20,453 bases of DNA from a virus (Duplodnaviria > Heunggongvirae > Uroviricota > Caudoviricetes). The stretch lies in IMG/VR virus record IMGVR_UViG_2695420718_000008; one strand, 5' to 3'. Below the pieces are notes generated by a model, which was given only the letters and a program-made list of their open reading frames with translations, did not search any database and was not told the origin of the DNA. Positions 1-20,453 of the stretch are shown here, one piece after another. How positions within the stretch are numbered: the stretch's first letter is position 1; the number at the start of each line of letters is the position of its first letter. Position numbers and translations under genes: made by a program.

Positions 1-216
1 AGGGCAGGGCGGGGTATACCGGGTTTATCCTCGCAGACAAGAAATTTATAAGCGCAGTCCTGAGCAGCCGGATAATGCTCCAGGAATTGCCAGTGAAATT
101 TTGCGCGGGCGCGACGTTCATCACCGGCTTCAATGGCAGTGGCTACAGCGACTGCACCTTCTTCCTTTATTGCCTGTTCGTCCGGAATGGCGGCGCAAAT
201 AAAGACTTTACTCATT
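1..216 (-). CDS. hypothetical prophage protein, 3' end beyond window edge (YdfE-like position downstream of ydfD)
   Basis: Minus-strand frame starting at ATG (plus 216-214) with GAGG about 9 nt upstream, open to the window edge; N-terminus MSKVFICAAIPDEQAIKEEGAVAVATAIEAGDERRARAKF. Absent from the ORF track because no stop lies inside the window. Confidence 0.4.
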
Positions 217-307
217 TTGTTTTACCTCATTACAGATTTAAGGGTGAACAAATCCCTGCCATTGCTGGCATATAAGAATGAAACCGGATATTTATTACGG
301 AACTGTT

Positions 308-499
308 TTAAAGACCTGCCGGGATTTCGTTATTATCCTGGTGAATAACTTTATCGACCGGGTAACAGTTACCGGGAATTTTCTGTTCGGTTGCTGCAGT
401 CACACACTCCTGCATTGTCCTGTGAACACTGACTGCAATATCAACTGGCTCTCCGGAAACAAGAAAAACTGTCAGAACAAGTGCAAATGCTGTATTCAT
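308..499 (-). CDS. ydfD: YdfD-like small protein with hydrophobic N-terminus (DicB-operon lysis protein family)
   Basis: Within track ORF 308..553; internal start MNTAFALVLTVFLVSGEPVDIAV... gives 63 aa, and this ATG overlaps the dicB stop in an ATGA arrangement. Sequence matches my recollection of E. coli YdfD. Confidence 0.55.
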   Translation of the reverse strand: MNTAFALVLTVFLVSGEPVDIAVSVHRTMQECVTAATEQKIPGNCYPVDKVIHQDNNEIPAGL

Positions 500-684
500 T
501 GCCAGCATCCTTTTTGTATCGGACGTAAACGGGCCAGCATTGAAAGAATGCATATTTTATTTAATAACTCCCGTTCGTGTTTTCTCTTGTTAATGGCATC
601 TTCAGTAAATACAGGGTTACTGATAGTGACACCAATTTCAAAACAACCTTCAGACGTATTAACGTTTGGTAATAACGTTTCCAT
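496..684 (-). CDS. dicB: cell division inhibitor DicB
   Basis: 62-aa product METLLPNVNTSEGCFEIGVTISNPVFTEDAINKRKHERELLNKICILSMLARLRPIQKGCWQ is near-identical to my recollection of Qin prophage DicB; lies downstream of a dicF-like sequence on the same strand. Confidence 0.85.
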   Translation of the reverse strand: METLLPNVNTSEGCFEIGVTISNPVFTEDAINKRKHERELLNKICILSMLARLRPIQKGCWQ

Positions 685-863
685 TATCGCGTCCTCAACA
701 ATGAATTTTGTGATGCAGTGCCTGGTGCCTCCAGGTGACGTTAACCAGTTAACAATTAACGCCGGGTTAGTTGATGCTCGTTACGCCCGTAAAATACCGC
801 CTTACTGCTTTAACTGTTCCGCGTGCGCATAGCCGCATTCACCGCATCACAAAATTCACTTTA

Positions 864-920
864 AAAAGGGCGGCAGAGCAGTCACGGAGTAAAACTGATA
901 CCGCCAAATGTCACCAGAAA
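864..920 (-). ncRNA. dicF: DicF small RNA (ftsZ-targeting sRNA processed from the dicB operon transcript)
   Basis: Reverse complement of 864-920 reads TTTCTGGTGACATTTGGCGGTATCAGTTTTACTCCGTGACTGCTCTGCCGCCCTTTT, matching the remembered DicF sequence including the GGCGG/CCGCC stem and 3' U-run; sits between ydfC and dicB as in Qin. Ends are approximate. Confidence 0.7.
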
Positions 921-1255
921 ATTGATAACAGAGGGCGTTGTAGCGGGGTTGTCACTTAAGCGTATGGTCAACCTGACAACCCGGTGCATTTTCTGGAGCA
1001 ATGGAGGAAACCCCAGCCATACTTACCGCCGCGCCATTTCGCGGAGTGCCACAACCGGAAGCGCACGGTCGAACTAAATTTAACGACACCGTACAGAGAG
1101 ACCAATTTCGCCGTGCGCTTTCGCGTTATGCCCTGACTTTTCAGGGACATATCCTTTCAGTAAACTGTCAGTGCCGGATGCTCACCCGTGTCCGGCGCAC
1201 GCACTCCACCTGACCAGTGGAGAACTCCTTAATTACCAACCCTCAGGAGGGTGAA

Positions 1256-1534
1256 ATGGATAAAAAGCAAATTGAGGCCCTGCAATCTATTATTGAAGAA
1301 CAAGATGAAGCTATCAGGATTCTTTCATATCGCACTGATATGATACTAAATATGCTTTCTGCATTAACGGCTGCGCTTGGTGGTACAAAAACAAACGTAT
1401 ACCGCGAAGTTGTTATTCAACAGATAGATAAATTTGAAAAAACCATACCAGGTATTAATGCTCATCTTGCAGAACAAGAGAAAGACCATGCTCTTATGGC
1501 AATTTCTTCAGTAGCTCTCCCGAAAGTTGAGTAG
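1256..1534 (+). CDS. hypothetical protein (92 aa), AT-rich, convergent with the 133-aa minus-strand gene
   Basis: ATG at 1256 preceded by AGGAGG (CAGGAGGGTGAAATG); product MDKKQIEALQSIIEEQDEAIRILSYRTDMILNMLSALTAALGG...; low GC relative to flanks; oriented against the surrounding leftward operon. Confidence 0.45.
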   Translation: MDKKQIEALQSIIEEQDEAIRILSYRTDMILNMLSALTAALGGTKTNVYREVVIQQIDKFEKTIPGINAHLAEQEKDHALMAISSVALPKVE

Positions 1535-1895
1535 TTTTAATTGTTGTTTTGAAATAATCACTGCTTTCACATTTGAGTGATTTCATGGCAATCCAAATGC
1601 GGGCCTCTGTGCCTGCATTTGGTTCCAGTTGCTGTAGACGTTTTGCGTCTTCCAAAAGTAAGGCGATAATGTGTTTCAGCTTCTCATCATTTGCTTGATT
1701 CTTGTTTTCAGGCGAATTCTGTCCGCCGAATAGGCGCTTCTCTTCATACAGACCTATAAAGGCACGACGCACGTTACCGGATATAGTATCGATGGTTTCC
1801 TTTTCTACAGTACTCAGGTCAAGAGTCGCCAGTTGAGAGCGAATCACATTCGCTGCCATTTCCTGGAATGGCATTGGTAAATCTTTAAATTCCAT
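1494..1895 (-). CDS. hypothetical protein (133 aa) inserted in the dicB operon between ydfC and dicF
   Basis: Track ORF on the minus strand; product MEFKDLPMPFQEMAANVIRSQLATLDLSTVEKETIDTISGNVRRAF...; AT-rich; same strand as the operon. No family recognised. Confidence 0.5.
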   Translation of the reverse strand: MEFKDLPMPFQEMAANVIRSQLATLDLSTVEKETIDTISGNVRRAFIGLYEEKRLFGGQNSPENKNQANDEKLKHIIALLLEDAKRLQQLEPNAGTEARIWIAMKSLKCESSDYFKTTIKTTQLSGELLKKLP

Positions 1896-1917
1896 TATTA
1901 GCCTCGTTGGTTAGCTA

Positions 1918-2136
1918 TTAACGTGGGTATGTAACCATTCTGGCAATGCTTAATGCCGCTGCTTTTTCCAGCCTGGTGATATCCTGCTCCAGAGCGGACA
2001 GATTTTCAGCCTGCTTAGTCCTGGCTTCATTGGCCCATTTCAGATCCTGCACTGCATTAATTTTCTGGCGCATCCACTCATAAAGTTCATCATCGGTATA
2101 GTCTGGCGCGATGATGACGGGTTCTCGTTTCTGCAT
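1918..2136 (-). CDS. ydfC: YdfC-like prophage protein (72 aa)
   Basis: Track ORF, 72 aa (MQKREPVIIAPDYTDDELYEWMRQKINAVQDLKWANEARTKQAENLSALEQ...); position, size and strand match ydfC of the Qin dicB operon. Confidence 0.6.
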   Translation of the reverse strand: MQKREPVIIAPDYTDDELYEWMRQKINAVQDLKWANEARTKQAENLSALEQDITRLEKAAALSIARMVTYPR

Positions 2137-2165
2137 ACTGATTCCTCGCGGTGCTGTTTCGCTTA

Positions 2166-2294
2166 TCAGCCGTTAGATTTTCCCGAACTGGAAAGCGCCT
2201 GTTTAAATTCACTGAAGCTGAGAGCTTCTTCGCCTTCGGCAAGACCATCGAAGTATTCTTCGTAAGCCTTTTCCATGATTGTGTCGAAATCCAT
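2166..2294 (-). CDS. ydfB: YdfB-like small protein (42 aa)
   Basis: Hand translation of the minus strand gives MDFDTIMEKAYEEYFDGLAEGEEALSFSEFKQALSSSGKSNG; its ATG sits 1 nt after the ydfA stop. Not in the ORF track (too short). Confidence 0.55.
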   Translation of the reverse strand: MDFDTIMEKAYEEYFDGLAEGEEALSFSEFKQALSSSGKSNG

Positions 2295-2295
2295 A

Positions 2296-2451
2296 TCACT
2301 CACCTGAGTTTCTTTCCAGCCAGCGACGGGCACCATTTTCGGTTTTAAACGTTTTGCTTTTGGTATACGTCATCGCGGTGAATGTGCCGTCCTGGTTGGG
2401 AAACACGCCGTACACCAGAGATTCGTTGTTGCCAAGCTCGATAGTATCCAT
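2296..2451 (-). CDS. ydfA: YdfA/YdaF-like small protein (51 aa)
   Basis: Hand translation of the minus strand gives MDTIELGNNESLVYGVFPNQDGTFTAMTYTKSKTFKTENGARRWLERNSGE; matches my recollection of E. coli YdfA; first gene of the leftward operon. Confidence 0.6.
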   Translation of the reverse strand: MDTIELGNNESLVYGVFPNQDGTFTAMTYTKSKTFKTENGARRWLERNSGE

Positions 2452-2647
2452 GCTGACCTCATTTCCCCTTAACGCCGGGTGGCGGAACTAAAACCTACAG
2501 CGCCGTGCTGTTCTTGATAGAAATATTAGTAACGCGGATATTTTAAGTCAACAGTATGGCGTATGATATTTTTGTTTTGGTAACTATGTAAATGTTTTTT
2601 CAAGGGAAAAATATTAGTTATACAGCTGATTTGCAGAAGTTATGGCA

Positions 2648-2679
2648 CAAAAAAACCGACTAAGACGTCGGTTTTTTTG
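2648..2679. terminator. bidirectional rho-independent terminator between the repressor gene and the dicB-like operon
   Basis: A-run, then stem ACCGAC (2655-2660) / GTCGGT (2667-2672) with 6-nt loop, then T-run; lies immediately 3' of the repressor CDS on the minus strand. Confidence 0.6.
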
Positions 2680-2704
2680 TTGTGGATGGGGTAGTGAGCG
2701 GTGG

Positions 2705-3166
2705 CTACTGGTTACGTTTCTTTAGTGCCAGCATGTTCTCGAAGGCTTCCTCGTAGAGCTTGTTTAGTCCACGTAGCTGGTTAAGGAGTTTGGCTTTTTC
2801 TGACGCAGGTAGAATCTCGAAGAGGTTAAGTAACTCTGCCTGTTCTTCATTGACCAGCCTCCATCCTTTGCCTGAAAAGTTATCATCATAAGTATCTGAT
2901 GATCTTACATAATTCATTAAGTCTTTAAGGTCTTCTCGAATGTCCTCTGGTTTTACCTTTAACAGAGCCGCAAATTTTAGCGCAGCGTCGGTATTTACCG
3001 GTATCTTGCCGTTCAGATACTGGCTAACGGTGCCTTGAGATTCGAATCCCAACAACTCAGCCGCCAGCTCTTGAGTCAGCTTCAGCTCTTTTTTTCTTGC
3101 ATTCCATGCGGCTTTTAAATTCTTGCTCGCTTCTGGAGTTGCAATCACTTCGCGTGTTTTTTTCAT
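2705..3166 (-). CDS. prophage repressor, DicA/RacR-like (N-terminal XRE-type HTH)
   Basis: 153-aa product with HTH-like segment LTQELAAELLGFESQGTVSQYLNGK; divergent from the cro-like gene across a 107-bp intergenic region holding a palindrome; C-terminal region resembles DicA. Confidence 0.7.
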   Translation of the reverse strand: MKKTREVIATPEASKNLKAAWNARKKELKLTQELAAELLGFESQGTVSQYLNGKIPVNTDAALKFAALLKVKPEDIREDLKDLMNYVRSSDTYDDNFSGKGWRLVNEEQAELLNLFEILPASEKAKLLNQLRGLNKLYEEAFENMLALKKRNQ

Positions 3167-3214
3167 ACATAGAGTTTATTTGTTTTACCAATATTATCAA
3201 AGATAGTCTGGCTA

Positions 3215-3243
3215 TTGATCTTTAAAATTAGCGGGGCTAATAT
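3215..3243 (+). promoter_or_regulatory. putative sigma70 promoter (PR-like) for the cro-like gene, overlapping a palindromic candidate operator
   Basis: TTGATC (3215-3220), 17-nt spacer, TAATAT (3238-3243); palindrome ATTAGC-ggg-GCTAAT at 3227-3241 overlaps the spacer and -10. Confidence 0.35.
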
Positions 3244-3273
3244 TTGCTCGAGGCATAACGTAGAAGGTTGGCT

Positions 3274-3549
3274 ATGAACTTAAGAGACTATTTAAAAGAG
3301 AAACATATCACCCAGCTACAGTTTGGGAAGCTAACGGGTTTATCTCAGGTGCATGTAAGTCGAGTGCTGGGGGGCTATGAAAGATTCAGCCCTGAAAAAG
3401 CATTACGTGTTGCTGAAGTAACGAATTTCGAGGTTACACCTCATGAACTCCGGCCTGATATTTACCCGAATCCAACCGACGGCTTACCTGTTGGATTCAA
3501 GGCTAACACACCAAATGCATCGGAGTTGATTCATGAAAATCAGGCATGA
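3274..3549 (+). CDS. Cro/YdaS-like HTH protein
   Basis: ATG at 3274 with AAGG upstream (the track starts at an upstream TTG, 3268); product MNLRDYLKEKHITQLQFGKLTGLSQVHVSRVLGGYERFS has an HTH pattern; divergent from the repressor. Confidence 0.6.
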   Translation: MNLRDYLKEKHITQLQFGKLTGLSQVHVSRVLGGYERFSPEKALRVAEVTNFEVTPHELRPDIYPNPTDGLPVGFKANTPNASELIHENQA

Positions 3550-3958
3550 GCACATCCGCATGGCGATGAATGCCTGGGCGCATCCGGACGGTGAAAAAGT
3601 TCCGGCAGCTGAAATAACCCGGGCTTATTTTGAGCTTGGTATGACGTTCCCGGAATTATATGACGACAGCCATCCGGAAGCCCTGGCTCGCAATACCCAG
3701 AAAATTTTCCGCTGGGTGGAGAAAGACACTCCTGATGCGGTTAAAAAAATTCAGGCGTTGTTACCAGCGATCGAAAAAGCAATGCCGCCTCTGCTGGTGG
3801 CCCGAATGCGCAGCCACAGTTCAGCTTATTTTCGGGAGCTGGTGGAGACGCGGGAACGACTGGTGAGAGACGCTGATGATTTTGTCGCAGTGGCGATCGC
3901 TGGTTTCAACCAGATGAATCGTGGTGGCCCTGCAGGAAATATTGTGGCTGTGCATTGA
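3533..3958 (+). CDS. YdaT-like prophage protein (cII position)
   Basis: 141-aa product MKIRHEHIRMAMNAWAHPDGEKVPAAEITRAYFELGMTFPE... resembles my recollection of Rac YdaT; GGAG 7 nt upstream; overlaps the end of the cro-like gene. Confidence 0.55.
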   Translation: MKIRHEHIRMAMNAWAHPDGEKVPAAEITRAYFELGMTFPELYDDSHPEALARNTQKIFRWVEKDTPDAVKKIQALLPAIEKAMPPLLVARMRSHSSAYFRELVETRERLVRDADDFVAVAIAGFNQMNRGGPAGNIVAVH

Positions 3959-4029
3959 CTCGCAATATTCATACCGGATCACTTCCGGCAATTTGTGAGT
4001 AAAAAGATTCGGTATCAGAAGAGGTGAGT

Positions 4030-5070
4030 ATGGCTAACGCCTGGCTCAGATTATGGCATGACATGCCAAATGACCCTAAGTGGCGAACAATTGCCAGGGT
4101 GTCAGGGCAGCCAATTGCAACAGTGATGGCAGTGTATATCCACCTTCTGGTGAGCGCGTCACGAAATGTCACGACATGTCACGGCGTGTCACTACGTGGT
4201 CACATTGATGTCACGACGGAAGATTTAGCAAGTGCGCTTGATGTGACGGAAGAAGTAATTGATTCAATTTTACAGGCAATGCAGGGGCGGGTACTTGATG
4301 GAGATTTAATCACCGGATGGGAAAAACGCCAGGTACTGAAAGAGGACAATGGCAACGTTTCACAAACCGCGAAATCCCCGGCAGAGCGCAAGAGAGCGCA
4401 GCGCGAGAGGGAAAAATTACGAAAACAGAATGAGGGGTGTCACGACGAGTCACGCATATGTCACGACATGTCACGACGAGTCACGACAGATAAAGATACA
4501 GATAAAGAATTAAACCCCACACATAACGCGCACGTGCGCGAGAGTGCTCCGACCAGTGAGTCGAGTGGTACGCCGTTGCAGGCAGCAGAACCTGCATCCC
4601 TGGATGGACTGAGCGAACCCATCGGGAAATTTCCGATGGTCGATGACTGGCATCCGTCGCCGGATTTTCGACGACGGGCTGCGTTGTGGGGGATGGCTTT
4701 GCCGGAGCCGGAATTTACACCTGCTGAACTTGCCGCTTTCCGGGACTACTGGGCAGCGGAGGGGAAAGTTTTCACGCAGGTTCAGTGGGAGCAGAAATTC
4801 GCCCGTCACGTAAATCACGTCAGGGCGCAGGTTAAGCCAGTCAGCAAGGGGGTAAACCATGCAGCAGCACCAGGTGGCACCGCATCACGGGCAGTTCAGG
4901 AAATTCGGGCAGCACGTGAGCAGTGGGAACGTGAAAACGGATTTATCAGCGACGGAAACGGTCTGGAAGCTGTGGGAACTCATGGGGGAGGTTTATTCGA
5001 ACCGCTGGACCCAGAAGAACGGGGCCGCACCTTCGAAGCTCTGGATTGCACAGATTGGCGCGATGACTGA
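4030..5070 (+). CDS. replication initiator (lambda O-like) containing the origin iterons
   Basis: Track ORF 4024..5070 (GTG at 4024, ATG at 4030); two arrays of 10-bp-periodic TCACGAC repeats plus an AT-rich tract lie inside the frame, as in lambda O/ori. The 3' 210 nt overlap the P-like gene out of frame. Confidence 0.65.
   Translation: MANAWLRLWHDMPNDPKWRTIARVSGQPIATVMAVYIHLLVSASRNVTTCHGVSLRGHIDVTTEDLASALDVTEEVIDSILQAMQGRVLDGDLITGWEKRQVLKEDNGNVSQTAKSPAERKRAQREREKLRKQNEGCHDESRICHDMSRRVTTDKDTDKELNPTHNAHVRESAPTSESSGTPLQAAEPASLDGLSEPIGKFPMVDDWHPSPDFRRRAALWGMALPEPEFTPAELAAFRDYWAAEGKVFTQVQWEQKFARHVNHVRAQVKPVSKGVNHAAAPGGTASRAVQEIRAAREQWERENGFISDGNGLEAVGTHGGGLFEPLDPEERGRTFEALDCTDWRDD
4158..4219. 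repeat. iteron array 1 (about 6 copies of GTCACGAC-like 10-bp repeats)
   Basis: GTCACGAAAT, GTCACGACAT, GTCACGGCGT, GTCACTACGT, GGTCACATTGAT, GTCACGACGG at about 10-bp spacing. Confidence 0.6.
4439..4489. repeat. iteron array 2 (5 copies of GTCACGAC) followed by an AT-rich tract: candidate origin core
   Basis: GTCACGACGA, GTCACGCATA, GTCACGACAT, GTCACGACGA, GTCACGACAG at 10-bp phase, then ATAAAGATACAGATAAAGAATTAAA (4490-4514). Confidence 0.65.
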
Positions 5071-5524
5071 GCAGCAAATCCGACAGGTCTGCCGCCAGTG
5101 CATGGACCGCTGCCGGGCGGGTGAAACATGGCCTCCGGACCTGGCTGAGTTTGTGGCGCTGATTTCAGAAAGCGGGGCCAATCCATTTGGCCTGACGGTG
5201 GATGCTGTGATGGAGGAGTACCGCCGCTGGCGTGATGAGTCCTGGCGATATGACGGAAGCGACAAATATCCGTGGCCTCAGCCTGTGCTGTACCACATCT
5301 GCCTCGAAATGCGTACCAGAGGGATTGAGCGCCAGATGACGCAGGGTGAGTTAAAACGACTTGCGGAACGGCAACTGACGAAATGGGCAAAGCATGTTGG
5401 TAACGGGATGAGTGTTCCGCCAGTGCGACGACAACTGGAAGGGGCGAAACACCCGCAAGGGCCAACGCCAATTGAACGGCTGAAACAGGAATACGAACGC
5501 CGGAAGGCAGCTGGTTTTATTTGA
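4859..5524 (+). CDS. replication protein, lambda P-like (helicase loader family)
   Basis: ATG at 4859 with AAGGGGG upstream; 221 aa; two segments (AEFVAL and YPWPQP...GELKRLAERQL) resemble remembered lambda P segments (GQFVAWC and YPWKSN...AELRRKAADEL). An alternative start at 5063 is coupled to the O-like stop. Confidence 0.55.
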   Translation: MQQHQVAPHHGQFRKFGQHVSSGNVKTDLSATETVWKLWELMGEVYSNRWTQKNGAAPSKLWIAQIGAMTEQQIRQVCRQCMDRCRAGETWPPDLAEFVALISESGANPFGLTVDAVMEEYRRWRDESWRYDGSDKYPWPQPVLYHICLEMRTRGIERQMTQGELKRLAERQLTKWAKHVGNGMSVPPVRRQLEGAKHPQGPTPIERLKQEYERRKAAGFI

Positions 5525-5557
5525 ATCTGAGAAACGATTTTGTCGGAGGAAATTTTA

Positions 5558-6328
5558 ATGGAAACCGTATTTGACGCACTGAAAGCAATGGGAAAAGCCA
5601 CATCGGTAGAACTGGCCGCGCGACTTGATATCAGTCGTGAAGAGGTTCTCAACGAGCTGTGGGAACTCAAAAGAAAAGGCGTCGTTGATAAAACTGGTCA
5701 CACCTGGTTTCTGGCTGGCGAAGGTGAATCCCGGGTAACCGAAGAGCGGCCAGTAAAATCTGAAGCACAGGATATGCTGACCGGGGAGGTCGAACAAAAA
5801 GTTACCGCAGACATGATGATTGAGTTTATCGGTCAGGATGGGGCTAAAACGTGTGAGGAACTGGCGGGTAAGTTCGGTGTCAGTACTCGCAAGGTTGCTT
5901 CCACGCTGGCGGTGGTAACCGCAACGGGGCGGCTGGCACGCGTTAATCAGAACGGTAAATTTCGTTACTGCATGCCGGGCGATAATTTACCAGCAGAGCC
6001 GAAAGCCGCGCTGGTAACGGAAAGTGATGGTAAGGCCTTTCCTCAGCCAGCAGGTGCTGCGTTACCAGTCCGGGAAGCCGCAACACAGGAAGAAATTAAA
6101 ACAGAAACTGTGGCGGACATTGTGCAGCCGTTGCCATCGTTTACCGAAACGCAAGCAGATGAGCTGATTTTTCCGTCCCTTCGCAGGGCAAACCTGGCGC
6201 TGCGCAGGGCGAAAAGTGATGTTCAGAAGTGGGAGCGAGTCTGCGCCGCGCTGCGGGAGCTGAACAAGCACCGGGATATTGTTCGACAGATTACTGATTC
6301 TTCCCGCCGTGTTGTATCGGAAAAGTGA
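5558..6328 (+). CDS. hypothetical nin-region protein with two winged-helix-like segments
   Basis: ATG at 5558 with GGAGG 8 nt upstream (track starts at an upstream TTG); segments [30 protein letters not shown] and [22 protein letters not shown] look like wHTH motifs. Confidence 0.5.
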
Positions 6329-6343
6329 TTGCCGGAGGCGCTT

Positions 6344-6769
6344 ATGGCAAAAGTATTTACACAAGAAGAGCGGGAAAAAATTAAAGGGCAGGTTGTTGAA
6401 CTTGTACGTCTGAGCGGTCGCGAGACGTTGCGGCAACTGGAAGCCAAGACAGGTGCGACAAGATATCTGATGAGTGTTCTCGCCAGAGAGCTGGTTGCCA
6501 GTGGCGATGTATACAACTCTGGTTACGGGTTATTCCCGTCTGAACAGGCGCGTAAGGACTGGCAAAATGCTCGCAAAAAACTCTCAAGGGCAAAGGTGAA
6601 GAAACCTGCAGTGGTTGATCCGGACCTTATCTGGTCGTTACCAGACGGCGAAATACGCCGCTACGACAGGCGCCTGAATATAATCTGTCGCGAGTGCCGG
6701 AAGAGCGAAGCTATGCAGCGTGTACTGGCATTTTATCAAGGAAATGTTAGGTATTTTAGACGTTACTAG
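6344..6769 (+). CDS. hypothetical protein (141 aa)
   Basis: ATG at 6344 preceded by GGAGG; product MAKVFTQEEREKIKGQVVELVRLSGRETLRQLEAKTGATRYLMSVLAREL...; follows the previous gene after a 16-bp gap. Confidence 0.5.
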   Translation: MAKVFTQEEREKIKGQVVELVRLSGRETLRQLEAKTGATRYLMSVLARELVASGDVYNSGYGLFPSEQARKDWQNARKKLSRAKVKKPAVVDPDLIWSLPDGEIRRYDRRLNIICRECRKSEAMQRVLAFYQGNVRYFRRY

Positions 6770-6922
6770 ATTAAAGAGCATTAGTTCAGATGTGAATTGA
6801 CATTTTCATGGCGCAGGGTAGAGCCAGCGTGGTTGTCCGCTTTGCGTCAAAACCAGATATTACCAGATTTAGACATATATTCCCGATAGCCCTGCTCTGA
6901 TGCTACACTCTGTGCTATTTTC

Positions 6923-7609
6923 ATGACCCCAATAAAAATATTTATGACTATTGCTGATTTCAAACGGCCTAAATTGGAGCTCCCAAACGGGGCAAACAAA
7001 CTACTACTGCACTCTTGCTGTGCTCCATGTTCCGGTGAAGTGATGGAGGCGCTTCAGGCCTCGGGAATCGACTACACCATCTTTTTCTACAACCCGAACA
7101 TTCATCCTCAGAAAGAGTATTTAATTCGTAAGGATGAAAATATTCGCTTTGCTGAACAACACGGCGTGCCGTTTATCGATGCTGATTACGACACCGACAA
7201 CTGGTTTGAACGTGCCAAAGGAATGGAATGGGAGCCTGAGAGGGGGATCCGTTGTACCATGTGTTTTGACATGCGTTTTGAGCGGACAGCGTTGTACGCT
7301 GCTGAAAATGGTTTCAGTGTGATCAGCAGTTCACTGGGCATTTCACGCTGGAAAAATATGCAGCAGGTTAACGAGTGTGGGCGGCGAGCTGTTGCGCATT
7401 ATCCGGGTATGGTGTACTGGGATTATAACTGGCGCAAGCAGGGCGGCTCGTCCCGTATGATTGAAATCAGCAAGCGCGAAAAATTCTATCAGCAGGAATA
7501 TTGTGGCTGTGTGTATTCTCTGCGCGATACCAATCTACACCGCAAATCTCAGGGACGCCCTCTTATCAAAATTGGCCAACTCCACTACGGAAAAGAAGAG
7601 AAGGAGTGA
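6923..7609 (+). CDS. QueH-like protein (DUF208, epoxyqueuosine reductase family), prophage cargo
   Basis: 228-aa product with N-terminal [14 protein letters not shown] motif and further Cys residues (CTMCF, CGCVYS), consistent with my recollection of the QueH family; start may be the downstream ATG at 6944. Confidence 0.5.
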
Positions 7610-7739
7610 TTTTATGGATCACCTTTCTGATTGATTTCATATTGGCGAGGTGACGTGAGTTAAGTAGAATGGCTGCGGGTGCTTGAGGCTATCTGTCTCA
7701 GGCATGAACACTGAAAGGCAGATAGAGAAAAGCCCCAGT

Positions 7740-7810
7740 TAACATTTCGCGTCCTGCAAGACGCTTAACATTAATCTGAGGCCCAATCTATGTCTCACAA
7801 ATGTAGGTTA
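7740..7810 (-). ncRNA. predicted Sok-like antisense RNA of the hok locus (position inferred, not sequence-verified)
   Basis: hok-family loci encode an antisense RNA complementary to the leader around the mok start; a minus-strand TTGCCT-N17-TAACCT candidate promoter lies at about 7847-7819. Boundaries are guesses. Confidence 0.25.
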
Positions 7811-7846
7811 GCCTCTTACGTGCCGAAAGGCAAGGGGAAGCAGGCT

Positions 7847-8002
7847 ATGAAGCAGCAAAAGGCGATGTTAATCGCCCTGATCGTCATCTGTTTAACCGTC
7901 ATTGTGACGGCACTGGTAACGAGGAAAGACCTCTGCGAGGTACGAATCCGAACCGGCCAGACGGAGGTCGCTGTCTTCACAGCTTACGAACCTGAGGAGT
8001 AA
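7847..8002 (+). CDS. hokD: Hok/Gef-family type I toxin (HokD/RelF-like)
   Basis: 51-aa product MKQQKAMLIALIVICLTVIVTALVTRKDLCEVRIRTGQTEVAVFTAYEPEE matches remembered HokD; an in-frame upstream ATG at 7790 (MSHKCRLASYVPKGKGKQA) is mok-like; the leader 7676-7790 resembles the hok mRNA 5' end (GCTTGAGGCT...). Confidence 0.85.
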   Translation: MKQQKAMLIALIVICLTVIVTALVTRKDLCEVRIRTGQTEVAVFTAYEPEE

Positions 8003-8070
8003 GAGACCCGGCGGGGGAGTAATCTCCCGCCACCTCTGATGTGCCAGGCATCCTCAACGCACCCGCACTT

Positions 8071-8093
8071 AACCCGCTTCGGCGGGTTTTTGC
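8071..8093 (+). terminator. rho-independent terminator after hokD (copy 1 of a duplicated terminator)
   Basis: AACCCGCTTCGGCGGGTTTTTGC: stem CCCGC/GCGGG, loop TTCG, T-run. Confidence 0.65.
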
Positions 8094-8103
8094 ATTAGTC
8101 TGG

Positions 8104-8132
8104 TTGACAAAAATAGAAAAATGCGAAAATAT
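8104..8132 (+). promoter_or_regulatory. putative sigma70 promoter for the two-gene cassette
   Basis: Perfect -35 TTGACA (8104-8109), 17-nt spacer, weak -10 AAATAT (8127-8132); 35 bp upstream of the 8168 ATG. Confidence 0.3.
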
Positions 8133-8167
8133 GTGGTTTACGAATTCTAAAAAAAGCGAAACTTGAA

Positions 8168-8818
8168 ATGAATGAAAATCAGTTAGCTCCTTGTTGGGAA
8201 TTTCAACCTTATCTTGCTGAAAACTATGTTCGCCACTTGTTGGCGGAGATCGCTAACGTACTTGAGCAGCTGTACTATCATAAGCACGCATTAGACAGCA
8301 ACTGGTCTGAAGGTGTAAGGGCTTATGATTGGGTCAGAAATCATCTTATTCAAAATGAAGATGCAATTCCTGGCCTTGAGATGATTTCCAAGGGGTTGGA
8401 CTATGTAGTTGCTTTAAATAAAGTTCCGCTACAATTTACCAAAGATTGCATTAATAACCCCAAAAAGAAACATCGTCTGCGTCGAAATAAAGTAGAGTAT
8501 GAGCAGCTCTCATTGTTTGGTGATGTTGAGGCTGAGCAAGATATTACATGGCGAGTCATAGCTGAGCCTTTTTTATCCGAAGAGGGCGATGGTGAATTAG
8601 AGTCCACACTGCCTCGTTGGGAGGTAGCTCTTGTTGGATTTAATACTTATGGTGCTCAGATTAGTATAGTTTCTCATCAATCTACAGCATCGATGCCGCT
8701 TATGCCTCTTGATTATAACACACTCCCTGACGAAGCGGAGATTAATAAGGTGCCTCTTCGTCGGCGTACGAAGGATAAAGATTTGGATGTGAGCAGTGAT
8801 GGAACATCAGGTGAATAA
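8168..8818 (+). CDS. hypothetical protein (216 aa), first gene of the AT-rich cassette; candidate effector/toxin partner of the downstream HTH-peptidase
   Basis: Track ORF; product MNENQLAPCWEFQPYLAENYVRHLLAEIANVLEQLYYHKHALD...; low GC; 3' end overlaps the start of the next gene by about 20 nt. No family recognised. Confidence 0.6.
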   Translation: MNENQLAPCWEFQPYLAENYVRHLLAEIANVLEQLYYHKHALDSNWSEGVRAYDWVRNHLIQNEDAIPGLEMISKGLDYVVALNKVPLQFTKDCINNPKKKHRLRRNKVEYEQLSLFGDVEAEQDITWRVIAEPFLSEEGDGELESTLPRWEVALVGFNTYGAQISIVSHQSTASMPLMPLDYNTLPDEAEINKVPLRRRTKDKDLDVSSDGTSGE

Positions 8819-9902
8819 CTTCACTGAGTATCGGGGTGATAAGCTCAAACTAGCGAGAATGGCTGTTGGGCTTTCTTGTGAAGAGTTAGCCGAAAAAATT
8901 GGCAAGACAAAGCAATTCGTTAGCAAACTGGAGAAGGGGTGCAGGCCATCGGAGCAATGTCTTGAGTTAATATCTTCAGCGCTTATGATTAAGTCCAGTT
9001 TTCTTTTTACTGAACGAAAATACGCTCTGGAAAGTGATGTCTGCCATTTTCGGAGTAAGAAGTCCAGGACTCAAACGCTGACTAATAGTGTATTGGCCAG
9101 GGCTGAGATTCTTAATATTATAATTTCTGCTGTTGAAGGTGAAATCGAATTTCCTGACGTTAACATACCGGAGCACCCAGGGGCTGAATTACTTACTCCG
9201 AATGATATTGAGCGAGTGGCAGAAGATTGTCGCCGTGCCTGGAATTTAGGTCTTGGCCCTATATCATCAATGGTTAAATTGGCGGAGAGTTTAGGGGTAA
9301 TCGTTGCGCATGTTACGGGAGTCGATGATCGTGTTGATGCTTTTACTGTTCACAATAACAGGCCTGTTATCATCAGGAACAATGTTAAAAAAAGCATATG
9401 TAGATTTCGCTCTGATTTAGGTCATGAATTAGGGCATTTAGTAATGCATGAGGGCATAACGACAGGTGATAAACTTACGGAATCACAAGCCGATCACTTT
9501 TCGAGCGCCTTATTAGTTCCCAGGTTATCTTTCATTAAAGAATTTCCACGAATACGAGGTAAGCAATTCGACTGGAATGCTCTGGTTGAATTTAAACTTA
9601 GATGGAAAATCAGCCTTAAAATGTGTATTTATCGAGCCAGCGCATTAGGCTTATTGACCCAGGAACAGGCAAGAACTGGCTATATGCATCTTAATTCCAG
9701 AGGGTATACGAGAGTTGAACCTGGTGATGAACTTTTGCGCCCTGAAGAACCCGGCATGCTGGCCGAGGCGATTGAAATGCTGGATGATGCAACCTGGCTA
9801 AGAATTCTTATGAAAACTGGCTTGAGCCAAGATTTAATTCGTGAGTTGTTCTCCATCAACAGACCTATTACAAATCCAAGAAATATTTTCCAGATTGTTT
9901 GA
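8799..9902 (+). CDS. XRE-type HTH fused to ImmA/IrrE-like (COG2856, M78) zinc metallopeptidase
   Basis: N-terminal HTH-like segment LKLARMAVGLSCEELAEKIGKTKQFVSKLEKG; HEXXH motif HELGHLVMHE near residue 210; ATG 8799 (GTG 8796 also possible); overlaps the upstream gene. Confidence 0.7.
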   Translation: MEHQVNNFTEYRGDKLKLARMAVGLSCEELAEKIGKTKQFVSKLEKGCRPSEQCLELISSALMIKSSFLFTERKYALESDVCHFRSKKSRTQTLTNSVLARAEILNIIISAVEGEIEFPDVNIPEHPGAELLTPNDIERVAEDCRRAWNLGLGPISSMVKLAESLGVIVAHVTGVDDRVDAFTVHNNRPVIIRNNVKKSICRFRSDLGHELGHLVMHEGITTGDKLTESQADHFSSALLVPRLSFIKEFPRIRGKQFDWNALVEFKLRWKISLKMCIYRASALGLLTQEQARTGYMHLNSRGYTRVEPGDELLRPEEPGMLAEAIEMLDDATWLRILMKTGLSQDLIRELFSINRPITNPRNIFQIV

Positions 9903-9904
9903 GT

Positions 9905-9927
9905 ATACCCGCTTCGGCGGGTTTTTT
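9905..9927 (+). terminator. rho-independent terminator after the cassette (copy 2 of the duplicated terminator)
   Basis: TACCCGCTTCGGCGGGTTTTTTG; the 19-nt core ACCCGCTTCGGCGGGTTTT is identical to 8072-8090. Confidence 0.65.
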
Positions 9928-10011
9928 GTTTTTATTTTCAACGTGTTTGAAGTTTTGGACGGTGCCAGAATAGAATCAAAAATACTTAAGTAGCGCGCAG
10001 GGAGAAGAGGG

Positions 10012-10233
10012 ATGGACCCCGAACAGGGGGAGTGCTATTTATCTGGAAGGATTCTGTTGATGAAAATCGAAGAATTACGTGAAATTTTTAGTGAAGATGG
10101 CCTCTATGCTGTGCGCGTTGAGAATGGGGGTATTACCTACACAGCGTTAATTCCTGATGATCATGTAGTGTTATCTGTTGAGGCATTCATTGAATACTTG
10201 GAAAGACTCGGTTTCAAGGTAGTTCGGGAATAA
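10012..10233 (+). CDS. hypothetical small protein (73 aa)
   Basis: ATG 10012 preceded by GGGAGAAGAGGG; product MDPEQGECYLSGRILLMKIEELREIFSEDGLYAVRVENGG...; alternative start at MKIEEL. Confidence 0.4.
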   Translation: MDPEQGECYLSGRILLMKIEELREIFSEDGLYAVRVENGGITYTALIPDDHVVLSVEAFIEYLERLGFKVVRE

Positions 10234-10292
10234 GTTATAATACGTGAGCCAGCCTGAACAACTGGCAACCTGCAGCGCCATTGGAGATGACA

Positions 10293-10565
10293 ATGGCGCA
10301 TAATTTCAAATTTCGCAATTCTGATTCTGCCTTTGCCAGCAGGCACGGGTGGCGTTCTCACGCATTCAAATATGACTGGTATCAGCACGATCCCTGTACT
10401 GAAGAACAGGCCGAATGGCTGATTCATAACTACCGCAGACGTGGATATGAGTTTAGGAAAGCCCTCACCCTCGATTATCGTCACTGGATAATCTACGTCA
10501 GACTCCCTTATTCCGAACGCCCACCGCGTCCGTCCCGCACATTCCAGCAACGCATCTGGAGGTAA
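10293..10565 (+). CDS. hypothetical protein (about 90 aa)
   Basis: Track ORF 10281..10565 (TTG start); ATG at 10293 preceded by GGAG; product MAHNFKFRNSDSAFASRHGWRSHAFKYDWYQHDPCTEEQAEWL...; start uncertain. Confidence 0.45.
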   Translation: MAHNFKFRNSDSAFASRHGWRSHAFKYDWYQHDPCTEEQAEWLIHNYRRRGYEFRKALTLDYRHWIIYVRLPYSERPPRPSRTFQQRIWR

Positions 10566-10566
10566 C

Positions 10567-11613
10567 GTGCGGGTATTACTTCGACCTGTTCTGGTACCGG
10601 AACTCGGGCTGGTGATCGTTAAGCCGGGCCGTGAATCCATGCCGGTATTCCACAATACCCGGGTACTGGTGGAGCCGGAACCGAAAAGCATGCGTAATCT
10701 GCCGTCCGGGGTCGTTCCTGCCGTTCGCCAGCCGCTGGCGGAGGATAAATCATTACTGCCATTTTTCAGCGACGAACGAGTGATTCGTGCTGCTGGTGGC
10801 GCTGGCGCATTGTCTGATTGGTTACTGCGCCATGTTAAATCCTGCCAGTGGCCACACGGCGATTATCACCACAGTGAAACCGTCATTCACCGTTATGGTA
10901 CCGGCGCAATGGTGTTGTGCTGGCACTGCGACAACCAGCTGCGCGACCAGACCTCCGAATCACTCGGGCAACTTGCTCACCAAAACCTGTCTGCATGGAT
11001 GATTGACGTCATACGCCATGCAATGAATGGCTCGCAGGAACGGGAATTATCGCTGGCTGAATTATCCTGGTGGGCGGTCCGCAATCAGGTGGCGGACGCG
11101 CTACCGGAAGCGGTATTACGTCGTTCGCTGGGGTTGCGTGCGGAAAAAATCCGCTCAATGTACCGTGAAAGCGACATCGTACCGGGAGAGCAGACCGCCA
11201 CCAGCATACTGAAGCAGCGCACAAAAAATCTTGCGCCGCTGCCTCACGCCCACCAGCAAAACCCGCCACAGGAAGAGACGGTGGTCAGCATTGCCGTTGA
11301 TCCTGAGTCTCCGGAATCTTTCATGAAACGACCTAAACGTCGCCGCTGGGTTAACGAGAAATACACACGCTGGGTGAAGACACAGCCGTGTGCGTGTTGT
11401 GGTAAGCCAGCCGACGATCCCCATCACCTGATTGGTCATGGTCAGGGCGGAATGGGGACAAAATCTCACGATATTTTCACGCTACCGCTGTGTCGGGAGC
11501 ATCACAACGAGCTTCATGCGGATCCTCTGGCGTTCGAAGAAAAGCATGGTTCTCAGGTTGATTTAATTTTTCGTTTTCTTGATCACGCCTTTGCAACTGG
11601 CGTGCTTGGGTAA
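10567..11613 (+). CDS. DUF968 (YdfU-like) prophage protein with C-terminal HNH-like Cys/His motif
   Basis: 348-aa product; C-terminus CACCGKPADDPHHLIGHG...LPLCREHHNELH; GTG start at 10567 with GGAGG upstream; size and position match ydfU next to hokD in Qin. Confidence 0.65.
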   Translation: MRVLLRPVLVPELGLVIVKPGRESMPVFHNTRVLVEPEPKSMRNLPSGVVPAVRQPLAEDKSLLPFFSDERVIRAAGGAGALSDWLLRHVKSCQWPHGDYHHSETVIHRYGTGAMVLCWHCDNQLRDQTSESLGQLAHQNLSAWMIDVIRHAMNGSQERELSLAELSWWAVRNQVADALPEAVLRRSLGLRAEKIRSMYRESDIVPGEQTATSILKQRTKNLAPLPHAHQQNPPQEETVVSIAVDPESPESFMKRPKRRRWVNEKYTRWVKTQPCACCGKPADDPHHLIGHGQGGMGTKSHDIFTLPLCREHHNELHADPLAFEEKHGSQVDLIFRFLDHAFATGVLG

Positions 11614-11625
11614 AAGAGGTGACTG

Positions 11626-12000
11626 ATGCTCATAGATTTGGTTTTACCTTACCCGCCGACGGTGAACACTTACTGGCGACGCCGTGGCAGCACATATTTT
11701 ATCTCGGAGGAGGGAAAGCGTTATCGCCGGGCTGTGGCGCTTATTGTTCGCCAGCAGCGGCTGAAATTAAGCCTGTCCGGAAGGTTGGCAATAAAAATTA
11801 TTGCAGAACCACCGGATAAGCGCCGCCGTGACCTGGACAATATTCTGAAAGCGCCGCTGGATGCGCTGACGCATGCGGGGTTGCTAATGGACGATGAGCA
11901 GTTTGATGAAATCAATATCGTTCGTGGTCAGCCAGTATCTGGTGGACGTATGGGGGTGAAGATTTACCCCATAATGCATGAAGAGCAGGTCAAAAAATGA
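11626..12000 (+). CDS. rusA: Holliday junction resolvase RusA
   Basis: 124-aa product with the DKRRRDLDNILKAPLDALTHAGLLMDDEQ motif, matching the RusA catalytic region (DRRRRDLDN in E. coli RusA); lies immediately before Q. Confidence 0.8.
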   Translation: MLIDLVLPYPPTVNTYWRRRGSTYFISEEGKRYRRAVALIVRQQRLKLSLSGRLAIKIIAEPPDKRRRDLDNILKAPLDALTHAGLLMDDEQFDEINIVRGQPVSGGRMGVKIYPIMHEEQVKK

Positions 12001-12818
12001 AACTGGAAGATTTACCGAAATACTACTCCCCAAAATCCCCTGGCCTGACCGATGTATCGGCCTCAACGTCAAAAGATGCGCTGAGTATCACTGATGTGAT
12101 GGCCGCGCAGGGCATGACACAGAATCGGGCTGAGATGGGGTTTTCTGCGTTCCTGGGGAAAATGGGCATCAGTATGAATGACAGGGCGCGGGCAACAGAA
12201 TTACTGGCAGATTATGCACTCAGTCGGTGCGATCGTGTGGCGGCGTTGAGAAAACTTCCGGCAGAAATAAAACCGGTAGTGATGCGCATTATGGCTTCGT
12301 ATGCGTTTGAAGATTATGCCCGTAGCGCGGCGAGCAAAAAACAGTGCCCCTGCTGTCACGGAAAAAAATTTATTGAAAGCGAGGTTTTTACAAACAAGAT
12401 CCAGTATCCGGATGGTAAGCCACCAGTGTGGGCAAAGTGCACAAAAGGCGTGTATCCGTCTTACTGGGAAGAATGGAAAAAAGTCAGGGAGGTGGTAAAA
12501 GTTGCCTGTCCGGAGTGTGGCGGAAAGGGTGAGGTTTCCACCGCCTGTAAGGATTGCCGTGGGCGTGGTGTCGCCATTCATCGTGAAGAGTCGGTAAAAC
12601 GTGGTATGCCTGTTATCAGAGATTGCCAGCGTTGTGGTGGTCGTGGCTGTGAAAGGCTGCCATCAACGGAGGCATTTAATGCCATATGCAAAGTGACGAG
12701 TGCTATCACGCTTGATACGTGGAAAAAATCAGTGAAACGCTTTTACGATACGTTGGTGGTTCGGTTTGACATTGAAGAGGCATGGGCGGAGCGGCAGTTA
12801 AAGAGGGTAACGCGATAG
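11997..12818 (+). CDS. late antiterminator Q-like protein (Cys-rich zinc-binding)
   Basis: 273 aa; multiple CxxC motifs (CPCCHG, CPECGG, CKDCRG, CQRCGG); start coupled to the rusA stop (ATGA); followed by a promoter and terminator pair as for pR'/tR'. Confidence 0.65.
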   Translation: MKLEDLPKYYSPKSPGLTDVSASTSKDALSITDVMAAQGMTQNRAEMGFSAFLGKMGISMNDRARATELLADYALSRCDRVAALRKLPAEIKPVVMRIMASYAFEDYARSAASKKQCPCCHGKKFIESEVFTNKIQYPDGKPPVWAKCTKGVYPSYWEEWKKVREVVKVACPECGGKGEVSTACKDCRGRGVAIHREESVKRGMPVIRDCQRCGGRGCERLPSTEAFNAICKVTSAITLDTWKKSVKRFYDTLVVRFDIEEAWAERQLKRVTR

Positions 12819-12823
12819 TGTTG

Positions 12824-12851
12824 TTGATTTTTCCCGAATCTGTGGTAAATT
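12824..12851 (+). promoter_or_regulatory. putative late promoter (pR'-like)
   Basis: TTGATT (12824-12829), 16-nt spacer, TAAATT (12846-12851), directly after the Q stop. Confidence 0.3.
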
Positions 12852-12898
12852 TGCTCTAACGATGGGCGTTTTATGCCTGACGTTAGAAGATTTTTTAC

Positions 12899-12924
12899 AC
12901 CCCGCCGCCTGGCGGGTTTTTTAT
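12899..12924 (+). terminator. rho-independent terminator (tR'-like)
   Basis: Stem CCCGCC (12901-12906) / GGCGGG (12911-12916), loop GCCT, then TTTTTT. Confidence 0.55.
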
Positions 12925-13045
12925 GACTGAAATCGCGTCAGTACAGTAAACGCGCTGGTGGCGGTGAATACCTGTCTTTCAGCTTGCTGGCTTTTTCGAC
13001 AAGAGTTATTGGTGTGTCACGTTAACCGGAAAAGGGAAAAAGACA

Positions 13046-13242
13046 TGCTAAAACAGCAGGATATGACAGAAACCGCCAGAGTGGTGTTTAATGAATTAAG
13101 CGTTACCGAACCGGCGACAGTCGGGGAGATAGCGCAGAATACTTACCTTTCACGCGAACGCTGCCAGTTAATACTGACCCAGCTGGTTATGGCGGGTCTG
13201 GCAGACTATCAGTTCGGTTGTTACAGACGCCTTCCGCAGTGA
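13046..13242 (+). CDS. hypothetical small protein (65 aa), possibly winged-helix
   Basis: ATG at 13046 with AAGGGA upstream; product MLKQQDMTETARVVFNELSVTEPATVGEIAQNTYLSRERCQLILTQLVMAGLADYQFGCYRRLPQ; the track ORF starts further upstream at 12958. Confidence 0.4.
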
Positions 13243-13256
13243 AGGCTTTTTTATTT
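13229..13256 (+). terminator. rho-independent terminator overlapping the stop of the small ORF
   Basis: Stem GCCTTC (13229-13234) / GAAGGC (13241-13246), loop CGCAGT, then TTTTTTATTT. Confidence 0.5.
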
Positions 13257-13392
13257 GTGGTAAATGGGCGGCTGGTGGGTGTTAGGGGCACCCACCAGCC
13301 ATCTGCTCATGCGTTGGGTTCACAAGCAAACCTCAGGCCCACTGCTTTGCGCAAAAGCAGAATGAGCCTATCAGAGACAGGCTTAATGATCC

Positions 13393-14442
13393 ATGCTTAA
13401 TACTGTAAAAATATCCAGTTGTGAGTTAATCAACGCCGACTGCCTGGAATTTATCCGGTCGTTACCCGAAAATTCTGTTGACCTGATAGTCACGGACCCG
13501 CCGTACTTTAAAGTGAAGCCTGAGGGCTGGGATAACCAGTGGAAGGGCGACGATGATTACCTGAAGTGGCTGGACCAGTGTCTGGCGCAGTTCTGGCGGG
13601 TGCTGAAACCTGCCGGAAGTCTTTACCTGTTCTGTGGTCATCGCCTGGCATCTGATATCGAAATCATGATGCGTGAACGCTTCAGTGTGCTGAACCATAT
13701 TATCTGGGCGAAGCCGTCCGGACGCTGGAACGGATGCAACAAGGAAAGCCTGCGGGCGTATTTCCCCGCCACAGAGCGCATTCTGTTCGCGGAACATTAT
13801 CAGGGGCCGTATCGTCCGAAAGATGCCGGGTATGCGGCGAAGGGCAGTGCACTGAAACAGCATGTGATGGCCCCGCTGATTTCTTACTTTCGTGATGCGC
13901 GCGCGGCCCTGGGGATAACGGCAAAACAGATTGCAGATGCCACAGGAAAGAAAAACATGGTGTCGCACTGGTTCAGTGCCAGTCAGTGGCAGCTACCGAA
14001 TGAAAGCGATTATCTGAAATTACAGGCGCTGTTTGCCCGGGTGGCAGAAGAGAAGCATCGGCGTGGTGAACTGGAAAAGCTCCACCACCAGCTGGTGGAT
14101 ACGTATACCTCACTGAACCGGCAGTATGCGGAGCTGCTGAGTGAATATAAACATCTGCGGCGGTATTTTGGCGTGACGGTGCAGGTGCCGTATACCGATG
14201 TGTGGACGCATAAACCGGTGCAGTTCTATCCCGGGAAACATCCGTGCGAAAAACCGGCAGAAATGCTGCAGCAGATAATCAGCGCAAGCAGTCGTCCGGG
14301 TGACCTGGTTGCAGATTTTTTCATGGGGTCGGGTTCAACGGTAAAAGCGGCGATGGCACTGGGGCGTCGTGCGATTGGCGTTGAACTGGAGACCGGACGT
14401 TTTGAGCAGACAGTCAGGGAAGTTCAGGATTTAATCGTTTGA
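13393..14442 (+). CDS. orphan DNA methyltransferase (N6-adenine/N4-cytosine class, DPPY motif)
   Basis: 349 aa; IVTDPPYF (catalytic motif IV) near the N-terminus and FFMGSGST (AdoMet motif I) near the C-terminus, a beta-class order; no adjacent restriction endonuclease candidate. Confidence 0.8.
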   Translation: MLNTVKISSCELINADCLEFIRSLPENSVDLIVTDPPYFKVKPEGWDNQWKGDDDYLKWLDQCLAQFWRVLKPAGSLYLFCGHRLASDIEIMMRERFSVLNHIIWAKPSGRWNGCNKESLRAYFPATERILFAEHYQGPYRPKDAGYAAKGSALKQHVMAPLISYFRDARAALGITAKQIADATGKKNMVSHWFSASQWQLPNESDYLKLQALFARVAEEKHRRGELEKLHHQLVDTYTSLNRQYAELLSEYKHLRRYFGVTVQVPYTDVWTHKPVQFYPGKHPCEKPAEMLQQIISASSRPGDLVADFFMGSGSTVKAAMALGRRAIGVELETGRFEQTVREVQDLIV

Positions 14443-14491
14443 AACGGATGAGATTGCAGAATTAATTACGCACCATTATTATTCTGCTTCC

Positions 14492-14567
14492 GGCCCTTTA
14501 GCTCAGTGGTGAGAGCGAGCGACTCATAATCGCCAGGTCGCTGGTTCAAATCCAGCAAGGGCCACCA
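14492..14567 (+). tRNA. tRNA with CAU anticodon (Met or lysidine-dependent Ile2; ileZ-like position)
   Basis: Hand-folded cloverleaf: acceptor GGCCCTT/AAGGGCC, T-arm GCTGG-TTCAAAT-CCAGC, anticodon loop CTCATAA, encoded CCA 3' end. Confidence 0.8.
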
Positions 14568-14667
14568 TCACAAACCGCCATTAGCTTATCAGGAAGAGCA
14601 GACGACACGATAACAGGGTTGTTGGTGCGGGGGCGGGTCCCCGATGGCGGTCCATTATCGGTATTCA

Positions 14668-14744
14668 GCGTTGTTAGCTCAGCCGGACAGAGCAATTGCC
14701 TTCTAAGCAATCCGTCACTGGTTCGAATCCAGTACAGCGCGCCA
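14668..14744 (+). tRNA. tRNA-Arg (anticodon UCU)
   Basis: Hand-folded cloverleaf: acceptor GCGTTGT/ACAGCGC (one G-U pair), anticodon stem ATTGC/GCAAT with loop CTTCTAA, T-arm ACTGG-TTCGAAT-CCAGT, encoded CCA. Confidence 0.8.
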
Positions 14745-14881
14745 TATTCATTCTTCCAGATTCCTTTCGGCAGAGCCTTATACTGAAATATACCTGGCTC
14801 AGGATATTGTTGAAAATATTATATGTTTGTCAAAAATAAAAGTTCTGTTAAGTGTTGATTGAGTGTTTGTTATACGGTCTA

Positions 14882-15208
14882 ATGGTTTTTTCAGCATTAA
14901 ATATTTATCATTCATATGGTGTGGGTAGAGTGAATATTGATGAGGCGTCGGGGTGTTTCATCCTTAGGCAGCGTATTGATATAGTCAATGCAGAACGAGC
15001 AAAGGCCTTCAGCCGTTTGACAGTTTTGTTCTGTACTCCTGATCGTCTTTCGGGAAGAGACGTTATTATTCTGAATAGTGATGCTATACAGAGGGTTTGC
15101 GATGAGTTCATGGTGGCTAATTCAGAATTATTTGCTCTTGTTCAGGAGTACAACAGAATAGCCAGGACCTGTGGTATGGATGAACTTCGGATTACTCATC
15201 TGGGGTAG
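14882..15208 (+). CDS. hypothetical protein (about 108 aa) at the stx-equivalent cargo position
   Basis: Track ORF 14852..15208 with an internal ATG at 14882; product MVFSALNIYHSYGVGRVNIDEASGCFILRQRIDIVNAERAKAF...; AT-rich; no clear SD. Confidence 0.3.
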   Translation: MVFSALNIYHSYGVGRVNIDEASGCFILRQRIDIVNAERAKAFSRLTVLFCTPDRLSGRDVIILNSDAIQRVCDEFMVANSELFALVQEYNRIARTCGMDELRITHLG

Positions 15209-15655
15209 ATACATATCTGGATTATCACCGGTTACGGTAAAAAGTGATTGCTTACTGTTTTTGTGAATGGCATTGCAGCAGCCGGATAATGTCAGTGCTG
15301 GCTGACGGTGTGCTGGTGGCGGGTGTGGTGGTTGCTGCTTTCCCGTTGCTGAAAAAGAAAACGCCAGACTGTTAGCCGGGTATCAGTTAGCGGGAGAAAT
15401 TTTTAAATACTTCACAATTCAGGCGGTTGACTGTTGTCTGGTTTGCGGGGAGTTTGTTAAAAGAAACTGGCATGGTGAATCCCCCTGTGCGGAGGGGCAA
15501 TCAGCGAGTAGGTATATGGGATAATCGCGGATTCAGGTGCTGGTACTGAATTCACCGGGAGGCACCCGGCACCATGCAATGGCACATAGCGCCACTCTCC
15601 AGCCCCTCTCCGGAGGGGCTGTTTATATTGATTTTGTCAGATGTGAGTAAACTCC

Positions 15656-15991
15656 TTATGGACTTTGTTGTTTTAGCCCATAAGGACATATTTGCAGAGT
15701 GCAACGGTTATTAAAGCATTCATTCAATACGTTATCTGTATTTGTAGGGCATTCCTGGCTGTTTTTGATTAAATTCCAGAATGTTTTATTGAATGGTACT
15801 ACGTTGTAAATGGTTACAGGCAGCACTTTGTTATTGAGCATGATGCCTGTGTGAGTCAGTGTAAATATACTTTCAGGAGGTAAGAAAGCATCCGATTGAT
15901 ACCAGATTATTAATTTTATTTTACTCCATATGACTGAAAAAGATATTCCGCATGATGGCTGGATAACTGTATCAATCACAATCCACTTCAT
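15656..15991 (-). CDS. hypothetical protein (111 aa), very AT-rich, reverse-oriented cargo gene
   Basis: Track ORF; AAGGA about 8 nt upstream of the ATG on the minus strand; product [32 protein letters not shown]...; composition is atypical, so it could be non-coding AT-rich DNA. Confidence 0.3.
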
Positions 15992-16251
15992 TTAGTTTCC
16001 TTGTTTATGCCTTGCTGGTGATGTTCTGAAAAGTATAAATGATATTTTTGATTGTAAACCATAGAGCAGAATTATTTTTCTGATGTTGTTTATTGTTTAT
16101 TTAAATGCAGGGTGGTTTATATCTCGTCTTGTAGTTTATCCATGCATATCTGCTTGATGATGAGGTTTTTAATTAAGGTATGGTTTTGTGTTTTTTCTGT
16201 ATTACATGTCAGGTATTTTAAAGAATCATTTTTCAGATGGTGGAAAGAACC

Positions 16252-18108
16252 ATGGCATTTAAACACTATGATGTTGTCAGGGCGGCGTCGCCGTCAGATC
16301 TTGCGGAAAAGCTGACACATAAACTGAAAGAGGGCTGGCAGCCGTTTGGTAGTCCGGTGGCCATAACCCCTTATACCCTGATGCAGGCGATTGCAGCAGA
16401 AGGTGATGTGGTCGTCAGTGGTGCAACTGAGCCGGAGTGGTACTACGTCATCGTACTGGCCGGGCAATCCAATGCCATGGCTTACGGTGAAGGGCTTCCG
16501 CTTCCGGATTCTTACGATGCGCCCCACCCACGCATTAAGCAACTGGCCCGTCGCAACACAGTGACTCCCGGTGGTAAAGCATGCGCATTTAACGACATCA
16601 TTCCGGCAGACCACTGCCTGCATGATGTTCAGGATATGAGCGCACTGAATCATCCGAAGGCAGACCTGAGCAAAGGGCAGTACGGCTGTGTCGGCCAGGG
16701 CTTACATATTGCCAAAAAACTGCTTCCGTATATCCCGAATAACGCGGGGATCCTGCTGGTACCATGCTGTCGTGGTGGTTCGGCATTCACCCAGGGCGCG
16801 GAGGGGACATTCAGTGCGGACACGGGGGCCAGCCAGGATTCGGCACGCTGGGGTGTGGGTAAACCGTTATATCAGGACCTGATCGCACGCACCAAAGCGG
16901 CATTACAGAAGAACCCGAAAAATGTGTTGCTGGCGGTGTGCTGGATGCAGGGCGAATTTGACATGAGCGCTGCCACCTACGCACAGCAACCGGACCTGTT
17001 CACGGCCATGCTGAAGCAGTTCCGTACTGACCTTTCCGGATTTAACGCGCAGTGCCATGGCGGCAGTGCTGCAGTTGTACCGTGGATTTGTGGCGACACG
17101 ACGTATTACTGGAAAAACACATACGGCACACAGTATGACTCCGTCTACGGCGCGTACAAAAACAGGGAGAGCGACAACGTTTTCTTTGTGCCGTTCATGA
17201 CCGACGGTAACGGCAACAACACGCCCACCAACTTACCGGCAGAAGACCCGGATATTGCTGATGCAGGTTATTACGGCGCGCAATCCCGTAGTAATGGTAA
17301 TTGGGTATCGTCAAATCGTCCGACACATTTCAGTTCATGGGCGCGCAGGGGCATTATTTCGGATCGCCTGGCAACCGCTATTCTGAACGCAGTTGGTCGA
17401 ACCAGCGCCTTCATCAGCGGTACCGCACCGGAGATTAAACCCTCGCCCGGCGGCGACACGCCATCGGGGCCGTCTGATGGTGACACATCCGTTCGTACAG
17501 TCTCCCTGCTGCCGACAGCCGGAGAGGCTGCTGCGCAGGGCTGGACCATCACCGGCGGCAGTGTTGCGCTGGAAGATGGTGTGTTTAAGGTTGCCAAGCA
17601 GAGCAATAAAACCTGGTCCCTGATGCATCCGGTGGATGACGCGGTCTCCCTGCTGACACGGGGTGGCAGACTGAGCTGTAAGTTTCGACTGTCAGGCGCA
17701 CTGACCAACAACCAGTTCGGTCTGGGAATTTATCTGTATACCGATGTAGCGTTACCTGACGTCGTGGCGATGACCGGGACTGGTAACCCGTTCCTGATGT
17801 CGTTCTTCACCCAGACCACAGACGGCAAACTGAATCTGATGCATCACAAGAAAGCCGGAAACACAAAGTTGGGCGAGTTCGGGAATTACAGTAACGACTG
17901 GCAGACGCTGGAGCTGGTGTTCACCGCCGGCAGTGCCACGGTTACTCCGAAACTGAATGGAGTGGCTGGCCCGGCATTCCAGGTCATAAAAGACAGTCTG
18001 ACACTGGGGCTGAATGCGCTGACGCTGACGGATATTACCAAAAATGCAGCGTATGGCGTTGAGATAGAAAGTCTGGTGCTGGAGATAAATGCACCGGCAT
18101 CATCATAA
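16252..18108 (+). CDS. NanS-p-like sialate O-acetylesterase (SGNH/DUF303 hydrolase with C-terminal extension)
   Basis: About 618 aa; motif VIVLAGQSNAMAYGEG typical of YjhS/NanS-type SGNH esterases; Gly/Thr-rich C-terminal domain; sits between the cargo locus and the holin, as in Stx phages. ATG 16252 has a better SD than 16237. Confidence 0.65.
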   Translation: MAFKHYDVVRAASPSDLAEKLTHKLKEGWQPFGSPVAITPYTLMQAIAAEGDVVVSGATEPEWYYVIVLAGQSNAMAYGEGLPLPDSYDAPHPRIKQLARRNTVTPGGKACAFNDIIPADHCLHDVQDMSALNHPKADLSKGQYGCVGQGLHIAKKLLPYIPNNAGILLVPCCRGGSAFTQGAEGTFSADTGASQDSARWGVGKPLYQDLIARTKAALQKNPKNVLLAVCWMQGEFDMSAATYAQQPDLFTAMLKQFRTDLSGFNAQCHGGSAAVVPWICGDTTYYWKNTYGTQYDSVYGAYKNRESDNVFFVPFMTDGNGNNTPTNLPAEDPDIADAGYYGAQSRSNGNWVSSNRPTHFSSWARRGIISDRLATAILNAVGRTSAFISGTAPEIKPSPGGDTPSGPSDGDTSVRTVSLLPTAGEAAAQGWTITGGSVALEDGVFKVAKQSNKTWSLMHPVDDAVSLLTRGGRLSCKFRLSGALTNNQFGLGIYLYTDVALPDVVAMTGTGNPFLMSFFTQTTDGKLNLMHHKKAGNTKLGEFGNYSNDWQTLELVFTAGSATVTPKLNGVAGPAFQVIKDSLTLGLNALTLTDITKNAAYGVEIESLVLEINAPASS

Positions 18109-18264
18109 AAAGTGAGCCAGTCAAATGGAAGGTATCGTTAAACTCACCGGTAGTGTCAGTGGGTCGTCTGAGATGCCTGCATGAGTTATCAGAGCCATCA
18201 GTACTTAACTGGTGGCTTTTTTATTTTTTATTGTTGTCAGCTTCCGGATAACGGGAGACGGGGT

Positions 18265-18480
18265 ATGTACCAGATGGAAAAAATCACAACAGGTGTGTCA
18301 TACACCACGTCAGCGGTGGGAACGGGCTACTGGTTCCTGCAGTTGCTGGACAGGGTTTCCCCGTCTCAGTGGGCGGCAATAGGCGTGCTGGGGAGTCTGC
18401 TGTTTGGGCTGCTGACATATCTGACTAACCTGTATTTCAAAATCAGAGAGGACCGTCGTAAGGCTGCACGGGGAGAGTAA
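18265..18480 (+). CDS. class II holin, phage 21 S-like (pinholin) with dual-start motif
   Basis: 71-aa product [71 protein letters not shown] closely matches remembered S21; Met1/Met4 dual start; GGGAG upstream. Confidence 0.85.
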
Positions 18481-18484
18481 TTCA

Positions 18485-19291
18485 ATGACTCAAAACTATG
18501 AACTGATTGTGAAAGGGATCCGCAATTTTGAGAATAAAGTTACGGTAACTTTAGCGTTACGGGACAAAAAACGCTTTGACGGTGAAATTTTTGACCTGGA
18601 CATCTCGCTGGACCGTGTTGAAGGTGCCGCGCTGGAGGTTTATGAGGCAGCAGCCAGAAGGAGCATCAGACAGGTCTTCCTGGATGTTGCTGCCGGGTTA
18701 TGTGAAGGGGATGAGCTGTCGCCGGAAAAGCGCCCCATAATTTTAGAGGCGCAGGATGTGTTGATAACCTACAAAGGAAAGCTACCGGGAAGAATTACTG
18801 GTTCTCTGAAGATGCCGCCGTCAACACTGCGGTCAGAAAAAGAGGCGTCTTGTCTGCAGTCTGAGTACTCCATTACGGTTAAAAGTGCCGGAGAGGAAGG
18901 AAATAAACGTTATTTTATTGCGTCTGCACCTGATAAAGATCAGGAATGGGAGTGTAACCGGCCATCCTTTGTTGTATACGGAGATGGCGGGAAAATAACC
19001 ATCTCAGAAAATGGGAAATTAACACCGCCATCGCACCAGCATAGTGAGGCGCTCATTGAATTTGCCATTGATTACCTGAAGAACAATAAAAAGCAGGGGC
19101 TGATGAAGCGCATTGGTCGTTGCATGGGATATCTGCAGGTAGCAGCTGAGATTGAAATGATGGCCAGTGGTGCTGACAATGATGCAGTTGTGCTGGAGGC
19201 TCTTCTGCGTGATTTTGATAATACGCCCTTTAAGAAAGCACCTGTTGACTGGATGCAGCCGGGGATGACTTATCTGAAAGGGCGTATATAA
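18485..19291 (+). CDS. hypothetical protein (268 aa) inserted between holin and endolysin
   Basis: ATG 4 nt after the holin stop, preceded by GGGGAGAG; product MTQNYELIVKGIRNFENKVTVTLALRDKKRFDGEIFDLDISLDRVEGAALE... No family recognised. Confidence 0.55.
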   Translation: MTQNYELIVKGIRNFENKVTVTLALRDKKRFDGEIFDLDISLDRVEGAALEVYEAAARRSIRQVFLDVAAGLCEGDELSPEKRPIILEAQDVLITYKGKLPGRITGSLKMPPSTLRSEKEASCLQSEYSITVKSAGEEGNKRYFIASAPDKDQEWECNRPSFVVYGDGGKITISENGKLTPPSHQHSEALIEFAIDYLKNNKKQGLMKRIGRCMGYLQVAAEIEMMASGADNDAVVLEALLRDFDNTPFKKAPVDWMQPGMTYLKGRI

Positions 19292-19300
19292 GGTGGCTCG

Positions 19301-19615
19301 TTATCTGTTGCTGGATAATCGACTGAAGATGCGTTCTTTTTGTGTTTTTGCGTAATGATTGTCCCACTCACAATCAAGGTAGCTTAATTCTTCATTCAAC
19401 CAGTTATTTATATTGGTCTTAATACGCATAAGCATGGGCTGTGTTAATGCTCTGGCGATAATGCCGAGAGTCACAGGTGTGAGATGTCCATACGGCTCAG
19501 CCTGAATGGATTTTACTGCATCGTGTTCTTGTGGGAGGAGTAAGAGGCACTCTGATTTTACCCGCTCATTTATGGCTTGCAGGCATAAATCATAATTATG
19601 TTGATCGTTATGCAT
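19301..19615 (-). CDS. hypothetical protein (104 aa), convergent with the 268-aa gene, AT-rich
   Basis: Minus-strand ORF with AGAGGA 6 nt upstream of its ATG; product MHNDQHNYDLCLQAINERVKSECLLLLPQEHDAVKSIQAEPYGHL...; ends 9 bp from the stop of the 268-aa gene. Confidence 0.5.
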   Translation of the reverse strand: MHNDQHNYDLCLQAINERVKSECLLLLPQEHDAVKSIQAEPYGHLTPVTLGIIARALTQPMLMRIKTNINNWLNEELSYLDCEWDNHYAKTQKERIFSRLSSNR

Positions 19616-19743
19616 GGTTAATCCTCTACTGAAATTGTCAGATATATTTCAGCCATCAGGAAAAACGCCAGTGTCCTACCGCTGGCGGGCTGAAGATTTA
19701 ACATATCCAGGGATTCGGAACCGATAAATCCTGATAAATATCC

Positions 19744-20277
19744 ATGAACACCAAAATCAAATATGGCCTGTCGGCTGCCGTTCTGGCGTTGATTGCCATC
19801 GGTGCGCCTGCGCCTGATATTCTCGACCAGTTTCTGGATGAAAAAGAAGGTAACCACACAACGGCATACCGTGATGGTGCGGGTATCTGGACCATCTGCC
19901 GCGGTGCCACAATGGTGGATGGTAAACCTGTTATTCCGGGCATGAAACTGTCGAAGGAAAAATGCGACCAGGTTAATGCCATTGAACGGGATAAGGCGCT
20001 GGCATGGGTGGAGCGCAATATTAAAGTTCCACTGACCGAACCACAGAAAGCGGGTATAGCGTCATTCTGTCCCTATAACATTGGCCCCGGTAAGTGTTTC
20101 CCGTCGACGTTTTATAAGCGGCTGAATGCTGGTGACCGCAGGGGAGCGTGTGAGGCGATTCGCTGGTGGATTAAGGACGGTGGCAGAGACTGCCGTATTC
20201 GTTCAAACAACTGCTACGGTCAGGTATCCCGTCGTGACCAGGAGAGCGCGCTGGCGTGCTGGGGTATCGACAGATAA
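19744..20277 (+). CDS. SAR endolysin (T4-lysozyme-like muramidase with N-terminal signal-anchor-release domain)
   Basis: 177 aa; hydrophobic Gly/Ala-rich N-terminus YGLSAAVLALIAIGAPAP; catalytic E-x8-D-x5-T triad in EGNHTTAYRDGAGIWT; partners with the pinholin. Confidence 0.85.
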   Translation: MNTKIKYGLSAAVLALIAIGAPAPDILDQFLDEKEGNHTTAYRDGAGIWTICRGATMVDGKPVIPGMKLSKEKCDQVNAIERDKALAWVERNIKVPLTEPQKAGIASFCPYNIGPGKCFPSTFYKRLNAGDRRGACEAIRWWIKDGGRDCRIRSNNCYGQVSRRDQESALACWGIDR

Positions 20278-20372
20278 GCAGAATATTTTGCTGAAAAATA
20301 AGGCATGGCCACGCGGGCGGATAACATGAAATCCTGCGAACTGGCGAAACGTAAGTGAATAAAAGTAAAAAC

Positions 20373-20404
20373 CCCGTTTGTTGGCACCAAGCGGGGTTTT
20401 GTGT
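20373..20404 (+). terminator. putative rho-independent terminator downstream of the endolysin
   Basis: Stem CCCCGTTTG / CAAGCGGGG (one G-U pair) with 7-nt loop, followed by TTTTGTGTTT. Confidence 0.4.
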
Positions 20405-20453
20405 TTCCTGACTCCGGAAAAGTCAAAGGAGAAAGTGTGTTTGATTTTAGCAA

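Follow-up and report, generated by a model that had tools for sequence, protein, structure and literature searches.

Time and again, prophage genes adjacent to the repressor and transcribed against the lytic operon have proved to encode exclusion or abortive-infection functions, as in rexAB, sieB and bstA. SieB is a membrane protein, which PHROG places in its "moron" category. On the Rac map, racR, ydaG and ydaF are followed by sieB on the opposite strand and then by kilS and kilR; sieB overlaps the 3' end of ydaF by 4 bp. The sieB gene is expressed from the prophage (PMC10883804). In lambdoid phages, the region from cI to N, where rexAB and bstA reside, is a hot spot of mosaic diversity (PMC8585504).

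The dicBF operon of Qin is the second point of reference. In the sections of the published description that deal with the interval between ydfC and dicF, it figures only as a "long untranslated region" (PMC5069750). In the prophage described here this interval is occupied by two small convergent genes, ORF92 and ORF133. The window, i.e., the whole 20,453-nucleotide stretch of viral DNA analyzed (IMG/VR record IMGVR_UViG_2695420718_000008), otherwise has the same operon as its backbone, with the gene order and DicF kept, when set beside those sections (PMC5069750).

The block between ydfC and DicF

Below a DicA-type HTH repressor gene (2705-3166, minus strand), the minus strand of the window carries ydfA (DUF1391; 2296-2451), ydfB, ydfC (1918-2136), the DicF sRNA (868-919; Rfam RF00039, 77 bits, E 9e-16), dicB (496-684) and a ydfD-like DUF1482 gene. 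All members of the leftward operon were thus identified in the Qin order that an earlier sequence-only reading had assigned to them. DicF forms the downstream limit of the variable slot. The difference from the published operon is an addition of 656 bp with two genes between ydfC and dicF: pairwise alignment of the window with K-12 Qin (NC_000913) leaves a single clean 656-bp gap, 1242-1897, in flanks that are mostly identical, so that the block represents an indel polymorphism. Located between ydfC and the DicF leader, it holds the Shine-Dalgarno (SD) sequence of ORF92, ORF92 itself and the whole of ORF133. An extra AT-rich block had been proposed at 1217-1900; the true bounds are slightly narrower, and the AT-richness is real though moderate, with 40.4% GC in the block and 37.3% in ORF92 as compared to 51.1% in the left flank, 45.2% in the right flank and 48.5% in the window. 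Canonical Qin lacks the block, Rac has sieB in the analogous slot, and PGAP annotates both ORF92 and ORF133 as hypothetical proteins. The passages of PMC5069750 and PMC6206680 that name ydfC, dicF or dicB do not refer to it.

Among 5426 complete E. coli genomes, the junction is empty in 2850, ORF92 occupies the site in 125-127, and about 198 have a cassette termed type-B. The ORF92 copies in E. coli are nearly clonal, 121 of 127 being at least 99% identical, and their carriers include EPEC E2348/69, EAEC 042, NMEC CE10 and APEC strains. Presence or absence among otherwise near-identical prophages, together with a base composition unlike that of the neighbors, is what the moron concept describes. 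We consider it moderately probable that the early-left operon of Qin/Rac-type lambdoid prophages contains a recombination hot spot of which the block is one allele, that this hot spot spans the interval from the small promoter-proximal genes to the DicF/KilS sRNA and is the same slot that holds sieB in Rac, and that ORF92 is a prophage accessory gene, or moron, residing in this slot.

A transposon- or integron-like insertion was considered and rejected: terminal direct repeats were sought at the block ends and none were found. In empty sites, the insertion point forms the loop of a weak 6-bp hairpin, but K-12 has this hairpin disrupted, and it is for this reason not relied upon.

ORF92, its leader and its relatives

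ORF92 (1256-1534, plus strand; 92 aa; family phrog_18692) runs against the early-left (PL-type) operon. As predicted, it has a near-consensus SD, AGGAGG at 1245-1250, 5 bases before the ATG. Relative to its Salmonella orthologues, dN/dS is 0.08-0.25 at dS 0.67-0.89, and ORF92 is therefore a real gene under purifying selection, more than a chance reading frame.

The gene is preceded by a conserved structured leader (1173-1255, plus strand) composed of hairpin H1 (1173-1196), hairpin H2 (1204-1222) and an anti-SD element, CTCCT (1225-1229), which pairs with AGGAG of the SD (1245-1249); the anti-SD stem would cover the ORF92 ribosome-binding site. The RNAalifold consensus has 20 pairs, three of them with compensatory changes, among these a UA to AU change in the anti-SD:SD stem in three loci. 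H1 has two G.U pairs that are possible on the plus strand only, and the folding z-scores are -2.9, -1.8 and -5.3 on the plus strand vs. -0.8, -0.5 and -2.4 on the minus strand. The same leader, with the motif GCCGGATRCTYAYCYGTGTCCGGCGCAC...GGAGG-N5-ATG, precedes three non-identical cargo ORFs, and K-12 retains it without the SD or any cargo. A second leader type, with an extended -10 motif TGGTAT(A/G/C)(A/C/T)T and the motif GGTGGTATNNT, precedes both ORF92-family genes and an unrelated cargo of 93-95 aa. Nothing in Rfam matched the leader region, even with permissive search settings.

A weak candidate promoter of the cargo, TTTTCA and TAAACT separated by a 17-bp spacer (1138-1166, plus strand), ends 6 nt before H1; read by eye, it matches 8 of 12 consensus positions, below the scan threshold. 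The consensus scan found no plus-strand σ70 promoter upstream of ORF92 in the window that meets its criteria, and no terminator is present downstream of the gene before 1941-1958. This result, the rarity of the cassette (about 2% of E. coli genomes), its near clonality, the predominance of empty sites and the truncated derivative in locus L008 would all fit a decaying or non-functional ORF92, neutral mosaic debris kept by linkage, whose antisense orientation carries no regulatory meaning. The dN/dS values, which extend over saturating synonymous divergence, largely refute this account; unrelated temperate elements contain full-length members of the family, at 33-44% identity, and the leader stems bear compensatory changes. 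Debris is thus a highly improbable explanation.

The ORF92 protein is acidic (pI 5.1) and soluble, and no transmembrane segment was found in it. Its AlphaFold2 model (pLDDT 71) has helices at residues 3-41, 46-59 and 69-85, and the product may dimerize. The family is small and consists of acidic, helical proteins of about 90 aa, among which the distant members are those at 33-44% identity. A tblastn search of 50,697 GenBank phage records gave no match to ORF92, which is thus known only from prophages and contigs. The 91-aa cargo of the type-B cassette is a remote ORF92 homologue detected by profile comparison only (hhalign 95.4%). BLASTP finds no match of ORF92 to this protein or to a 73-aa cargo, and the latter is unrelated to the family even by profile comparison. 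Profile and single-sequence searches of PDB sequences returned nothing below E 0.4, fold searches with ORF92 returned generic helical bundles only, and a literature search with the protein accessions found no citing paper.

One lead concerns the molecular activity of ORF92 and is compatible with a moron architecture. ORF92 could be a diverged AroQ-type (chorismate-mutase fold) protein that forms a domain-swapped helical dimer and binds chorismate-like ligands or host shikimate-pathway enzymes, i.e., a metabolic or pseudo-enzyme cargo and not an exclusion factor. Three family members are matched, all in one register, by the chorismate mutase model PRK07857 of NCBIfam (P0143, E 6.4e-5; P0144, E 3.9e-4; the window ORF92, E 0.054), and TIGR01808 also matches P0143. 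P0143 is 36% identical over 58 aa to the Mycobacterium tuberculosis AroQ-delta chorismate mutase (MtCM, Rv0948c; PDB 2qbv), with a pairwise BLASTP E of 2e-4; the ORF92 family profile aligns with 2qbv at E 7e-4 over 55 columns (hhalign), and one of 5000 MtCM shuffles reached the real score. Chorismate mutases also recur among the weak Foldseek matches. MtCM is a protein of about 90 aa with three helices, the first of them long; ORF92 has the same length and, in the AlphaFold2 model of pLDDT 71, the same three-helix topology. A GGT(K/R) loop and the R-E motif that follows it align between the two, and family residues R26 and R50/E51 fall opposite MtCM R35 and R58/E59, which we take to line the active site. 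The profile match is repeatable yet sub-threshold: the best PRK07857 score is 22.7 bits (P0143) against a cut-off of 73, the window ORF92 reaches 13.4 bits, far below the family thresholds, and Pfam CM_2 gives no match. Active-site positions are also missing, and structure comparison gave no confirmation. The catalytic residues of the E. coli enzyme are presumably R11', R28, K39, R51, E52, S84 and Q88; in alignments to these, the equivalents of R28, R51 and E52 are kept, whereas that of K39/R46 is absent family-wide, that of Q88 is an invariant Pro and that of R11 is Gln in the window ORF92. A search of the literature on prophage chorismate mutases found nothing relevant. We regard an AroQ origin as a tentative proposal of rather low probability.

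ORF133 and the convergent overlap

The second gene of the block, ORF133 (1494-1895, minus strand; 133 aa), was correctly called from the sequence and is a mosaic. It combines an N-module (1728-1895; residues ~1-56), a highly conserved core microprotein module of roughly 40 aa (1575-1691; residues ~69-107, KLKHIIALLLEDAKRLQQLEPNAGTEARIWIA) and a tail (1494-1574), all on the minus strand. Its PHROG matches are split between the two halves of the protein, the modules are visible in alignments, and the Salmonella partner is only 71 aa long, equivalent to the C-terminal half of ORF133. The N-module is 79-93% identical to proteins with other C-terminal halves (matches of 104-166 aa, 41-49% query coverage), and these proteins sit at the same ydfC/dicF site. 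The core module is found across Enterobacterales as an independent protein of 44-48 aa as well, has 107 relatives with variable tails, evolves at dN/dS 0.06-0.18, and its segment retains 79-85% nucleotide identity in phages phiES15 and pAEv1818. In the middle of the tail, by contrast, pN is 0.49-0.64, near the pS of 0.78: the tail appears to be a read-through extension and not a selected domain. ORF133 would then be a separate early lytic gene, built by recombination from two conserved small-protein modules, with its last ~26 codons and the overlap as a by-product of reading to the first stop inside ORF92.

A 12-bp inverted repeat inside the core (1593-1622) might have been a terminator or another RNA element; this reading was discarded because the core is under ordinary protein-level selection, with synonymous sites saturated, and no T-run follows the repeat.

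The 3' ends of the two genes overlap at 1494-1534, which is 41 bp, in agreement with the estimate of about 41 bp made earlier. Within these positions, the changes in the ORF133 frame (7, 6 and 3) are all non-synonymous and none is synonymous, as compared to 3/3, 4/3 and 3/0 for ORF92; selection there acts on the frame of ORF92 only. The pair had been thought typical of small accessory or regulatory modules transcribed against a repressed operon, toxin-antitoxin and anti-defense genes included. The accessory part of this idea stands for ORF92, and a toxin-antitoxin-type pair or coupling through the overlap is unsupported.

The idea of a functional pair would make the two genes a toxin and antitoxin, or a defense gene with its self-immunity gene, like sieB/esc of P22: the C-terminal half of ORF133 would neutralize ORF92 during the phage's own lytic growth, and the 3' overlap would couple their expression. 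ORF92 and the KLKH core remain paired in both E. coli and Salmonella, down to the identical 41-bp overlap, at 72-74% amino acid identity, and the remote type-B homologue likewise converges on, and overlaps, a gene with the N-module. The constant 41 bp, however, stems from the conserved ALM codons of ORF92, which give the antisense stop, and the overlap is conserved in the ORF92 frame only, next to a partner tail that is near neutral. The genes also part company: ORF92-family genes occur without the partner (L008, L017, L019 and L020) and are alone or facing a repressor or integrase gene in these loci and in L016, the partner core occurs alone as the 44-48-aa protein and with unrelated cargo in phiES15 and pAEv1818, and the type-B C-terminal half is paired with the 91-aa cargo as well as with the unrelated 73-aa cargo. 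A toxin-antitoxin or obligate two-gene module is unsupported because cargo and partner assort independently, lacking the obligate co-occurrence and co-variation expected of a type II system. No recognizable type II domain is present either: Pfam, NCBIfam and PADLOC scans of ORF92 and ORF133 gave nothing above threshold, and neither protein matches a toxin, antitoxin or defense profile in them; a weak RelB-like antitoxin match in NCBIfam, which speaks for a pair, stays below threshold (E 0.014; 15.6 bits, where the cut-off is 50). A functional pair is unlikely; the cargo-partner overlap is incidental and simply follows from mosaic recombination.

Convergent type I toxin-antitoxin loci with 3' overlap do exist, e.g., txpA/RatA. 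The present locus resembles them in its convergent units with overlapping 3' ends. It differs in that both partners are protein-coding and assort independently, and in that neither a small hydrophobic toxin nor evidence of a regulatory RNA accompanies them.

ORF92 in the sieB slot

The relatives of ORF92 occupy comparable positions. In Salmonella Rac-like prophages (L004, L006 and L007) and in a metagenome contig (L010), the family gene adjoins the 71-aa gene just downstream of the repressor, and a KilS-like sRNA lies on its other side where the flank is covered; in L005, two extra genes lie between the repressor and the 71-aa gene. The family gene of L016 faces a repressor-like HTH gene in convergent orientation, with an identical overlap of 41 bp, and those of L019 and L020 converge on cI repressor genes of the S24 type. 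Prophage-borne family members thus keep their orientation and position, next to the repressor and facing the early-left operon; the exception is L017/L018, where the gene is convergent on an integrase gene with no repressor in view. In L019, a strong leftward promoter (10/12 matches, TG-extended) reads into the family gene and a terminator-like hairpin directly follows it. No such hairpin was found in L020; an extended -10 motif, read by eye, lies upstream of the gene in both.

The likeness to sieB of Rac, P22 and λ is one of place. Like sieB, ORF92 lies on the opposite strand in the early-left operon, between repressor-proximal genes and kil/sRNA genes, as is evident when the Rac map is set beside those of the window and of Salmonella L004, and in the Salmonella Rac-like prophages the ORF92 orthologue takes precisely the place of Rac sieB. 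The proteins share no sequence similarity: SieB has 162 aa whereas ORF92 has 92, is acidic and soluble and is devoid of a transmembrane segment, and Rac SieB matches phrog_6399, ORF92 phrog_18692 only. λ rexAB and BTP1 bstA are likewise repressor-adjacent accessory genes of the hot-spot region (PMC8585504). They run in the direction of cI and are served by its promoter, while ORF92 is convergent with the repressor gene and PL. As to a promoter and terminator of its own, as expected of a moron, the window ORF92 has only the 8/12 by-eye promoter candidate and no terminator before 1941-1958, while L019 and L020 have the signals described above.

With ORF92 taken, at moderate confidence, as a moron in the sieB slot, a possible mode of action can be outlined. 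ORF92 would be a self-contained accessory gene on the strand opposite PL, behind its structured leader. In the lysogen, PL is repressed, so ORF92 could be transcribed and its product made at a low, leader-limited level; upon induction, strong convergent transcription from PL would cross ORF92 and shut it off. The product would most plausibly benefit the lysogen, e.g., by interfering with superinfecting phages. The argument from position is one of analogy, and by this analogy an exclusion or defense function is a possible one; an anti-defense function is possible as well.

The two lines of argument can be combined, speculatively, into a reading to which we again assign a low probability. ORF92 may represent an AroQ-descended prophage cargo family that has lost the catalytic cation, is served by a dedicated structured leader and resides in the sieB slot. 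As a pseudo-enzyme, such a protein could bind a shikimate-pathway enzyme of the host or a ligand derived from chorismate; alternatively, it could be a new soluble exclusion or defense factor. The leader with its exchangeable ORFs could then constitute an undescribed "expression platform" for cargo in lambdoid prophages.

What is new here is an uncharacterized cassette; the kind of element to which it belongs, the prophage accessory cassette, is known. The case corrects a tempting inference, that convergent overlapping small genes form a toxin-antitoxin pair. The covarying leader shared by interchangeable cargo ORFs offers a simple sequence signature by which more cargo could be sought at this site, and ORF92, a conserved, selected and uncharacterized occupant of the slot in well-studied pathogens, is a cheap and specific candidate for an exclusion or defense gene.

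An accessory cassette between ydfC and dicF

The window derives from an E. coli lambdoid prophage; from 850 to 2200 it matches strain ML35, among others, at 100% identity. Its minus strand carries an HTH repressor gene (2705-3166), the early-operon genes ydfA (DUF1391; 2296-2451), ydfB and ydfC (1918-2136), DicF (868-919; Rfam, 77 bits), dicB (496-684) and a DUF1482 ydfD-like gene. Between ydfC and DicF lie a 133-aa ORF on the same strand (ORF133, 1494-1895) and a plus-strand ORF of 92 aa (ORF92, 1256-1534), which starts five bases 3′ of AGGAGG (1245-1250) and overlaps ORF133 by 41 bp (1494-1534). The sequence-only reading had taken this to be an extra AT-rich two-ORF block, correctly and with borders that prove slightly tighter: alignment to K-12 Qin leaves one clean 656-bp gap (window 1242-1897) between mostly identical flanks, and the GC content of the block is 40.4% vs 51.1% and 45.2% in the flanks. 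PGAP annotates both products as hypothetical proteins. A search for terminal repeats around the block found none. In empty sites (loci L028-L030), the insertion point lies in the loop of a short, weak hairpin, ACCAAC ... GTTGGT, disrupted in K-12; in the window, the same arms (1235-1240 and 1906-1911) bracket the cassette as an inverted repeat.

The K-12-type empty junction occurs in 2850 of 5426 complete E. coli genomes, an alternative "type-B" cassette in about 198, and ORF92 in 125-127, with 121 copies at least 99% identical and carriers including E2348/69, CE10, 042 and APEC strains; 52 of the genomes carry the window's 1351-bp context in full. The block is a real accessory cassette, so far uncharacterised, at a hot spot of a known kind. 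Elsewhere in the window, Rfam detects the sok antitoxin RNA (7677-7852, +), which the ML35 annotation places next to hokD, two late-region tRNA genes (14492-14564 and 14668-14741, both +) and the sRNA STnc100 (15441-15630, +), all ordinary lambdoid prophage features.

Cargo, partner and their overlap

Among 5.8 billion proteins, a word-indexed search returns only 22 ORF92 relatives, from E. coli and Salmonella, and an exhaustive profile search adds four members of about 90 aa with 33-44% identity. Compared with two orthologues of 72-74% amino acid identity, from Salmonella (L004) and a metagenome contig (L010), ORF92 has dN/dS of 0.17-0.25 at dS of 0.74-0.89, and the two orthologues have dN/dS of 0.08 between them; by these measures, ORF92 is a real gene. 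A Salmonella copy (L008 4001-4318) is probably decaying: a deletion has removed its final 16 codons along with the entire partner gene and fused it to the PL leader region, so that the resulting ORF of 105 aa ends in an unrelated tail.

PHROG matches divide ORF133 into an N half (residues 1-62), found with a different C half in more than 100 proteins at 79-93% identity over the segment, and a C half (residues 69-117) that holds a core of about 40 aa, KLKHIIALLLEDAKRLQQLEPNAGTEARIWIA. This core, almost invariant across Enterobacterales, also occurs as a stand-alone protein of 44-48 aa and elsewhere is joined to many different tails; the Salmonella partner of ORF92 consists of core and tail only (71 aa in total). 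Purifying selection on the core is strong (dN/dS 0.06-0.18), and the tail, from core to overlap, is almost neutral (pN 0.49-0.64 vs pS of about 0.78). ORF133 is a mosaic early gene, unrelated to the ORF92 cargo. As a microprotein of about 40 aa with many alternative C-terminal tails (LKHVIALLLEDAKRLQQLEPNAGTEARIWIA, window 1575-1691, −; P0216, P0198 and others), the core is seen in prophages of Escherichia, Salmonella, Cronobacter, Hafnia, Erwinia, Mixta, Serratia and Citrobacter.

Within the overlap, changes in the ORF92 frame are 3 synonymous and 3 non-synonymous (window vs L004), 4 and 3 (window vs L010) and 3 and 0 (L004 vs L010); the corresponding counts in the ORF133 frame are 0 and 7, 0 and 6, and 0 and 3, indicating that the ORF92 frame is the selected one. 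The 41-bp length, which recurs in the distant family member of L016, is explained by conserved A-L-M codons of ORF92, whose antisense strand supplies the stop codon of the partner. The overlap is incidental: given the near-neutral tail, it appears to be a by-product of the minus-strand frame reading on to the first stop.

The sequence-only reading had also named toxin-antitoxin and anti-defence genes among the modules that show such an arrangement; a toxin-antitoxin-type pairing is not borne out. An obligate two-gene system is argued against by the independent assortment of cargo and partner. At the ydfC|dicF site of other E. coli prophages, the same N-module is joined to a type-B C half, again in a convergent, 3′-overlapping arrangement, and the cargo is either a 91-aa remote ORF92 homologue (hhalign 95.4%, E 1.8e-8) or an unrelated 73-aa protein (phrog_7249). 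In the phages phiES15 and pAEv1818, the KLKH core has a further, different tail, and the cargo opposite, overlapping by 30 bp, is an unrelated protein of 93-95 aa (MFSVRVELRN..., phrog_8894). Conversely, ORF92-family genes are found without such a partner: in L019 and L020 the gene faces an S24-type cI repressor gene, in L016 a repressor-like HTH gene and in L017 an integrase, and the truncated L008 copy adjoins the repressor. Neither ORF92 nor ORF133 matches any toxin, antitoxin or defence profile.

ORF92 encodes a soluble, acidic protein (pI 5.1) that lacks a TM segment; its model has three helices (3-41, 46-59, 69-85; pLDDT 71, pTM 0.43), for which fold searches return nothing but generic bundles. 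A sequence link to AroQ chorismate mutases (CM) is a weak but repeatable lead, not a classification, and true kinship seems unlikely. NCBIfam PRK07857 matches two family proteins and ORF92 in one register (P0143, E 6.4e-5; P0144, 3.9e-4; ORF92, 0.054), every score being far under curated cut-offs. BLASTP aligns P0143 to M. tuberculosis CM (PDB 2qbv, sequence verified) with 36% identity over 58 aa (E 2e-4); hhalign of the family to 2qbv gives E 7e-4 with a probability of only 26%. Only 1 of 5000 MtCM shuffles reaches the real score. E. coli CM aligns to the family over helix 1 only, and neither the catalytic cation (K39/R46) nor Q88 of CM is conserved in the family.

The leader upstream of the cargo

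The 1173-1255 leader is common to type-A (ORF92), type-B and 73-aa cargo loci as far as the start codon; K-12 Qin keeps it (L003 2563-2650) without the SD or a cargo gene. It also recurs, with its stems and compensatory changes, in L004, L008, L010, L011, L013 and L016. RNAalifold predicts three stems: H1 (1173-1196), with two G.U pairs possible on the plus strand only; H2 (1204-1222), whose arms in L010 and L016 are fully different yet complementary; and an anti-SD:SD stem pairing CTCCT (1225-1229) with AGGAG (1245-1249), with a UA-to-AU compensatory change in three loci. Against shuffles, the plus strand folds with z of -2.9, -1.8 and -5.3, the minus strand with -0.8, -0.5 and -2.4. We read the leader as a 5′ UTR that would limit cargo translation.

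A consensus scan finds no promoter upstream of ORF92; a candidate, TTTTCA-17-TAAACT (1138-1166), is discernible by eye only. On the PL-transcript strand, a hairpin CCCTGA-AAAG-TCAGGG (1131-1146, −), kept in Salmonella L004 and degraded in K-12, superficially resembles lambda boxB (GCCCTGAAAAAGGGC). A second leader type (L019 480-540, L020 255-300, L021 2030-2075, L022 2035-2080) heads the ORF92-family genes of L019 and L020 and the unrelated cargo of phiES15 and pAEv1818; it has an extended −10-like motif, TGGTAT(A/G/C)(A/C/T)T (GGTGGTAT(A/G/C)(A/C/T)T), which overlaps a CCACC...GGTGG hairpin.

The type-1 leader has no Rfam match. Checked in one genome per species, it is limited to Escherichia and Shigella, except for a Chryseobacterium sp. 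assembly (L026) and a Collinsella MAG (L030); these exact matches to the Escherichia-type leader in unrelated phyla are most likely contamination or mis-binning of E. coli prophage DNA. L026 has yet another short ORF (32 aa) 3′ of the leader. What lies behind the type-1 leader differs from site to site: several sites have no insert, another short ORF is present at one, and at one the sequence from H2 on is replaced.

The sieB slot

Rac reads racR, ydaG, ydaF (a YdfA homologue), sieB, kilS (an sRNA) and kilR (a division inhibitor), with sieB on the opposite strand and sharing 4 bp with the 3′ end of ydaF. The window reads repressor, ydfABC, ORF133, ORF92, DicF and dicB, with ORF92 on the opposite strand. 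Salmonella Rac-like prophages hold an ORF92 orthologue in the sieB slot, beside a KilS-like terminator. This KilS-like sRNA terminator region (L004 ~3720-3780, L023 1906-2003) occupies the position of DicF; no Rfam model detects KilS in Rac, L004 or L023. L019 has a strong leftward promoter (TTGACA-17-GATTAT with TG, 10/12) that lies between its cI gene and its ORF92 homologue and points into the homologue, which is followed by a terminator-like hairpin. From these maps, what the prophage-borne members conserve is their direction, opposed to the early lytic operon, and their closeness to the repressor.

The passages on ydfC, dicF or dicB in two papers on the dicBF operon place just a long untranslated region between ydfC and dicF and hold no mention of the block (PMC5069750, PMC6206680). 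Mosaic diversity is known to concentrate in the cI-to-N region, the home of rexAB and bstA (PMC8585504), and sieB is expressed from the prophage (PMC10883804), both in support of the sieB-slot analogy. The best-supported reading makes the block a "moron" in the sieB slot, oriented against PL and headed by a structured leader. By architecture and analogy, ORF92 would be expressed in lysogeny and silenced by PL, and may have a role in exclusion or defence.

Follow-up and report, generated by a model that had tools for sequence, protein, structure and literature searches.

Why would a lambdoid prophage carry a gene for the last step of queuosine synthesis? In this pathway QueA makes epoxyqueuosine (oQ) on tRNA-Asp, tRNA-Asn, tRNA-His and tRNA-Tyr, and the reduction of oQ to queuosine (Q) is then carried out by QueG or by QueH (PMC9508795, PMC11130926). 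The question is raised by a stretch of 20,453 nucleotides of viral DNA (IMGVR_UViG_2695420718_000008), hereafter the window, in which a sequence-only reading had placed a QueH-like (DUF208) gene as prophage cargo and had suggested for it an auxiliary role in tRNA modification, or a link to 7-deazaguanine chemistry. We propose that the gene encodes a functional, captured QueH that is carried as a moron and that would give its lysogens a B12-independent route from oQ to Q, and we assign this reading as a whole a probability of about 0.6.

The window comprises the part of a Rac/Qin-like lambdoid prophage that holds the immunity, replication, nin, Q and lysis genes. Its first part contains the antisense RNA DicF (868-919, - strand, 77 bits), dicB, a repressor/Cro/YdaT module and DnaT-like and lambda-P-like replication genes; its middle holds DUF1627, DUF977, queH, hok/sok, RmrT/RmrA (Rosmer), DUF968, RusA and the antiterminator Q; and its last part consists of a DNA methylase, two tRNA genes, the small RNA STnc100 (15441-15630, + strand, 132 bits) upstream of a SASA esterase gene, a holin and a lysozyme. 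The two phage tRNAs, at 14492-14744 on the + strand, have the anticodons CAU (Ile in related genomes) and UCU (Arg), and related prophages have three such genes. None of the complete RefSeq E. coli genomes holds the entire window, and because the best of them covers only 87% of it (at 97% identity), the prophage is a mosaic variant absent from that collection. The features that matter for the argument are the following:

6329-6769, + strand: DUF977 (LygF-like) gene, the constant left neighbour of queH (PF06163, E = 7e-28)
6895-7611, + strand: minimal queH cassette (promoter-like block, leader and coding sequence), common to all prophage contexts
6901-6909, + strand: TGcTACACT, a candidate extended -10 element recognised by its conservation, 34 nt upstream of the ATG at 6944
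6919-6924, + strand: TTTCAT block of the conserved 5' leader, overlapped by the ATG at 6923
6944-7609, + strand: queH coding sequence, 221 aa plus stop (open reading frame, PF02677, PDB 7lc5, PGAP start)
7016-7030, + strand: CCAPC codons (Cys32, Cys33, Ala, Pro and Cys36 in the 228-aa numbering), the start of the invariant cysteine set
7677-8002, + strand: hok/sok type I toxin-antitoxin of the mokW/hokD type (Rfam RF01794 sok, 120.5 bits; HokD in related genomes)
8168-9902, + strand: Rosmer-type pair, RmrT-like (8168-8818) and RmrA-like HTH/M78 peptidase (8796-9902) (PADLOC, Pfam)

The product had been read as 228 aa long, and an open reading frame of that length does run from 6923 to 7609 on the + strand; the protein itself, however, is most likely 221 aa long and translated from the ATG at 6944. 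This start is preferred because it is the one chosen by PGAP, because the N-termini of 22 orthologues align with a Met at 6944 and because the ATG at 6923 is not conserved, the triplet at that position being ATT, ATC or ACT in the allele of the GPEC657 prophage and in chromosomal Enterobacter orthologues. The ATG at 6923 lies within a conserved non-coding block, TTTCAT(G/C/T), which is kept in the prophage and Enterobacter alleles, whereas the ATG itself is not (CATT, CATC, CACT), and it was rejected as a start. The internal ATG at 7043 (Met41) was also rejected, since a start there would delete the invariant CCAPC motif. A Shine-Dalgarno-like GGTGA precedes ATG 7043 and probably misleads gene callers; no recognisable Shine-Dalgarno sequence precedes ATG 6944. 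The protein translated from ATG 6944 is identical to RefSeq WP_000150294.1 (221 aa, named "epoxyqueuosine reductase QueH" by PGAP), and this exact sequence is present in the protein collection that was searched.

Judged by its sequence, the gene product is very probably a QueH enzyme. The Cys-rich motif that had first drawn attention to the gene is present in the translation at residues 27-37, and a search against PF02677 (QueH, formerly DUF208), the check put forward with the sequence-only reading, gave a full-length match (E = 1.1e-65; 221.5 bits with a cutoff of 23.5; profile positions 1-174 of 175). With phmmer, the structure of Thermotoga maritima QueH (TmQueH; PDB 7lc5) was matched over residues 27-203 with E = 7.8e-22, and all the T. 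maritima chains (7lc5, 7lc7, 9deu and the mutants 9dco and 9d86) were matched over the same residues with E of about 1e-21. Taken with the RefSeq name and the lambdoid context, these matches bear out the original identification of the gene as QueH/DUF208 prophage cargo. No NCBIfam model matches the window protein; the PGAP name must come from a rule other than NCBIfam, and the missing match is not evidence against membership of the QueH family.

Residue conservation was assessed in an alignment of 59 sequences, comprising the window protein and 58 diverse full-length relatives; the relatives came from 1.84 billion cluster representatives, all of which were searched (4775 matches at E <= 0.001), and the Thermotoga QueH chain was added to them. 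Six cysteines, C32, C33, C111, C114, C194 and C196 in the 228-aa numbering, are invariant in 59/59 sequences, and the other family-invariant residues (N59, E65, Y66, R69, E106, R110, K144, Q191, G195 and S199) are kept as well. Position 36, which corresponds to D13 of Thermotoga, is Cys in 55/59 sequences, including the window protein, and Asp in 4/59, so that CCAPC represents the common form and not a deviation. With C36 added to the six, the cysteine set CCAP[C/D] ... RCxxC ... CGC is complete, and the candidate ligand residues for a predicted [4Fe-4S] cluster and an adjacent metal ion are conserved across the alignment. An AlphaFold2 model built with 23 sequences was of moderate confidence (pLDDT 72.4, pTM 0.74); in a Foldseek search with this model, the top five PDB matches were all TmQueH (TM-score 0.67-0.73, normalised to the target), and the next were other tRNA enzymes of the adenine-nucleotide-alpha-hydrolase fold, such as TtuA and TilS.

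The window protein therefore resembles TmQueH in its full-length domain, with about 30% identity over residues 27-203, in the same six cysteines and in the adenine-nucleotide-alpha-hydrolase-like fold of its predicted model. It differs in having CCAPC where the Thermotoga enzyme has CCAPD, in the basic C-terminal tail of about 25 residues (HRKSQGR...IGxxYYG) that the enterobacterial clade has past aligned residue 203, and in being encoded by a prophage-borne gene and not at a chromosomal housekeeping locus. The family, reaction and protein name are all found in public databases and are already known as classification; the family assignment adds nothing new, RefSeq already naming the protein. 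Phage annotation is another matter. The PHROG family phrog_3217, labelled "unknown function", has a profile of 188 positions that covers residues 41-228 only, and because this profile starts at Met41, many phage QueH gene calls appear to be truncated at the N-terminus and to lack the CCAPC motif. Genes called from the internal Met41 need to be lengthened at the 5' end, and phrog_3217 and the "hypothetical protein" records of the HannyBb type can be annotated as QueH.

The two epoxyqueuosine reductases differ in how they are distributed in E. coli: queG is a core chromosomal gene, present in 5426/5426 complete genomes, whereas queH is accessory, its coding sequence being found in 995/5426 (about 18%, or about one in five). 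Because queG is universal, queH is in every case an additional epoxyqueuosine reductase gene in E. coli. It is nearly always chromosomal and present only once (1014 chromosomal places and 3 on plasmids), and its carriers include O104:H4, O157:H7 and ST131 strains. The earlier statement that enterobacteria normally use QueG thus holds for E. coli but not for many Enterobacterales, which have a chromosomal queH; copies with 79-90% identity occur in Enterobacter, Erwinia, Providencia, Proteus, Photorhabdus and Ewingella. In IMG/VR, 190 viral contigs encode queH. Among the cultured phage records, only that of the temperate Escherichia phage HannyBb has the gene, there labelled "hypothetical protein". 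Phage-database matches outside E. coli were not counted as phage carriage; they comprise "phage" records from Acinetobacter (330-380 kb), one of 282 kb from Staphylococcus and short contigs of Staphylococcus, Listeria and faecal origin, all of which resemble host or unverified sequence. A 2019 survey of viral 7-deazaguanine pathways by Hutinet et al. reported no homologues of QueA, QueG or QueH in the viruses analysed (PMC6884629). Our full-text literature searches returned no paper on phage or prophage QueH and no experiment on the window protein, and prophage carriage of queH appears not to have been discussed in the literature before.

QueG (E. coli yjeS/b4166) catalyses the same reaction as QueH in the same pathway, and every E. 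coli with queH has queG as well; the two enzymes differ in that QueG has an unrelated fold and cofactor (cobalamin and [4Fe-4S]). To our knowledge, E. coli does not synthesize the corrin ring de novo. The activity of QueG depends on cobalamin (PMC4646009, PMC5175355), and according to a passage in PMC6850298 that cites Frey 1988, oQ34 is found in bacteria grown without vitamin B12 in glucose-salts medium and Q34 in rich medium or when B12 is available. We propose that the window gene encodes a functional iron-sulfur, cobalamin-independent QueH that would convert oQ to Q at position 34 of tRNA-Asp, tRNA-Asn, tRNA-His and tRNA-Tyr; that the gene, along with the promoter region native to it, may have passed long ago from a chromosome of the Enterobacter/Erwinia type into a lambdoid lineage; and that it would now be carried as a "moron" directly downstream of the DUF977 gene. 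Because QueG needs cobalamin and E. coli cannot make it de novo, expression of QueH would allow a lysogen short of B12 to carry Q synthesis to its end, and after induction fully modified tRNA would be available to the phage as well.

That B12-independent Q maturation in lysogens is the benefit for which the gene was selected seems to us slightly better than an even chance. The wider statement, that a widespread lambdoid gene frees E. coli lysogens from B12 for the last step of queuosine synthesis and so brings about lysogenic conversion, is put forward more tentatively, at a little under even odds. The gut generally contains corrinoids, which may limit the size of such a benefit, and the structural model, with its pLDDT of 72, is only moderately confident. 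If the proposal is correct, prophage content and corrinoid supply would both influence the oQ/Q state of tRNA-Asp, tRNA-Asn, tRNA-His and tRNA-Tyr in natural E. coli, with possible effects on translation or on sensitivity to nucleases that target Q-tRNAs, and we would have a clear case of a temperate phage with a complete host-type tRNA-modification enzyme that bypasses the vitamin need of the host enzyme. It would bear on prophage tuning of host translation, on measurements of oQ/Q across E. coli strains and on corrinoid competition in the gut. The case is real but largely ordinary and does not represent a new kind of system; prophage queH is possibly a modestly interesting and easily testable instance of lysogenic conversion of tRNA modification.

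The source of the gene is indicated by its relatives. Apart from the prophage alleles themselves, which group in an unbootstrapped neighbour-joining tree as a single clade beside the Enterobacter-type and Erwinia sequences, the nearest ones are Enterobacterales proteins annotated as QueH. All six neighbourhoods of relatives, from Enterobacter, Erwinia, Providencia, Photorhabdus, Ewingella and a contig labelled Pseudomonas cerasi, are ordinary chromosomal and non-phage: the Enterobacter gene (88-90% amino acid identity) lies in the order LysR - GNAT - queH - csbD, that of Erwinia (85.5%) lies between purL and glrK, and that of Providencia adjoins tmcA. The Enterobacter and Erwinia genes have the same length as the prophage gene and the same 5' block, TGCTACnnT ... 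TTTCAT, but their genomic context is entirely unlike that of the prophage copy. Because the synonymous sites are saturated between prophage and chromosomal queH (pS 0.75-0.87, and 0.75-0.82 for the Enterobacter and Erwinia genes) and GC3 differs (0.53 for the prophage gene against 0.58 for that of Erwinia and 0.63-0.69 for copies of the Enterobacter type), the capture is old and the gene has adapted to phage/E. coli composition.

Within the prophages, the borders of the cassette at 6895-7611 can be seen by comparison with related phages. On the left, homology to GPEC657 starts at CTCTGATGCTACAC and homology to the queH-less phage mEp460 stops near 6846; on the right, homology to the queH-less phage Tritos picks up at 7612, just past the stop codon. 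Both mEp460 and Tritos have another gene at this site, which is reverse-oriented and encodes about 445 aa. The prophage queH thus resembles a lambdoid moron, being a discrete cassette between the replication and nin/Q modules, absent from mEp460 and Tritos, and having a promoter-like element of its own (a candidate). It differs from one in having no terminator of its own and in its GC content of 48%, which matches the surrounding phage. In IMG/VR, the DUF977 gene was found upstream of queH in 80/80 loci.

That the gene might have its own promoter had been suggested from a TTGACA element at 6797-6802 and a TACACT element upstream of the ATG, and this suggestion survives in part. Both hexamers are present, the second at 6904-6909, but they are 101 bp apart and the TTGACA lies in backbone common to the queH-less mEp460, so that the pair was rejected as one sigma-70 promoter; the TACACT remains plausible as part of an extended -10. 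The sequence CTCTGATGCTACAC does not vary among 8 prophage contexts, one of which, GPEC657, has unrelated sequence farther upstream. At 31-38 nt upstream of chromosomal queH stand TGCTACACT in Erwinia, TGCTACAAT in an Enterobacter-like metagenome contig, TGCTACCCT in Enterobacter and TGCTAAAAT in a further sequence (L017). A TGnTAnAnT block about 35 nt upstream is therefore common to prophage and chromosomal copies despite the saturation of their synonymous sites. Because this block, TGcTACACT in the window, is common to both, queH probably brought its own promoter along, the conserved 5' block fitting an extended -10 of the TGnTATAAT type. On this reading, transcription is predicted to start near 6916-6918, and expression would be independent of phage induction.

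Some observations count against expression of this kind. In a scan for the sigma-70 consensus, the + strand upstream of queH yielded no -35/-10 pair, the argument for the extended -10 being one of conservation. No terminator was found between the queH stop codon (7609) and hok/sok, the sole terminator-like site in 6300-8200 being at 8071-8088, and with no Shine-Dalgarno sequence at ATG 6944 either, expression might depend mainly on early-right transcription. A promoter-like site was found at 7642-7670 and possibly serves hok.

The alternative that survives best takes up these points. It holds that queH is an auxiliary of the lytic cycle, transcribed mainly in the early-right operon (replication to Q) after induction, and that it provides Q-tRNA for the synthesis of phage proteins and not a benefit to the lysogen. 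The gene has the same strand and position as the replication-nin-Q operon, no terminator is predicted among the DUF977 gene, queH and hok, the linkage to the DUF977 gene is constant, and queH occurs in a free temperate phage, HannyBb. However, the conservation of the promoter-like block with chromosomal orthologues argues for independent expression, no difference in decoding between oQ and Q is documented in the literature examined, and the phage's own tRNAs, Ile(CAU) and Arg(UCU), are not Q-tRNAs. We consider a mainly lytic role unlikely; it is compatible with a benefit to the lysogen, and the two are not mutually exclusive.

To the right of queH the prophages vary. Of the 76 IMG/VR loci with enough downstream sequence, 52 have hok/sok directly after queH, 21 have a restriction-modification pair (Dcm and NgoMIV-type), 2 have IS elements and 1 is arranged in some other way. 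In the window, hok/sok begins about 70 nt past the queH stop codon and belongs to this variable cargo slot, not to queH. The Rosmer-type pair beyond it was recognised by PADLOC (RmrT, E = 4.6e-25; RmrA, E = 6.2e-105), and the RmrA-like protein also has the Pfam domains Peptidase_M78 and HTH_3; the two open reading frames of the pair overlap, and PGAP names the products "hypothetical protein" and "helix-turn-helix domain-containing protein" (the latter an M78/IrrE peptidase). In O157:H7 strain Z563 (L014, 5872-7882) a DNA cytosine methyltransferase and an NgoMIV-family endonuclease lie to the right of queH, as they do in the IMG/VR locus L069, and in strain W2-5 (L021, 3896-5535) this place is taken by a KwaB-like (Kiwa) gene pair. 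The slot to the right of queH is a defence hotspot, and queH lies at its left edge.

This position invites the view that queH itself takes part in conflict: by shifting the oQ/Q state of the four Q-tRNAs it would alter their susceptibility to anticodon nucleases, and it would function together with the neighbouring defence genes. Colicin E5 and some retron effectors cut tRNAs of the Q family, and the gene does stand next to hok/sok and the Rosmer pair in the window, to Dcm and the NgoMIV-type genes in Z563 and 21/76 loci, and to the KwaB-like pair in W2-5. Yet PADLOC matched the queH product to 0 families, and queH was rejected as a member of a known defence system; the protein is 79-90% identical to housekeeping chromosomal QueH, with all catalytic residues unchanged; the constant linkage is to the DUF977 gene on the left, whereas the defence genes on the right vary; and the premise that oQ and Q differ in nuclease sensitivity is without support. 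We regard a role in conflict as very improbable.

Could the gene, then, be a functionless hitch-hiker, kept only through linkage to useful neighbours? It is redundant with the universal queG and has no evident Shine-Dalgarno sequence, as would suit a passenger. Comparison of the prophage alleles, however, gave dN/dS values of 0.04-0.05 at dS 0.10-0.44, a ratio of about 0.05 at a synonymous divergence of 10-44%, and the QueH protein is thus under strong purifying selection within the phage lineage. These values contradict a functionless passenger, at least 80% of the gene is covered in 985 of the 995 copies in E. coli, and all invariant residues are intact in the window protein; such an origin of the gene's persistence is, if anything, even less probable than a role in conflict. 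A captured, functional QueH remains the reading that we prefer.

We know of no epoxy-deazaguanine in DNA. The suggested link to 7-deazaguanine chemistry, according to which QueH would act on 7-deazaguanine bases in phage DNA, has only the chemical kinship of Q with these bases in its favour and can be set aside as scarcely credible, since the window and the related prophages, annotated from integrase to terminase, differ from DpdA-type systems in containing no DpdA/TGT-like transglycosylase and no preQ0-synthesis genes (FolE, QueD, QueE or QueC), and since the Q-specific enzymes QueA, QueG and QueH were not found in the viruses analysed previously (PMC6884629).

Two further observations concern the junction to the left of the gene. 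A 24-nt palindrome, GTCYGCT-N10-AGCRGAC, borders the variable slot that follows the DUF977 gene in a number of lambdoid phages, with a chance expectation of 0.07 per shuffled window. It was found in the window at about 6835-6858 (in degenerate form) and in related sequences (L012, 430-453 and 2231-2254; L011, 2744-2767; L002, 6343-6366; L019, 2914-2937; L017, 6813-6836); it flanks the Tritos cargo gene on both sides, and in L017 it precedes, by about 200 nt, a queH that looks chromosomal and encodes a product with 90% identity. The palindrome may be a recombination boundary or a REP-like element. In prophages of the HannyBb/KY208 type (L002, 6191-6397; L019, 2735-2920), the DUF977 gene and queH are separated by a truncated methyltransferase fragment, a sign of earlier cargo turnover at this junction.

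Follow-up and report, generated by a model that had tools for sequence, protein, structure and literature searches.

A shared terminator hairpin as a probable joint between accessory modules in the hok slot of lambdoid phages

The window, that is the whole stretch of 20,453 nt that was analysed, contains a lambdoid nin region with the gene order QueH-hok-...-DUF968-RusA-Q, in which a two-gene cassette lies between two copies of the same short hairpin (Table 1). On the left of the cassette there is a hok/sok module, which consists of a Hok ORF and the mok that overlaps it, a sok antisense region, and a predicted 3' terminator. The homology of this module to every compared locus starts at about 7657 and stops at 8092. 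In the Rfam search sok alone scored above threshold; the weak matches to rsmX and isrK at both hairpins were rejected as terminator look-alikes.

Profile matches predict that the cassette is a two-gene RosmerTA anti-phage pair. RosmerTA is a defence toxin-antitoxin system whose antitoxin is an ImmA-protease (PMC10440598), and the same organization is found here, with an antitoxin formed by an HTH and an ImmA/IrrE M78 peptidase downstream of a variable toxin gene and strong profile matches for both. In itself, the predicted system of the window showed nothing unusual. The rmrT product matches phrog_5786 (E = 8e-85, residues 1-214), and its Pfam search gave no match. RmrA has an N-terminal XRE-type HTH (Pfam HTH_3, 5e-07, residues 17-63) followed by an ImmA/IrrE (M78) metallopeptidase domain (Pfam Peptidase_M78, 6e-11, residues 177-282). 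The two genes overlap by 23 nt, counting rmrA from the GTG at 8796 where its ORF begins; the RefSeq annotation of the related locus L126 places the start at the ATG at 8799. In the leader of the cassette, the pieces TTGGTTGACAAAA...GCGAAAATAT.TGGTTTAC are kept in cassettes of 80% nucleotide identity that occupy other slots. The leader is considered here only a putative promoter, because a strict sigma-70 promoter scan did not call it.

Table 1. Features around the cassette; positions are those of the window.
Feature	Position	Strand	Remarks
hok/sok type I toxin-antitoxin module	7657..8092	+	itself a mosaic unit, right edge at the hairpin
sok (Rfam RF01794)	7677-7852		120.5 bits
mok-type ORF overlapping hokD	7790-8002	+
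hokD CDS	7847-8002	+	Pfam HOK_GEF, E = 3e-23
Left hairpin copy, predicted hok transcript terminator	8072..8091	+	stem ACCCGC/GCGGGT, 8072-8077 / 8082-8087
Left hairpin copy, other parts	loop 8078-8081; T-run 8087-8091	+	loop TTCG
Cassette leader, promoter-like element	8092..8167	+	-35 TTGACA 8104-8109, candidate -10 within 8125-8135
rmrT, RosmerTA toxin candidate, 216 aa	8168..8818	+	PADLOC RmrT PDLC03929, E = 4.6e-25, residues 7-209
rmrA, predicted RosmerTA antitoxin	8796..9902	+	PADLOC RmrA PDLC03943, E = 6e-105
Right hairpin copy, predicted rmrTA terminator	9907..9927	+	first 20 nt equal to the left copy
Resident DNA after the single hairpin of empty alleles	9928..10565	+
rem-like gene	10012-10233	+	promoter-like TTGAAG..TAGAAT at 9947-9976
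94-aa ORF	10281-10565	+	precedes the DUF968 gene
DUF968 gene	10567-11613

The repeat formed by the two hairpins, ACCCGCTTCGGCGGGTTTTT, is an exact direct repeat of 20 nt (8072-8091 = 9907-9926) whose copies are 1835 nt apart, and it is the sole long exact direct repeat within 7400-10600; the search of this region found no terminal inverted repeats. The window contains its 19-mer ACCCGCTTCGGCGGGTTTT at exactly two places, 8072-8090 and 9907-9925, both on the + strand. The original prediction, made from the letters of the DNA, had located the left copy correctly and the right one a single base too early, at 9906-9924. The extent that it gave to the cargo, roughly 8091-9924, agrees to within 2 nt with that of the insert, 8092-9926/9927. 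It also described the repeat as bracketing a low-GC segment, which is so on the left side, where a GC content of 0.39-0.45 begins at about 8100, but the GC content stays low to about 10350, beyond the second copy; the values are 0.39-0.45 in the cassette versus 0.55 in hok and 0.53-0.58 in DUF968, and the rem region is also low. The hokD stop codon (8000-8002) precedes the left copy by 70 nt, and the stop codon of rmrA (9900-9902) precedes the start of the right copy by 5 nt. A terminator scan recognizes both as intrinsic terminators with a stem of 6-7 bp, a TTCG loop and a T-run of five residues in the left copy and six in the right one (9922-9927, one T more), with folding energies in 47-nt contexts of -15.1 kcal/mol (left) and -10.9 kcal/mol (right). 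A chance origin of the repeat was rejected, the 19-mer being matched in none of 100 dinucleotide-preserving shuffles of the window; however, chance is the wrong null model, because the hairpin is a common functional terminator.

Comparison with other hok-linked loci gives the state of the site when the cassette is missing. About 80 of these loci, L016 and L002 among them, have one hairpin followed immediately by resident DNA of a rem-type or a rem-less kind. The original prediction had suggested examining cassette-free loci between hokD and DUF968 for a single hairpin, and this check was positive, the hairpin being succeeded in them by the DNA found 3' of the second copy of the window. In L002, L016 and others the DNA that starts at 9928 in the window stands directly 3' of the hok hairpin and 8092-9926 is absent; the BLAST alignment of the window with L016 splits into two segments with a 21-nt overlap at the hairpin. 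L016 was rejected as an isogenic empty site: its 94-aa ORF and DUF968 gene are 100% identical to those of the window, yet the whole flanks are so at only 95.6% and 96.4%.

The same site also holds other cargos. The other check that had been suggested, whether further cargo is found between such repeats, was positive as well: unrelated cargos are flanked by two copies there. A second copy closes at least six of the cargos of the slot, namely a 130-aa lipoprotein, a Doc/Fic module, a pair of HTH + M78 type and RosmerTA of three types. The flanking copies are not uniform. In the lipoprotein cargo the left hairpin is cut to 13 nt, L168 is without a left copy, and loop variants TACG or CCTC occur among the right copies. 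A HicAB cargo in the slot has a different terminator and a BOF-protein cargo has none. The unit formed by hok, hairpin and cassette occurs as well in a form that ends in a closing hairpin with the TACG loop and has a rem-less flank on its right, and the length of the T-run of the two copies tends to follow the local flank type.

Outside the hok slot, the hairpin is found again at the 3' end of relatives of the RosmerTA and Doc cargos. Of 31 loci with Doc relatives and no hok flank (65-75% identity), 16 have the exact core. The non-hok RmrA loci, 244.5 kb in all, contain it six times in loci in which the upstream flank is present, always directly 3' of rmrA; a seventh core, in a locus whose upstream part is missing (L255), was left out of the count. 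The cassettes of 80% nucleotide identity in other slots have closing hairpins that share the ACCCGC/GCGGGT stem, and the identical hairpin once (L270). In these non-hok contexts the cassette relatives have the hairpin at the 3' end and no upstream copy. The closing copy thus moves with the cargo, since both RosmerTA and Doc relatives in non-hok contexts also end in it, and, judged from the contexts in which it is found in the hundreds of relatives compared, the hairpin is a portable end-piece of many accessory modules.

These observations bear on the idea that the repeat pair is an insertion footprint, as the original prediction had proposed. In the strict form of this idea, a hairpin-targeting element or enzyme, of the IS200/IS605 type, of the group IIC-intron type or integron-like and acting on folded DNA, would have duplicated the terminator of hok. 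An exact 20-nt direct repeat that flanks an insert missing from relatives is what such an event would leave, and the tendency of the T-runs of both copies to match the local flank is in line with it. But the relatives elsewhere already end in the hairpin, or in one of the same stem, with no copy upstream, and the duplication has no fixed length, considering the truncated or absent left copies and the variant right loops mentioned above. Moreover, the only domains found in the insert are RmrT and HTH + M78, with no transposase, integrase or reverse transcriptase, and it is devoid of detectable terminal inverted repeats, so that it does not resemble a transposable element with target-site duplication. 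Neither a hairpin-specific trans-acting recombinase nor insertions that duplicate the hairpin de novo were seen. Thus, we think that a true footprint is very improbable.

Cargos and flanks are found in several combinations. In at least nine cargo-by-flank combinations the DNA 3' of the closing copy is the same as the DNA 3' of the single copy of the empty allele. At least six right flanks are found with the Doc cargo, and two each with RosmerTA-1 and RosmerTA-3. By the position of the breakpoints, the modules are joined exactly at the hairpin. The claim that the cassette entered by recombination at the terminator is sustained as far as the junctions go, which fall precisely there in many combinations; the recombination step itself is deduced from where the breakpoints lie.

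It must be considered that the hairpin is far from exclusive to this slot. The exact 19-mer is present in more than 90 viral contigs among the matches listed, with unrelated flanks and 30-67% GC, and hairpin matches are found in all of the 5426 complete E. coli genomes, each of which has them at 6 places in the median. Its core is also part of a core-genome tRNA operon terminator of E. coli, argX-hisR-leuT-proM. The repeat is therefore, to the letter, a common terminator, an outcome that the original prediction had named as speaking against it. The hairpin is a widespread terminator, probably of partly convergent origin, and for that reason selection for intact terminators could contribute to the sharp edges of the modules. 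Taken further, this leads to an explanation by functional coincidence: near-optimal terminators with a GC stem, a UUCG tetraloop and a T-run would have arisen or been kept independently, random illegitimate joins would have been filtered by selection for intact terminators and genes, and the hairpin would have no role in recombination. Besides the wide distribution, it agrees with the CCCGC/GCGGG stem with different loops in many other terminators of these phages, with the length of the repeat and with the lack of a recent excision product among the 5426 E. coli genomes. Regarding the length, a minimum of about 30 bp is quoted for Red-beta recombination (PMC3945230) and the identity of the repeat is shorter, 20 nt. 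The mosaicism of lambdoid phages is driven by phage recombinases (PMC3945230).

Against functional coincidence stands the restriction of the core within the phages concerned. The hok-linked lambdoid DNA amounts to 1.29 Mb, in which the exact 14-nt core adjoins hok 101 times (in 101 of the 133 hok-linked loci), closes a cargo 19 times and is found on neither strand elsewhere, compared with about 216 terminator-like hairpins of other sequence in the same DNA. An identity of 14-20 nt in unrelated modules exceeds what stability needs, because many stems are equally stable. In addition, the nine or more combinations show neither cargo-specific DNA past the closing hairpin nor resident DNA before the cargo, and random joins in an intergenic space of 100 nt would not repeat such precision. 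Hence, we regard coincidence as unlikely, though not as unlikely as a footprint.

The opposite direction of change has also to be weighed, in which the filled state with two hairpins is ancestral and the empty alleles are deletions between the direct repeats. Such a deletion is mechanistically easy with 20-nt repeats and would leave one hairpin. A possible scar is the motif TCTGGTT(T/G)ACAA, which is common to the rem-less DNA after the hairpin and to the left ends of RosmerTA-1 and RosmerTA-2. When the three main rem-less alleles are compared, 0-6 of 2000 shuffles reach its scores in five of six cases; against L022 the numbers are 16 of 2000 for RosmerTA-1 and 2 of 2000 for RosmerTA-2, and against L057, L042 and L048 they are 0-6. 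However, the empty alleles are far commoner and more diverse than any single filled allele, the same site holds different cargos, and a search of the 5426 E. coli genomes with a synthetic empty-site query found no near-identical empty allele of the lineage of the window, the best full-length matches being of 92-96%. From this last result it follows that precise excision is not frequent on short time scales. An ancestral filled state is improbable in our opinion, and it concerns only the direction of the exchange, being compatible with a role of the hairpin as a joint.

The shared motif raised the possibility of a longer repeat of about 45 nt, made of terminator plus promoter. This candidate was rejected, since it is significant only for RosmerTA-1 and RosmerTA-2 versus rem-less flanks; the promoter-like piece is absent for the other cargos and for the rem-type right flank of the window. 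The composite was not built on, because part of the similarity (ATTAGT.TGGTTGACAAAA) is borne by the cassette in other contexts.

Taking these results together, we favour, as the probable explanation, that the two hairpins are the terminators of neighbouring accessory modules which use the same portable rho-independent terminator, and that this terminator is a likely short-homology joint between them. The modules stand in tandem, in the order hok/sok with its hairpin, the unit of putative promoter, rmrT and rmrA with its hairpin, and rem with what follows, upstream of DUF968-RusA-Q. The left hairpin would provide a proper 3' end to the hok mRNA and shield the cassette, and the right one would keep transcription of the cassette in the repressed prophage from reaching rem, DUF968, RusA and the late-gene activator Q. 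As one hairpin of 14-20 nt closes many unrelated modules, here and in other phage contexts, it offers a patch of identity at the module boundaries, within which rare short-homology recombination or template switching may take place. The crossover could involve a copy borne by the cargo and a resident one, or proceed by means of a circle of cargo plus hairpin, whose junction would read ...GAGTAT-hairpin-GCATTAGTC... Either route would insert, delete or re-flank cassettes leaving the neighbouring transcription undisturbed. The arrangement in the window is most simply the product of such an exchange, because the same hok-hairpin-cassette unit is found with the other flank and the TACG-loop closing hairpin; this mechanism is deduced from breakpoint positions.

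A bolder version is conceivable, although we are doubtful about it. The hairpin (core CCCGCTTCGGCGGG) might, in the manner of attC but independently of a recombinase, serve in several families of temperate phages as a universal joint for defence and toxin-antitoxin morons, the units of which would excise as circles or switch templates and re-insert beside any resident copy. The hok slot of lambdoid prophages would then be a tandem array of cassettes through which immunity genes are exchanged, a temperate counterpart of the shuffling mediated by promoter-early stem-loop (PeSL) cassettes.

Among known systems, the closest concept for the unit itself is the moron (the Juhala/Hendrix concept, reviewed in PMC3594210), an extra transcription unit placed between genes that are adjacent in relatives. 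The RosmerTA unit is, by its sequence features, a classical moron: it has a promoter-like leader, its own predicted terminator, a deviant GC content and a predicted function of benefit to the host, defence, from the prophage, and it is missing from relatives that are collinear apart from it. The concept does not require, however, an identical terminator in the neighbours or a terminator as the crossover point; here one hairpin ends many unrelated morons and stands at the mosaic junctions. Integron gene cassettes are similar in that promoter-proximal cassettes form an array and an imperfect palindrome at the end of each one marks its boundary; here there is no integrase, a terminator takes the place of attC and the cassettes have their own promoter-like leaders, so the resemblance is structural only.

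The mode of exchange can be compared with that of the PeSL cassettes, for which shuffling and mini-circles have been documented in T4-type phages (PMC2839356, PMC4122927). In both cases the accessory ORFs of a plastic region are flanked by a short conserved motif that includes a terminator stem-loop, related phages differ by indels and swaps whose ends fall in the motif, and the motif insulates transcription, here by prediction. For both, the proposed mechanism is homologous recombination within a small patch of identity. The PeSL motif is a composite of promoter and stem-loop of about 50 nt, whereas here it is essentially a hairpin with its T-run, 17-22 nt, and the promoter-like piece is shared only by RosmerTA cassettes and one flank type. 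The exchange proposed here comes from the comparison of sequences, whereas mini-circles were documented there. We think that the working is PeSL-like and that the locus is not a member of that class, because its context is a temperate lambdoid nin region and not a T4-type myovirus. In the literature covered, which is incomplete, no paper was found on this hok slot or on a terminator linker in lambdoid phages.

If the hairpin guides recombination, it would explain how immunity modules are swapped in lambdoid prophages while the insulation before the late-gene activator Q is kept intact, and the PeSL idea would extend from virulent T4-type phages to temperate ones; if it has no guiding role, this is an ordinary pair of moron terminators. 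The comparison defines to the base the boundaries of a slot for defence genes, filled in thousands of E. coli prophages, and yields a rule, namely that the DNA from the hok terminator to the next identical hairpin is cargo, that can be used for mining new accessory and defence genes. With regard to the cassette of the window, no copy beyond the hok slot was found in E. coli, in plasmids or among GenBank phages, and the RmrA search of genome contigs gave E. albertii as the only match. It is present in 237 of the 5426 complete genomes of E. coli, those of strains 042 and ABU 83972 among them; in every listed case the matched region includes hokD, and the two matches to it labelled as plasmids, one of which is L126, share the prophage context.

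The 19-mer ACCCGCTTCGGCGGGTTTT occurs exactly twice in the window, both times on the + strand, with no match in 100 shuffled sequences. The exact direct repeat extends to 20 nt with a spacing of 1835 nt and is the sole long one within 7400-10600. The duplicated terminator reported in the original prediction is confirmed as an observation, while its interpretation is partly supported. The left copy lies where it had been placed, whereas the right one, put at 9906-9924, was one base off. A terminator scan calls both of them as intrinsic terminators, and they fold into a GC stem of 6-7 bp capped by a UUCG loop. The low-GC segment described between them does begin at ~8100 (GC 0.39-0.45), but it continues past the right copy to ~10350. 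Terminal inverted repeats were looked for around the cassette segment and none were found.

Features of the window on both sides of the duplicated hairpin
Feature	Coordinates	Description
QueH	6923-7609	slot upstream of hok
hok module	7657-8092	hok/sok; Pfam HOK_GEF
sok	7677-7852	Rfam
Left hairpin copy	8072-8090	19-mer; 20-nt repeat 8072-8091
rmrT	8168-8818	216-aa ORF; RmrT, E = 4.6e-25 (PADLOC)
rmrA	8796-9902	368-aa ORF, HTH + Peptidase_M78; RmrA, E = 6e-105 (PADLOC)
Right hairpin copy	9907-9925	19-mer; 20-nt repeat 9907-9926
rem-like ORF		after rmrA
94-aa ORF		with rem-like ORF, after rmrA
DUF968, RusA, antiterminator Q		after 94-aa ORF
tRNA-Met(CAT)	14492-14567	3' of Q gene
tRNA-Arg(TCT)	14668-14744	3' of Q gene

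The cassette and its neighbours lie in the nin region of a lambdoid prophage. By their profile matches, the two cassette genes are assigned to the RosmerTA defence system, in which variable toxins are paired with an ImmA-type protease antitoxin (PMC10440598), and the cassette is an ordinary RosmerTA moron (moron concept: PMC3594210). In CP088590.1 (L126, 4290-4727) rmrT is annotated as 145 aa, with a start equivalent to window 8381, whereas the PADLOC and PHROG profiles span residues 1-214 of the 216-aa ORF. The slot upstream of hok is also variable, holding AbiH and a 463-aa protein in L132 (269-2658) and a RES-domain protein in L231 (96-1475); the hok module is itself a mosaic unit. Clusters of tRNA genes 3' of Q are found in related prophages too.

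The cassette with its hok flank is present in 237 of 5426 complete E. coli genomes. It also occurs in E. albertii and in two plasmid-filed records, one of which, L126, was examined and has the same prophage context. Thousands of genomes carry hokD...DUF968 without the cassette. As had been anticipated, these empty alleles have one hairpin, followed by the DNA found after the window's second copy; the junction reads ...GGGTTTTT|GTTTTTATTTTCAACG... in L002 and L016, and the BLAST alignment of the window with L016 breaks into two segments with a 21-nt overlap at the hairpin. The cargo boundaries proposed (roughly 8091-9924) were right, and other cargo between such repeats exists as well. Among 133 hok-linked loci surveyed (1.29 Mb), at least six different cargos in the same slot have a second hairpin copy as closing element: three RosmerTA types, an HTH + M78-like pair, a Doc/Fic module and a 130-aa lipoprotein. 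Module structure and presence/absence polymorphism are shown. Some occupants of the slot depart from this pattern. A HicAB cargo lacks the left hairpin and has another terminator, a BOF-protein cargo has no hairpin, a three-gene cargo (L168) has the right hairpin only, and an AT-rich insert of 290 nt is accompanied by a single hairpin. Elements of the IS5 and IS3 families have inserted into the hok-cassette stretch of NZ_CP069459.1 and NZ_AP045810.1, alleles otherwise 100% identical.

The second copy had been read as a possible insertion footprint. Of the RmrA relatives gathered from viral contigs, 32 loci lack hok (244.5 kb in all). Among those with the upstream flank present, the exact 14-nt core of the hairpin is found six times, always directly 3' of the rmrA stop codon and nowhere else in the 244.5 kb; a seventh copy, in L255, is excluded from the six, its upstream being cut off and not scorable for hok. 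Cassettes with 80% DNA identity to that of the window occupy several other slots; the homologous stretch (window 8094-9902) starts at a promoter-like TTGGTTGACAAAA and ends with the rmrA stop codon. The terminators of these cassettes share the ACCCGC/GCGGGT stem with other loops, the hairpin of L270 being identical, and some have a same-stem hairpin also just upstream. For Doc relatives outside hok (65-75% identity), the exact core is present in 16 of 31 loci without the hok flank. From these loci outside hok it follows that the closing hairpin is part of the cargo module and not a target duplication. The footprint reading is further contradicted by the insert encoding no recombinase genes and by the left copy varying in length among loci.

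The junctions fall at the hairpin. For at least nine pairings of cargo and flank, the closing copy is followed by the same DNA as the lone copy in one of the empty alleles. The Doc cargo is hairpin-joined to at least six different right flanks and RosmerTA-3 to two, while the hok-hairpin-RosmerTA-1 unit (the window's type; 94% identical over 7654-9932) is also found with a rem-less right flank, its closing hairpin having a TACG loop. At least 12 classes of DNA lie behind the hok-adjacent copy, diverging within the T-run. Crossovers inside the shared hairpin would give such junctions. Random joins in the ~100-nt intergenic space would not, time after time, leave the closing hairpin without any cargo-specific base behind it and the cargo without any resident base ahead of it. 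In the metagenomic contig L025, homopolymer-like noise (GGGGTTTTTTTTTTTTTTTTCACG...) 3' of the second hairpin probably stems from faulty sequencing or assembly at the end of the contig rather than from true variation.

The hairpin is a widespread terminator. At least 120 viral loci carry it, about 90 of the matches listed having unrelated flanks (30-67% GC), and it has matches in every E. coli genome, at a median of six places per genome. One of these is in the core argX-hisR-leuT-proM tRNA operon, whose terminator, AACCCCGCTTCGGCGGGGTTTTTTG (L229 1195-1225, E. coli K-12 derivative, 3' of proM), contains the 14-nt core with one extra G-C pair. In viral contigs and E. coli genomes the repeat is then, to the letter, the common terminator irrespective of cargo that the original prediction had named as refuting it, and sequence identity counts as weak evidence by itself. 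In the hok-linked lambdoid DNA (1.29 Mb), by contrast, the exact core lies beside hok 101 times, closes a cargo 19 times and occurs nowhere else on either strand, among ~216 terminator-like hairpins of other sequence. In 33 of the 120 listed viral loci (L005-L124), a similar spacer and RBS, TT(A/T)T(G)CC(C/T)GGAG-N5-8-ATG, come after the 19-mer (e.g., L018, L044, L059, L077, L113; two copies in L114). These are unrelated phage contigs (GC 0.37-0.63) with many different genes behind the motif, several guessed from N-terminal sequences to be virion genes; to judge by sequence, the combination resembles a repeated intergenic element made up of terminator and RBS.

We think that the hairpins would terminate and insulate transcription, which is of importance upstream of Q. 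Cassettes may have been moved and re-flanked at the hairpin, through rare recombination over short homology, template switching or the integration of circles. Lambdoid mosaicism is driven by phage recombinases, with a quoted homology minimum of ~30 bp for Red-beta (PMC3945230). Efficient exchange is counted against, since the 20-nt repeat falls below this minimum and no near-identical empty partner of the window's lineage was found in the 5426 E. coli genomes. Among documented mechanisms, the nearest is the PeSL-mediated shuffling of T4-type phages: ORFs are deleted, inserted and circularised there by recombination between the promoter/stem-loop motifs on either side of them (PMC2839356; PMC4122927). 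The hairpin system works like PeSL but is not a member, being in another phage group and sharing essentially the terminator alone. Less ordinary than the cassette is the use of one and the same terminator to close many unrelated modules, at points that coincide with the mosaic joints; we found no paper on this slot or on such a terminator linker in lambdoid phages, within an incomplete literature coverage.

The hok-side hairpin has variants of its own. In lipoprotein alleles (L127, L130, L131, L158, L197, L231) the left copy is reduced to ACCCGCTTCGGCG with T6 behind it, and the fold is lost in folding prediction. Transcription from hok would probably continue into the lipoprotein gene here. 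Such read-through would also alter the 3' end of the hok mRNA, on which hok/sok control depends. In L170 and L225, a 22-32-nt insertion, itself hairpin-forming, lies within the hok hairpin loop, in the first ~60 nt after the hok 3' flank; the L225 sequence reads ACCCGCTTC|AGCGCTGATTTATGGGGATCCCTCAGCGCTTC|GGCGGG.

Follow-up and report, generated by a model that had tools for sequence, protein, structure and literature searches.

The RosmerTA cassette and its borders

The window (the whole stretch of DNA that was analysed, 20,453 nucleotides) carries, directly beside hokD, a two-gene cassette which is a moron of an E. coli lambdoid prophage and which is of the RosmerTA type. The features at the locus and in its surroundings are these:

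2705-3549: the prophage's own repressor and cro-like genes
7790-8002: hok (hokD), PF01848
8072..8091, + strand: first copy of an exact direct repeat of 20 nt, ACCCGCTTCGGCGGGTTTTT; intrinsic terminator of hokD and left insertion edge
8104..8132, + strand: candidate sigma-70 promoter of the cassette, with the -35 box TTGACA at 8104-8109 and a weak -10
8134..8166, + strand: second conserved upstream block, GGTTTACGAATTCTAAAAAAAGCGAAACTTGA, from its conservation in alignment A6
8168..8818, + strand: rmrT, presumed toxin of 216 aa (PADLOC RmrT PDLC03929, PHROG 5786)
8799..9902, + strand: rmrA, presumed antitoxin of 367 aa, a fusion of an XRE HTH with an M78 zinc peptidase (PADLOC, Pfam)
9907..9926, + strand: right copy of the 20-nt repeat ACCCGCTTCGGCGGGTTTTT, exact; terminator that ends the cassette and right insertion edge
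10567-11613: DUF968 gene (Pfam)
neighbour of the cassette: RusA gene, as annotated in VR50, where this region is identical
11997-12818: Q antiterminator

An earlier note on this DNA had described two overlapping genes on the plus strand, and this description holds: in the open reading frames of the window rmrT and rmrA overlap by 20 nt, and E. coli VR50, whose DNA is identical here, has the same two coding sequences in its RefSeq annotation. With the alternative start of rmrA at 8796 the second product would be 368 aa long. The same note had seen a GC content below that of the flanks. Indeed the cassette (8092-9906) has 41.5% GC, against 49.5% in the left flank, 51.4% in the right flank and 48.5% in the window as a whole.

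The comparison with phage mEp460 bears out the proposal that the cassette is a moron inserted by hokD and before DUF968, rusA and Q. Relative to that phage it is a clean insertion of 1835 bp between duplicated terminators, and the empty site of mEp460 has one copy of the 20-nt repeat. The claim that the same terminator stands on either side of the cassette is literally correct as regards the repeat, and terminator-like hairpins lie at 8071-8088 and 9907-9922. The locus illustrates cleanly how a moron is exchanged at a terminator that has been duplicated.

The TTGACA promoter candidate of the earlier note remains a candidate. The box itself is present and the sequence around it is conserved. 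For the -10 the available options are AAATAT (8127-8132) at a spacing of 17 nt and TGn-GAAAAT (8122-8130) at 15 nt, and a consensus scanner makes no promoter call at this site, because the -10 is weak. We retain the site, as a candidate only, because it is conserved across genera: the upstream block GGTTGACA...GCGAAAATAT..GGTTTACG...AAAAAAGCGAAACTTGA is kept in cassettes of Enterobacter, Serratia and Xenorhabdus which sit at differing prophage positions, and four related cassettes of other genera show little or no variation in the -35 box and the GCGAAAATAT block (alignment A6). The GGTTTACGAATTCTAAAAAAAGCGAAACTTGA block, which contains an imperfect palindrome at 8137-8152, is similar to this first block (GGTTKAC...GCGAAA), and from the likeness we infer that it may be an operator of RmrA or a leader.

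Two products that match RosmerTA models

The conserved parts of RmrA are as follows:

8844-8984, + strand: HTH_3 domain, residues 16-62 (Pfam, E 5e-7)
9324-9641, + strand: Peptidase_M78 (ImmA/IrrE) domain, residues 176-281 (Pfam, E 6.5e-11)
9423..9437, + strand: HELGH zinc-binding motif (HEXXH), residues 209-213 (alignment A4)

Profile search recovers both the HTH and the HELGH peptidase which had been read from the letters alone. The motif and the downstream residues E228, A231 and D232 are invariant in alignment A4, which includes the RmrA of an experimentally verified system. Over residues 11-350 the protein matches the PADLOC model PDLC03943 with E 6e-105, and 13 further RmrA models match it as well. 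It also matches the NCBIfam model spr1629 (E 1.5e-45, below the cut-off of that model), and among solved structures in the PDB only its HTH part finds a match.

Two statements of the earlier note have to be withdrawn, namely that the 216-aa protein cannot be placed in any family and that the cassette is a candidate for an undescribed module. RmrT matches the PADLOC model PDLC03929 with E 4.6e-25 (residues 7-209 of 216, profile positions 5-195 of 198) and PHROG 5786 with E 8e-85, and all 55 remote homologues match PDLC03929 and no other model. Since both products match RosmerTA models of PADLOC-DB v2, the locus is almost certainly a RosmerTA toxin-antitoxin module, and this is the label to be expected from standard defence finders. 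The XRE-HTH/M78 fusion and the Rosmer arrangement, which the note had mentioned, are both confirmed, and the reading of the pair as a two-gene module of toxin-antitoxin or defence type is supported. RosmerTA is a kind already known (Millman 2022) and one of the common defence systems, and the locus itself is ordinary and would be flagged by PADLOC or DefenseFinder. The value of the locus lies in its toxin, for which a concrete clamp hypothesis can be put forward.

The domain content of RmrA might also be read in another way. The ImmR/ImmA pair of ICEBs1, IrrE/DdrO and CapH/CapP, the last of these from CBASS, share with the window the M78 peptidase family and an XRE HTH partner domain; the peptidase region of RmrA matches the capP model of PADLOC (E 1.6e-14), and the whole protein matches PHROG 2439, which is labelled 'transcriptional regulator'. 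RmrA would then be a prophage switch of ImmR/ImmA or CapH/CapP type which governs lysogeny and induction, and the 216-aa protein would be an accessory rather than a toxin. We consider this very improbable. In the systems named, repressor and peptidase are separate proteins which control other genes, whereas in the window both are fused in one protein of 367 aa whose partner gene is rmrT, and the full-length RmrA models beat capP by about 90 orders of magnitude. Moreover, a repressor and cro-like genes that belong to the prophage itself are already present at 2705-3549, mEp460 and similar relatives lack the cassette entirely, and the pair is found far from phage regulatory regions and outside prophages.

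Returning to the toxin-antitoxin reading, RmrT is labelled 'hypothetical' in every public record, and neither Pfam nor NCBIfam has a match to it; the 55 homologues are likewise all without a Pfam match. It is a soluble and acidic protein (pI 4.9) with no transmembrane segment. A membrane toxin of the kind known from Gordonia phage Kita was considered and rejected, because RmrT has no hydrophobic segment (the maximal Kyte-Doolittle score of a 19-residue window is 0.84). The Kita RmrTA is, like the system of the window, a Rosmer pair carried by a phage, and its antitoxin is of the ImmA type. It gives narrow protection against phages, and its toxin, which unlike RmrT of the window has a C-terminal membrane segment, depolarises the membrane (Ernits et al. 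2023, PMC10440598). Rosmer toxins are hence not uniform.

The QLSLF motif of RmrT

The part of RmrT on which our interpretation depends is short:

8504..8518, + strand: codons of QLSLF, RmrT residues 113-117, a consensus beta-clamp-binding motif

The peptide KVEYEQLSLFGDVE is the candidate DnaN-binding peptide if RmrT is read as a clamp ligand. Clamp-binding motifs follow the pattern Q-phi-x-[L/M]-[F/L] or Q-phi-x-[L/M]-x-[F/L], with QLxLF as the best binders, QL(S/D)LF as the consensus and acidic flanks as a typical accompaniment (review, PMC11139829). In RmrT the flanks are acidic as well (VEYE-QLSLF-GDVEAEQD), and PolC of B. subtilis binds the clamp by precisely this sequence, QLSLF (PMC12309361).

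Against this reading, QLSLF has only five residues, and in shuffled proteins the relaxed pattern turns up 0.28 times per protein. Within an aligned segment of 15 residues the canonical motif is present in 29 of 55 diverse representatives of the RmrT family and the relaxed one in 40 of 55; the remainder of the same 55 sequences, 10,513 residues in total, yields 1 canonical and 15 relaxed matches. Few stretches of the family are as conserved as the one that holds the motif, and E110 and Q113 are among the top columns. In a second, independent collection of 42 members of the family, 25 show Q[LM]x[LM]F at this position. About a quarter of the family has no recognisable motif.

Similar motifs stand at the equivalent position in two other families of Rosmer toxins. 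The family of the verified RmrT (PDLC03935) has QLKLDL or NLDLF there in 22 of 24 members, and the family to which RipA of Streptococcus pneumoniae belongs has QMELV, QIQLEL, QLELNF or QLVLNL. The N-terminal NQDLF of RipA was also tried as a clamp-binding motif and set aside, as it is not conserved in the RipA family, unlike the internal motif. The window RmrT, the verified RmrT and the RipA families show no significant mutual similarity (BLASTP E 7; hhalign probability 0.2-0.9%). The hhalign comparison of alignments A3 and A5 is collinear and brings both motifs into register, which at a probability of 0.9% is a hint only. Because significant similarity between the families is absent, the transfer of the RipA target to RmrT of the window is based on motif and architecture only. 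Even so, that QLSLF occupies a position common to a verified defence toxin and to the DnaN-targeting RipA suggests that it may be a clamp-binding motif, and we regard this as a new lead. In the literature searched we found no description of a clamp-binding motif in RipA or other Rosmer toxins, and no link to the clamp for Rosmer toxins other than RipA.

Structure prediction leaves room for other readings of the conservation. The AlphaFold2 model of RmrT has a pLDDT of 87.9. With a deep alignment residues 108-115 are modelled as a helix followed by coil, at a pLDDT of about 81, while in the shallow-alignment model residues 96-123 fall below 50. Q113-S115 thus lie at a helix end and not in a free loop, therefore the conservation could also be structural, or reflect a contact with RmrA, or a degron. 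A search of PDB sequences with the RmrT family profile gave chance matches only (E 0.3 or worse), and Foldseek against viral predicted structures gave nothing at E 0.001 or better.

The core of the predicted protein may be weakly restriction-endonuclease-like. In a rival reading the toxin would be a DNA-cutting nuclease with a PD-(D/E)XK fold, with QLSLF serving at most as a clamp tether at replication forks. We think this quite unlikely. Alignment A3 has no conserved residues corresponding to the catalytic D...(D/E)-x-K of such nucleases: strand 3 has the consensus VPxRF with D93 after it, and D78 shows no conservation.

Relation to known systems and a possible mode of action

The closest system for which protection against phage was measured is the RosmerTA of E. 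coli OLC-716, in which rmrA could not be deleted (10.1101/2022.05.11.491447); the system of the window is known from sequence. Both consist of two genes with the toxin first. Their RmrA proteins have the same length and the same order of XRE HTH, M78 domain with HEXXH and C-terminal region, with 29% identity over 301 residues. The OLC-716 toxin is likewise soluble, of about 240 aa, and has QLKLDL in an acidic stretch before a WFLL strand, at the position equivalent to QLSLF; it belongs to model PDLC03935 and not to PDLC03929, with no detectable similarity to RmrT of the window. For subfamily PDLC03929 itself we found no experimental test in the literature searched.

The RipAB pair (Spr1630/Spr1629) of S. 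pneumoniae has the Rosmer architecture too: RipA matches the RmrT model PDLC03931 and RipB the RmrA model PDLC03945. RipA interacts with DnaN, and mutations that suppress its toxicity lie in the hydrophobic pocket of the clamp (PMC12795458), which is the target that we propose for RmrT of the window. The RipA family shares with RmrT the internal Q-phi-x-L-x-F/L motif at the equivalent position. RipA differs from it in belonging to another RmrT sequence family, in coming from Firmicutes and in being chromosomal, not prophage-borne. Further, RipAB has been described in connection with the induction of competence and with dependence on ClpX and not as a phage defence, and the same article describes no clamp-binding motif (PMC12795458).

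We lean, by a small degree, towards the view that RmrT acts through the sliding clamp. In such a model rmrT and rmrA would be transcribed from their own promoter and be translationally coupled. RmrT, a soluble protein, would when un-neutralised place QLSLF, from the predicted helix end and the loop after it, into the hydrophobic peptide-binding cleft of DnaN, which lies between domains II and III of the clamp. There it would compete with Pol III and other clamp partners, so that replication of the host and of phages dependent on the host replisome would stop, with growth arrest or abortive infection as the outcome. In uninfected cells RmrA would restrain the toxin: its HTH domain would act as a repressor of the operon, and its M78 domain may bind RmrT or process it proteolytically. 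ClpXP probably helps RmrA, as in other Rosmer systems, and RmrT would be released upon phage infection or upon loss of the prophage.

This mode of action would have a precedent in SocAB, whose toxin is reported to block replication via the beta-clamp cleft and to need ClpXP to be kept harmless (Aakre et al. 2013). The precedent concerns the mode only: the two systems are related neither in sequence nor in domains, SocA being a ClpXP adaptor without an HTH or peptidase domain, and the system of the window is not a member of SocAB. The RipAB article cites SocAB as the type VI toxin-antitoxin system of Caulobacter crescentus (PMC12795458).

Protease dependence has also been described around Rosmer systems. 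In three Pectobacteriaceae rmrA is essential and clpX is essential there too (10.64898/2025.12.09.693261). The E. coli E101 toxin WP_001179380.1 renders clpP essential (Rousset 2021); its accession is not among the listed members of the RmrT cluster.

Whether the copy in the window defends against phage is, in our judgement, an even call. Of 5426 complete E. coli genomes, 232 (about 4%) carry the cassette, and in two E. coli genomes it is interrupted by IS elements. Natural carriers include VR50, ML35 and BEN2908. A tblastn search with RmrT gave two E. coli plasmid records only, and no carrier among deposited phage genomes. In every context examined, read in Enterobacter, Serratia, Xenorhabdus and environmental Proteobacteria, a homologue of RmrT is followed directly, and usually with an overlap, by a gene for an HTH and M78 protein of 367-377 aa. 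These contexts, at least seven of them differing, include the nin region, the Q-lysis region and non-prophage chromosomal sites.

Such a distribution can be set against the reading of the pair as mainly an addiction or stabilisation module, or as a prophage exclusion device, with no role against unrelated phages and possibly with a target other than the clamp. The toxin-antitoxin architecture would suit it, as would the presence in the same prophage of the adjoining post-segregational killer hokD. The other Rosmer phenotypes reported are antitoxin essentiality and dependence on ClpX or ClpP, not defence; the RosmerTA homologues assayed in S. thermophilus had no effect on most phages (PMC12322248), and the interruptions by IS elements in E. 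coli point in the same direction. Nevertheless we find the addiction reading unlikely on balance. Protection against phages is established for the verified E. coli RosmerTA and for the Kita system, members of the family at chromosomal sites have no prophage to stabilise, and the conserved clamp-binding-like motif points to a specific target in replication.

If the clamp model is true, the phages restricted would be those that depend on the host clamp. A wider generalisation is attractive to us, although we hold it tentatively and at somewhat less than even chances: the soluble Rosmer toxins may form a single class of sliding-clamp poisons, which would defend by stopping beta-clamp-dependent replication and whose free level would be controlled by the HTH-M78 antitoxin together with ClpXP. 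It is suggested by the conserved motif, which PDLC03929, PDLC03935 and PDLC03931 all have at the same place, and by their shared architecture. RosmerTA would in that case be a functional counterpart of SocAB, widespread where the SocAB type is rare.

Identity of the two-gene cassette

The AT-rich cassette consists of rmrT, encoding the presumed toxin, and rmrA, encoding the presumed antitoxin, with these elements:

8072-8091 and 9907-9926: exact 20-nt direct repeat including terminator-like hairpins, flanking the cassette
8104-8109: perfect -35 box TTGACA, candidate promoter of the cassette
8168-8818, plus strand: first ORF (rmrT), 216 aa
8799-9902, plus strand: second ORF (rmrA), 367 aa, with an in-frame GTG at 8796

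The two ORFs overlap by 20 nt, and RefSeq annotates the same two CDS in identical E. coli VR50 DNA, as 'hypothetical protein' (216 aa) and 'helix-turn-helix domain-containing protein' (367 aa). The earlier note, made from sequence alone, had described these overlapping plus-strand genes and a GC content below that of the phage backbone; indeed both genes are present, and the cassette has 41.5% GC against 49.5% and 51.4% in its flanks.

The 216-aa protein matches the PADLOC model RmrT PDLC03929 over nearly its full length (E 4.6e-25), and the 367-aa protein matches RmrA PDLC03943 (E 6e-105) as well as 13 other RmrA models. Since each of the two products is matched by models of an established defence system, sequence identifies the cassette as RosmerTA, in a catalogued subtype and of an already known kind. 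The earlier observation is therefore confirmed and its interpretation partly supported: the toxin-antitoxin or defence reading and the aside on a Rosmer arrangement were right, whereas the word 'undescribed' was unjustified, and the 216-aa protein, which the note could not place in a family, belongs to PDLC03929. The proposed XRE-HTH/HEXXH peptidase also holds, as Pfam places HTH_3 at residues 16-62 and Peptidase_M78 at residues 176-281 of RmrA; both are intact, and HELGH (residues 209-213) does not vary, either in relatives or in the verified RmrA.

Millman et al. 2022 (10.1101/2022.05.11.491447) described RosmerTA as a Zn-peptidase antitoxin with a toxin of undescribed function, verified the E. 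coli OLC-716 system experimentally and did not achieve deletion of rmrA. The OLC-716 RmrA is 29% identical to ours, whereas its RmrT falls under a separate model, PDLC03935, and has no detectable similarity to the window's RmrT. No test of the window's subtype was found in the searchable literature.

An exhaustive profile search returned only 69 cluster representatives of PDLC03929-type RmrT, mostly of about 200 aa. All 55 relatives that we aligned match PDLC03929 and none matches Pfam; the named members are from Proteobacteria (e.g. Enterobacterales, Aeromonas, Vibrio, Photobacterium, Pseudovibrio) and are all labelled 'hypothetical'. In all loci read, rmrT is directly followed by a gene for a 367-377-aa HTH+M78 protein, and the pair occurs in the nin region, between Q and lysis genes, by a HigB toxin gene, and by an integrase or resolvase. 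Its behaviour is that of an obligate and mobile module of two genes.

Insertion site, leader and distribution

Along the prophage, the repressor (2705-3166) is followed by replication genes, QueH, hok, the cassette, DUF968, RusA and Q (11997-12818), in agreement with the earlier placement beside hokD and ahead of DUF968/rusA/Q. Comparison with related phages without the cassette, which had been suggested, defines the insertion: the matches of mEp460 and numerous other lambdoid phages to the window break off at 8092 and resume at 9907, thus the cassette is, on alignment, a 1835-bp insert in the hokD-rem interval of the nin region. At the empty site in mEp460 and other lambdoid phages, the small 'rem' gene comes immediately after a single terminator copy.

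It was likewise correct that the same terminator stands on either side, as the 20-nt repeat bears both hairpins. Over these 20 nt the cassette terminator is identical to the hokD terminator displaced by it, and this identity suggests that the cassette was exchanged by recombination at that sequence; the duplicated terminator suggests that morons are swapped at shared terminator sequences.

The TTGACA site remains a promoter candidate. Its -35 box is perfect and the leader is conserved, but the consensus scanner called no promoter at this site because the -10 is weak. The 75-nt leader is kept nearly base for base in Enterobacter, Serratia and Xenorhabdus cassettes at differing prophage positions; therefore the promoter region travels with the genes. 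Two similar blocks of the leader, GGTTGAC...GCGAAAA and, at 8134-8166, GGTTTAC...GCGAAAC, are kept across genera and may serve the HTH domain of RmrA as tandem operators.

Of 5426 complete E. coli genomes, 232 carry at least 80% of window 7700-10300. Among the best matches listed, IS elements interrupt the cassette in two genomes, NZ_CP069459.1 and NZ_AP045810.1, where an otherwise identical region is split by an IS5-family or IS3-family transposase; this may have inactivated the module. By tblastn, the 216-aa gene was found in no deposited phage genome, and the matches were two E. coli plasmid records.

A clamp-binding-like motif in RmrT

With a pI of 4.9, RmrT is acidic, and it lacks a membrane segment, unlike the RmrT of Gordonia phage Kita, which depolarises the membrane (PMC10440598). 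A confident AlphaFold2 model from the 55-sequence alignment (pLDDT 87.9, pTM 0.77) predicts that two long helices at the N-terminus lead to a sheet of three strands, after which come a short helical stretch (101-115) and three additional strands. Residues 113-117, partly at a helix end in this model, read QLSLF (context VEYE-QLSLF-GDVEAEQD). QL(S/D)LF is the consensus beta-clamp-binding motif; canonical forms are Q-phi-x-[L/M]-[F/L] or Q-phi-x-[L/M]-x-[F/L], usually with acidic flanks and possibly internal (PMC11139829). QLSLF is also the clamp-binding motif of PolC (PMC12309361).

The segment is among the most conserved in the alignment (n=55), with E110 in 50/55, Q113 in 43/55 and L116 in 37/55 (49/55 with F or M counted). 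The motif is short. Its canonical form occurs in the aligned 15-residue segment of 29/55 relatives and once in the remaining 10,513 residues; a relaxed form occurs in 40/55, with 15 matches elsewhere. In an independent family set, 25 of 42 members carry Q[LM]x[LM]F at residues ~110-122, and about a quarter of family members have no recognisable motif. Variants include QLSLPL, QMSLL and QMGLF, the first two of which we take to be identical to the Hda and MutS motifs, respectively. QMGLF is identical to the B. subtilis DnaE motif (PMC12309361).

We compared two further RmrT families, those of OLC-716 and of S. pneumoniae RipA; homology among the three toxin families is not demonstrable by sequence comparison. 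OLC-716 RmrT has QLKLDL at residue 143, and QLxLD[LF], QLxFxF or NLDLF occupies this position in 22/24 of its family; Asn for Gln has only modest effects on clamp binding (review, PMC11139829). A RipA homologue was recovered by searching genomes with a primer from PMC12795458; RipA matches RmrT model PDLC03931, and its partner RipB matches RmrA model PDLC03945. At the equivalent position, after the sheet and directly ahead of a hydrophobic strand, relatives in Listeria, Enterococcus, Ligilactobacillus and Macrococcus have QIQLEL, QLELNF or QLVLNL, and the S. mitis homologue has QMELV. This internal position is conserved in the family, unlike MLNQDLF at the N-terminus of the S. mitis C22 homologue (3874-4605 of L027, the C22 DNA), a look-alike that we rejected.

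Among Rosmer toxins, RipA is the only one whose target is known: two-hybrid assays show it to interact with DnaN, the beta sliding clamp, and mutations that suppress its toxicity lie in the hydrophobic pocket of the clamp and do away with this interaction (PMC12795458). That paper, the only one in the searchable literature linking Rosmer and clamp, mentions no clamp motif. We infer that free RmrT would occupy the DnaN cleft and so stop clamp-dependent replication, and that RmrA would repress and/or neutralise it. ClpXP probably contributes, by analogy with three other systems: RipA renders clpX essential in S. pneumoniae (PMC12795458), a Zn-peptidase TA renders clpP essential in E. coli E101 (Rousset 2021), and in Pectobacteriaceae clpX is essential only in Rosmer carriers (10.64898/2025.12.09.693261). 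Rival readings are that RmrT is a nuclease toxin, or that the cassette is a pure addiction module or a regulatory switch. The clamp-directed action that we propose would resemble that of Caulobacter SocAB in function, without any homology. The locus itself is ordinary; in our opinion the clamp motif makes it moderately interesting, since this lead opens the mechanism of a common defence system to direct testing.

Other features of the prophage

A QueH homologue (epoxyqueuosine reductase, 6923-7609; PF02677, E 1e-65), a queuosine-pathway enzyme, occupies a nin-region moron position just upstream of hokD. The rem-like small ORF (10012-10233, PHROG 340) is intact, with 73 aa; in the identical VR50 DNA (L002) RefSeq marks rem only as a partial pseudogene (11361-11435). 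Downstream of Q lies a DNA methyltransferase (13393-14442; PF01555; PADLOC MTase_II PDLC03265, E 5e-166), probably an orphan anti-restriction methylase since no restriction-enzyme gene adjoins it. At the equivalent position the VR50 prophage instead encodes a Ser/Thr kinase along with a PP2C phosphatase, and only a methylase fragment is left.

Genes for tRNA-Met (CAT, 14492-14567) and tRNA-Arg (TCT, 14668-14744) follow downstream of the antiterminator, an arrangement shared with Stx-type lambdoid phages. The most AT-rich part of the window (14800-16200, 33-38% GC) holds two ORFs without a match in Pfam or PADLOC:

14852-15208, plus strand: ORF of undescribed function, PHROG 2873
15656-15991, minus strand: ORF of undescribed function, PHROG 4407

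This stretch sits between the tRNAs and a SASA/NanS-type esterase (16237-18108), a slot which we take to be the position of the stx genes in Stx phages.

Follow-up and report, generated by a model that had tools for sequence, protein, structure and literature searches.

Mostly known prophage cargo at the stxAB position of a probable lambdoid E. coli prophage: iraL, an STnc100-type small RNA gene and two short open reading frames

The window analysed here, the whole 20,453-nucleotide stretch of DNA, has the prophage order Q, DNA methyltransferase, tRNA(CAU), tRNA-Arg(UCU), cargo, SASA/NanS-p-like esterase, holin and lysozyme. This is the layout that had been recognized from the sequence by its likeness to Stx-converting phages, and every feature described was found at its stated position. 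The features are as follows.

11997-12818, Q (PF03589, 273 aa)
13393-14442, DNA methylase (PF01555)
14492-14567, plus strand, tRNA with anticodon CAU, ileZ-type (ARAGORN; Rfam, 72.5 bits)
14575-14654 (approximate), plus strand, middle tRNA-Arg (argN in 933W), reduced to a degenerate remnant (alignment with O104:H4 and 933W)
14668-14744, plus strand, tRNA-Arg (UCU), argO-type (ARAGORN, Rfam)
14745-14929, plus strand, AT-rich leader upstream of ORF92 (GC 0.31), opening the true stx-equivalent slot
14930-15208, plus strand, ORF92, 92 aa from its most likely start (phrog_2873; function unknown; UniProt A0A0A0FS28 is the 108-aa form)
15244-15375, plus strand, DUF3927 ('TciB-like') small protein, 43 aa, GTG start (PF13064; phrog_1470; RefSeq WP_001438304.1)
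15434-15463, plus strand, candidate STnc100 promoter: -35 TTGTCT (15434-15439), extended -10 TGnTAAAAG (hexamer 15458-15463), predicted start G15470
15441-15630, plus strand, STnc100 sRNA (Rfam RF02076)
15656-15991, minus strand, iraL, gene for an RssB anti-adaptor of 111 aa (IraM/IraL/RssC family, NF007393)
15992-16058, minus strand, iraL 5' UTR and sigma-70 promoter: TSS 16024, -10 TATACT (16037-16032), -35-like hexamer TTTACA (16058-16053)
16059-16236, no strand, AT-rich divergent region between iraL and the esterase (GC about 0.29), containing upstream regulatory sequence of iraL as far as -100 (PMC4045071 methods)
16237-18108, plus strand, NanS-p-like SASA carbohydrate esterase (Pfam DUF1737+SASA+DUF6645), the downstream limit of the cargo
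18265-18480, P21-type holin
19744-20277, lysozyme

Neither ARAGORN nor Rfam called a tRNA at 14575-14654, where the alignment with O104:H4 and 933W showed that the ends of the acceptor stem are retained and the interior is scrambled. The steep GC swings of the original prediction were reproduced: GC content is 0.31 in 14745-14929, 0.44 in the forward ORF, 0.55 in the hairpin segment, 0.35 in the reverse ORF and 0.29 in 15992-16236. A database search of the 1.5-kb cargo segment, which the prediction had proposed as a check, recovered 100% identical copies in many E. coli genomes, with at least 80% of the segment present in 863 of 5,426 genomes and 815 records at 99% identity or more. As had also been claimed, the slot carries no AB5 toxin genes: none of the ORFs in 14745-16236 matched a Stx or AB5 family in Pfam or NCBIfam, and an AB5 or other toxin as its content was rejected on this ground.

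The slot had further been described as holding unknown content. This is correct for the forward ORF, to which no function can be assigned, and incorrect for the reverse ORF, which is iraL, and for the hairpins, which belong to STnc100; the DUF3927 gene had been overlooked. With NF007393, whose cutoff is 121 bits, the IraL protein scored 162 bits, its residues 1-110 covering positions 1-113 of the 114 in the model, which places it in this family; it also matched IraM in the PDB (8twd) with an E-value of 9e-32. The DNA of the reverse ORF is 100% identical to that of O104:H4, whose CDS is WP_000871291.1. This same protein is encoded by an IraM-annotated gene in the potB prophage of CFT073, where iraL is located (Hryckowian et al. 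2014, mBio, PMC4045071), and the sequence also bears the name IRAM_ECO27. The genes iraL and iraM have been reported to form two separate classes with conservation of 95% or more inside each (PMC4045071), and the reverse ORF belongs with iraL and not with iraM, as judged by its identity to the CFT073 protein, by its distance from K-12 iraM and by the match of its mRNA 5' end. The K-12 protein IraM (YcgW), an RssB anti-adaptor induced by Mg2+ starvation, belongs to the same family and shares 62% amino-acid identity with IraL over 107 residues. The two proteins target RssB alike, with IraL being active in log phase and contacting RssB differently from IraM (PMC4045071). The two genes share 71% nucleotide identity, BLAST found nothing alike beyond the coding region, and K-12 iraM sits beside e14, a genomic context unlike that of iraL.

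The 5'-RACE sequence of the iraL mRNA (PMC4045071) agrees in 31 of its 32 bases with window positions 16024-15993 on the minus strand. The -35/-10 spacing of the promoter, as read, is a suboptimal 15 nt. IraL has been characterized in CFT073 as an anti-adaptor for RssB with a stabilizing effect on RpoS (PMC4045071); for the window, its function and transcription start are shown through identity to these experimentally studied CFT073 sequences. The protein would bind the adaptor RssB and block delivery of RpoS to ClpXP, leading to higher RpoS in growing cells. Because the gene has a sigma-70 promoter of its own, its expression in the lysogen would be independent of Q and of late transcription. 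Window positions 14453-16471 are 97% identical to CFT073, whose iraL module shares the order tRNAs, DUF3927, STnc100 and iraL, the protein WP_000871291.1 and the mRNA 5' end. The two loci differ in that truncation has left only the DUF1737 part of the esterase in CFT073 and the esterase of the window is full-length, Q is followed by an IS200 in CFT073 and by the DNA methylase in the window, and the three tRNAs are intact in CFT073, whereas the middle one is degenerate here.

The STnc100 gene scored 132.4 bits over the entire Rfam model (positions 1-206 of 206), for which the gathering score is 47. It accounts for the two similar hairpins that had been noticed, the second followed by a T-run. 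In the MFE fold, CCCCU/AGGGG at 15482-15497 forms an internal stem-loop of STnc100, and the terminator scan, in agreement with the MFE fold, found at 15600-15621 a stem of 9 bp, 7 of them G-C pairs, followed by TTTATATT. This second hairpin is the intrinsic terminator of STnc100. At the other end, TTGnCT and T(G/A)TTAAAA motifs recur in all seven of the diverged STnc100/PasD2 copies that were aligned, and the 5' end of PasD2 estimated by RNA-seq (NC_011601 741157; PMC8550237 Table S6) aligns with 15470. From these conserved motifs and the aligned PasD2 end we infer the candidate promoter and the 5' end; STnc100 appears to own a promoter, the RNA probably spans about 15470 to about 15628, and the Rfam model probably opens with ~29 positions of promoter DNA rather than RNA. 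PGAP/RefSeq calls a minus-strand pseudogene across STnc100 in O104:H4 and CFT073, and this call is probably spurious.

Several relatives of this RNA have been studied. EcOnc27/sRNA103 of EHEC, which overlaps STnc100, is reported to bind Hfq, and its overexpression reportedly altered fimZ and espA transcript levels (PMC12711010), and PasD of EPEC (PasD1/PasD2) shows Hfq-dependent stability and many RIL-seq partners (PMC8550237). The window copy resembles them in its place directly upstream of a NanS-p-type esterase, in the 5' block GCAUGGUGAAUCC and in ending with an intrinsic terminator, and published OMV qPCR primers match the window variant exactly at 15471-15490 and 15544-15563. In E2348/69 PP2 the STnc100-type sRNA follows the DUF3927 gene as in the window, in the order DUF3927, PasD2/STnc100 and esterase. 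By analogy with these relatives, the window copy may be a discrete, Hfq-bound, base-pairing RNA. Its targets are probably different, because the unpaired stretch ahead of the terminator is not alike and inspection of the sequences showed no PasD seed UGUGAG. Identity with PasD1/PasD2 was rejected, the 5' block being common to both and the PasD probe/seed region being absent; PasD2 itself falls short of the Rfam gathering score for STnc100. PasA/PasC was also sought between esterase and holin and rejected, as the PasA probe found no match at up to 3 mismatches and Rfam gave no credible match there.

Comparison of the window with stx-positive phages (933W and Shigella phage 75/02) and with CFT073, E2348/69, mEp460_ev081 and 640R1, in line with the proposed check against relatives, located the cargo with respect to the toxin genes. 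Phage 933W has its stx2AB flanked by the tRNA block and esterase that flank the cargo here, confirming that the slot is the equivalent of the stx position, and the 933W backbone order is the same as in the window: Q, tRNAs, cargo, STnc100, a short second slot, esterase, holin and lysozyme. BLAST found no counterpart of 933W stx2AB in the window, and no slot ORF matched a toxin family. The esterase shares 69-86% nucleotide identity with those of 933W, 75/02 and E2348/69, and between the STnc100 copies of the window and 933W identity is about 71%. The window differs from the Stx phages in having a Q of another type (PF03589) and a methylase between Q and the tRNAs. Since STnc100 directly follows stx2B in 933W and stx1B in 75/02 (see also PMC12711010), it is backbone and not a toxin replacement, and the true stx-equivalent slot is 14745-15411 only. 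The view that the whole segment stands instead of toxin genes thus holds for this first slot, which replaces stxAB, and not for STnc100. Slot 1 carries stxAB in Stx phages and ORF92 with DUF3927 here; slot 2 carries AsxR in 933W, AgvB in 75/02 and iraL here. The Rfam names of AsxR and AgvB are 'anti stx2 sRNA' and 'anti GcvB sRNA', and Tree et al. describe AsxR as an anti-sRNA. An AsxR/AgvB-like anti-sRNA was rejected for the window, as Rfam gave no such match up to E = 1 within 14400-16400, though both RNAs occupy the equivalent place in Stx phages. As a side observation, slot-2 cargo in the phages examined acts on global host regulators, AsxR and AgvB in the Stx phages and IraL, through RssB/RpoS, here.

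Related phages also bear on the independent acquisition of pieces that had been suggested from the GC swings. Phage mEp460_ev081 shares window positions 14453-15578 and 640R1 shares 15412-16471; both mosaic breakpoints, at 15578 and 15412, lie within STnc100 and support this suggestion. Together with the two STnc100 copies that flank extra cargo in L003 and L007, the strong terminator at the end of STnc100 and a fold whose stability exceeds that of shuffles only moderately (z = -2.26), they also favour a mainly cis role, in which STnc100 would serve as terminator or insulator of the slot-1 unit and as a homology patch for cargo swaps rather than as a trans regulator. We consider this reading possible but doubtful, as against it stand the Hfq association and abundance of EcOnc27/sRNA103 and PasD1/2, the PasD partners and EcOnc27 effects cited above (PMC12711010, PMC8550237) and the promoter-like pattern recurring upstream in the aligned copies. 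Cis and trans roles of STnc100 are compatible with each other.

The forward ORF had been predicted as a 108-aa gene at 14882-15208. It is a real gene, with a start that most likely lies further downstream. The ORF list opens the frame ending at 15208 at GTG 14852, with ATG 14882 in the same frame, and we favour GTG 14930 because frame-breaking indels occur upstream of it between relatives and distant homologs begin at the aligned position; on the same evidence the starts at ATG 14882 (108 aa) and GTG 14852 (118 aa) were rejected. The dN/dS of ORF92 is 0.20-0.27 against homologs of 60-64% identity (36-40% amino-acid divergence), with indels absent and third-position changes in excess, and resembles the value of 0.17 for iraL against iraM. 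The ORFs therefore pass the proposed coding-potential check, by dN/dS, and do not behave as a non-coding leader; comparison with homologs indicates that ORF92 is a coding gene under purifying selection. The frame matches phrog_2873 with an E-value of 1.2e-70 over positions 1-108 of 108, and homologs were found in E. coli, Shigella, Citrobacter and Salmonella. AF2 predicts an antiparallel two-helix hairpin (pLDDT 88.5). Despite this confident model, a function from structure was rejected, since the structure search returned generic coiled-coil hairpins alone (e.g. prefoldin, BAR domains; E at least 0.098 in PDB and at least 0.22 in BFVD); the sequence search of the PDB gave nothing below E 0.48. 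Three repeat-rich 'homologs' from the representative search (P0026, P0034 and P0036) were judged spurious, being repetitive sequences that matched a short query stretch many times. Conserved ORF92 recurs in Enterobacteriaceae prophages and plasmids, frequently adjoining genes for AraC-like regulators or TerB-like/DUF3927 genes.

The DUF3927 protein matched PF13064 with 92.7 bits against a gathering score of 25 (E 1.3e-26), and its translation has a hydrophobic segment followed by KKK. It resembles its family in this strong profile match, in its small size and hydrophobic segment and in its prophage late-region location. Relatives have 50-52 aa, and the window copy, at 43 aa, is shorter at the N-terminus, aligning with positions 7-53 of the Pfam model, and may be a remnant in decay. 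In relatives a TerB-like gene precedes and overlaps DUF3927; one prophage of Citrobacter and one of E. coli have an ORF92 homolog, then a TerB-like gene (faint Pfam match), then DUF3927. Because relatives have this gene in between and it is missing here, ORF92 and DUF3927 look like leftovers of an ORF92-TerB-like-DUF3927 cassette. Such an arrangement, at a moron-typical position, raises the question of whether the pair is what remains of a 'Tci'-type phage-exclusion or stress module that protects the lysogen against other phages or colicins, in which case slot 1 would be a locus for defence. The label of phrog_1470, 'TciB-like inhibition of cell division or resistance to colicin', points the same way, as an annotation rather than an experimental result. 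We regard this reading as quite improbable: the TerB-like gene is missing here, ORF92 homologs sit alone on plasmids beside fimbrial operons and often adjoin an AraC-like regulator instead, and PADLOC gave nothing for ORF92, DUF3927 or IraL. The sole PADLOC match was the upstream methylase, and the cargo as a defence system was rejected on this ground.

The missing TerB-like gene and the degenerate middle tRNA could also be taken as signs of non-functional filler, that is, decaying late-leader sequence whose ORFs arose by chance or are dead remnants, as could the absence of ORF92 from PGAP/RefSeq annotation in the two genomes checked (O104:H4 and CFT073) and the pseudogene called across STnc100. 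This is highly improbable in view of the dN/dS of ORF92 across such divergence without indels, the experimentally demonstrated function of the identical IraL protein and the matching mRNA 5' end, the full-length and high-scoring STnc100, and the wide presence of the segment among genomes.

Taken together, the region very probably belongs to an E. coli prophage of the lambdoid (Qin/potB-type) kind and forms the variable 'moron' part of its late operon, where Stx phages have stxAB, with two slots around a conserved sRNA gene. Slot 1 (14745-15411) would comprise ORF92 and the DUF3927 small protein; STnc100 (about 15470-15628) would be the anchor between the slots, its terminator closing slot 1; and slot 2 (15631-16236) would hold iraL on the opposite strand, under its own sigma-70 promoter. 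ORF92 and DUF3927 would be expressed in the lysogen, and upon induction Q-modified polymerase would read through the STnc100 terminator. The iraL gene has the properties of a moron, namely its own mapped TSS, a GC content of 0.35 against 0.55 in the flanking esterase and variable presence among phages. For ORF92/DUF3927 there is the STnc100 terminator downstream and, upstream, just a weak sigma-70-like match, TTGAAA-16-AAAAAT at 14810-14837 in the AT-rich leader. As promoter-like matches in the region show no excess (6 against 4.8 expected in shuffles), this match is weak evidence for an ORF92 promoter.

A broader proposal, which we think unlikely, is that ORF92 is an unrecognized lysogenic-conversion protein and that STnc100 is a fixed anchor between two swap slots; if true, the stx neighbourhood would be a general site for rewiring host regulation, beyond a toxin site. 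The slot content as a whole is mostly known, catalogued prophage cargo and not a new kind of element, and our results leave the understanding of IraL, STnc100 and stx-locus systems as it was. They show that the toxin position of a stx-negative relative of Stx phages is occupied by IraL, a regulator of the general stress response, together with an sRNA whose family is Hfq-associated, which bears on how such prophages may change host physiology without toxins. They also bring corrections to annotation: ORF92 is a real gene omitted by RefSeq in the genomes checked, and the STnc100 'pseudogene' and the ~29 model positions are probably misassigned. A minor point of naming concerns the tRNA with anticodon CAU, which is Met according to ARAGORN and Ile according to RefSeq and the 933W record.

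The window covers the early-right and late region of a lambdoid prophage of E. coli. Its annotation with Pfam, ARAGORN and Rfam agrees with the layout recognized in the original prediction, which had placed a cargo segment between the tRNA genes and a NanS-p-like esterase, at the position occupied by stxAB in Stx-converting phages. The features around this segment are the following:

868-919, minus strand: DicF sRNA (Rfam, 77 bits)
7677-7852: hok/sok type I toxin-antitoxin locus (Rfam; sok 120.5 bits)
10567-11613: DUF968 (Pfam)
11626-12000: RusA (Pfam)
11997-12818: antiterminator Q (Pfam)
12958-13242: 94-aa ORF between Q and the methylase (phrog_331 match; weak winged-helix-like Pfam matches)
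13393-14442: DNA methylase (Pfam)
14492-14567: tRNA(CAU) (ARAGORN)
14668-14744: tRNA-Arg(UCU) (ARAGORN)
16237-18108: esterase (DUF1737, SASA and DUF6645; Pfam)
18265-18480: P21-type holin, downstream of the esterase
Downstream of the esterase: DUF1327 protein
19744-20277: lysozyme, downstream of the esterase

DicF and hok/sok in the early region mark the prophage as Qin/Rac-like, and the 94-aa ORF occupies the expected place of the late promoter and terminator region.

Within the slot, the two hairpins, the two ORFs and the GC swings are present where they had been described, and none of the slot ORFs matches a toxin family in Pfam or NCBIfam. The content, first regarded as unknown, is for the most part already known: database searches returned iraL, a characterized gene, the catalogued families STnc100 and DUF3927, and a phrog_2873 protein (ORF92), which is also catalogued, as a protein of no assigned function. 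Many complete E. coli genomes contain the segment 14745-16240 at 100% identity, and 863 of 5,426 genomes have at least 80% of it. The full 20-kb window as such is absent from this collection (best match, 87% coverage and 97% identity).

The analogy with the stx locus is borne out by BLAST against phage 933W, in which the tRNA block (14341-14752, 85%), STnc100 (15412-15578, 71%) and the beginning of the esterase gene (16251 onwards) align, while all the sequence between these blocks differs. ORF92 and DUF3927 occupy the true stx-equivalent slot (14745-15411), and iraL occupies a second slot (15631-16236). In place of iraL, the second slot contains AsxR in 933W (L005, 5485-5537, minus strand) and AgvB in Shigella phage 75/02 (L006, 4166-4225, minus strand), both of them anti-sRNAs lying directly past the STnc100 3' end.

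The two hairpins are parts of one sRNA gene, STnc100 (RF02076), matched by Rfam over the full model at 15441-15630 (132.4 bits; gathering score 47): the first (15482-15497) is an internal stem-loop, and the second (15600-15621) with its T-run is the intrinsic terminator. STnc100 follows stx2B in 933W (L005, 5278-5483, about 75 nt past the stxB stop) and stx1B in Shigella phage 75/02. It overlaps the EHEC Hfq-binding sRNA EcOnc27/sRNA103 (Paganini et al., PMC12711010) and is related to the EPEC sRNAs PasD1 and PasD2 (2026 preprint 10.64898/2026.05.13.724894). In E2348/69, PasD2 sits between a DUF3927 gene and the esterase, and RNA-seq gives an estimated 5' end at the G of GCATGGTG, the counterpart of window position 15470 in the alignment. 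In all seven diverged STnc100/PasD2 copies aligned, TTGnCT is separated by 17-18 nt from T(G/A)TTAAAA, which precedes that G by about 7 nt (window 15434-15470). Since this promoter-like pair precedes GCATGGTG in every copy compared, positions 1 to ~29 of the Rfam model may be promoter DNA rather than RNA; from the alignment we infer that STnc100 has a promoter of its own and yields an RNA of ~158 nt (15470 to ~15628). The window copy was also considered as PasD, and this assignment was rejected, the PasD probe and seed region being absent by inspection.

The proposal that the pieces were acquired separately is supported by two phages. mEp460_ev081 shares 14453-15578 with the window and diverges thereafter; vB_EcoS-640R1 shares 15412-16471, differs upstream and carries a second STnc100 copy. 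Both breakpoints fall inside STnc100, which suggests that this gene serves as a recombination anchor. Among related phages and contigs, some have two copies, at 3561-3754 and 4030-4218 in L003 and at 1344-1556 and 4650-4839 in L007; these pairs bracket additional cargo (for example an AraC-like regulator, an IS3-family element and an ORF92 homolog), consistent with such a role.

The reverse ORF (15656-15991) is iraL. Its product (111 aa) reaches 162 bits against NCBIfam NF007393 (cutoff 121), shares 62% identity with K-12 IraM, matches the solved IraM chain 8twd (E 9e-32) and is identical to a sequence named IRAM_ECO27 in UniRef. IraL was described in CFT073, encoded on the potB island, where it is 58.9% identical to IraM, binds RssB and stabilizes RpoS in log phase (Hryckowian et al., PMC4045071). 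The CFT073 potB prophage holds WP_000871291.1, the accession of the window's iraL product, in the same context (tRNAs, DUF3927, then iraL on the minus strand), and the two loci are 97% identical over 14453-16471. The iraL mRNA 5'-RACE sequence agrees at 31 of 32 bases with the minus strand of the window (16024 to 15993), and TATACT lies at -13 to -8 relative to the start (16024). Given this match and the identity with CFT073, the reverse ORF, together with some of the AT-rich intergenic sequence, corresponds to a characterized gene with a mapped promoter.

The forward ORF, originally called as 108 aa (14882-15208), has no Pfam, NCBIfam or PADLOC match and matches phrog_2873 over its full length. 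Judged on its pattern of substitution it is a real gene, although shorter than first proposed. In the family alignment, every homolog begins at the counterpart of GTG 14930, and frame-breaking indels separate relatives upstream of it; the gene is thus most likely 14930-15208 (92 aa). Homologs down to ~33% identity occur in E. coli, Shigella, Citrobacter and Salmonella. Comparison with those sharing 60-64% identity revealed no indels, an excess of third-position changes (43, versus 24 at the first and 22 at the second position) and a dN/dS of 0.20-0.27, versus 0.86-1.2 in the other two frames and 0.17 for iraL against iraM. AlphaFold2 confidently models two long antiparallel helices (pLDDT 88.5), for which fold and sequence searches gave generic coiled-coil matches only. 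An AraC-like HTH_18 gene (~241 aa) often lies directly upstream of the homologs (L007-L010, L016, L021-L023), a pairing that may point to function; some homologs are plasmid-borne, beside a PapB/K88-like fimbrial operon. Downstream, a 43-aa DUF3927 protein (15244-15375; E 1e-26; phrog_1470, 'TciB-like') had been overlooked. A Citrobacter and an E. coli prophage carry a TerB-like gene and DUF3927 after the ORF92 homolog; the TerB-like gene is absent from the window, where ~99 nt (15184-15282) stand against ~700 nt in the relative L016.

For this segment of O104:H4 2011C-3493, RefSeq lists a 'DUF3927 family protein', a pseudogene on the minus strand and, under WP_000871291.1, an 'anti-adapter protein IraM'. 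PGAP leaves ORF92, a gene under purifying selection, unannotated in the otherwise identical loci of O104:H4 2011C-3493 and CFT073, which is likely a systematic annotation gap. The pseudogene, a partial 'hypothetical protein' at ~15460-15585 (minus strand), recurs in O104:H4, CFT073 and E2348/69; it overlaps STnc100 almost entirely in antisense and is probably an erroneous call that has spread by homology.

In the lysogen, iraL would be transcribed from its own sigma-70 promoter and IraL would sequester RssB, allowing RpoS to escape ClpXP, as demonstrated in CFT073 for the identical gene and inferred for the window. EcOnc27 and PasD serve as models for STnc100, which probably is transcribed from a promoter of its own and works together with Hfq. 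Expression of ORF92 and DUF3927 may start in the AT-rich leader, for which the promoter evidence is weak. Late read-through by Q-modified RNA polymerase is established lambdoid biology; upon induction, such polymerase should start at the late promoter, pass through the tRNAs, the first slot and the STnc100 terminator, and go on to transcribe the esterase and lysis genes.

A strong terminator-like hairpin lies at ~18185-18228 (AGCCAtCAG...CTGGTGGCT, then a T-run), in the interval that separates the esterase stop from the start of the holin gene (18109-18264). The sRNAs PasA/PasC (EcOnc51/52) occupy this gap in EPEC/EHEC; in the window, the sequence does not match the PasA probe with up to 3 mismatches allowed and Rfam gave no credible match, and the hairpin may be a distinct sRNA or merely the esterase terminator. 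In the ileZ-argN-argO block, the middle tRNA (~14575-14654) is a degenerate remnant with its acceptor-stem ends kept and its interior scrambled, and no tRNA is called there. Phage mEp460_ev081, 98.6% identical over this stretch, likewise has two tRNAs only.

Follow-up and report, generated by a model that had tools for sequence, protein, structure and literature searches.

A YdfR-family gene and a convergent gene with a conserved leader as a candidate accessory module in a phage 21-type lysis cassette

What are two genes that face each other doing in the middle of a phage lysis cassette? In the window analysed here—the whole 20,453-nt stretch of the Caudoviricetes record IMGVR_UViG_2695420718_000008—the genes for a phage 21-type holin and a SAR-type endolysin are separated by 1259 bp (18485-19743) that hold two convergent open reading frames, one encoding a protein of 268 amino acids on the strand of the lysis genes and the other a protein of 104 amino acids, termed p104, on the opposite strand (Table 1). 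The coordinates of both frames, their convergence and the start of the longer one 4 nt past the holin stop codon agree with a preliminary description of the locus. That description also took adjacency of holin and endolysin genes as the norm, which does not hold in E. coli prophages: ydfR occupies the same slot in K-12 Qin (essD-like holin / ydfR / rrrQ) and in BP-4795. Phage 933W does show the contiguous arrangement, with no gene between holin and endolysin and an endolysin start 4 nt past the holin stop, which is exactly where the 268-aa gene starts in the window. By this comparison, the 1.26 kb is DNA added to an otherwise contiguous lysis cassette, and the earlier view of its genes as cargo rather than core lysis machinery gains support. 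Both genes are conserved at this position, although not as characterised lysis accessory proteins. Our preferred answer, held with a probability of roughly 0.55, is that they constitute a conserved two-gene accessory module of the late operon—a YdfR-family gene plus an antisense moron—that is not part of the lysis machinery.

Table 1. Coordinates of the features in and around the holin–endolysin gap (positions in the window).
Feature	Position	Strand	Evidence or remark
Holin, phage 21-type class II (pinholin-like)	18265..18480	+	PF04971 Phage_holin_2_1, E 9e-33; left flank of the module
Long-form YdfR-family late gene, 268 aa	18485..19291	+	DUF1327 N-domain, linker, rare C-terminal domain
DUF1327/YdfR N-terminal domain, aa 1-100	18485..18784	+	PF07041
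C-terminal domain, aa 133-268	18881..19288	+	Motif around GRCMGYLQVAAEIE and PPFK..W..PG..YL conserved
p104, 104 aa, predicted five-helix cytoplasmic protein	19301..19615	-	ORF; candidate cargo of an antisense moron
Shine-Dalgarno GAGGA	19622..19626	-	6 nt upstream of the p104 ATG
Hairpin 2, window version	19630..19651	-	TGAAAT-ATATCTGACA-ATTTCA
Hairpin 1	19666..19687	-	CGCCAGCG-GTAGGA-CACTGGCG, then U-run 19665-19661
Putative -10-like hexamer TATGTT (family form TAnnGT)	19700..19705	-	7-8 nt upstream of conserved CAGCCCG
Putative -35-like TTATCG	19727-19722	-	Read by eye
Candidate moron promoter-leader element, whole profile match	19606..19734	-	nhmmer, E 1e-22; alignment A11
SAR-type endolysin R	19744..20277	+	PF00959 Phage_lysozyme; right flank of the module

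The 268-aa product, previously described as resembling nothing recognisable, turned out to belong to a known family: its first 100 residues match the DUF1327/YdfR family with 136.7 bits, against a gathering cut-off of 25 bits for PF07041. Residues 1-74 share 80% identity with YdfR of the K-12 Qin prophage (P76160), a gene that sits in the same slot and on the same strand, between a 21-type holin and a lysozyme, and likewise starts 4 nt past the holin stop. In the window, the start of the gene is coupled to the stop codon of the holin (18478-18480), with GGGGAGAG upstream at 18470-18477. The two proteins differ in that K-12 YdfR has 103 residues, comprising the N-domain and a short helix, whereas the window protein carries a rare C-terminal domain in addition; moreover, the window gene is followed by a convergent gene, unlike its Qin counterpart. 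A survey of 5426 complete genomes of E. coli detected DNA for the N-terminal part of ydfR in 4137 (~76%), and in most lambdoid prophages of this species the lysis cassette contains a YdfR-family gene, examples being K-12 Qin, Stx phages and a prophage of the O104:H4 outbreak lineage. According to one report, K-12 YdfR binds the N-terminal catalytic half of RNase E through its residues 1-72, as shown by two-hybrid and pull-down assays for the short K-12 protein only; RNA co-purifies with the protein, and its overproduction has little effect on the transcriptome (PMC13232886). Because the window N-domain is so similar to this RNase E-binding part, the likeliest activity of the 268-aa protein, by homology, would be the binding of RNase E and/or RNA late in infection. 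It would be a soluble protein made late, from the Q-dependent transcript that serves holin and endolysin.

The C-terminal domain, matched by phrog_1085 over residues 132-268, is rare, with 40 matches in a profile search of 1.84 billion cluster representatives. Its invariant residues (alignment A7) are L198, G211, R212, L217, Q218, A220, P248, K250, W256, P259 and Y263. A catalytic role for Cys213 was rejected, relatives carrying Ser or Ala at this position. Over the last 110 codons of the gene, dN/dS ranged from 0.16 to 0.42 in in-register comparisons, with L008 and L010 left out because part of the segment does not align in register. The combination of N-domain, coiled coil and C-domain persists in relatives as distant as 28-36% identity, which indicates that the two-domain form is old; the short, common YdfR looks like a cut-down version of this older protein. 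Searches for further resemblance gave little: sequence searches of the PDB with the 268-aa protein returned nothing meaningful, NCBIfam held no family match, PHROGs contained only families of unknown function, and the AlphaFold2 model was poor (pLDDT 46), with no usable fold for the C-domain.

The minus-strand gene is separated from the stop codon of its convergent neighbour by a gap of 9 nt. The preliminary description had called it AT-rich, which applies only to a modest degree, its G+C content being 41%, as against 53% in both the holin and the endolysin genes and 48.5% in the window. The frame is intact in eight diverged copies, with dN/dS between 0.24 and 0.37, and the AlphaFold2 model of its product is confident (pLDDT 88, pTM 0.82). 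Both open reading frames are real genes under purifying selection, p104 having a confident model as well. Homologues of p104 were found in E. coli and Salmonella, while a scan of species-representative genomes yielded three loci, too few to define a host range. None of the searches run gave a defence, toxin, lysis or fold match for either protein. A reading of p104 as a helix-turn-helix protein of the RpiR family (3iwf, E 0.069 in a PDB profile search) was rejected, as fold searches gave no support and the region in question contains Pro-Tyr-Gly. A relation to the DUF1883 protein found in the same slot elsewhere was likewise rejected (hhalign probability 0.1), and no relation was established with the same-slot proteins of O177:H21 (90 aa) and PhiR5_1 (86 aa), their 23-25% identity to p104 stemming from forced alignments.

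The locus is also heavily mosaic. The same C-domain is joined to N-domains that are 54-100% identical, or to no N-domain at all; the window protein is without the coiled-coil segment found in its relatives (alignments A1 and A7); and holin and ydfR are annotated as pseudogenes in one O104:H4 assembly. These observations would fit functionless mosaic debris, the long frame having arisen by accidental in-frame fusion at a recombination hotspot with p104 as a hitch-hiker. Purifying selection acts on both genes, however, lineages with no more than 28-47% identity have retained the gene pair as well as the two-domain architecture, and the fold prediction for p104 is confident, so that we find debris hardly credible.

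Among 68 fetched occurrences of p104—a sample biased by the fetching mode and containing many near-identical copies—66 lie tail to tail with a C-domain gene, at gaps of -33 to +32 nt, and the remaining two are at contig ends, leaving no assessable case of p104 without the C-domain gene. The arrangement is kept for p104 homologues that are 37-47% identical, in Salmonella and in unassigned contigs. As convergence thus extends across E. coli, Salmonella and loci of ~40% identity, we regard p104 and the C-domain gene as a conserved module. The long form of YdfR, in other words, travels with a specific partner gene on the opposite strand.

Such constancy, spanning several lineages, also brings to mind an effector and its inhibitor. 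Under this alternative, akin to toxin–antitoxin or abortive-infection systems, the C-domain would be highly active or harmful, its leaky late expression would be neutralised by p104 produced in the lysogen, and induction would silence p104 by convergent transcription and free the effector. Type II toxin–antitoxin and effector–immunity pairs do resemble the window pair in their tight linkage, in joining a larger protein to a small helical one of ~100 aa, and in being kept across divergence. Their genes form one operon, however, an antitoxin normally sharing that of its toxin, whereas the window genes are convergent. Moreover, Stx2_95, L066 and L067 have seemingly intact cassettes in which the C-domain gene is present but p104 is not, and in L063 the C-domain gene is accompanied by the unrelated DUF1883 cargo in place of p104. 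The defence and toxin–antitoxin models of PADLOC-DB 2.0 matched neither the 268-aa protein nor p104 or its counterparts at E <= 0.1, and the C-domain displays no catalytic signature, its one conserved Cys being the residue replaced in relatives. On balance, we consider an effector–inhibitor pair unlikely. Within the preferred accessory module, p104 and the C-domain protein may act on the same process, or p104 may restrain the C-domain protein, a relationship suggested by the fact that p104 always travels with the YdfR C-domain; this is the weakest step of the proposal. Alternatively, the linkage could result from common ancestry and a favoured site of insertion, with no partnership of the proteins involved, given that the C-domain occurs without p104 and that the leader upstream of p104 carries other cargos.

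The leader in question occupies the region just upstream of the endolysin start, precisely where the control region of the minus-strand gene had been expected in the preliminary description. Captured in a profile built from 51 distinct copies, it is an element of ~105-130 nt made up of a motif resembling a promoter, a first hairpin with almost no variation, a second that covaries, and a ribosome-binding site. In hairpin 1, 99.8% of cells are paired across the 51 copies; its variable pair is U.G in 38 of them, which is a wobble on the minus strand and an A.C mismatch on the strand of the late operon. A main role for this hairpin as a simple terminator was rejected, Salmonella and canonical copies being without the U-run. 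Hairpin 2 differs in the window from its canonical version (CAGAGG-GATGGCTGATTA-CCTCTG), and both sides change in four of its six pairs across the family. Read by eye, the aligned copies show the TAnnGT hexamer recurring 7-8 nt before the leader hairpin and a TTGCT/TTAtC-type motif 15-17 nt further upstream; from this conserved position we infer a candidate p104 promoter at TATGTT, whereas a scan with the generic sigma-70 consensus made no promoter call upstream of p104.

The leader is by no means confined to p104. It was present in at least 120 IMG/VR contigs, where it precedes at least 22 unrelated clusters of cargo, all small open reading frames in enterobacterial phages, many of them located within lambdoid late operons, and it ends in a good ribosome-binding site before every one of them; the leader is conserved even where the proteins of a locus share only ~40% identity. 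A search of the accessible literature found no published description of this shared element, and Rfam 15 gave no match to the window copy (E <= 1) or to six canonical copies (E <= 0.1). Identity with the put antitermination RNAs of HK022, which form two stem-loops just downstream of a promoter, was considered and rejected, since nhmmer with the leader profile found no match in the early region of HK022, where putL and putR are located.

These features place p104 close to the morons of the HK97/HK022 type, described by Juhala et al. 2000 as summarised in PMC3594210, with which the window unit shares its nature as extra DNA between conserved late genes, its opposite strand and its lower G+C. The same leader, at ~105 nt, precedes two annotated morons, gp23 ('srb') of HK022 and gp25 of ES18, the latter being convergent with gp24, a DUF1327 protein, much as in the window pair. 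Differences exist as well: ES18 gp24 is an 86-aa protein with DUF1327 only, the HK022 and ES18 morons lie among tail genes and carry cargo unrelated to p104, and no terminator is seen in the window unit. A further parallel is bor of lambda and the Stx phages, a small opposite-strand gene at the edge of the lysis cassette and annotated in 933W as expressed in the lysogenic state; Bor, however, is an outer-membrane lipoprotein encoded after Rz, whereas p104 is a predicted soluble helical protein encoded inside the cassette, and the two are unrelated in sequence.

The position of YdfR genes might suggest a different role, namely that of lysis-timing accessories—antiholin-like, releasin-like or lysis-inhibition-like—that tune the pathway of pinholin and SAR endolysin. 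Family members adjoin the holin gene in all late-region contexts examined, either in the holin–endolysin gap or directly upstream of the holin, distant two-domain relatives do so in other lambdoid prophages, and the coupled start codon described above ties YdfR to the holin. Neither window protein has a transmembrane or signal segment, however: maximal 19-residue Kyte-Doolittle values were 0.87 for the 268-aa protein and 1.16 for p104, compared with 1.70 for the hydrophobic segment of the holin and 1.88 for the Gly/Ala-rich, weakly hydrophobic SAR-like N-terminus of the endolysin. Furthermore, 933W manages without the insert, p104 lies on the strand opposite the late operon, and both the DUF1327 gene of ES18 with its leader-driven cargo and the HK022 leader with its moron are found among tail genes. 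A function in lysis timing is, in our view, quite improbable.

For the accessory module that we favour, the leader suggests how expression of the two genes could be separated in time. As cargo of an antisense moron, p104 would possess its own promoter-like element and two-hairpin 5' leader. It would form an independent transcription unit, most probably active in the lysogen and pointing toward the YdfR gene and the holin; genes that lie antisense to a late operon are typical morons expressed in lysogens (PMC3594210; PMC7067206). No terminator-like site was detected in the 9-nt gap or at the 3' end of the facing gene; for this reason, the strong late transcript would, after induction, cross the p104 promoter and yield RNA complementary to the p104 mRNA. 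A classical moron has a terminator of its own. The absence of one here counts against the preferred reading, as do the empty sigma-70 scan and the occurrence of the C-domain without p104.

The same convergent layout without a terminator, together with the conserved structured leader, raises the alternative that the minus-strand unit works mainly as RNA: a hairpin-stabilised transcript, antisense into the YdfR and holin genes, that either reduces the leakiness of late or lysis genes in the lysogen or prevents superinfection by related phages. A precedent exists in STnc6030 of the Salmonella prophage BTP1, an exclusion-mediating RNA that is transcribed in lysogens and lies antisense to late genes (PMC7067206). 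STnc6030 is non-coding, located in the tailspike region and unrelated in sequence, whereas the window unit is clearly protein-coding: the p104 frame is under purifying selection and has a confident predicted fold, its product is conserved despite divergence of the DNA, and a good ribosome-binding site closes the leader ahead of each cargo. A role of the RNA could exist alongside that of the protein but does not suffice by itself, and as the main function it strikes us as very doubtful.

A broader extension of the preferred reading, which we put forward as a decidedly speculative idea, is that the leader marks a slot in the late operon where hypervariable small accessory genes are swapped and that the DUF1327/YdfR protein that often faces it is a dedicated late off-switch. 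Proteins of this family may then be adaptors of RNase E, recognising the invariant hairpin of the leader and eliminating moron mRNA after induction, the exchanged genes may encode exclusion, defence, anti-defence or host-modulating factors, and the slot itself may be a previously undescribed feature widely shared among enterobacterial temperate phages. If the leader does mark such an exchange slot, searching for its sequence would be an inexpensive way to discover new fitness, exclusion or defence factors encoded by prophages. The conserved, structured leader of p104 is common to dozens of unrelated 'dark-matter' reading frames. The analysis also provides experimental handles on the locus, in the form of the candidate promoter and leader, the gene pair and a testable link to RNase E. 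The same gene pair is already annotated, as orf5/orf6, in the Stx2-converting phage 86.

The late region of a lambdoid prophage makes up the right end of the window, and two ORFs in it lie between the genes for a holin and an endolysin. Coordinates, ribosome-binding sites and G+C content were checked on the sequence, and the layout of the ORF pair proved to be as the preliminary description had it. The minus-strand ORF, p104, has a GAGGA motif 6 nt ahead of its ATG, and its G+C content (41%) is below that of the window as a whole (48.5%) and of the holin and endolysin genes (53% each). The best reading of this arrangement is a late-operon gene of the YdfR family together with an antisense moron, i.e., an independent transcription unit added to the phage operon.

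Features of the lysis region and of related loci (positions refer to the window unless a fetched locus, L, is named)
Feature	Position	Strand	Remarks
Two tRNA genes	14492-14567; 14668-14744	+	anticodons CAT and TCT
NanS-p-like sialate esterase gene	16237-18108		first in late-region order
Esterase-holin gap	18109-18264
Terminator-like hairpin	18191-18219	+	strong, with T-run
Phage 21-type holin	18265-18480		PF04971
268-aa ORF	18485-19291	+	starts 4 nt past holin stop; preceded by GGGGAGAG
104-aa ORF (p104)	19301-19615	-	9 nt between its end and the 268-aa gene stop
Leader of p104	19606-19734	-	about 105-130 nt; promoter-like motif and two hairpins; also in L078-L157 and L198-L200
Stretch just upstream of endolysin start	19666-19743; L003 (BP-4795) 3088-3146
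Phage lysozyme (endolysin)	19744-20277		N-terminus SAR-like
Terminator-like hairpin	20368-20400	+	strong; 13 pairs and T-run
Holin and ydfR genes annotated as pseudogenes	L007 (FDAARGOS_349) 10975-11529
90-aa ORF	L006 2111-2383	-
86-aa ORF	L002 3341-3601	-
DUF1883 protein gene	L063 4651-4941	-
97-aa ORF	L073 3398-3691	-

The expectation that holin and endolysin genes are adjacent holds in phage 933W, where the endolysin starts 4 nt past the holin stop—the exact start point of the 268-aa gene in the window—but not as a rule, with ydfR occupying the slot in the Qin prophage of K-12 (holin, ydfR of 103 aa and rrrQ, arranged as in the window) and in BP-4795 (ydfR of 114 aa). Compared at the sequence level, the holin-endolysin DNA of the window is extra relative to some phages, e.g., 933W. 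Of 5426 complete E. coli genomes, 4137 contain DNA for the N-terminal part of ydfR, and only 55 the entire 1259-bp insert. An identical arrangement is annotated as orf5/orf6 in Stx2-converting phage 86 (94% DNA identity), and E. coli O104:H4 strain FDAARGOS_349 has the p104 region at 100% identity, in a prophage with no annotated stx gene in the surrounding 24 kb. In the cassette of this outbreak-lineage assembly, otherwise identical, p104 and the lysozyme gene are intact and the holin and ydfR genes are annotated as pseudogenes, a state that could be genuine decay or an error of assembly.

The 268-aa protein has a YdfR/DUF1327 domain in its residues 1-100 (PF07041, 136.7 bits), and the earlier view that neither product is recognizable therefore fails for this one. 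The protein is a three-part mosaic: the DUF1327 N-domain spans about aa 1-85, and a linker connects it to a C-terminal domain at about aa 133-268 that has the conserved core GRCMGYLQVAAEIE ... PPFK..W..PG..YL. A profile of this C-domain retrieved only 40 proteins from 1.84 billion cluster representatives. In E. coli, the domain is fused to N-domains of 54-56% or 94-100% identity, to a coiled-coil N-terminus devoid of DUF1327 (proteins of 185-217 aa), or is found with longer linkers (287-329 aa). Distant relatives (28-36% identity) share the order of a diverged DUF1327-like N-domain, coiled coil and C-domain, one of them with a weak PF07041 score, which indicates that the two-domain form is old and no accident of the window locus. 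In BP-4795, only the first 59 positions of the family profile for the p104 leader match ahead of the endolysin, and the borders of the insert relative to this phage fall just past CTGAAGA within ydfR and within leader hairpin 1; on these grounds, the short ydfR cassettes that are common appear to derive from the long module by deletion.

Residues 1-74 of the window protein are 80% identical to K-12 YdfR, a protein recovered from a two-hybrid screen, the first 72 residues of which are reported to bind the N-terminal catalytic half of RNase E (PMC13232886). RNase E(1-598) and DNase-resistant nucleic acid both co-purified with K-12 YdfR, the overproduction of which altered few transcripts (PMC13232886); the literature search on YdfR returned nothing else of relevance. 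No catalytic pattern was evident in the alignment of C-domain relatives, and Cys213, considered as a catalytic residue, was discarded, being Ser or Ala in relatives. Neither the 268-aa protein nor p104 contains a transmembrane or signal segment or matched a known fold or a known defense or toxin family, and no evidence for a membrane lysis function was found for either.

Both ORFs are genes. All eight diverged copies of p104 are intact (8/8), with dN/dS values of 0.24-0.37, and over the final 110 codons of the 268-aa gene, the in-register comparisons gave 0.16-0.42. AlphaFold2 predicted a confident five-helix bundle for p104 (pLDDT 88, pTM 0.82) from an alignment of only eight homologues, and performed poorly on the 268-aa protein (pLDDT 46).

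A first search with p104 yielded 13 clusters, all from E. coli; adding two distant copies to the profile extended the family to 43 clusters, now including Salmonella enterica. The distant C-domain genes P0132 and P0137 have small neighbors whose products are true homologues of p104 (identity 37-42%; hhalign probability 99.7-99.9). The gene lies between holin and endolysin in E. coli, between Q and holin in Salmonella and, as a third group, on two unassigned contigs, and in every context looked up it stands tail to tail with a C-domain gene; in Salmonella, the partner gene encodes a full two-domain protein (260-262 aa). Across all fetched loci, a convergent C-domain gene was found within -33 to +32 nt of 66 of the 68 p104 ORFs, the remaining two being located at contig ends. 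The C-domain also occurs without p104 (Stx2_95, L066 and L067, the last of which retains the leader), and in Salmonella locus L063 it faces a convergent DUF1883 gene unrelated to p104. Different small convergent ORFs, of 90 aa in L006 and 86 aa in L002, occupy the equivalent place, as does the L063 gene. A leader hairpin of the p104 type also precedes the 86-aa and DUF1883 genes, and the cargo in the slot appears to be exchangeable. In Salmonella locus L073, a 97-aa ORF with a hydrophobic stretch in its translation and no Pfam match on record separates the p104 module from the holin.

The leader core, CAGCCCG(C/T)CAGTG - loop - CACTGGCG, is near-invariant where the proteins fall to about 40% identity. 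From 51 distinct copies we derived a layout that begins with CAGGGTGTT..N..AACCCTGG and a TAnnGT hexamer 7-8 nt ahead of TCAG, followed by hairpin 1, a spacer of about 12 nt, hairpin 2 (variable stem, loop GATGGCTGATTA), AAGGA and the start codon. In hairpin 1, 99.8% of cells are paired, and just one pair varies, with U.G in 38 copies and C-G in the other 13; U.G is a wobble on the cargo strand and an A.C mismatch on the late strand. Hairpin 2 shows changes on both sides at 4 of its 6 pairs across the family, and the window copy (TGAAAT...ATTTCA, 19651-19630) is a compensated variant. No Rfam family matched the leader, its core was not found in the literature searched, and it bears no resemblance to the HK022 put RNAs.

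An exact-pattern scan of IMG/VR located the leader on at least 120 contigs; its canonical form occurs, always unannotated, in 221 of the 5426 complete E. coli genomes. The small ORFs that it precedes in enterobacterial phages (62-210 aa) fall into at least 22 unrelated clusters, and the ten cargo representatives scanned matched no known function. Among these ORFs are gp23 of HK022 ('srb', 'moron gene product'), located between tail genes I and J, and gp25 of ES18 ('possible moron'), which is convergent with the DUF1327 protein gene gp24 between tail genes; in mEp213, the leader stands ahead of a gene located after Rz. Of 83 loci, about 10 have a DUF1327 ORF directly facing the cargo. Immediately ahead of the endolysin start lies a stretch that is conserved in 2208 E. 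coli genomes and corresponds to the 5' half of this leader; the putative moron promoter, on the opposite strand, therefore shares DNA with the endolysin translation-initiation region.

The moron reading of p104 draws on the extra DNA, a G+C content below that of its neighbors, the opposite strand and a conserved promoter-like leader common to annotated morons; it is weakened by the generic promoter scan, which called no consensus promoter for p104, and by the absence of a visible terminator after the gene. The preliminary interpretation was borne out in part: the region is cargo, but one of the two genes, that of the 268-aa protein, comes from a family that very commonly resides in the slot. 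According to the literature, genes antisense to late genes are typically accessory loci expressed in lysogens, and antisense transcripts in late genes can matter (PMC3594210; PMC7067206). Without a terminator, the convergent p104 and YdfR units should interfere with each other, and because of this mutual interference they would be expected to have opposite timing, with p104 expressed in the lysogen and YdfR and the lysis genes after induction. Either p104 may restrain the C-domain, or the pair may merely share ancestry and insertion site. Morons and the YdfR family are known kinds of element; the literature searched contains no description of the conserved pairing or of the structured leader that is shared.

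Other features flank the cassette. In Stx phages, tRNA genes and stx are carried at a position upstream of the esterase gene. The window has two tRNA genes there, and its ORF listing contains no stx-sized ORF between them and the esterase gene. According to a 2026 preprint, the prophage sRNA genes pasA, pasC and pasD1 have the sialate esterase gene on one side and the holin/lysozyme operon on the other. The corresponding gap of the window contains a strong terminator-like hairpin and may, by this analogy of position, harbor a similar sRNA; no Rfam match fell in the gap when 18100-20453 was searched. A second such hairpin lies about 90 nt past the endolysin stop, ahead of any spanin gene, and a late transcript would need antitermination to get past it.
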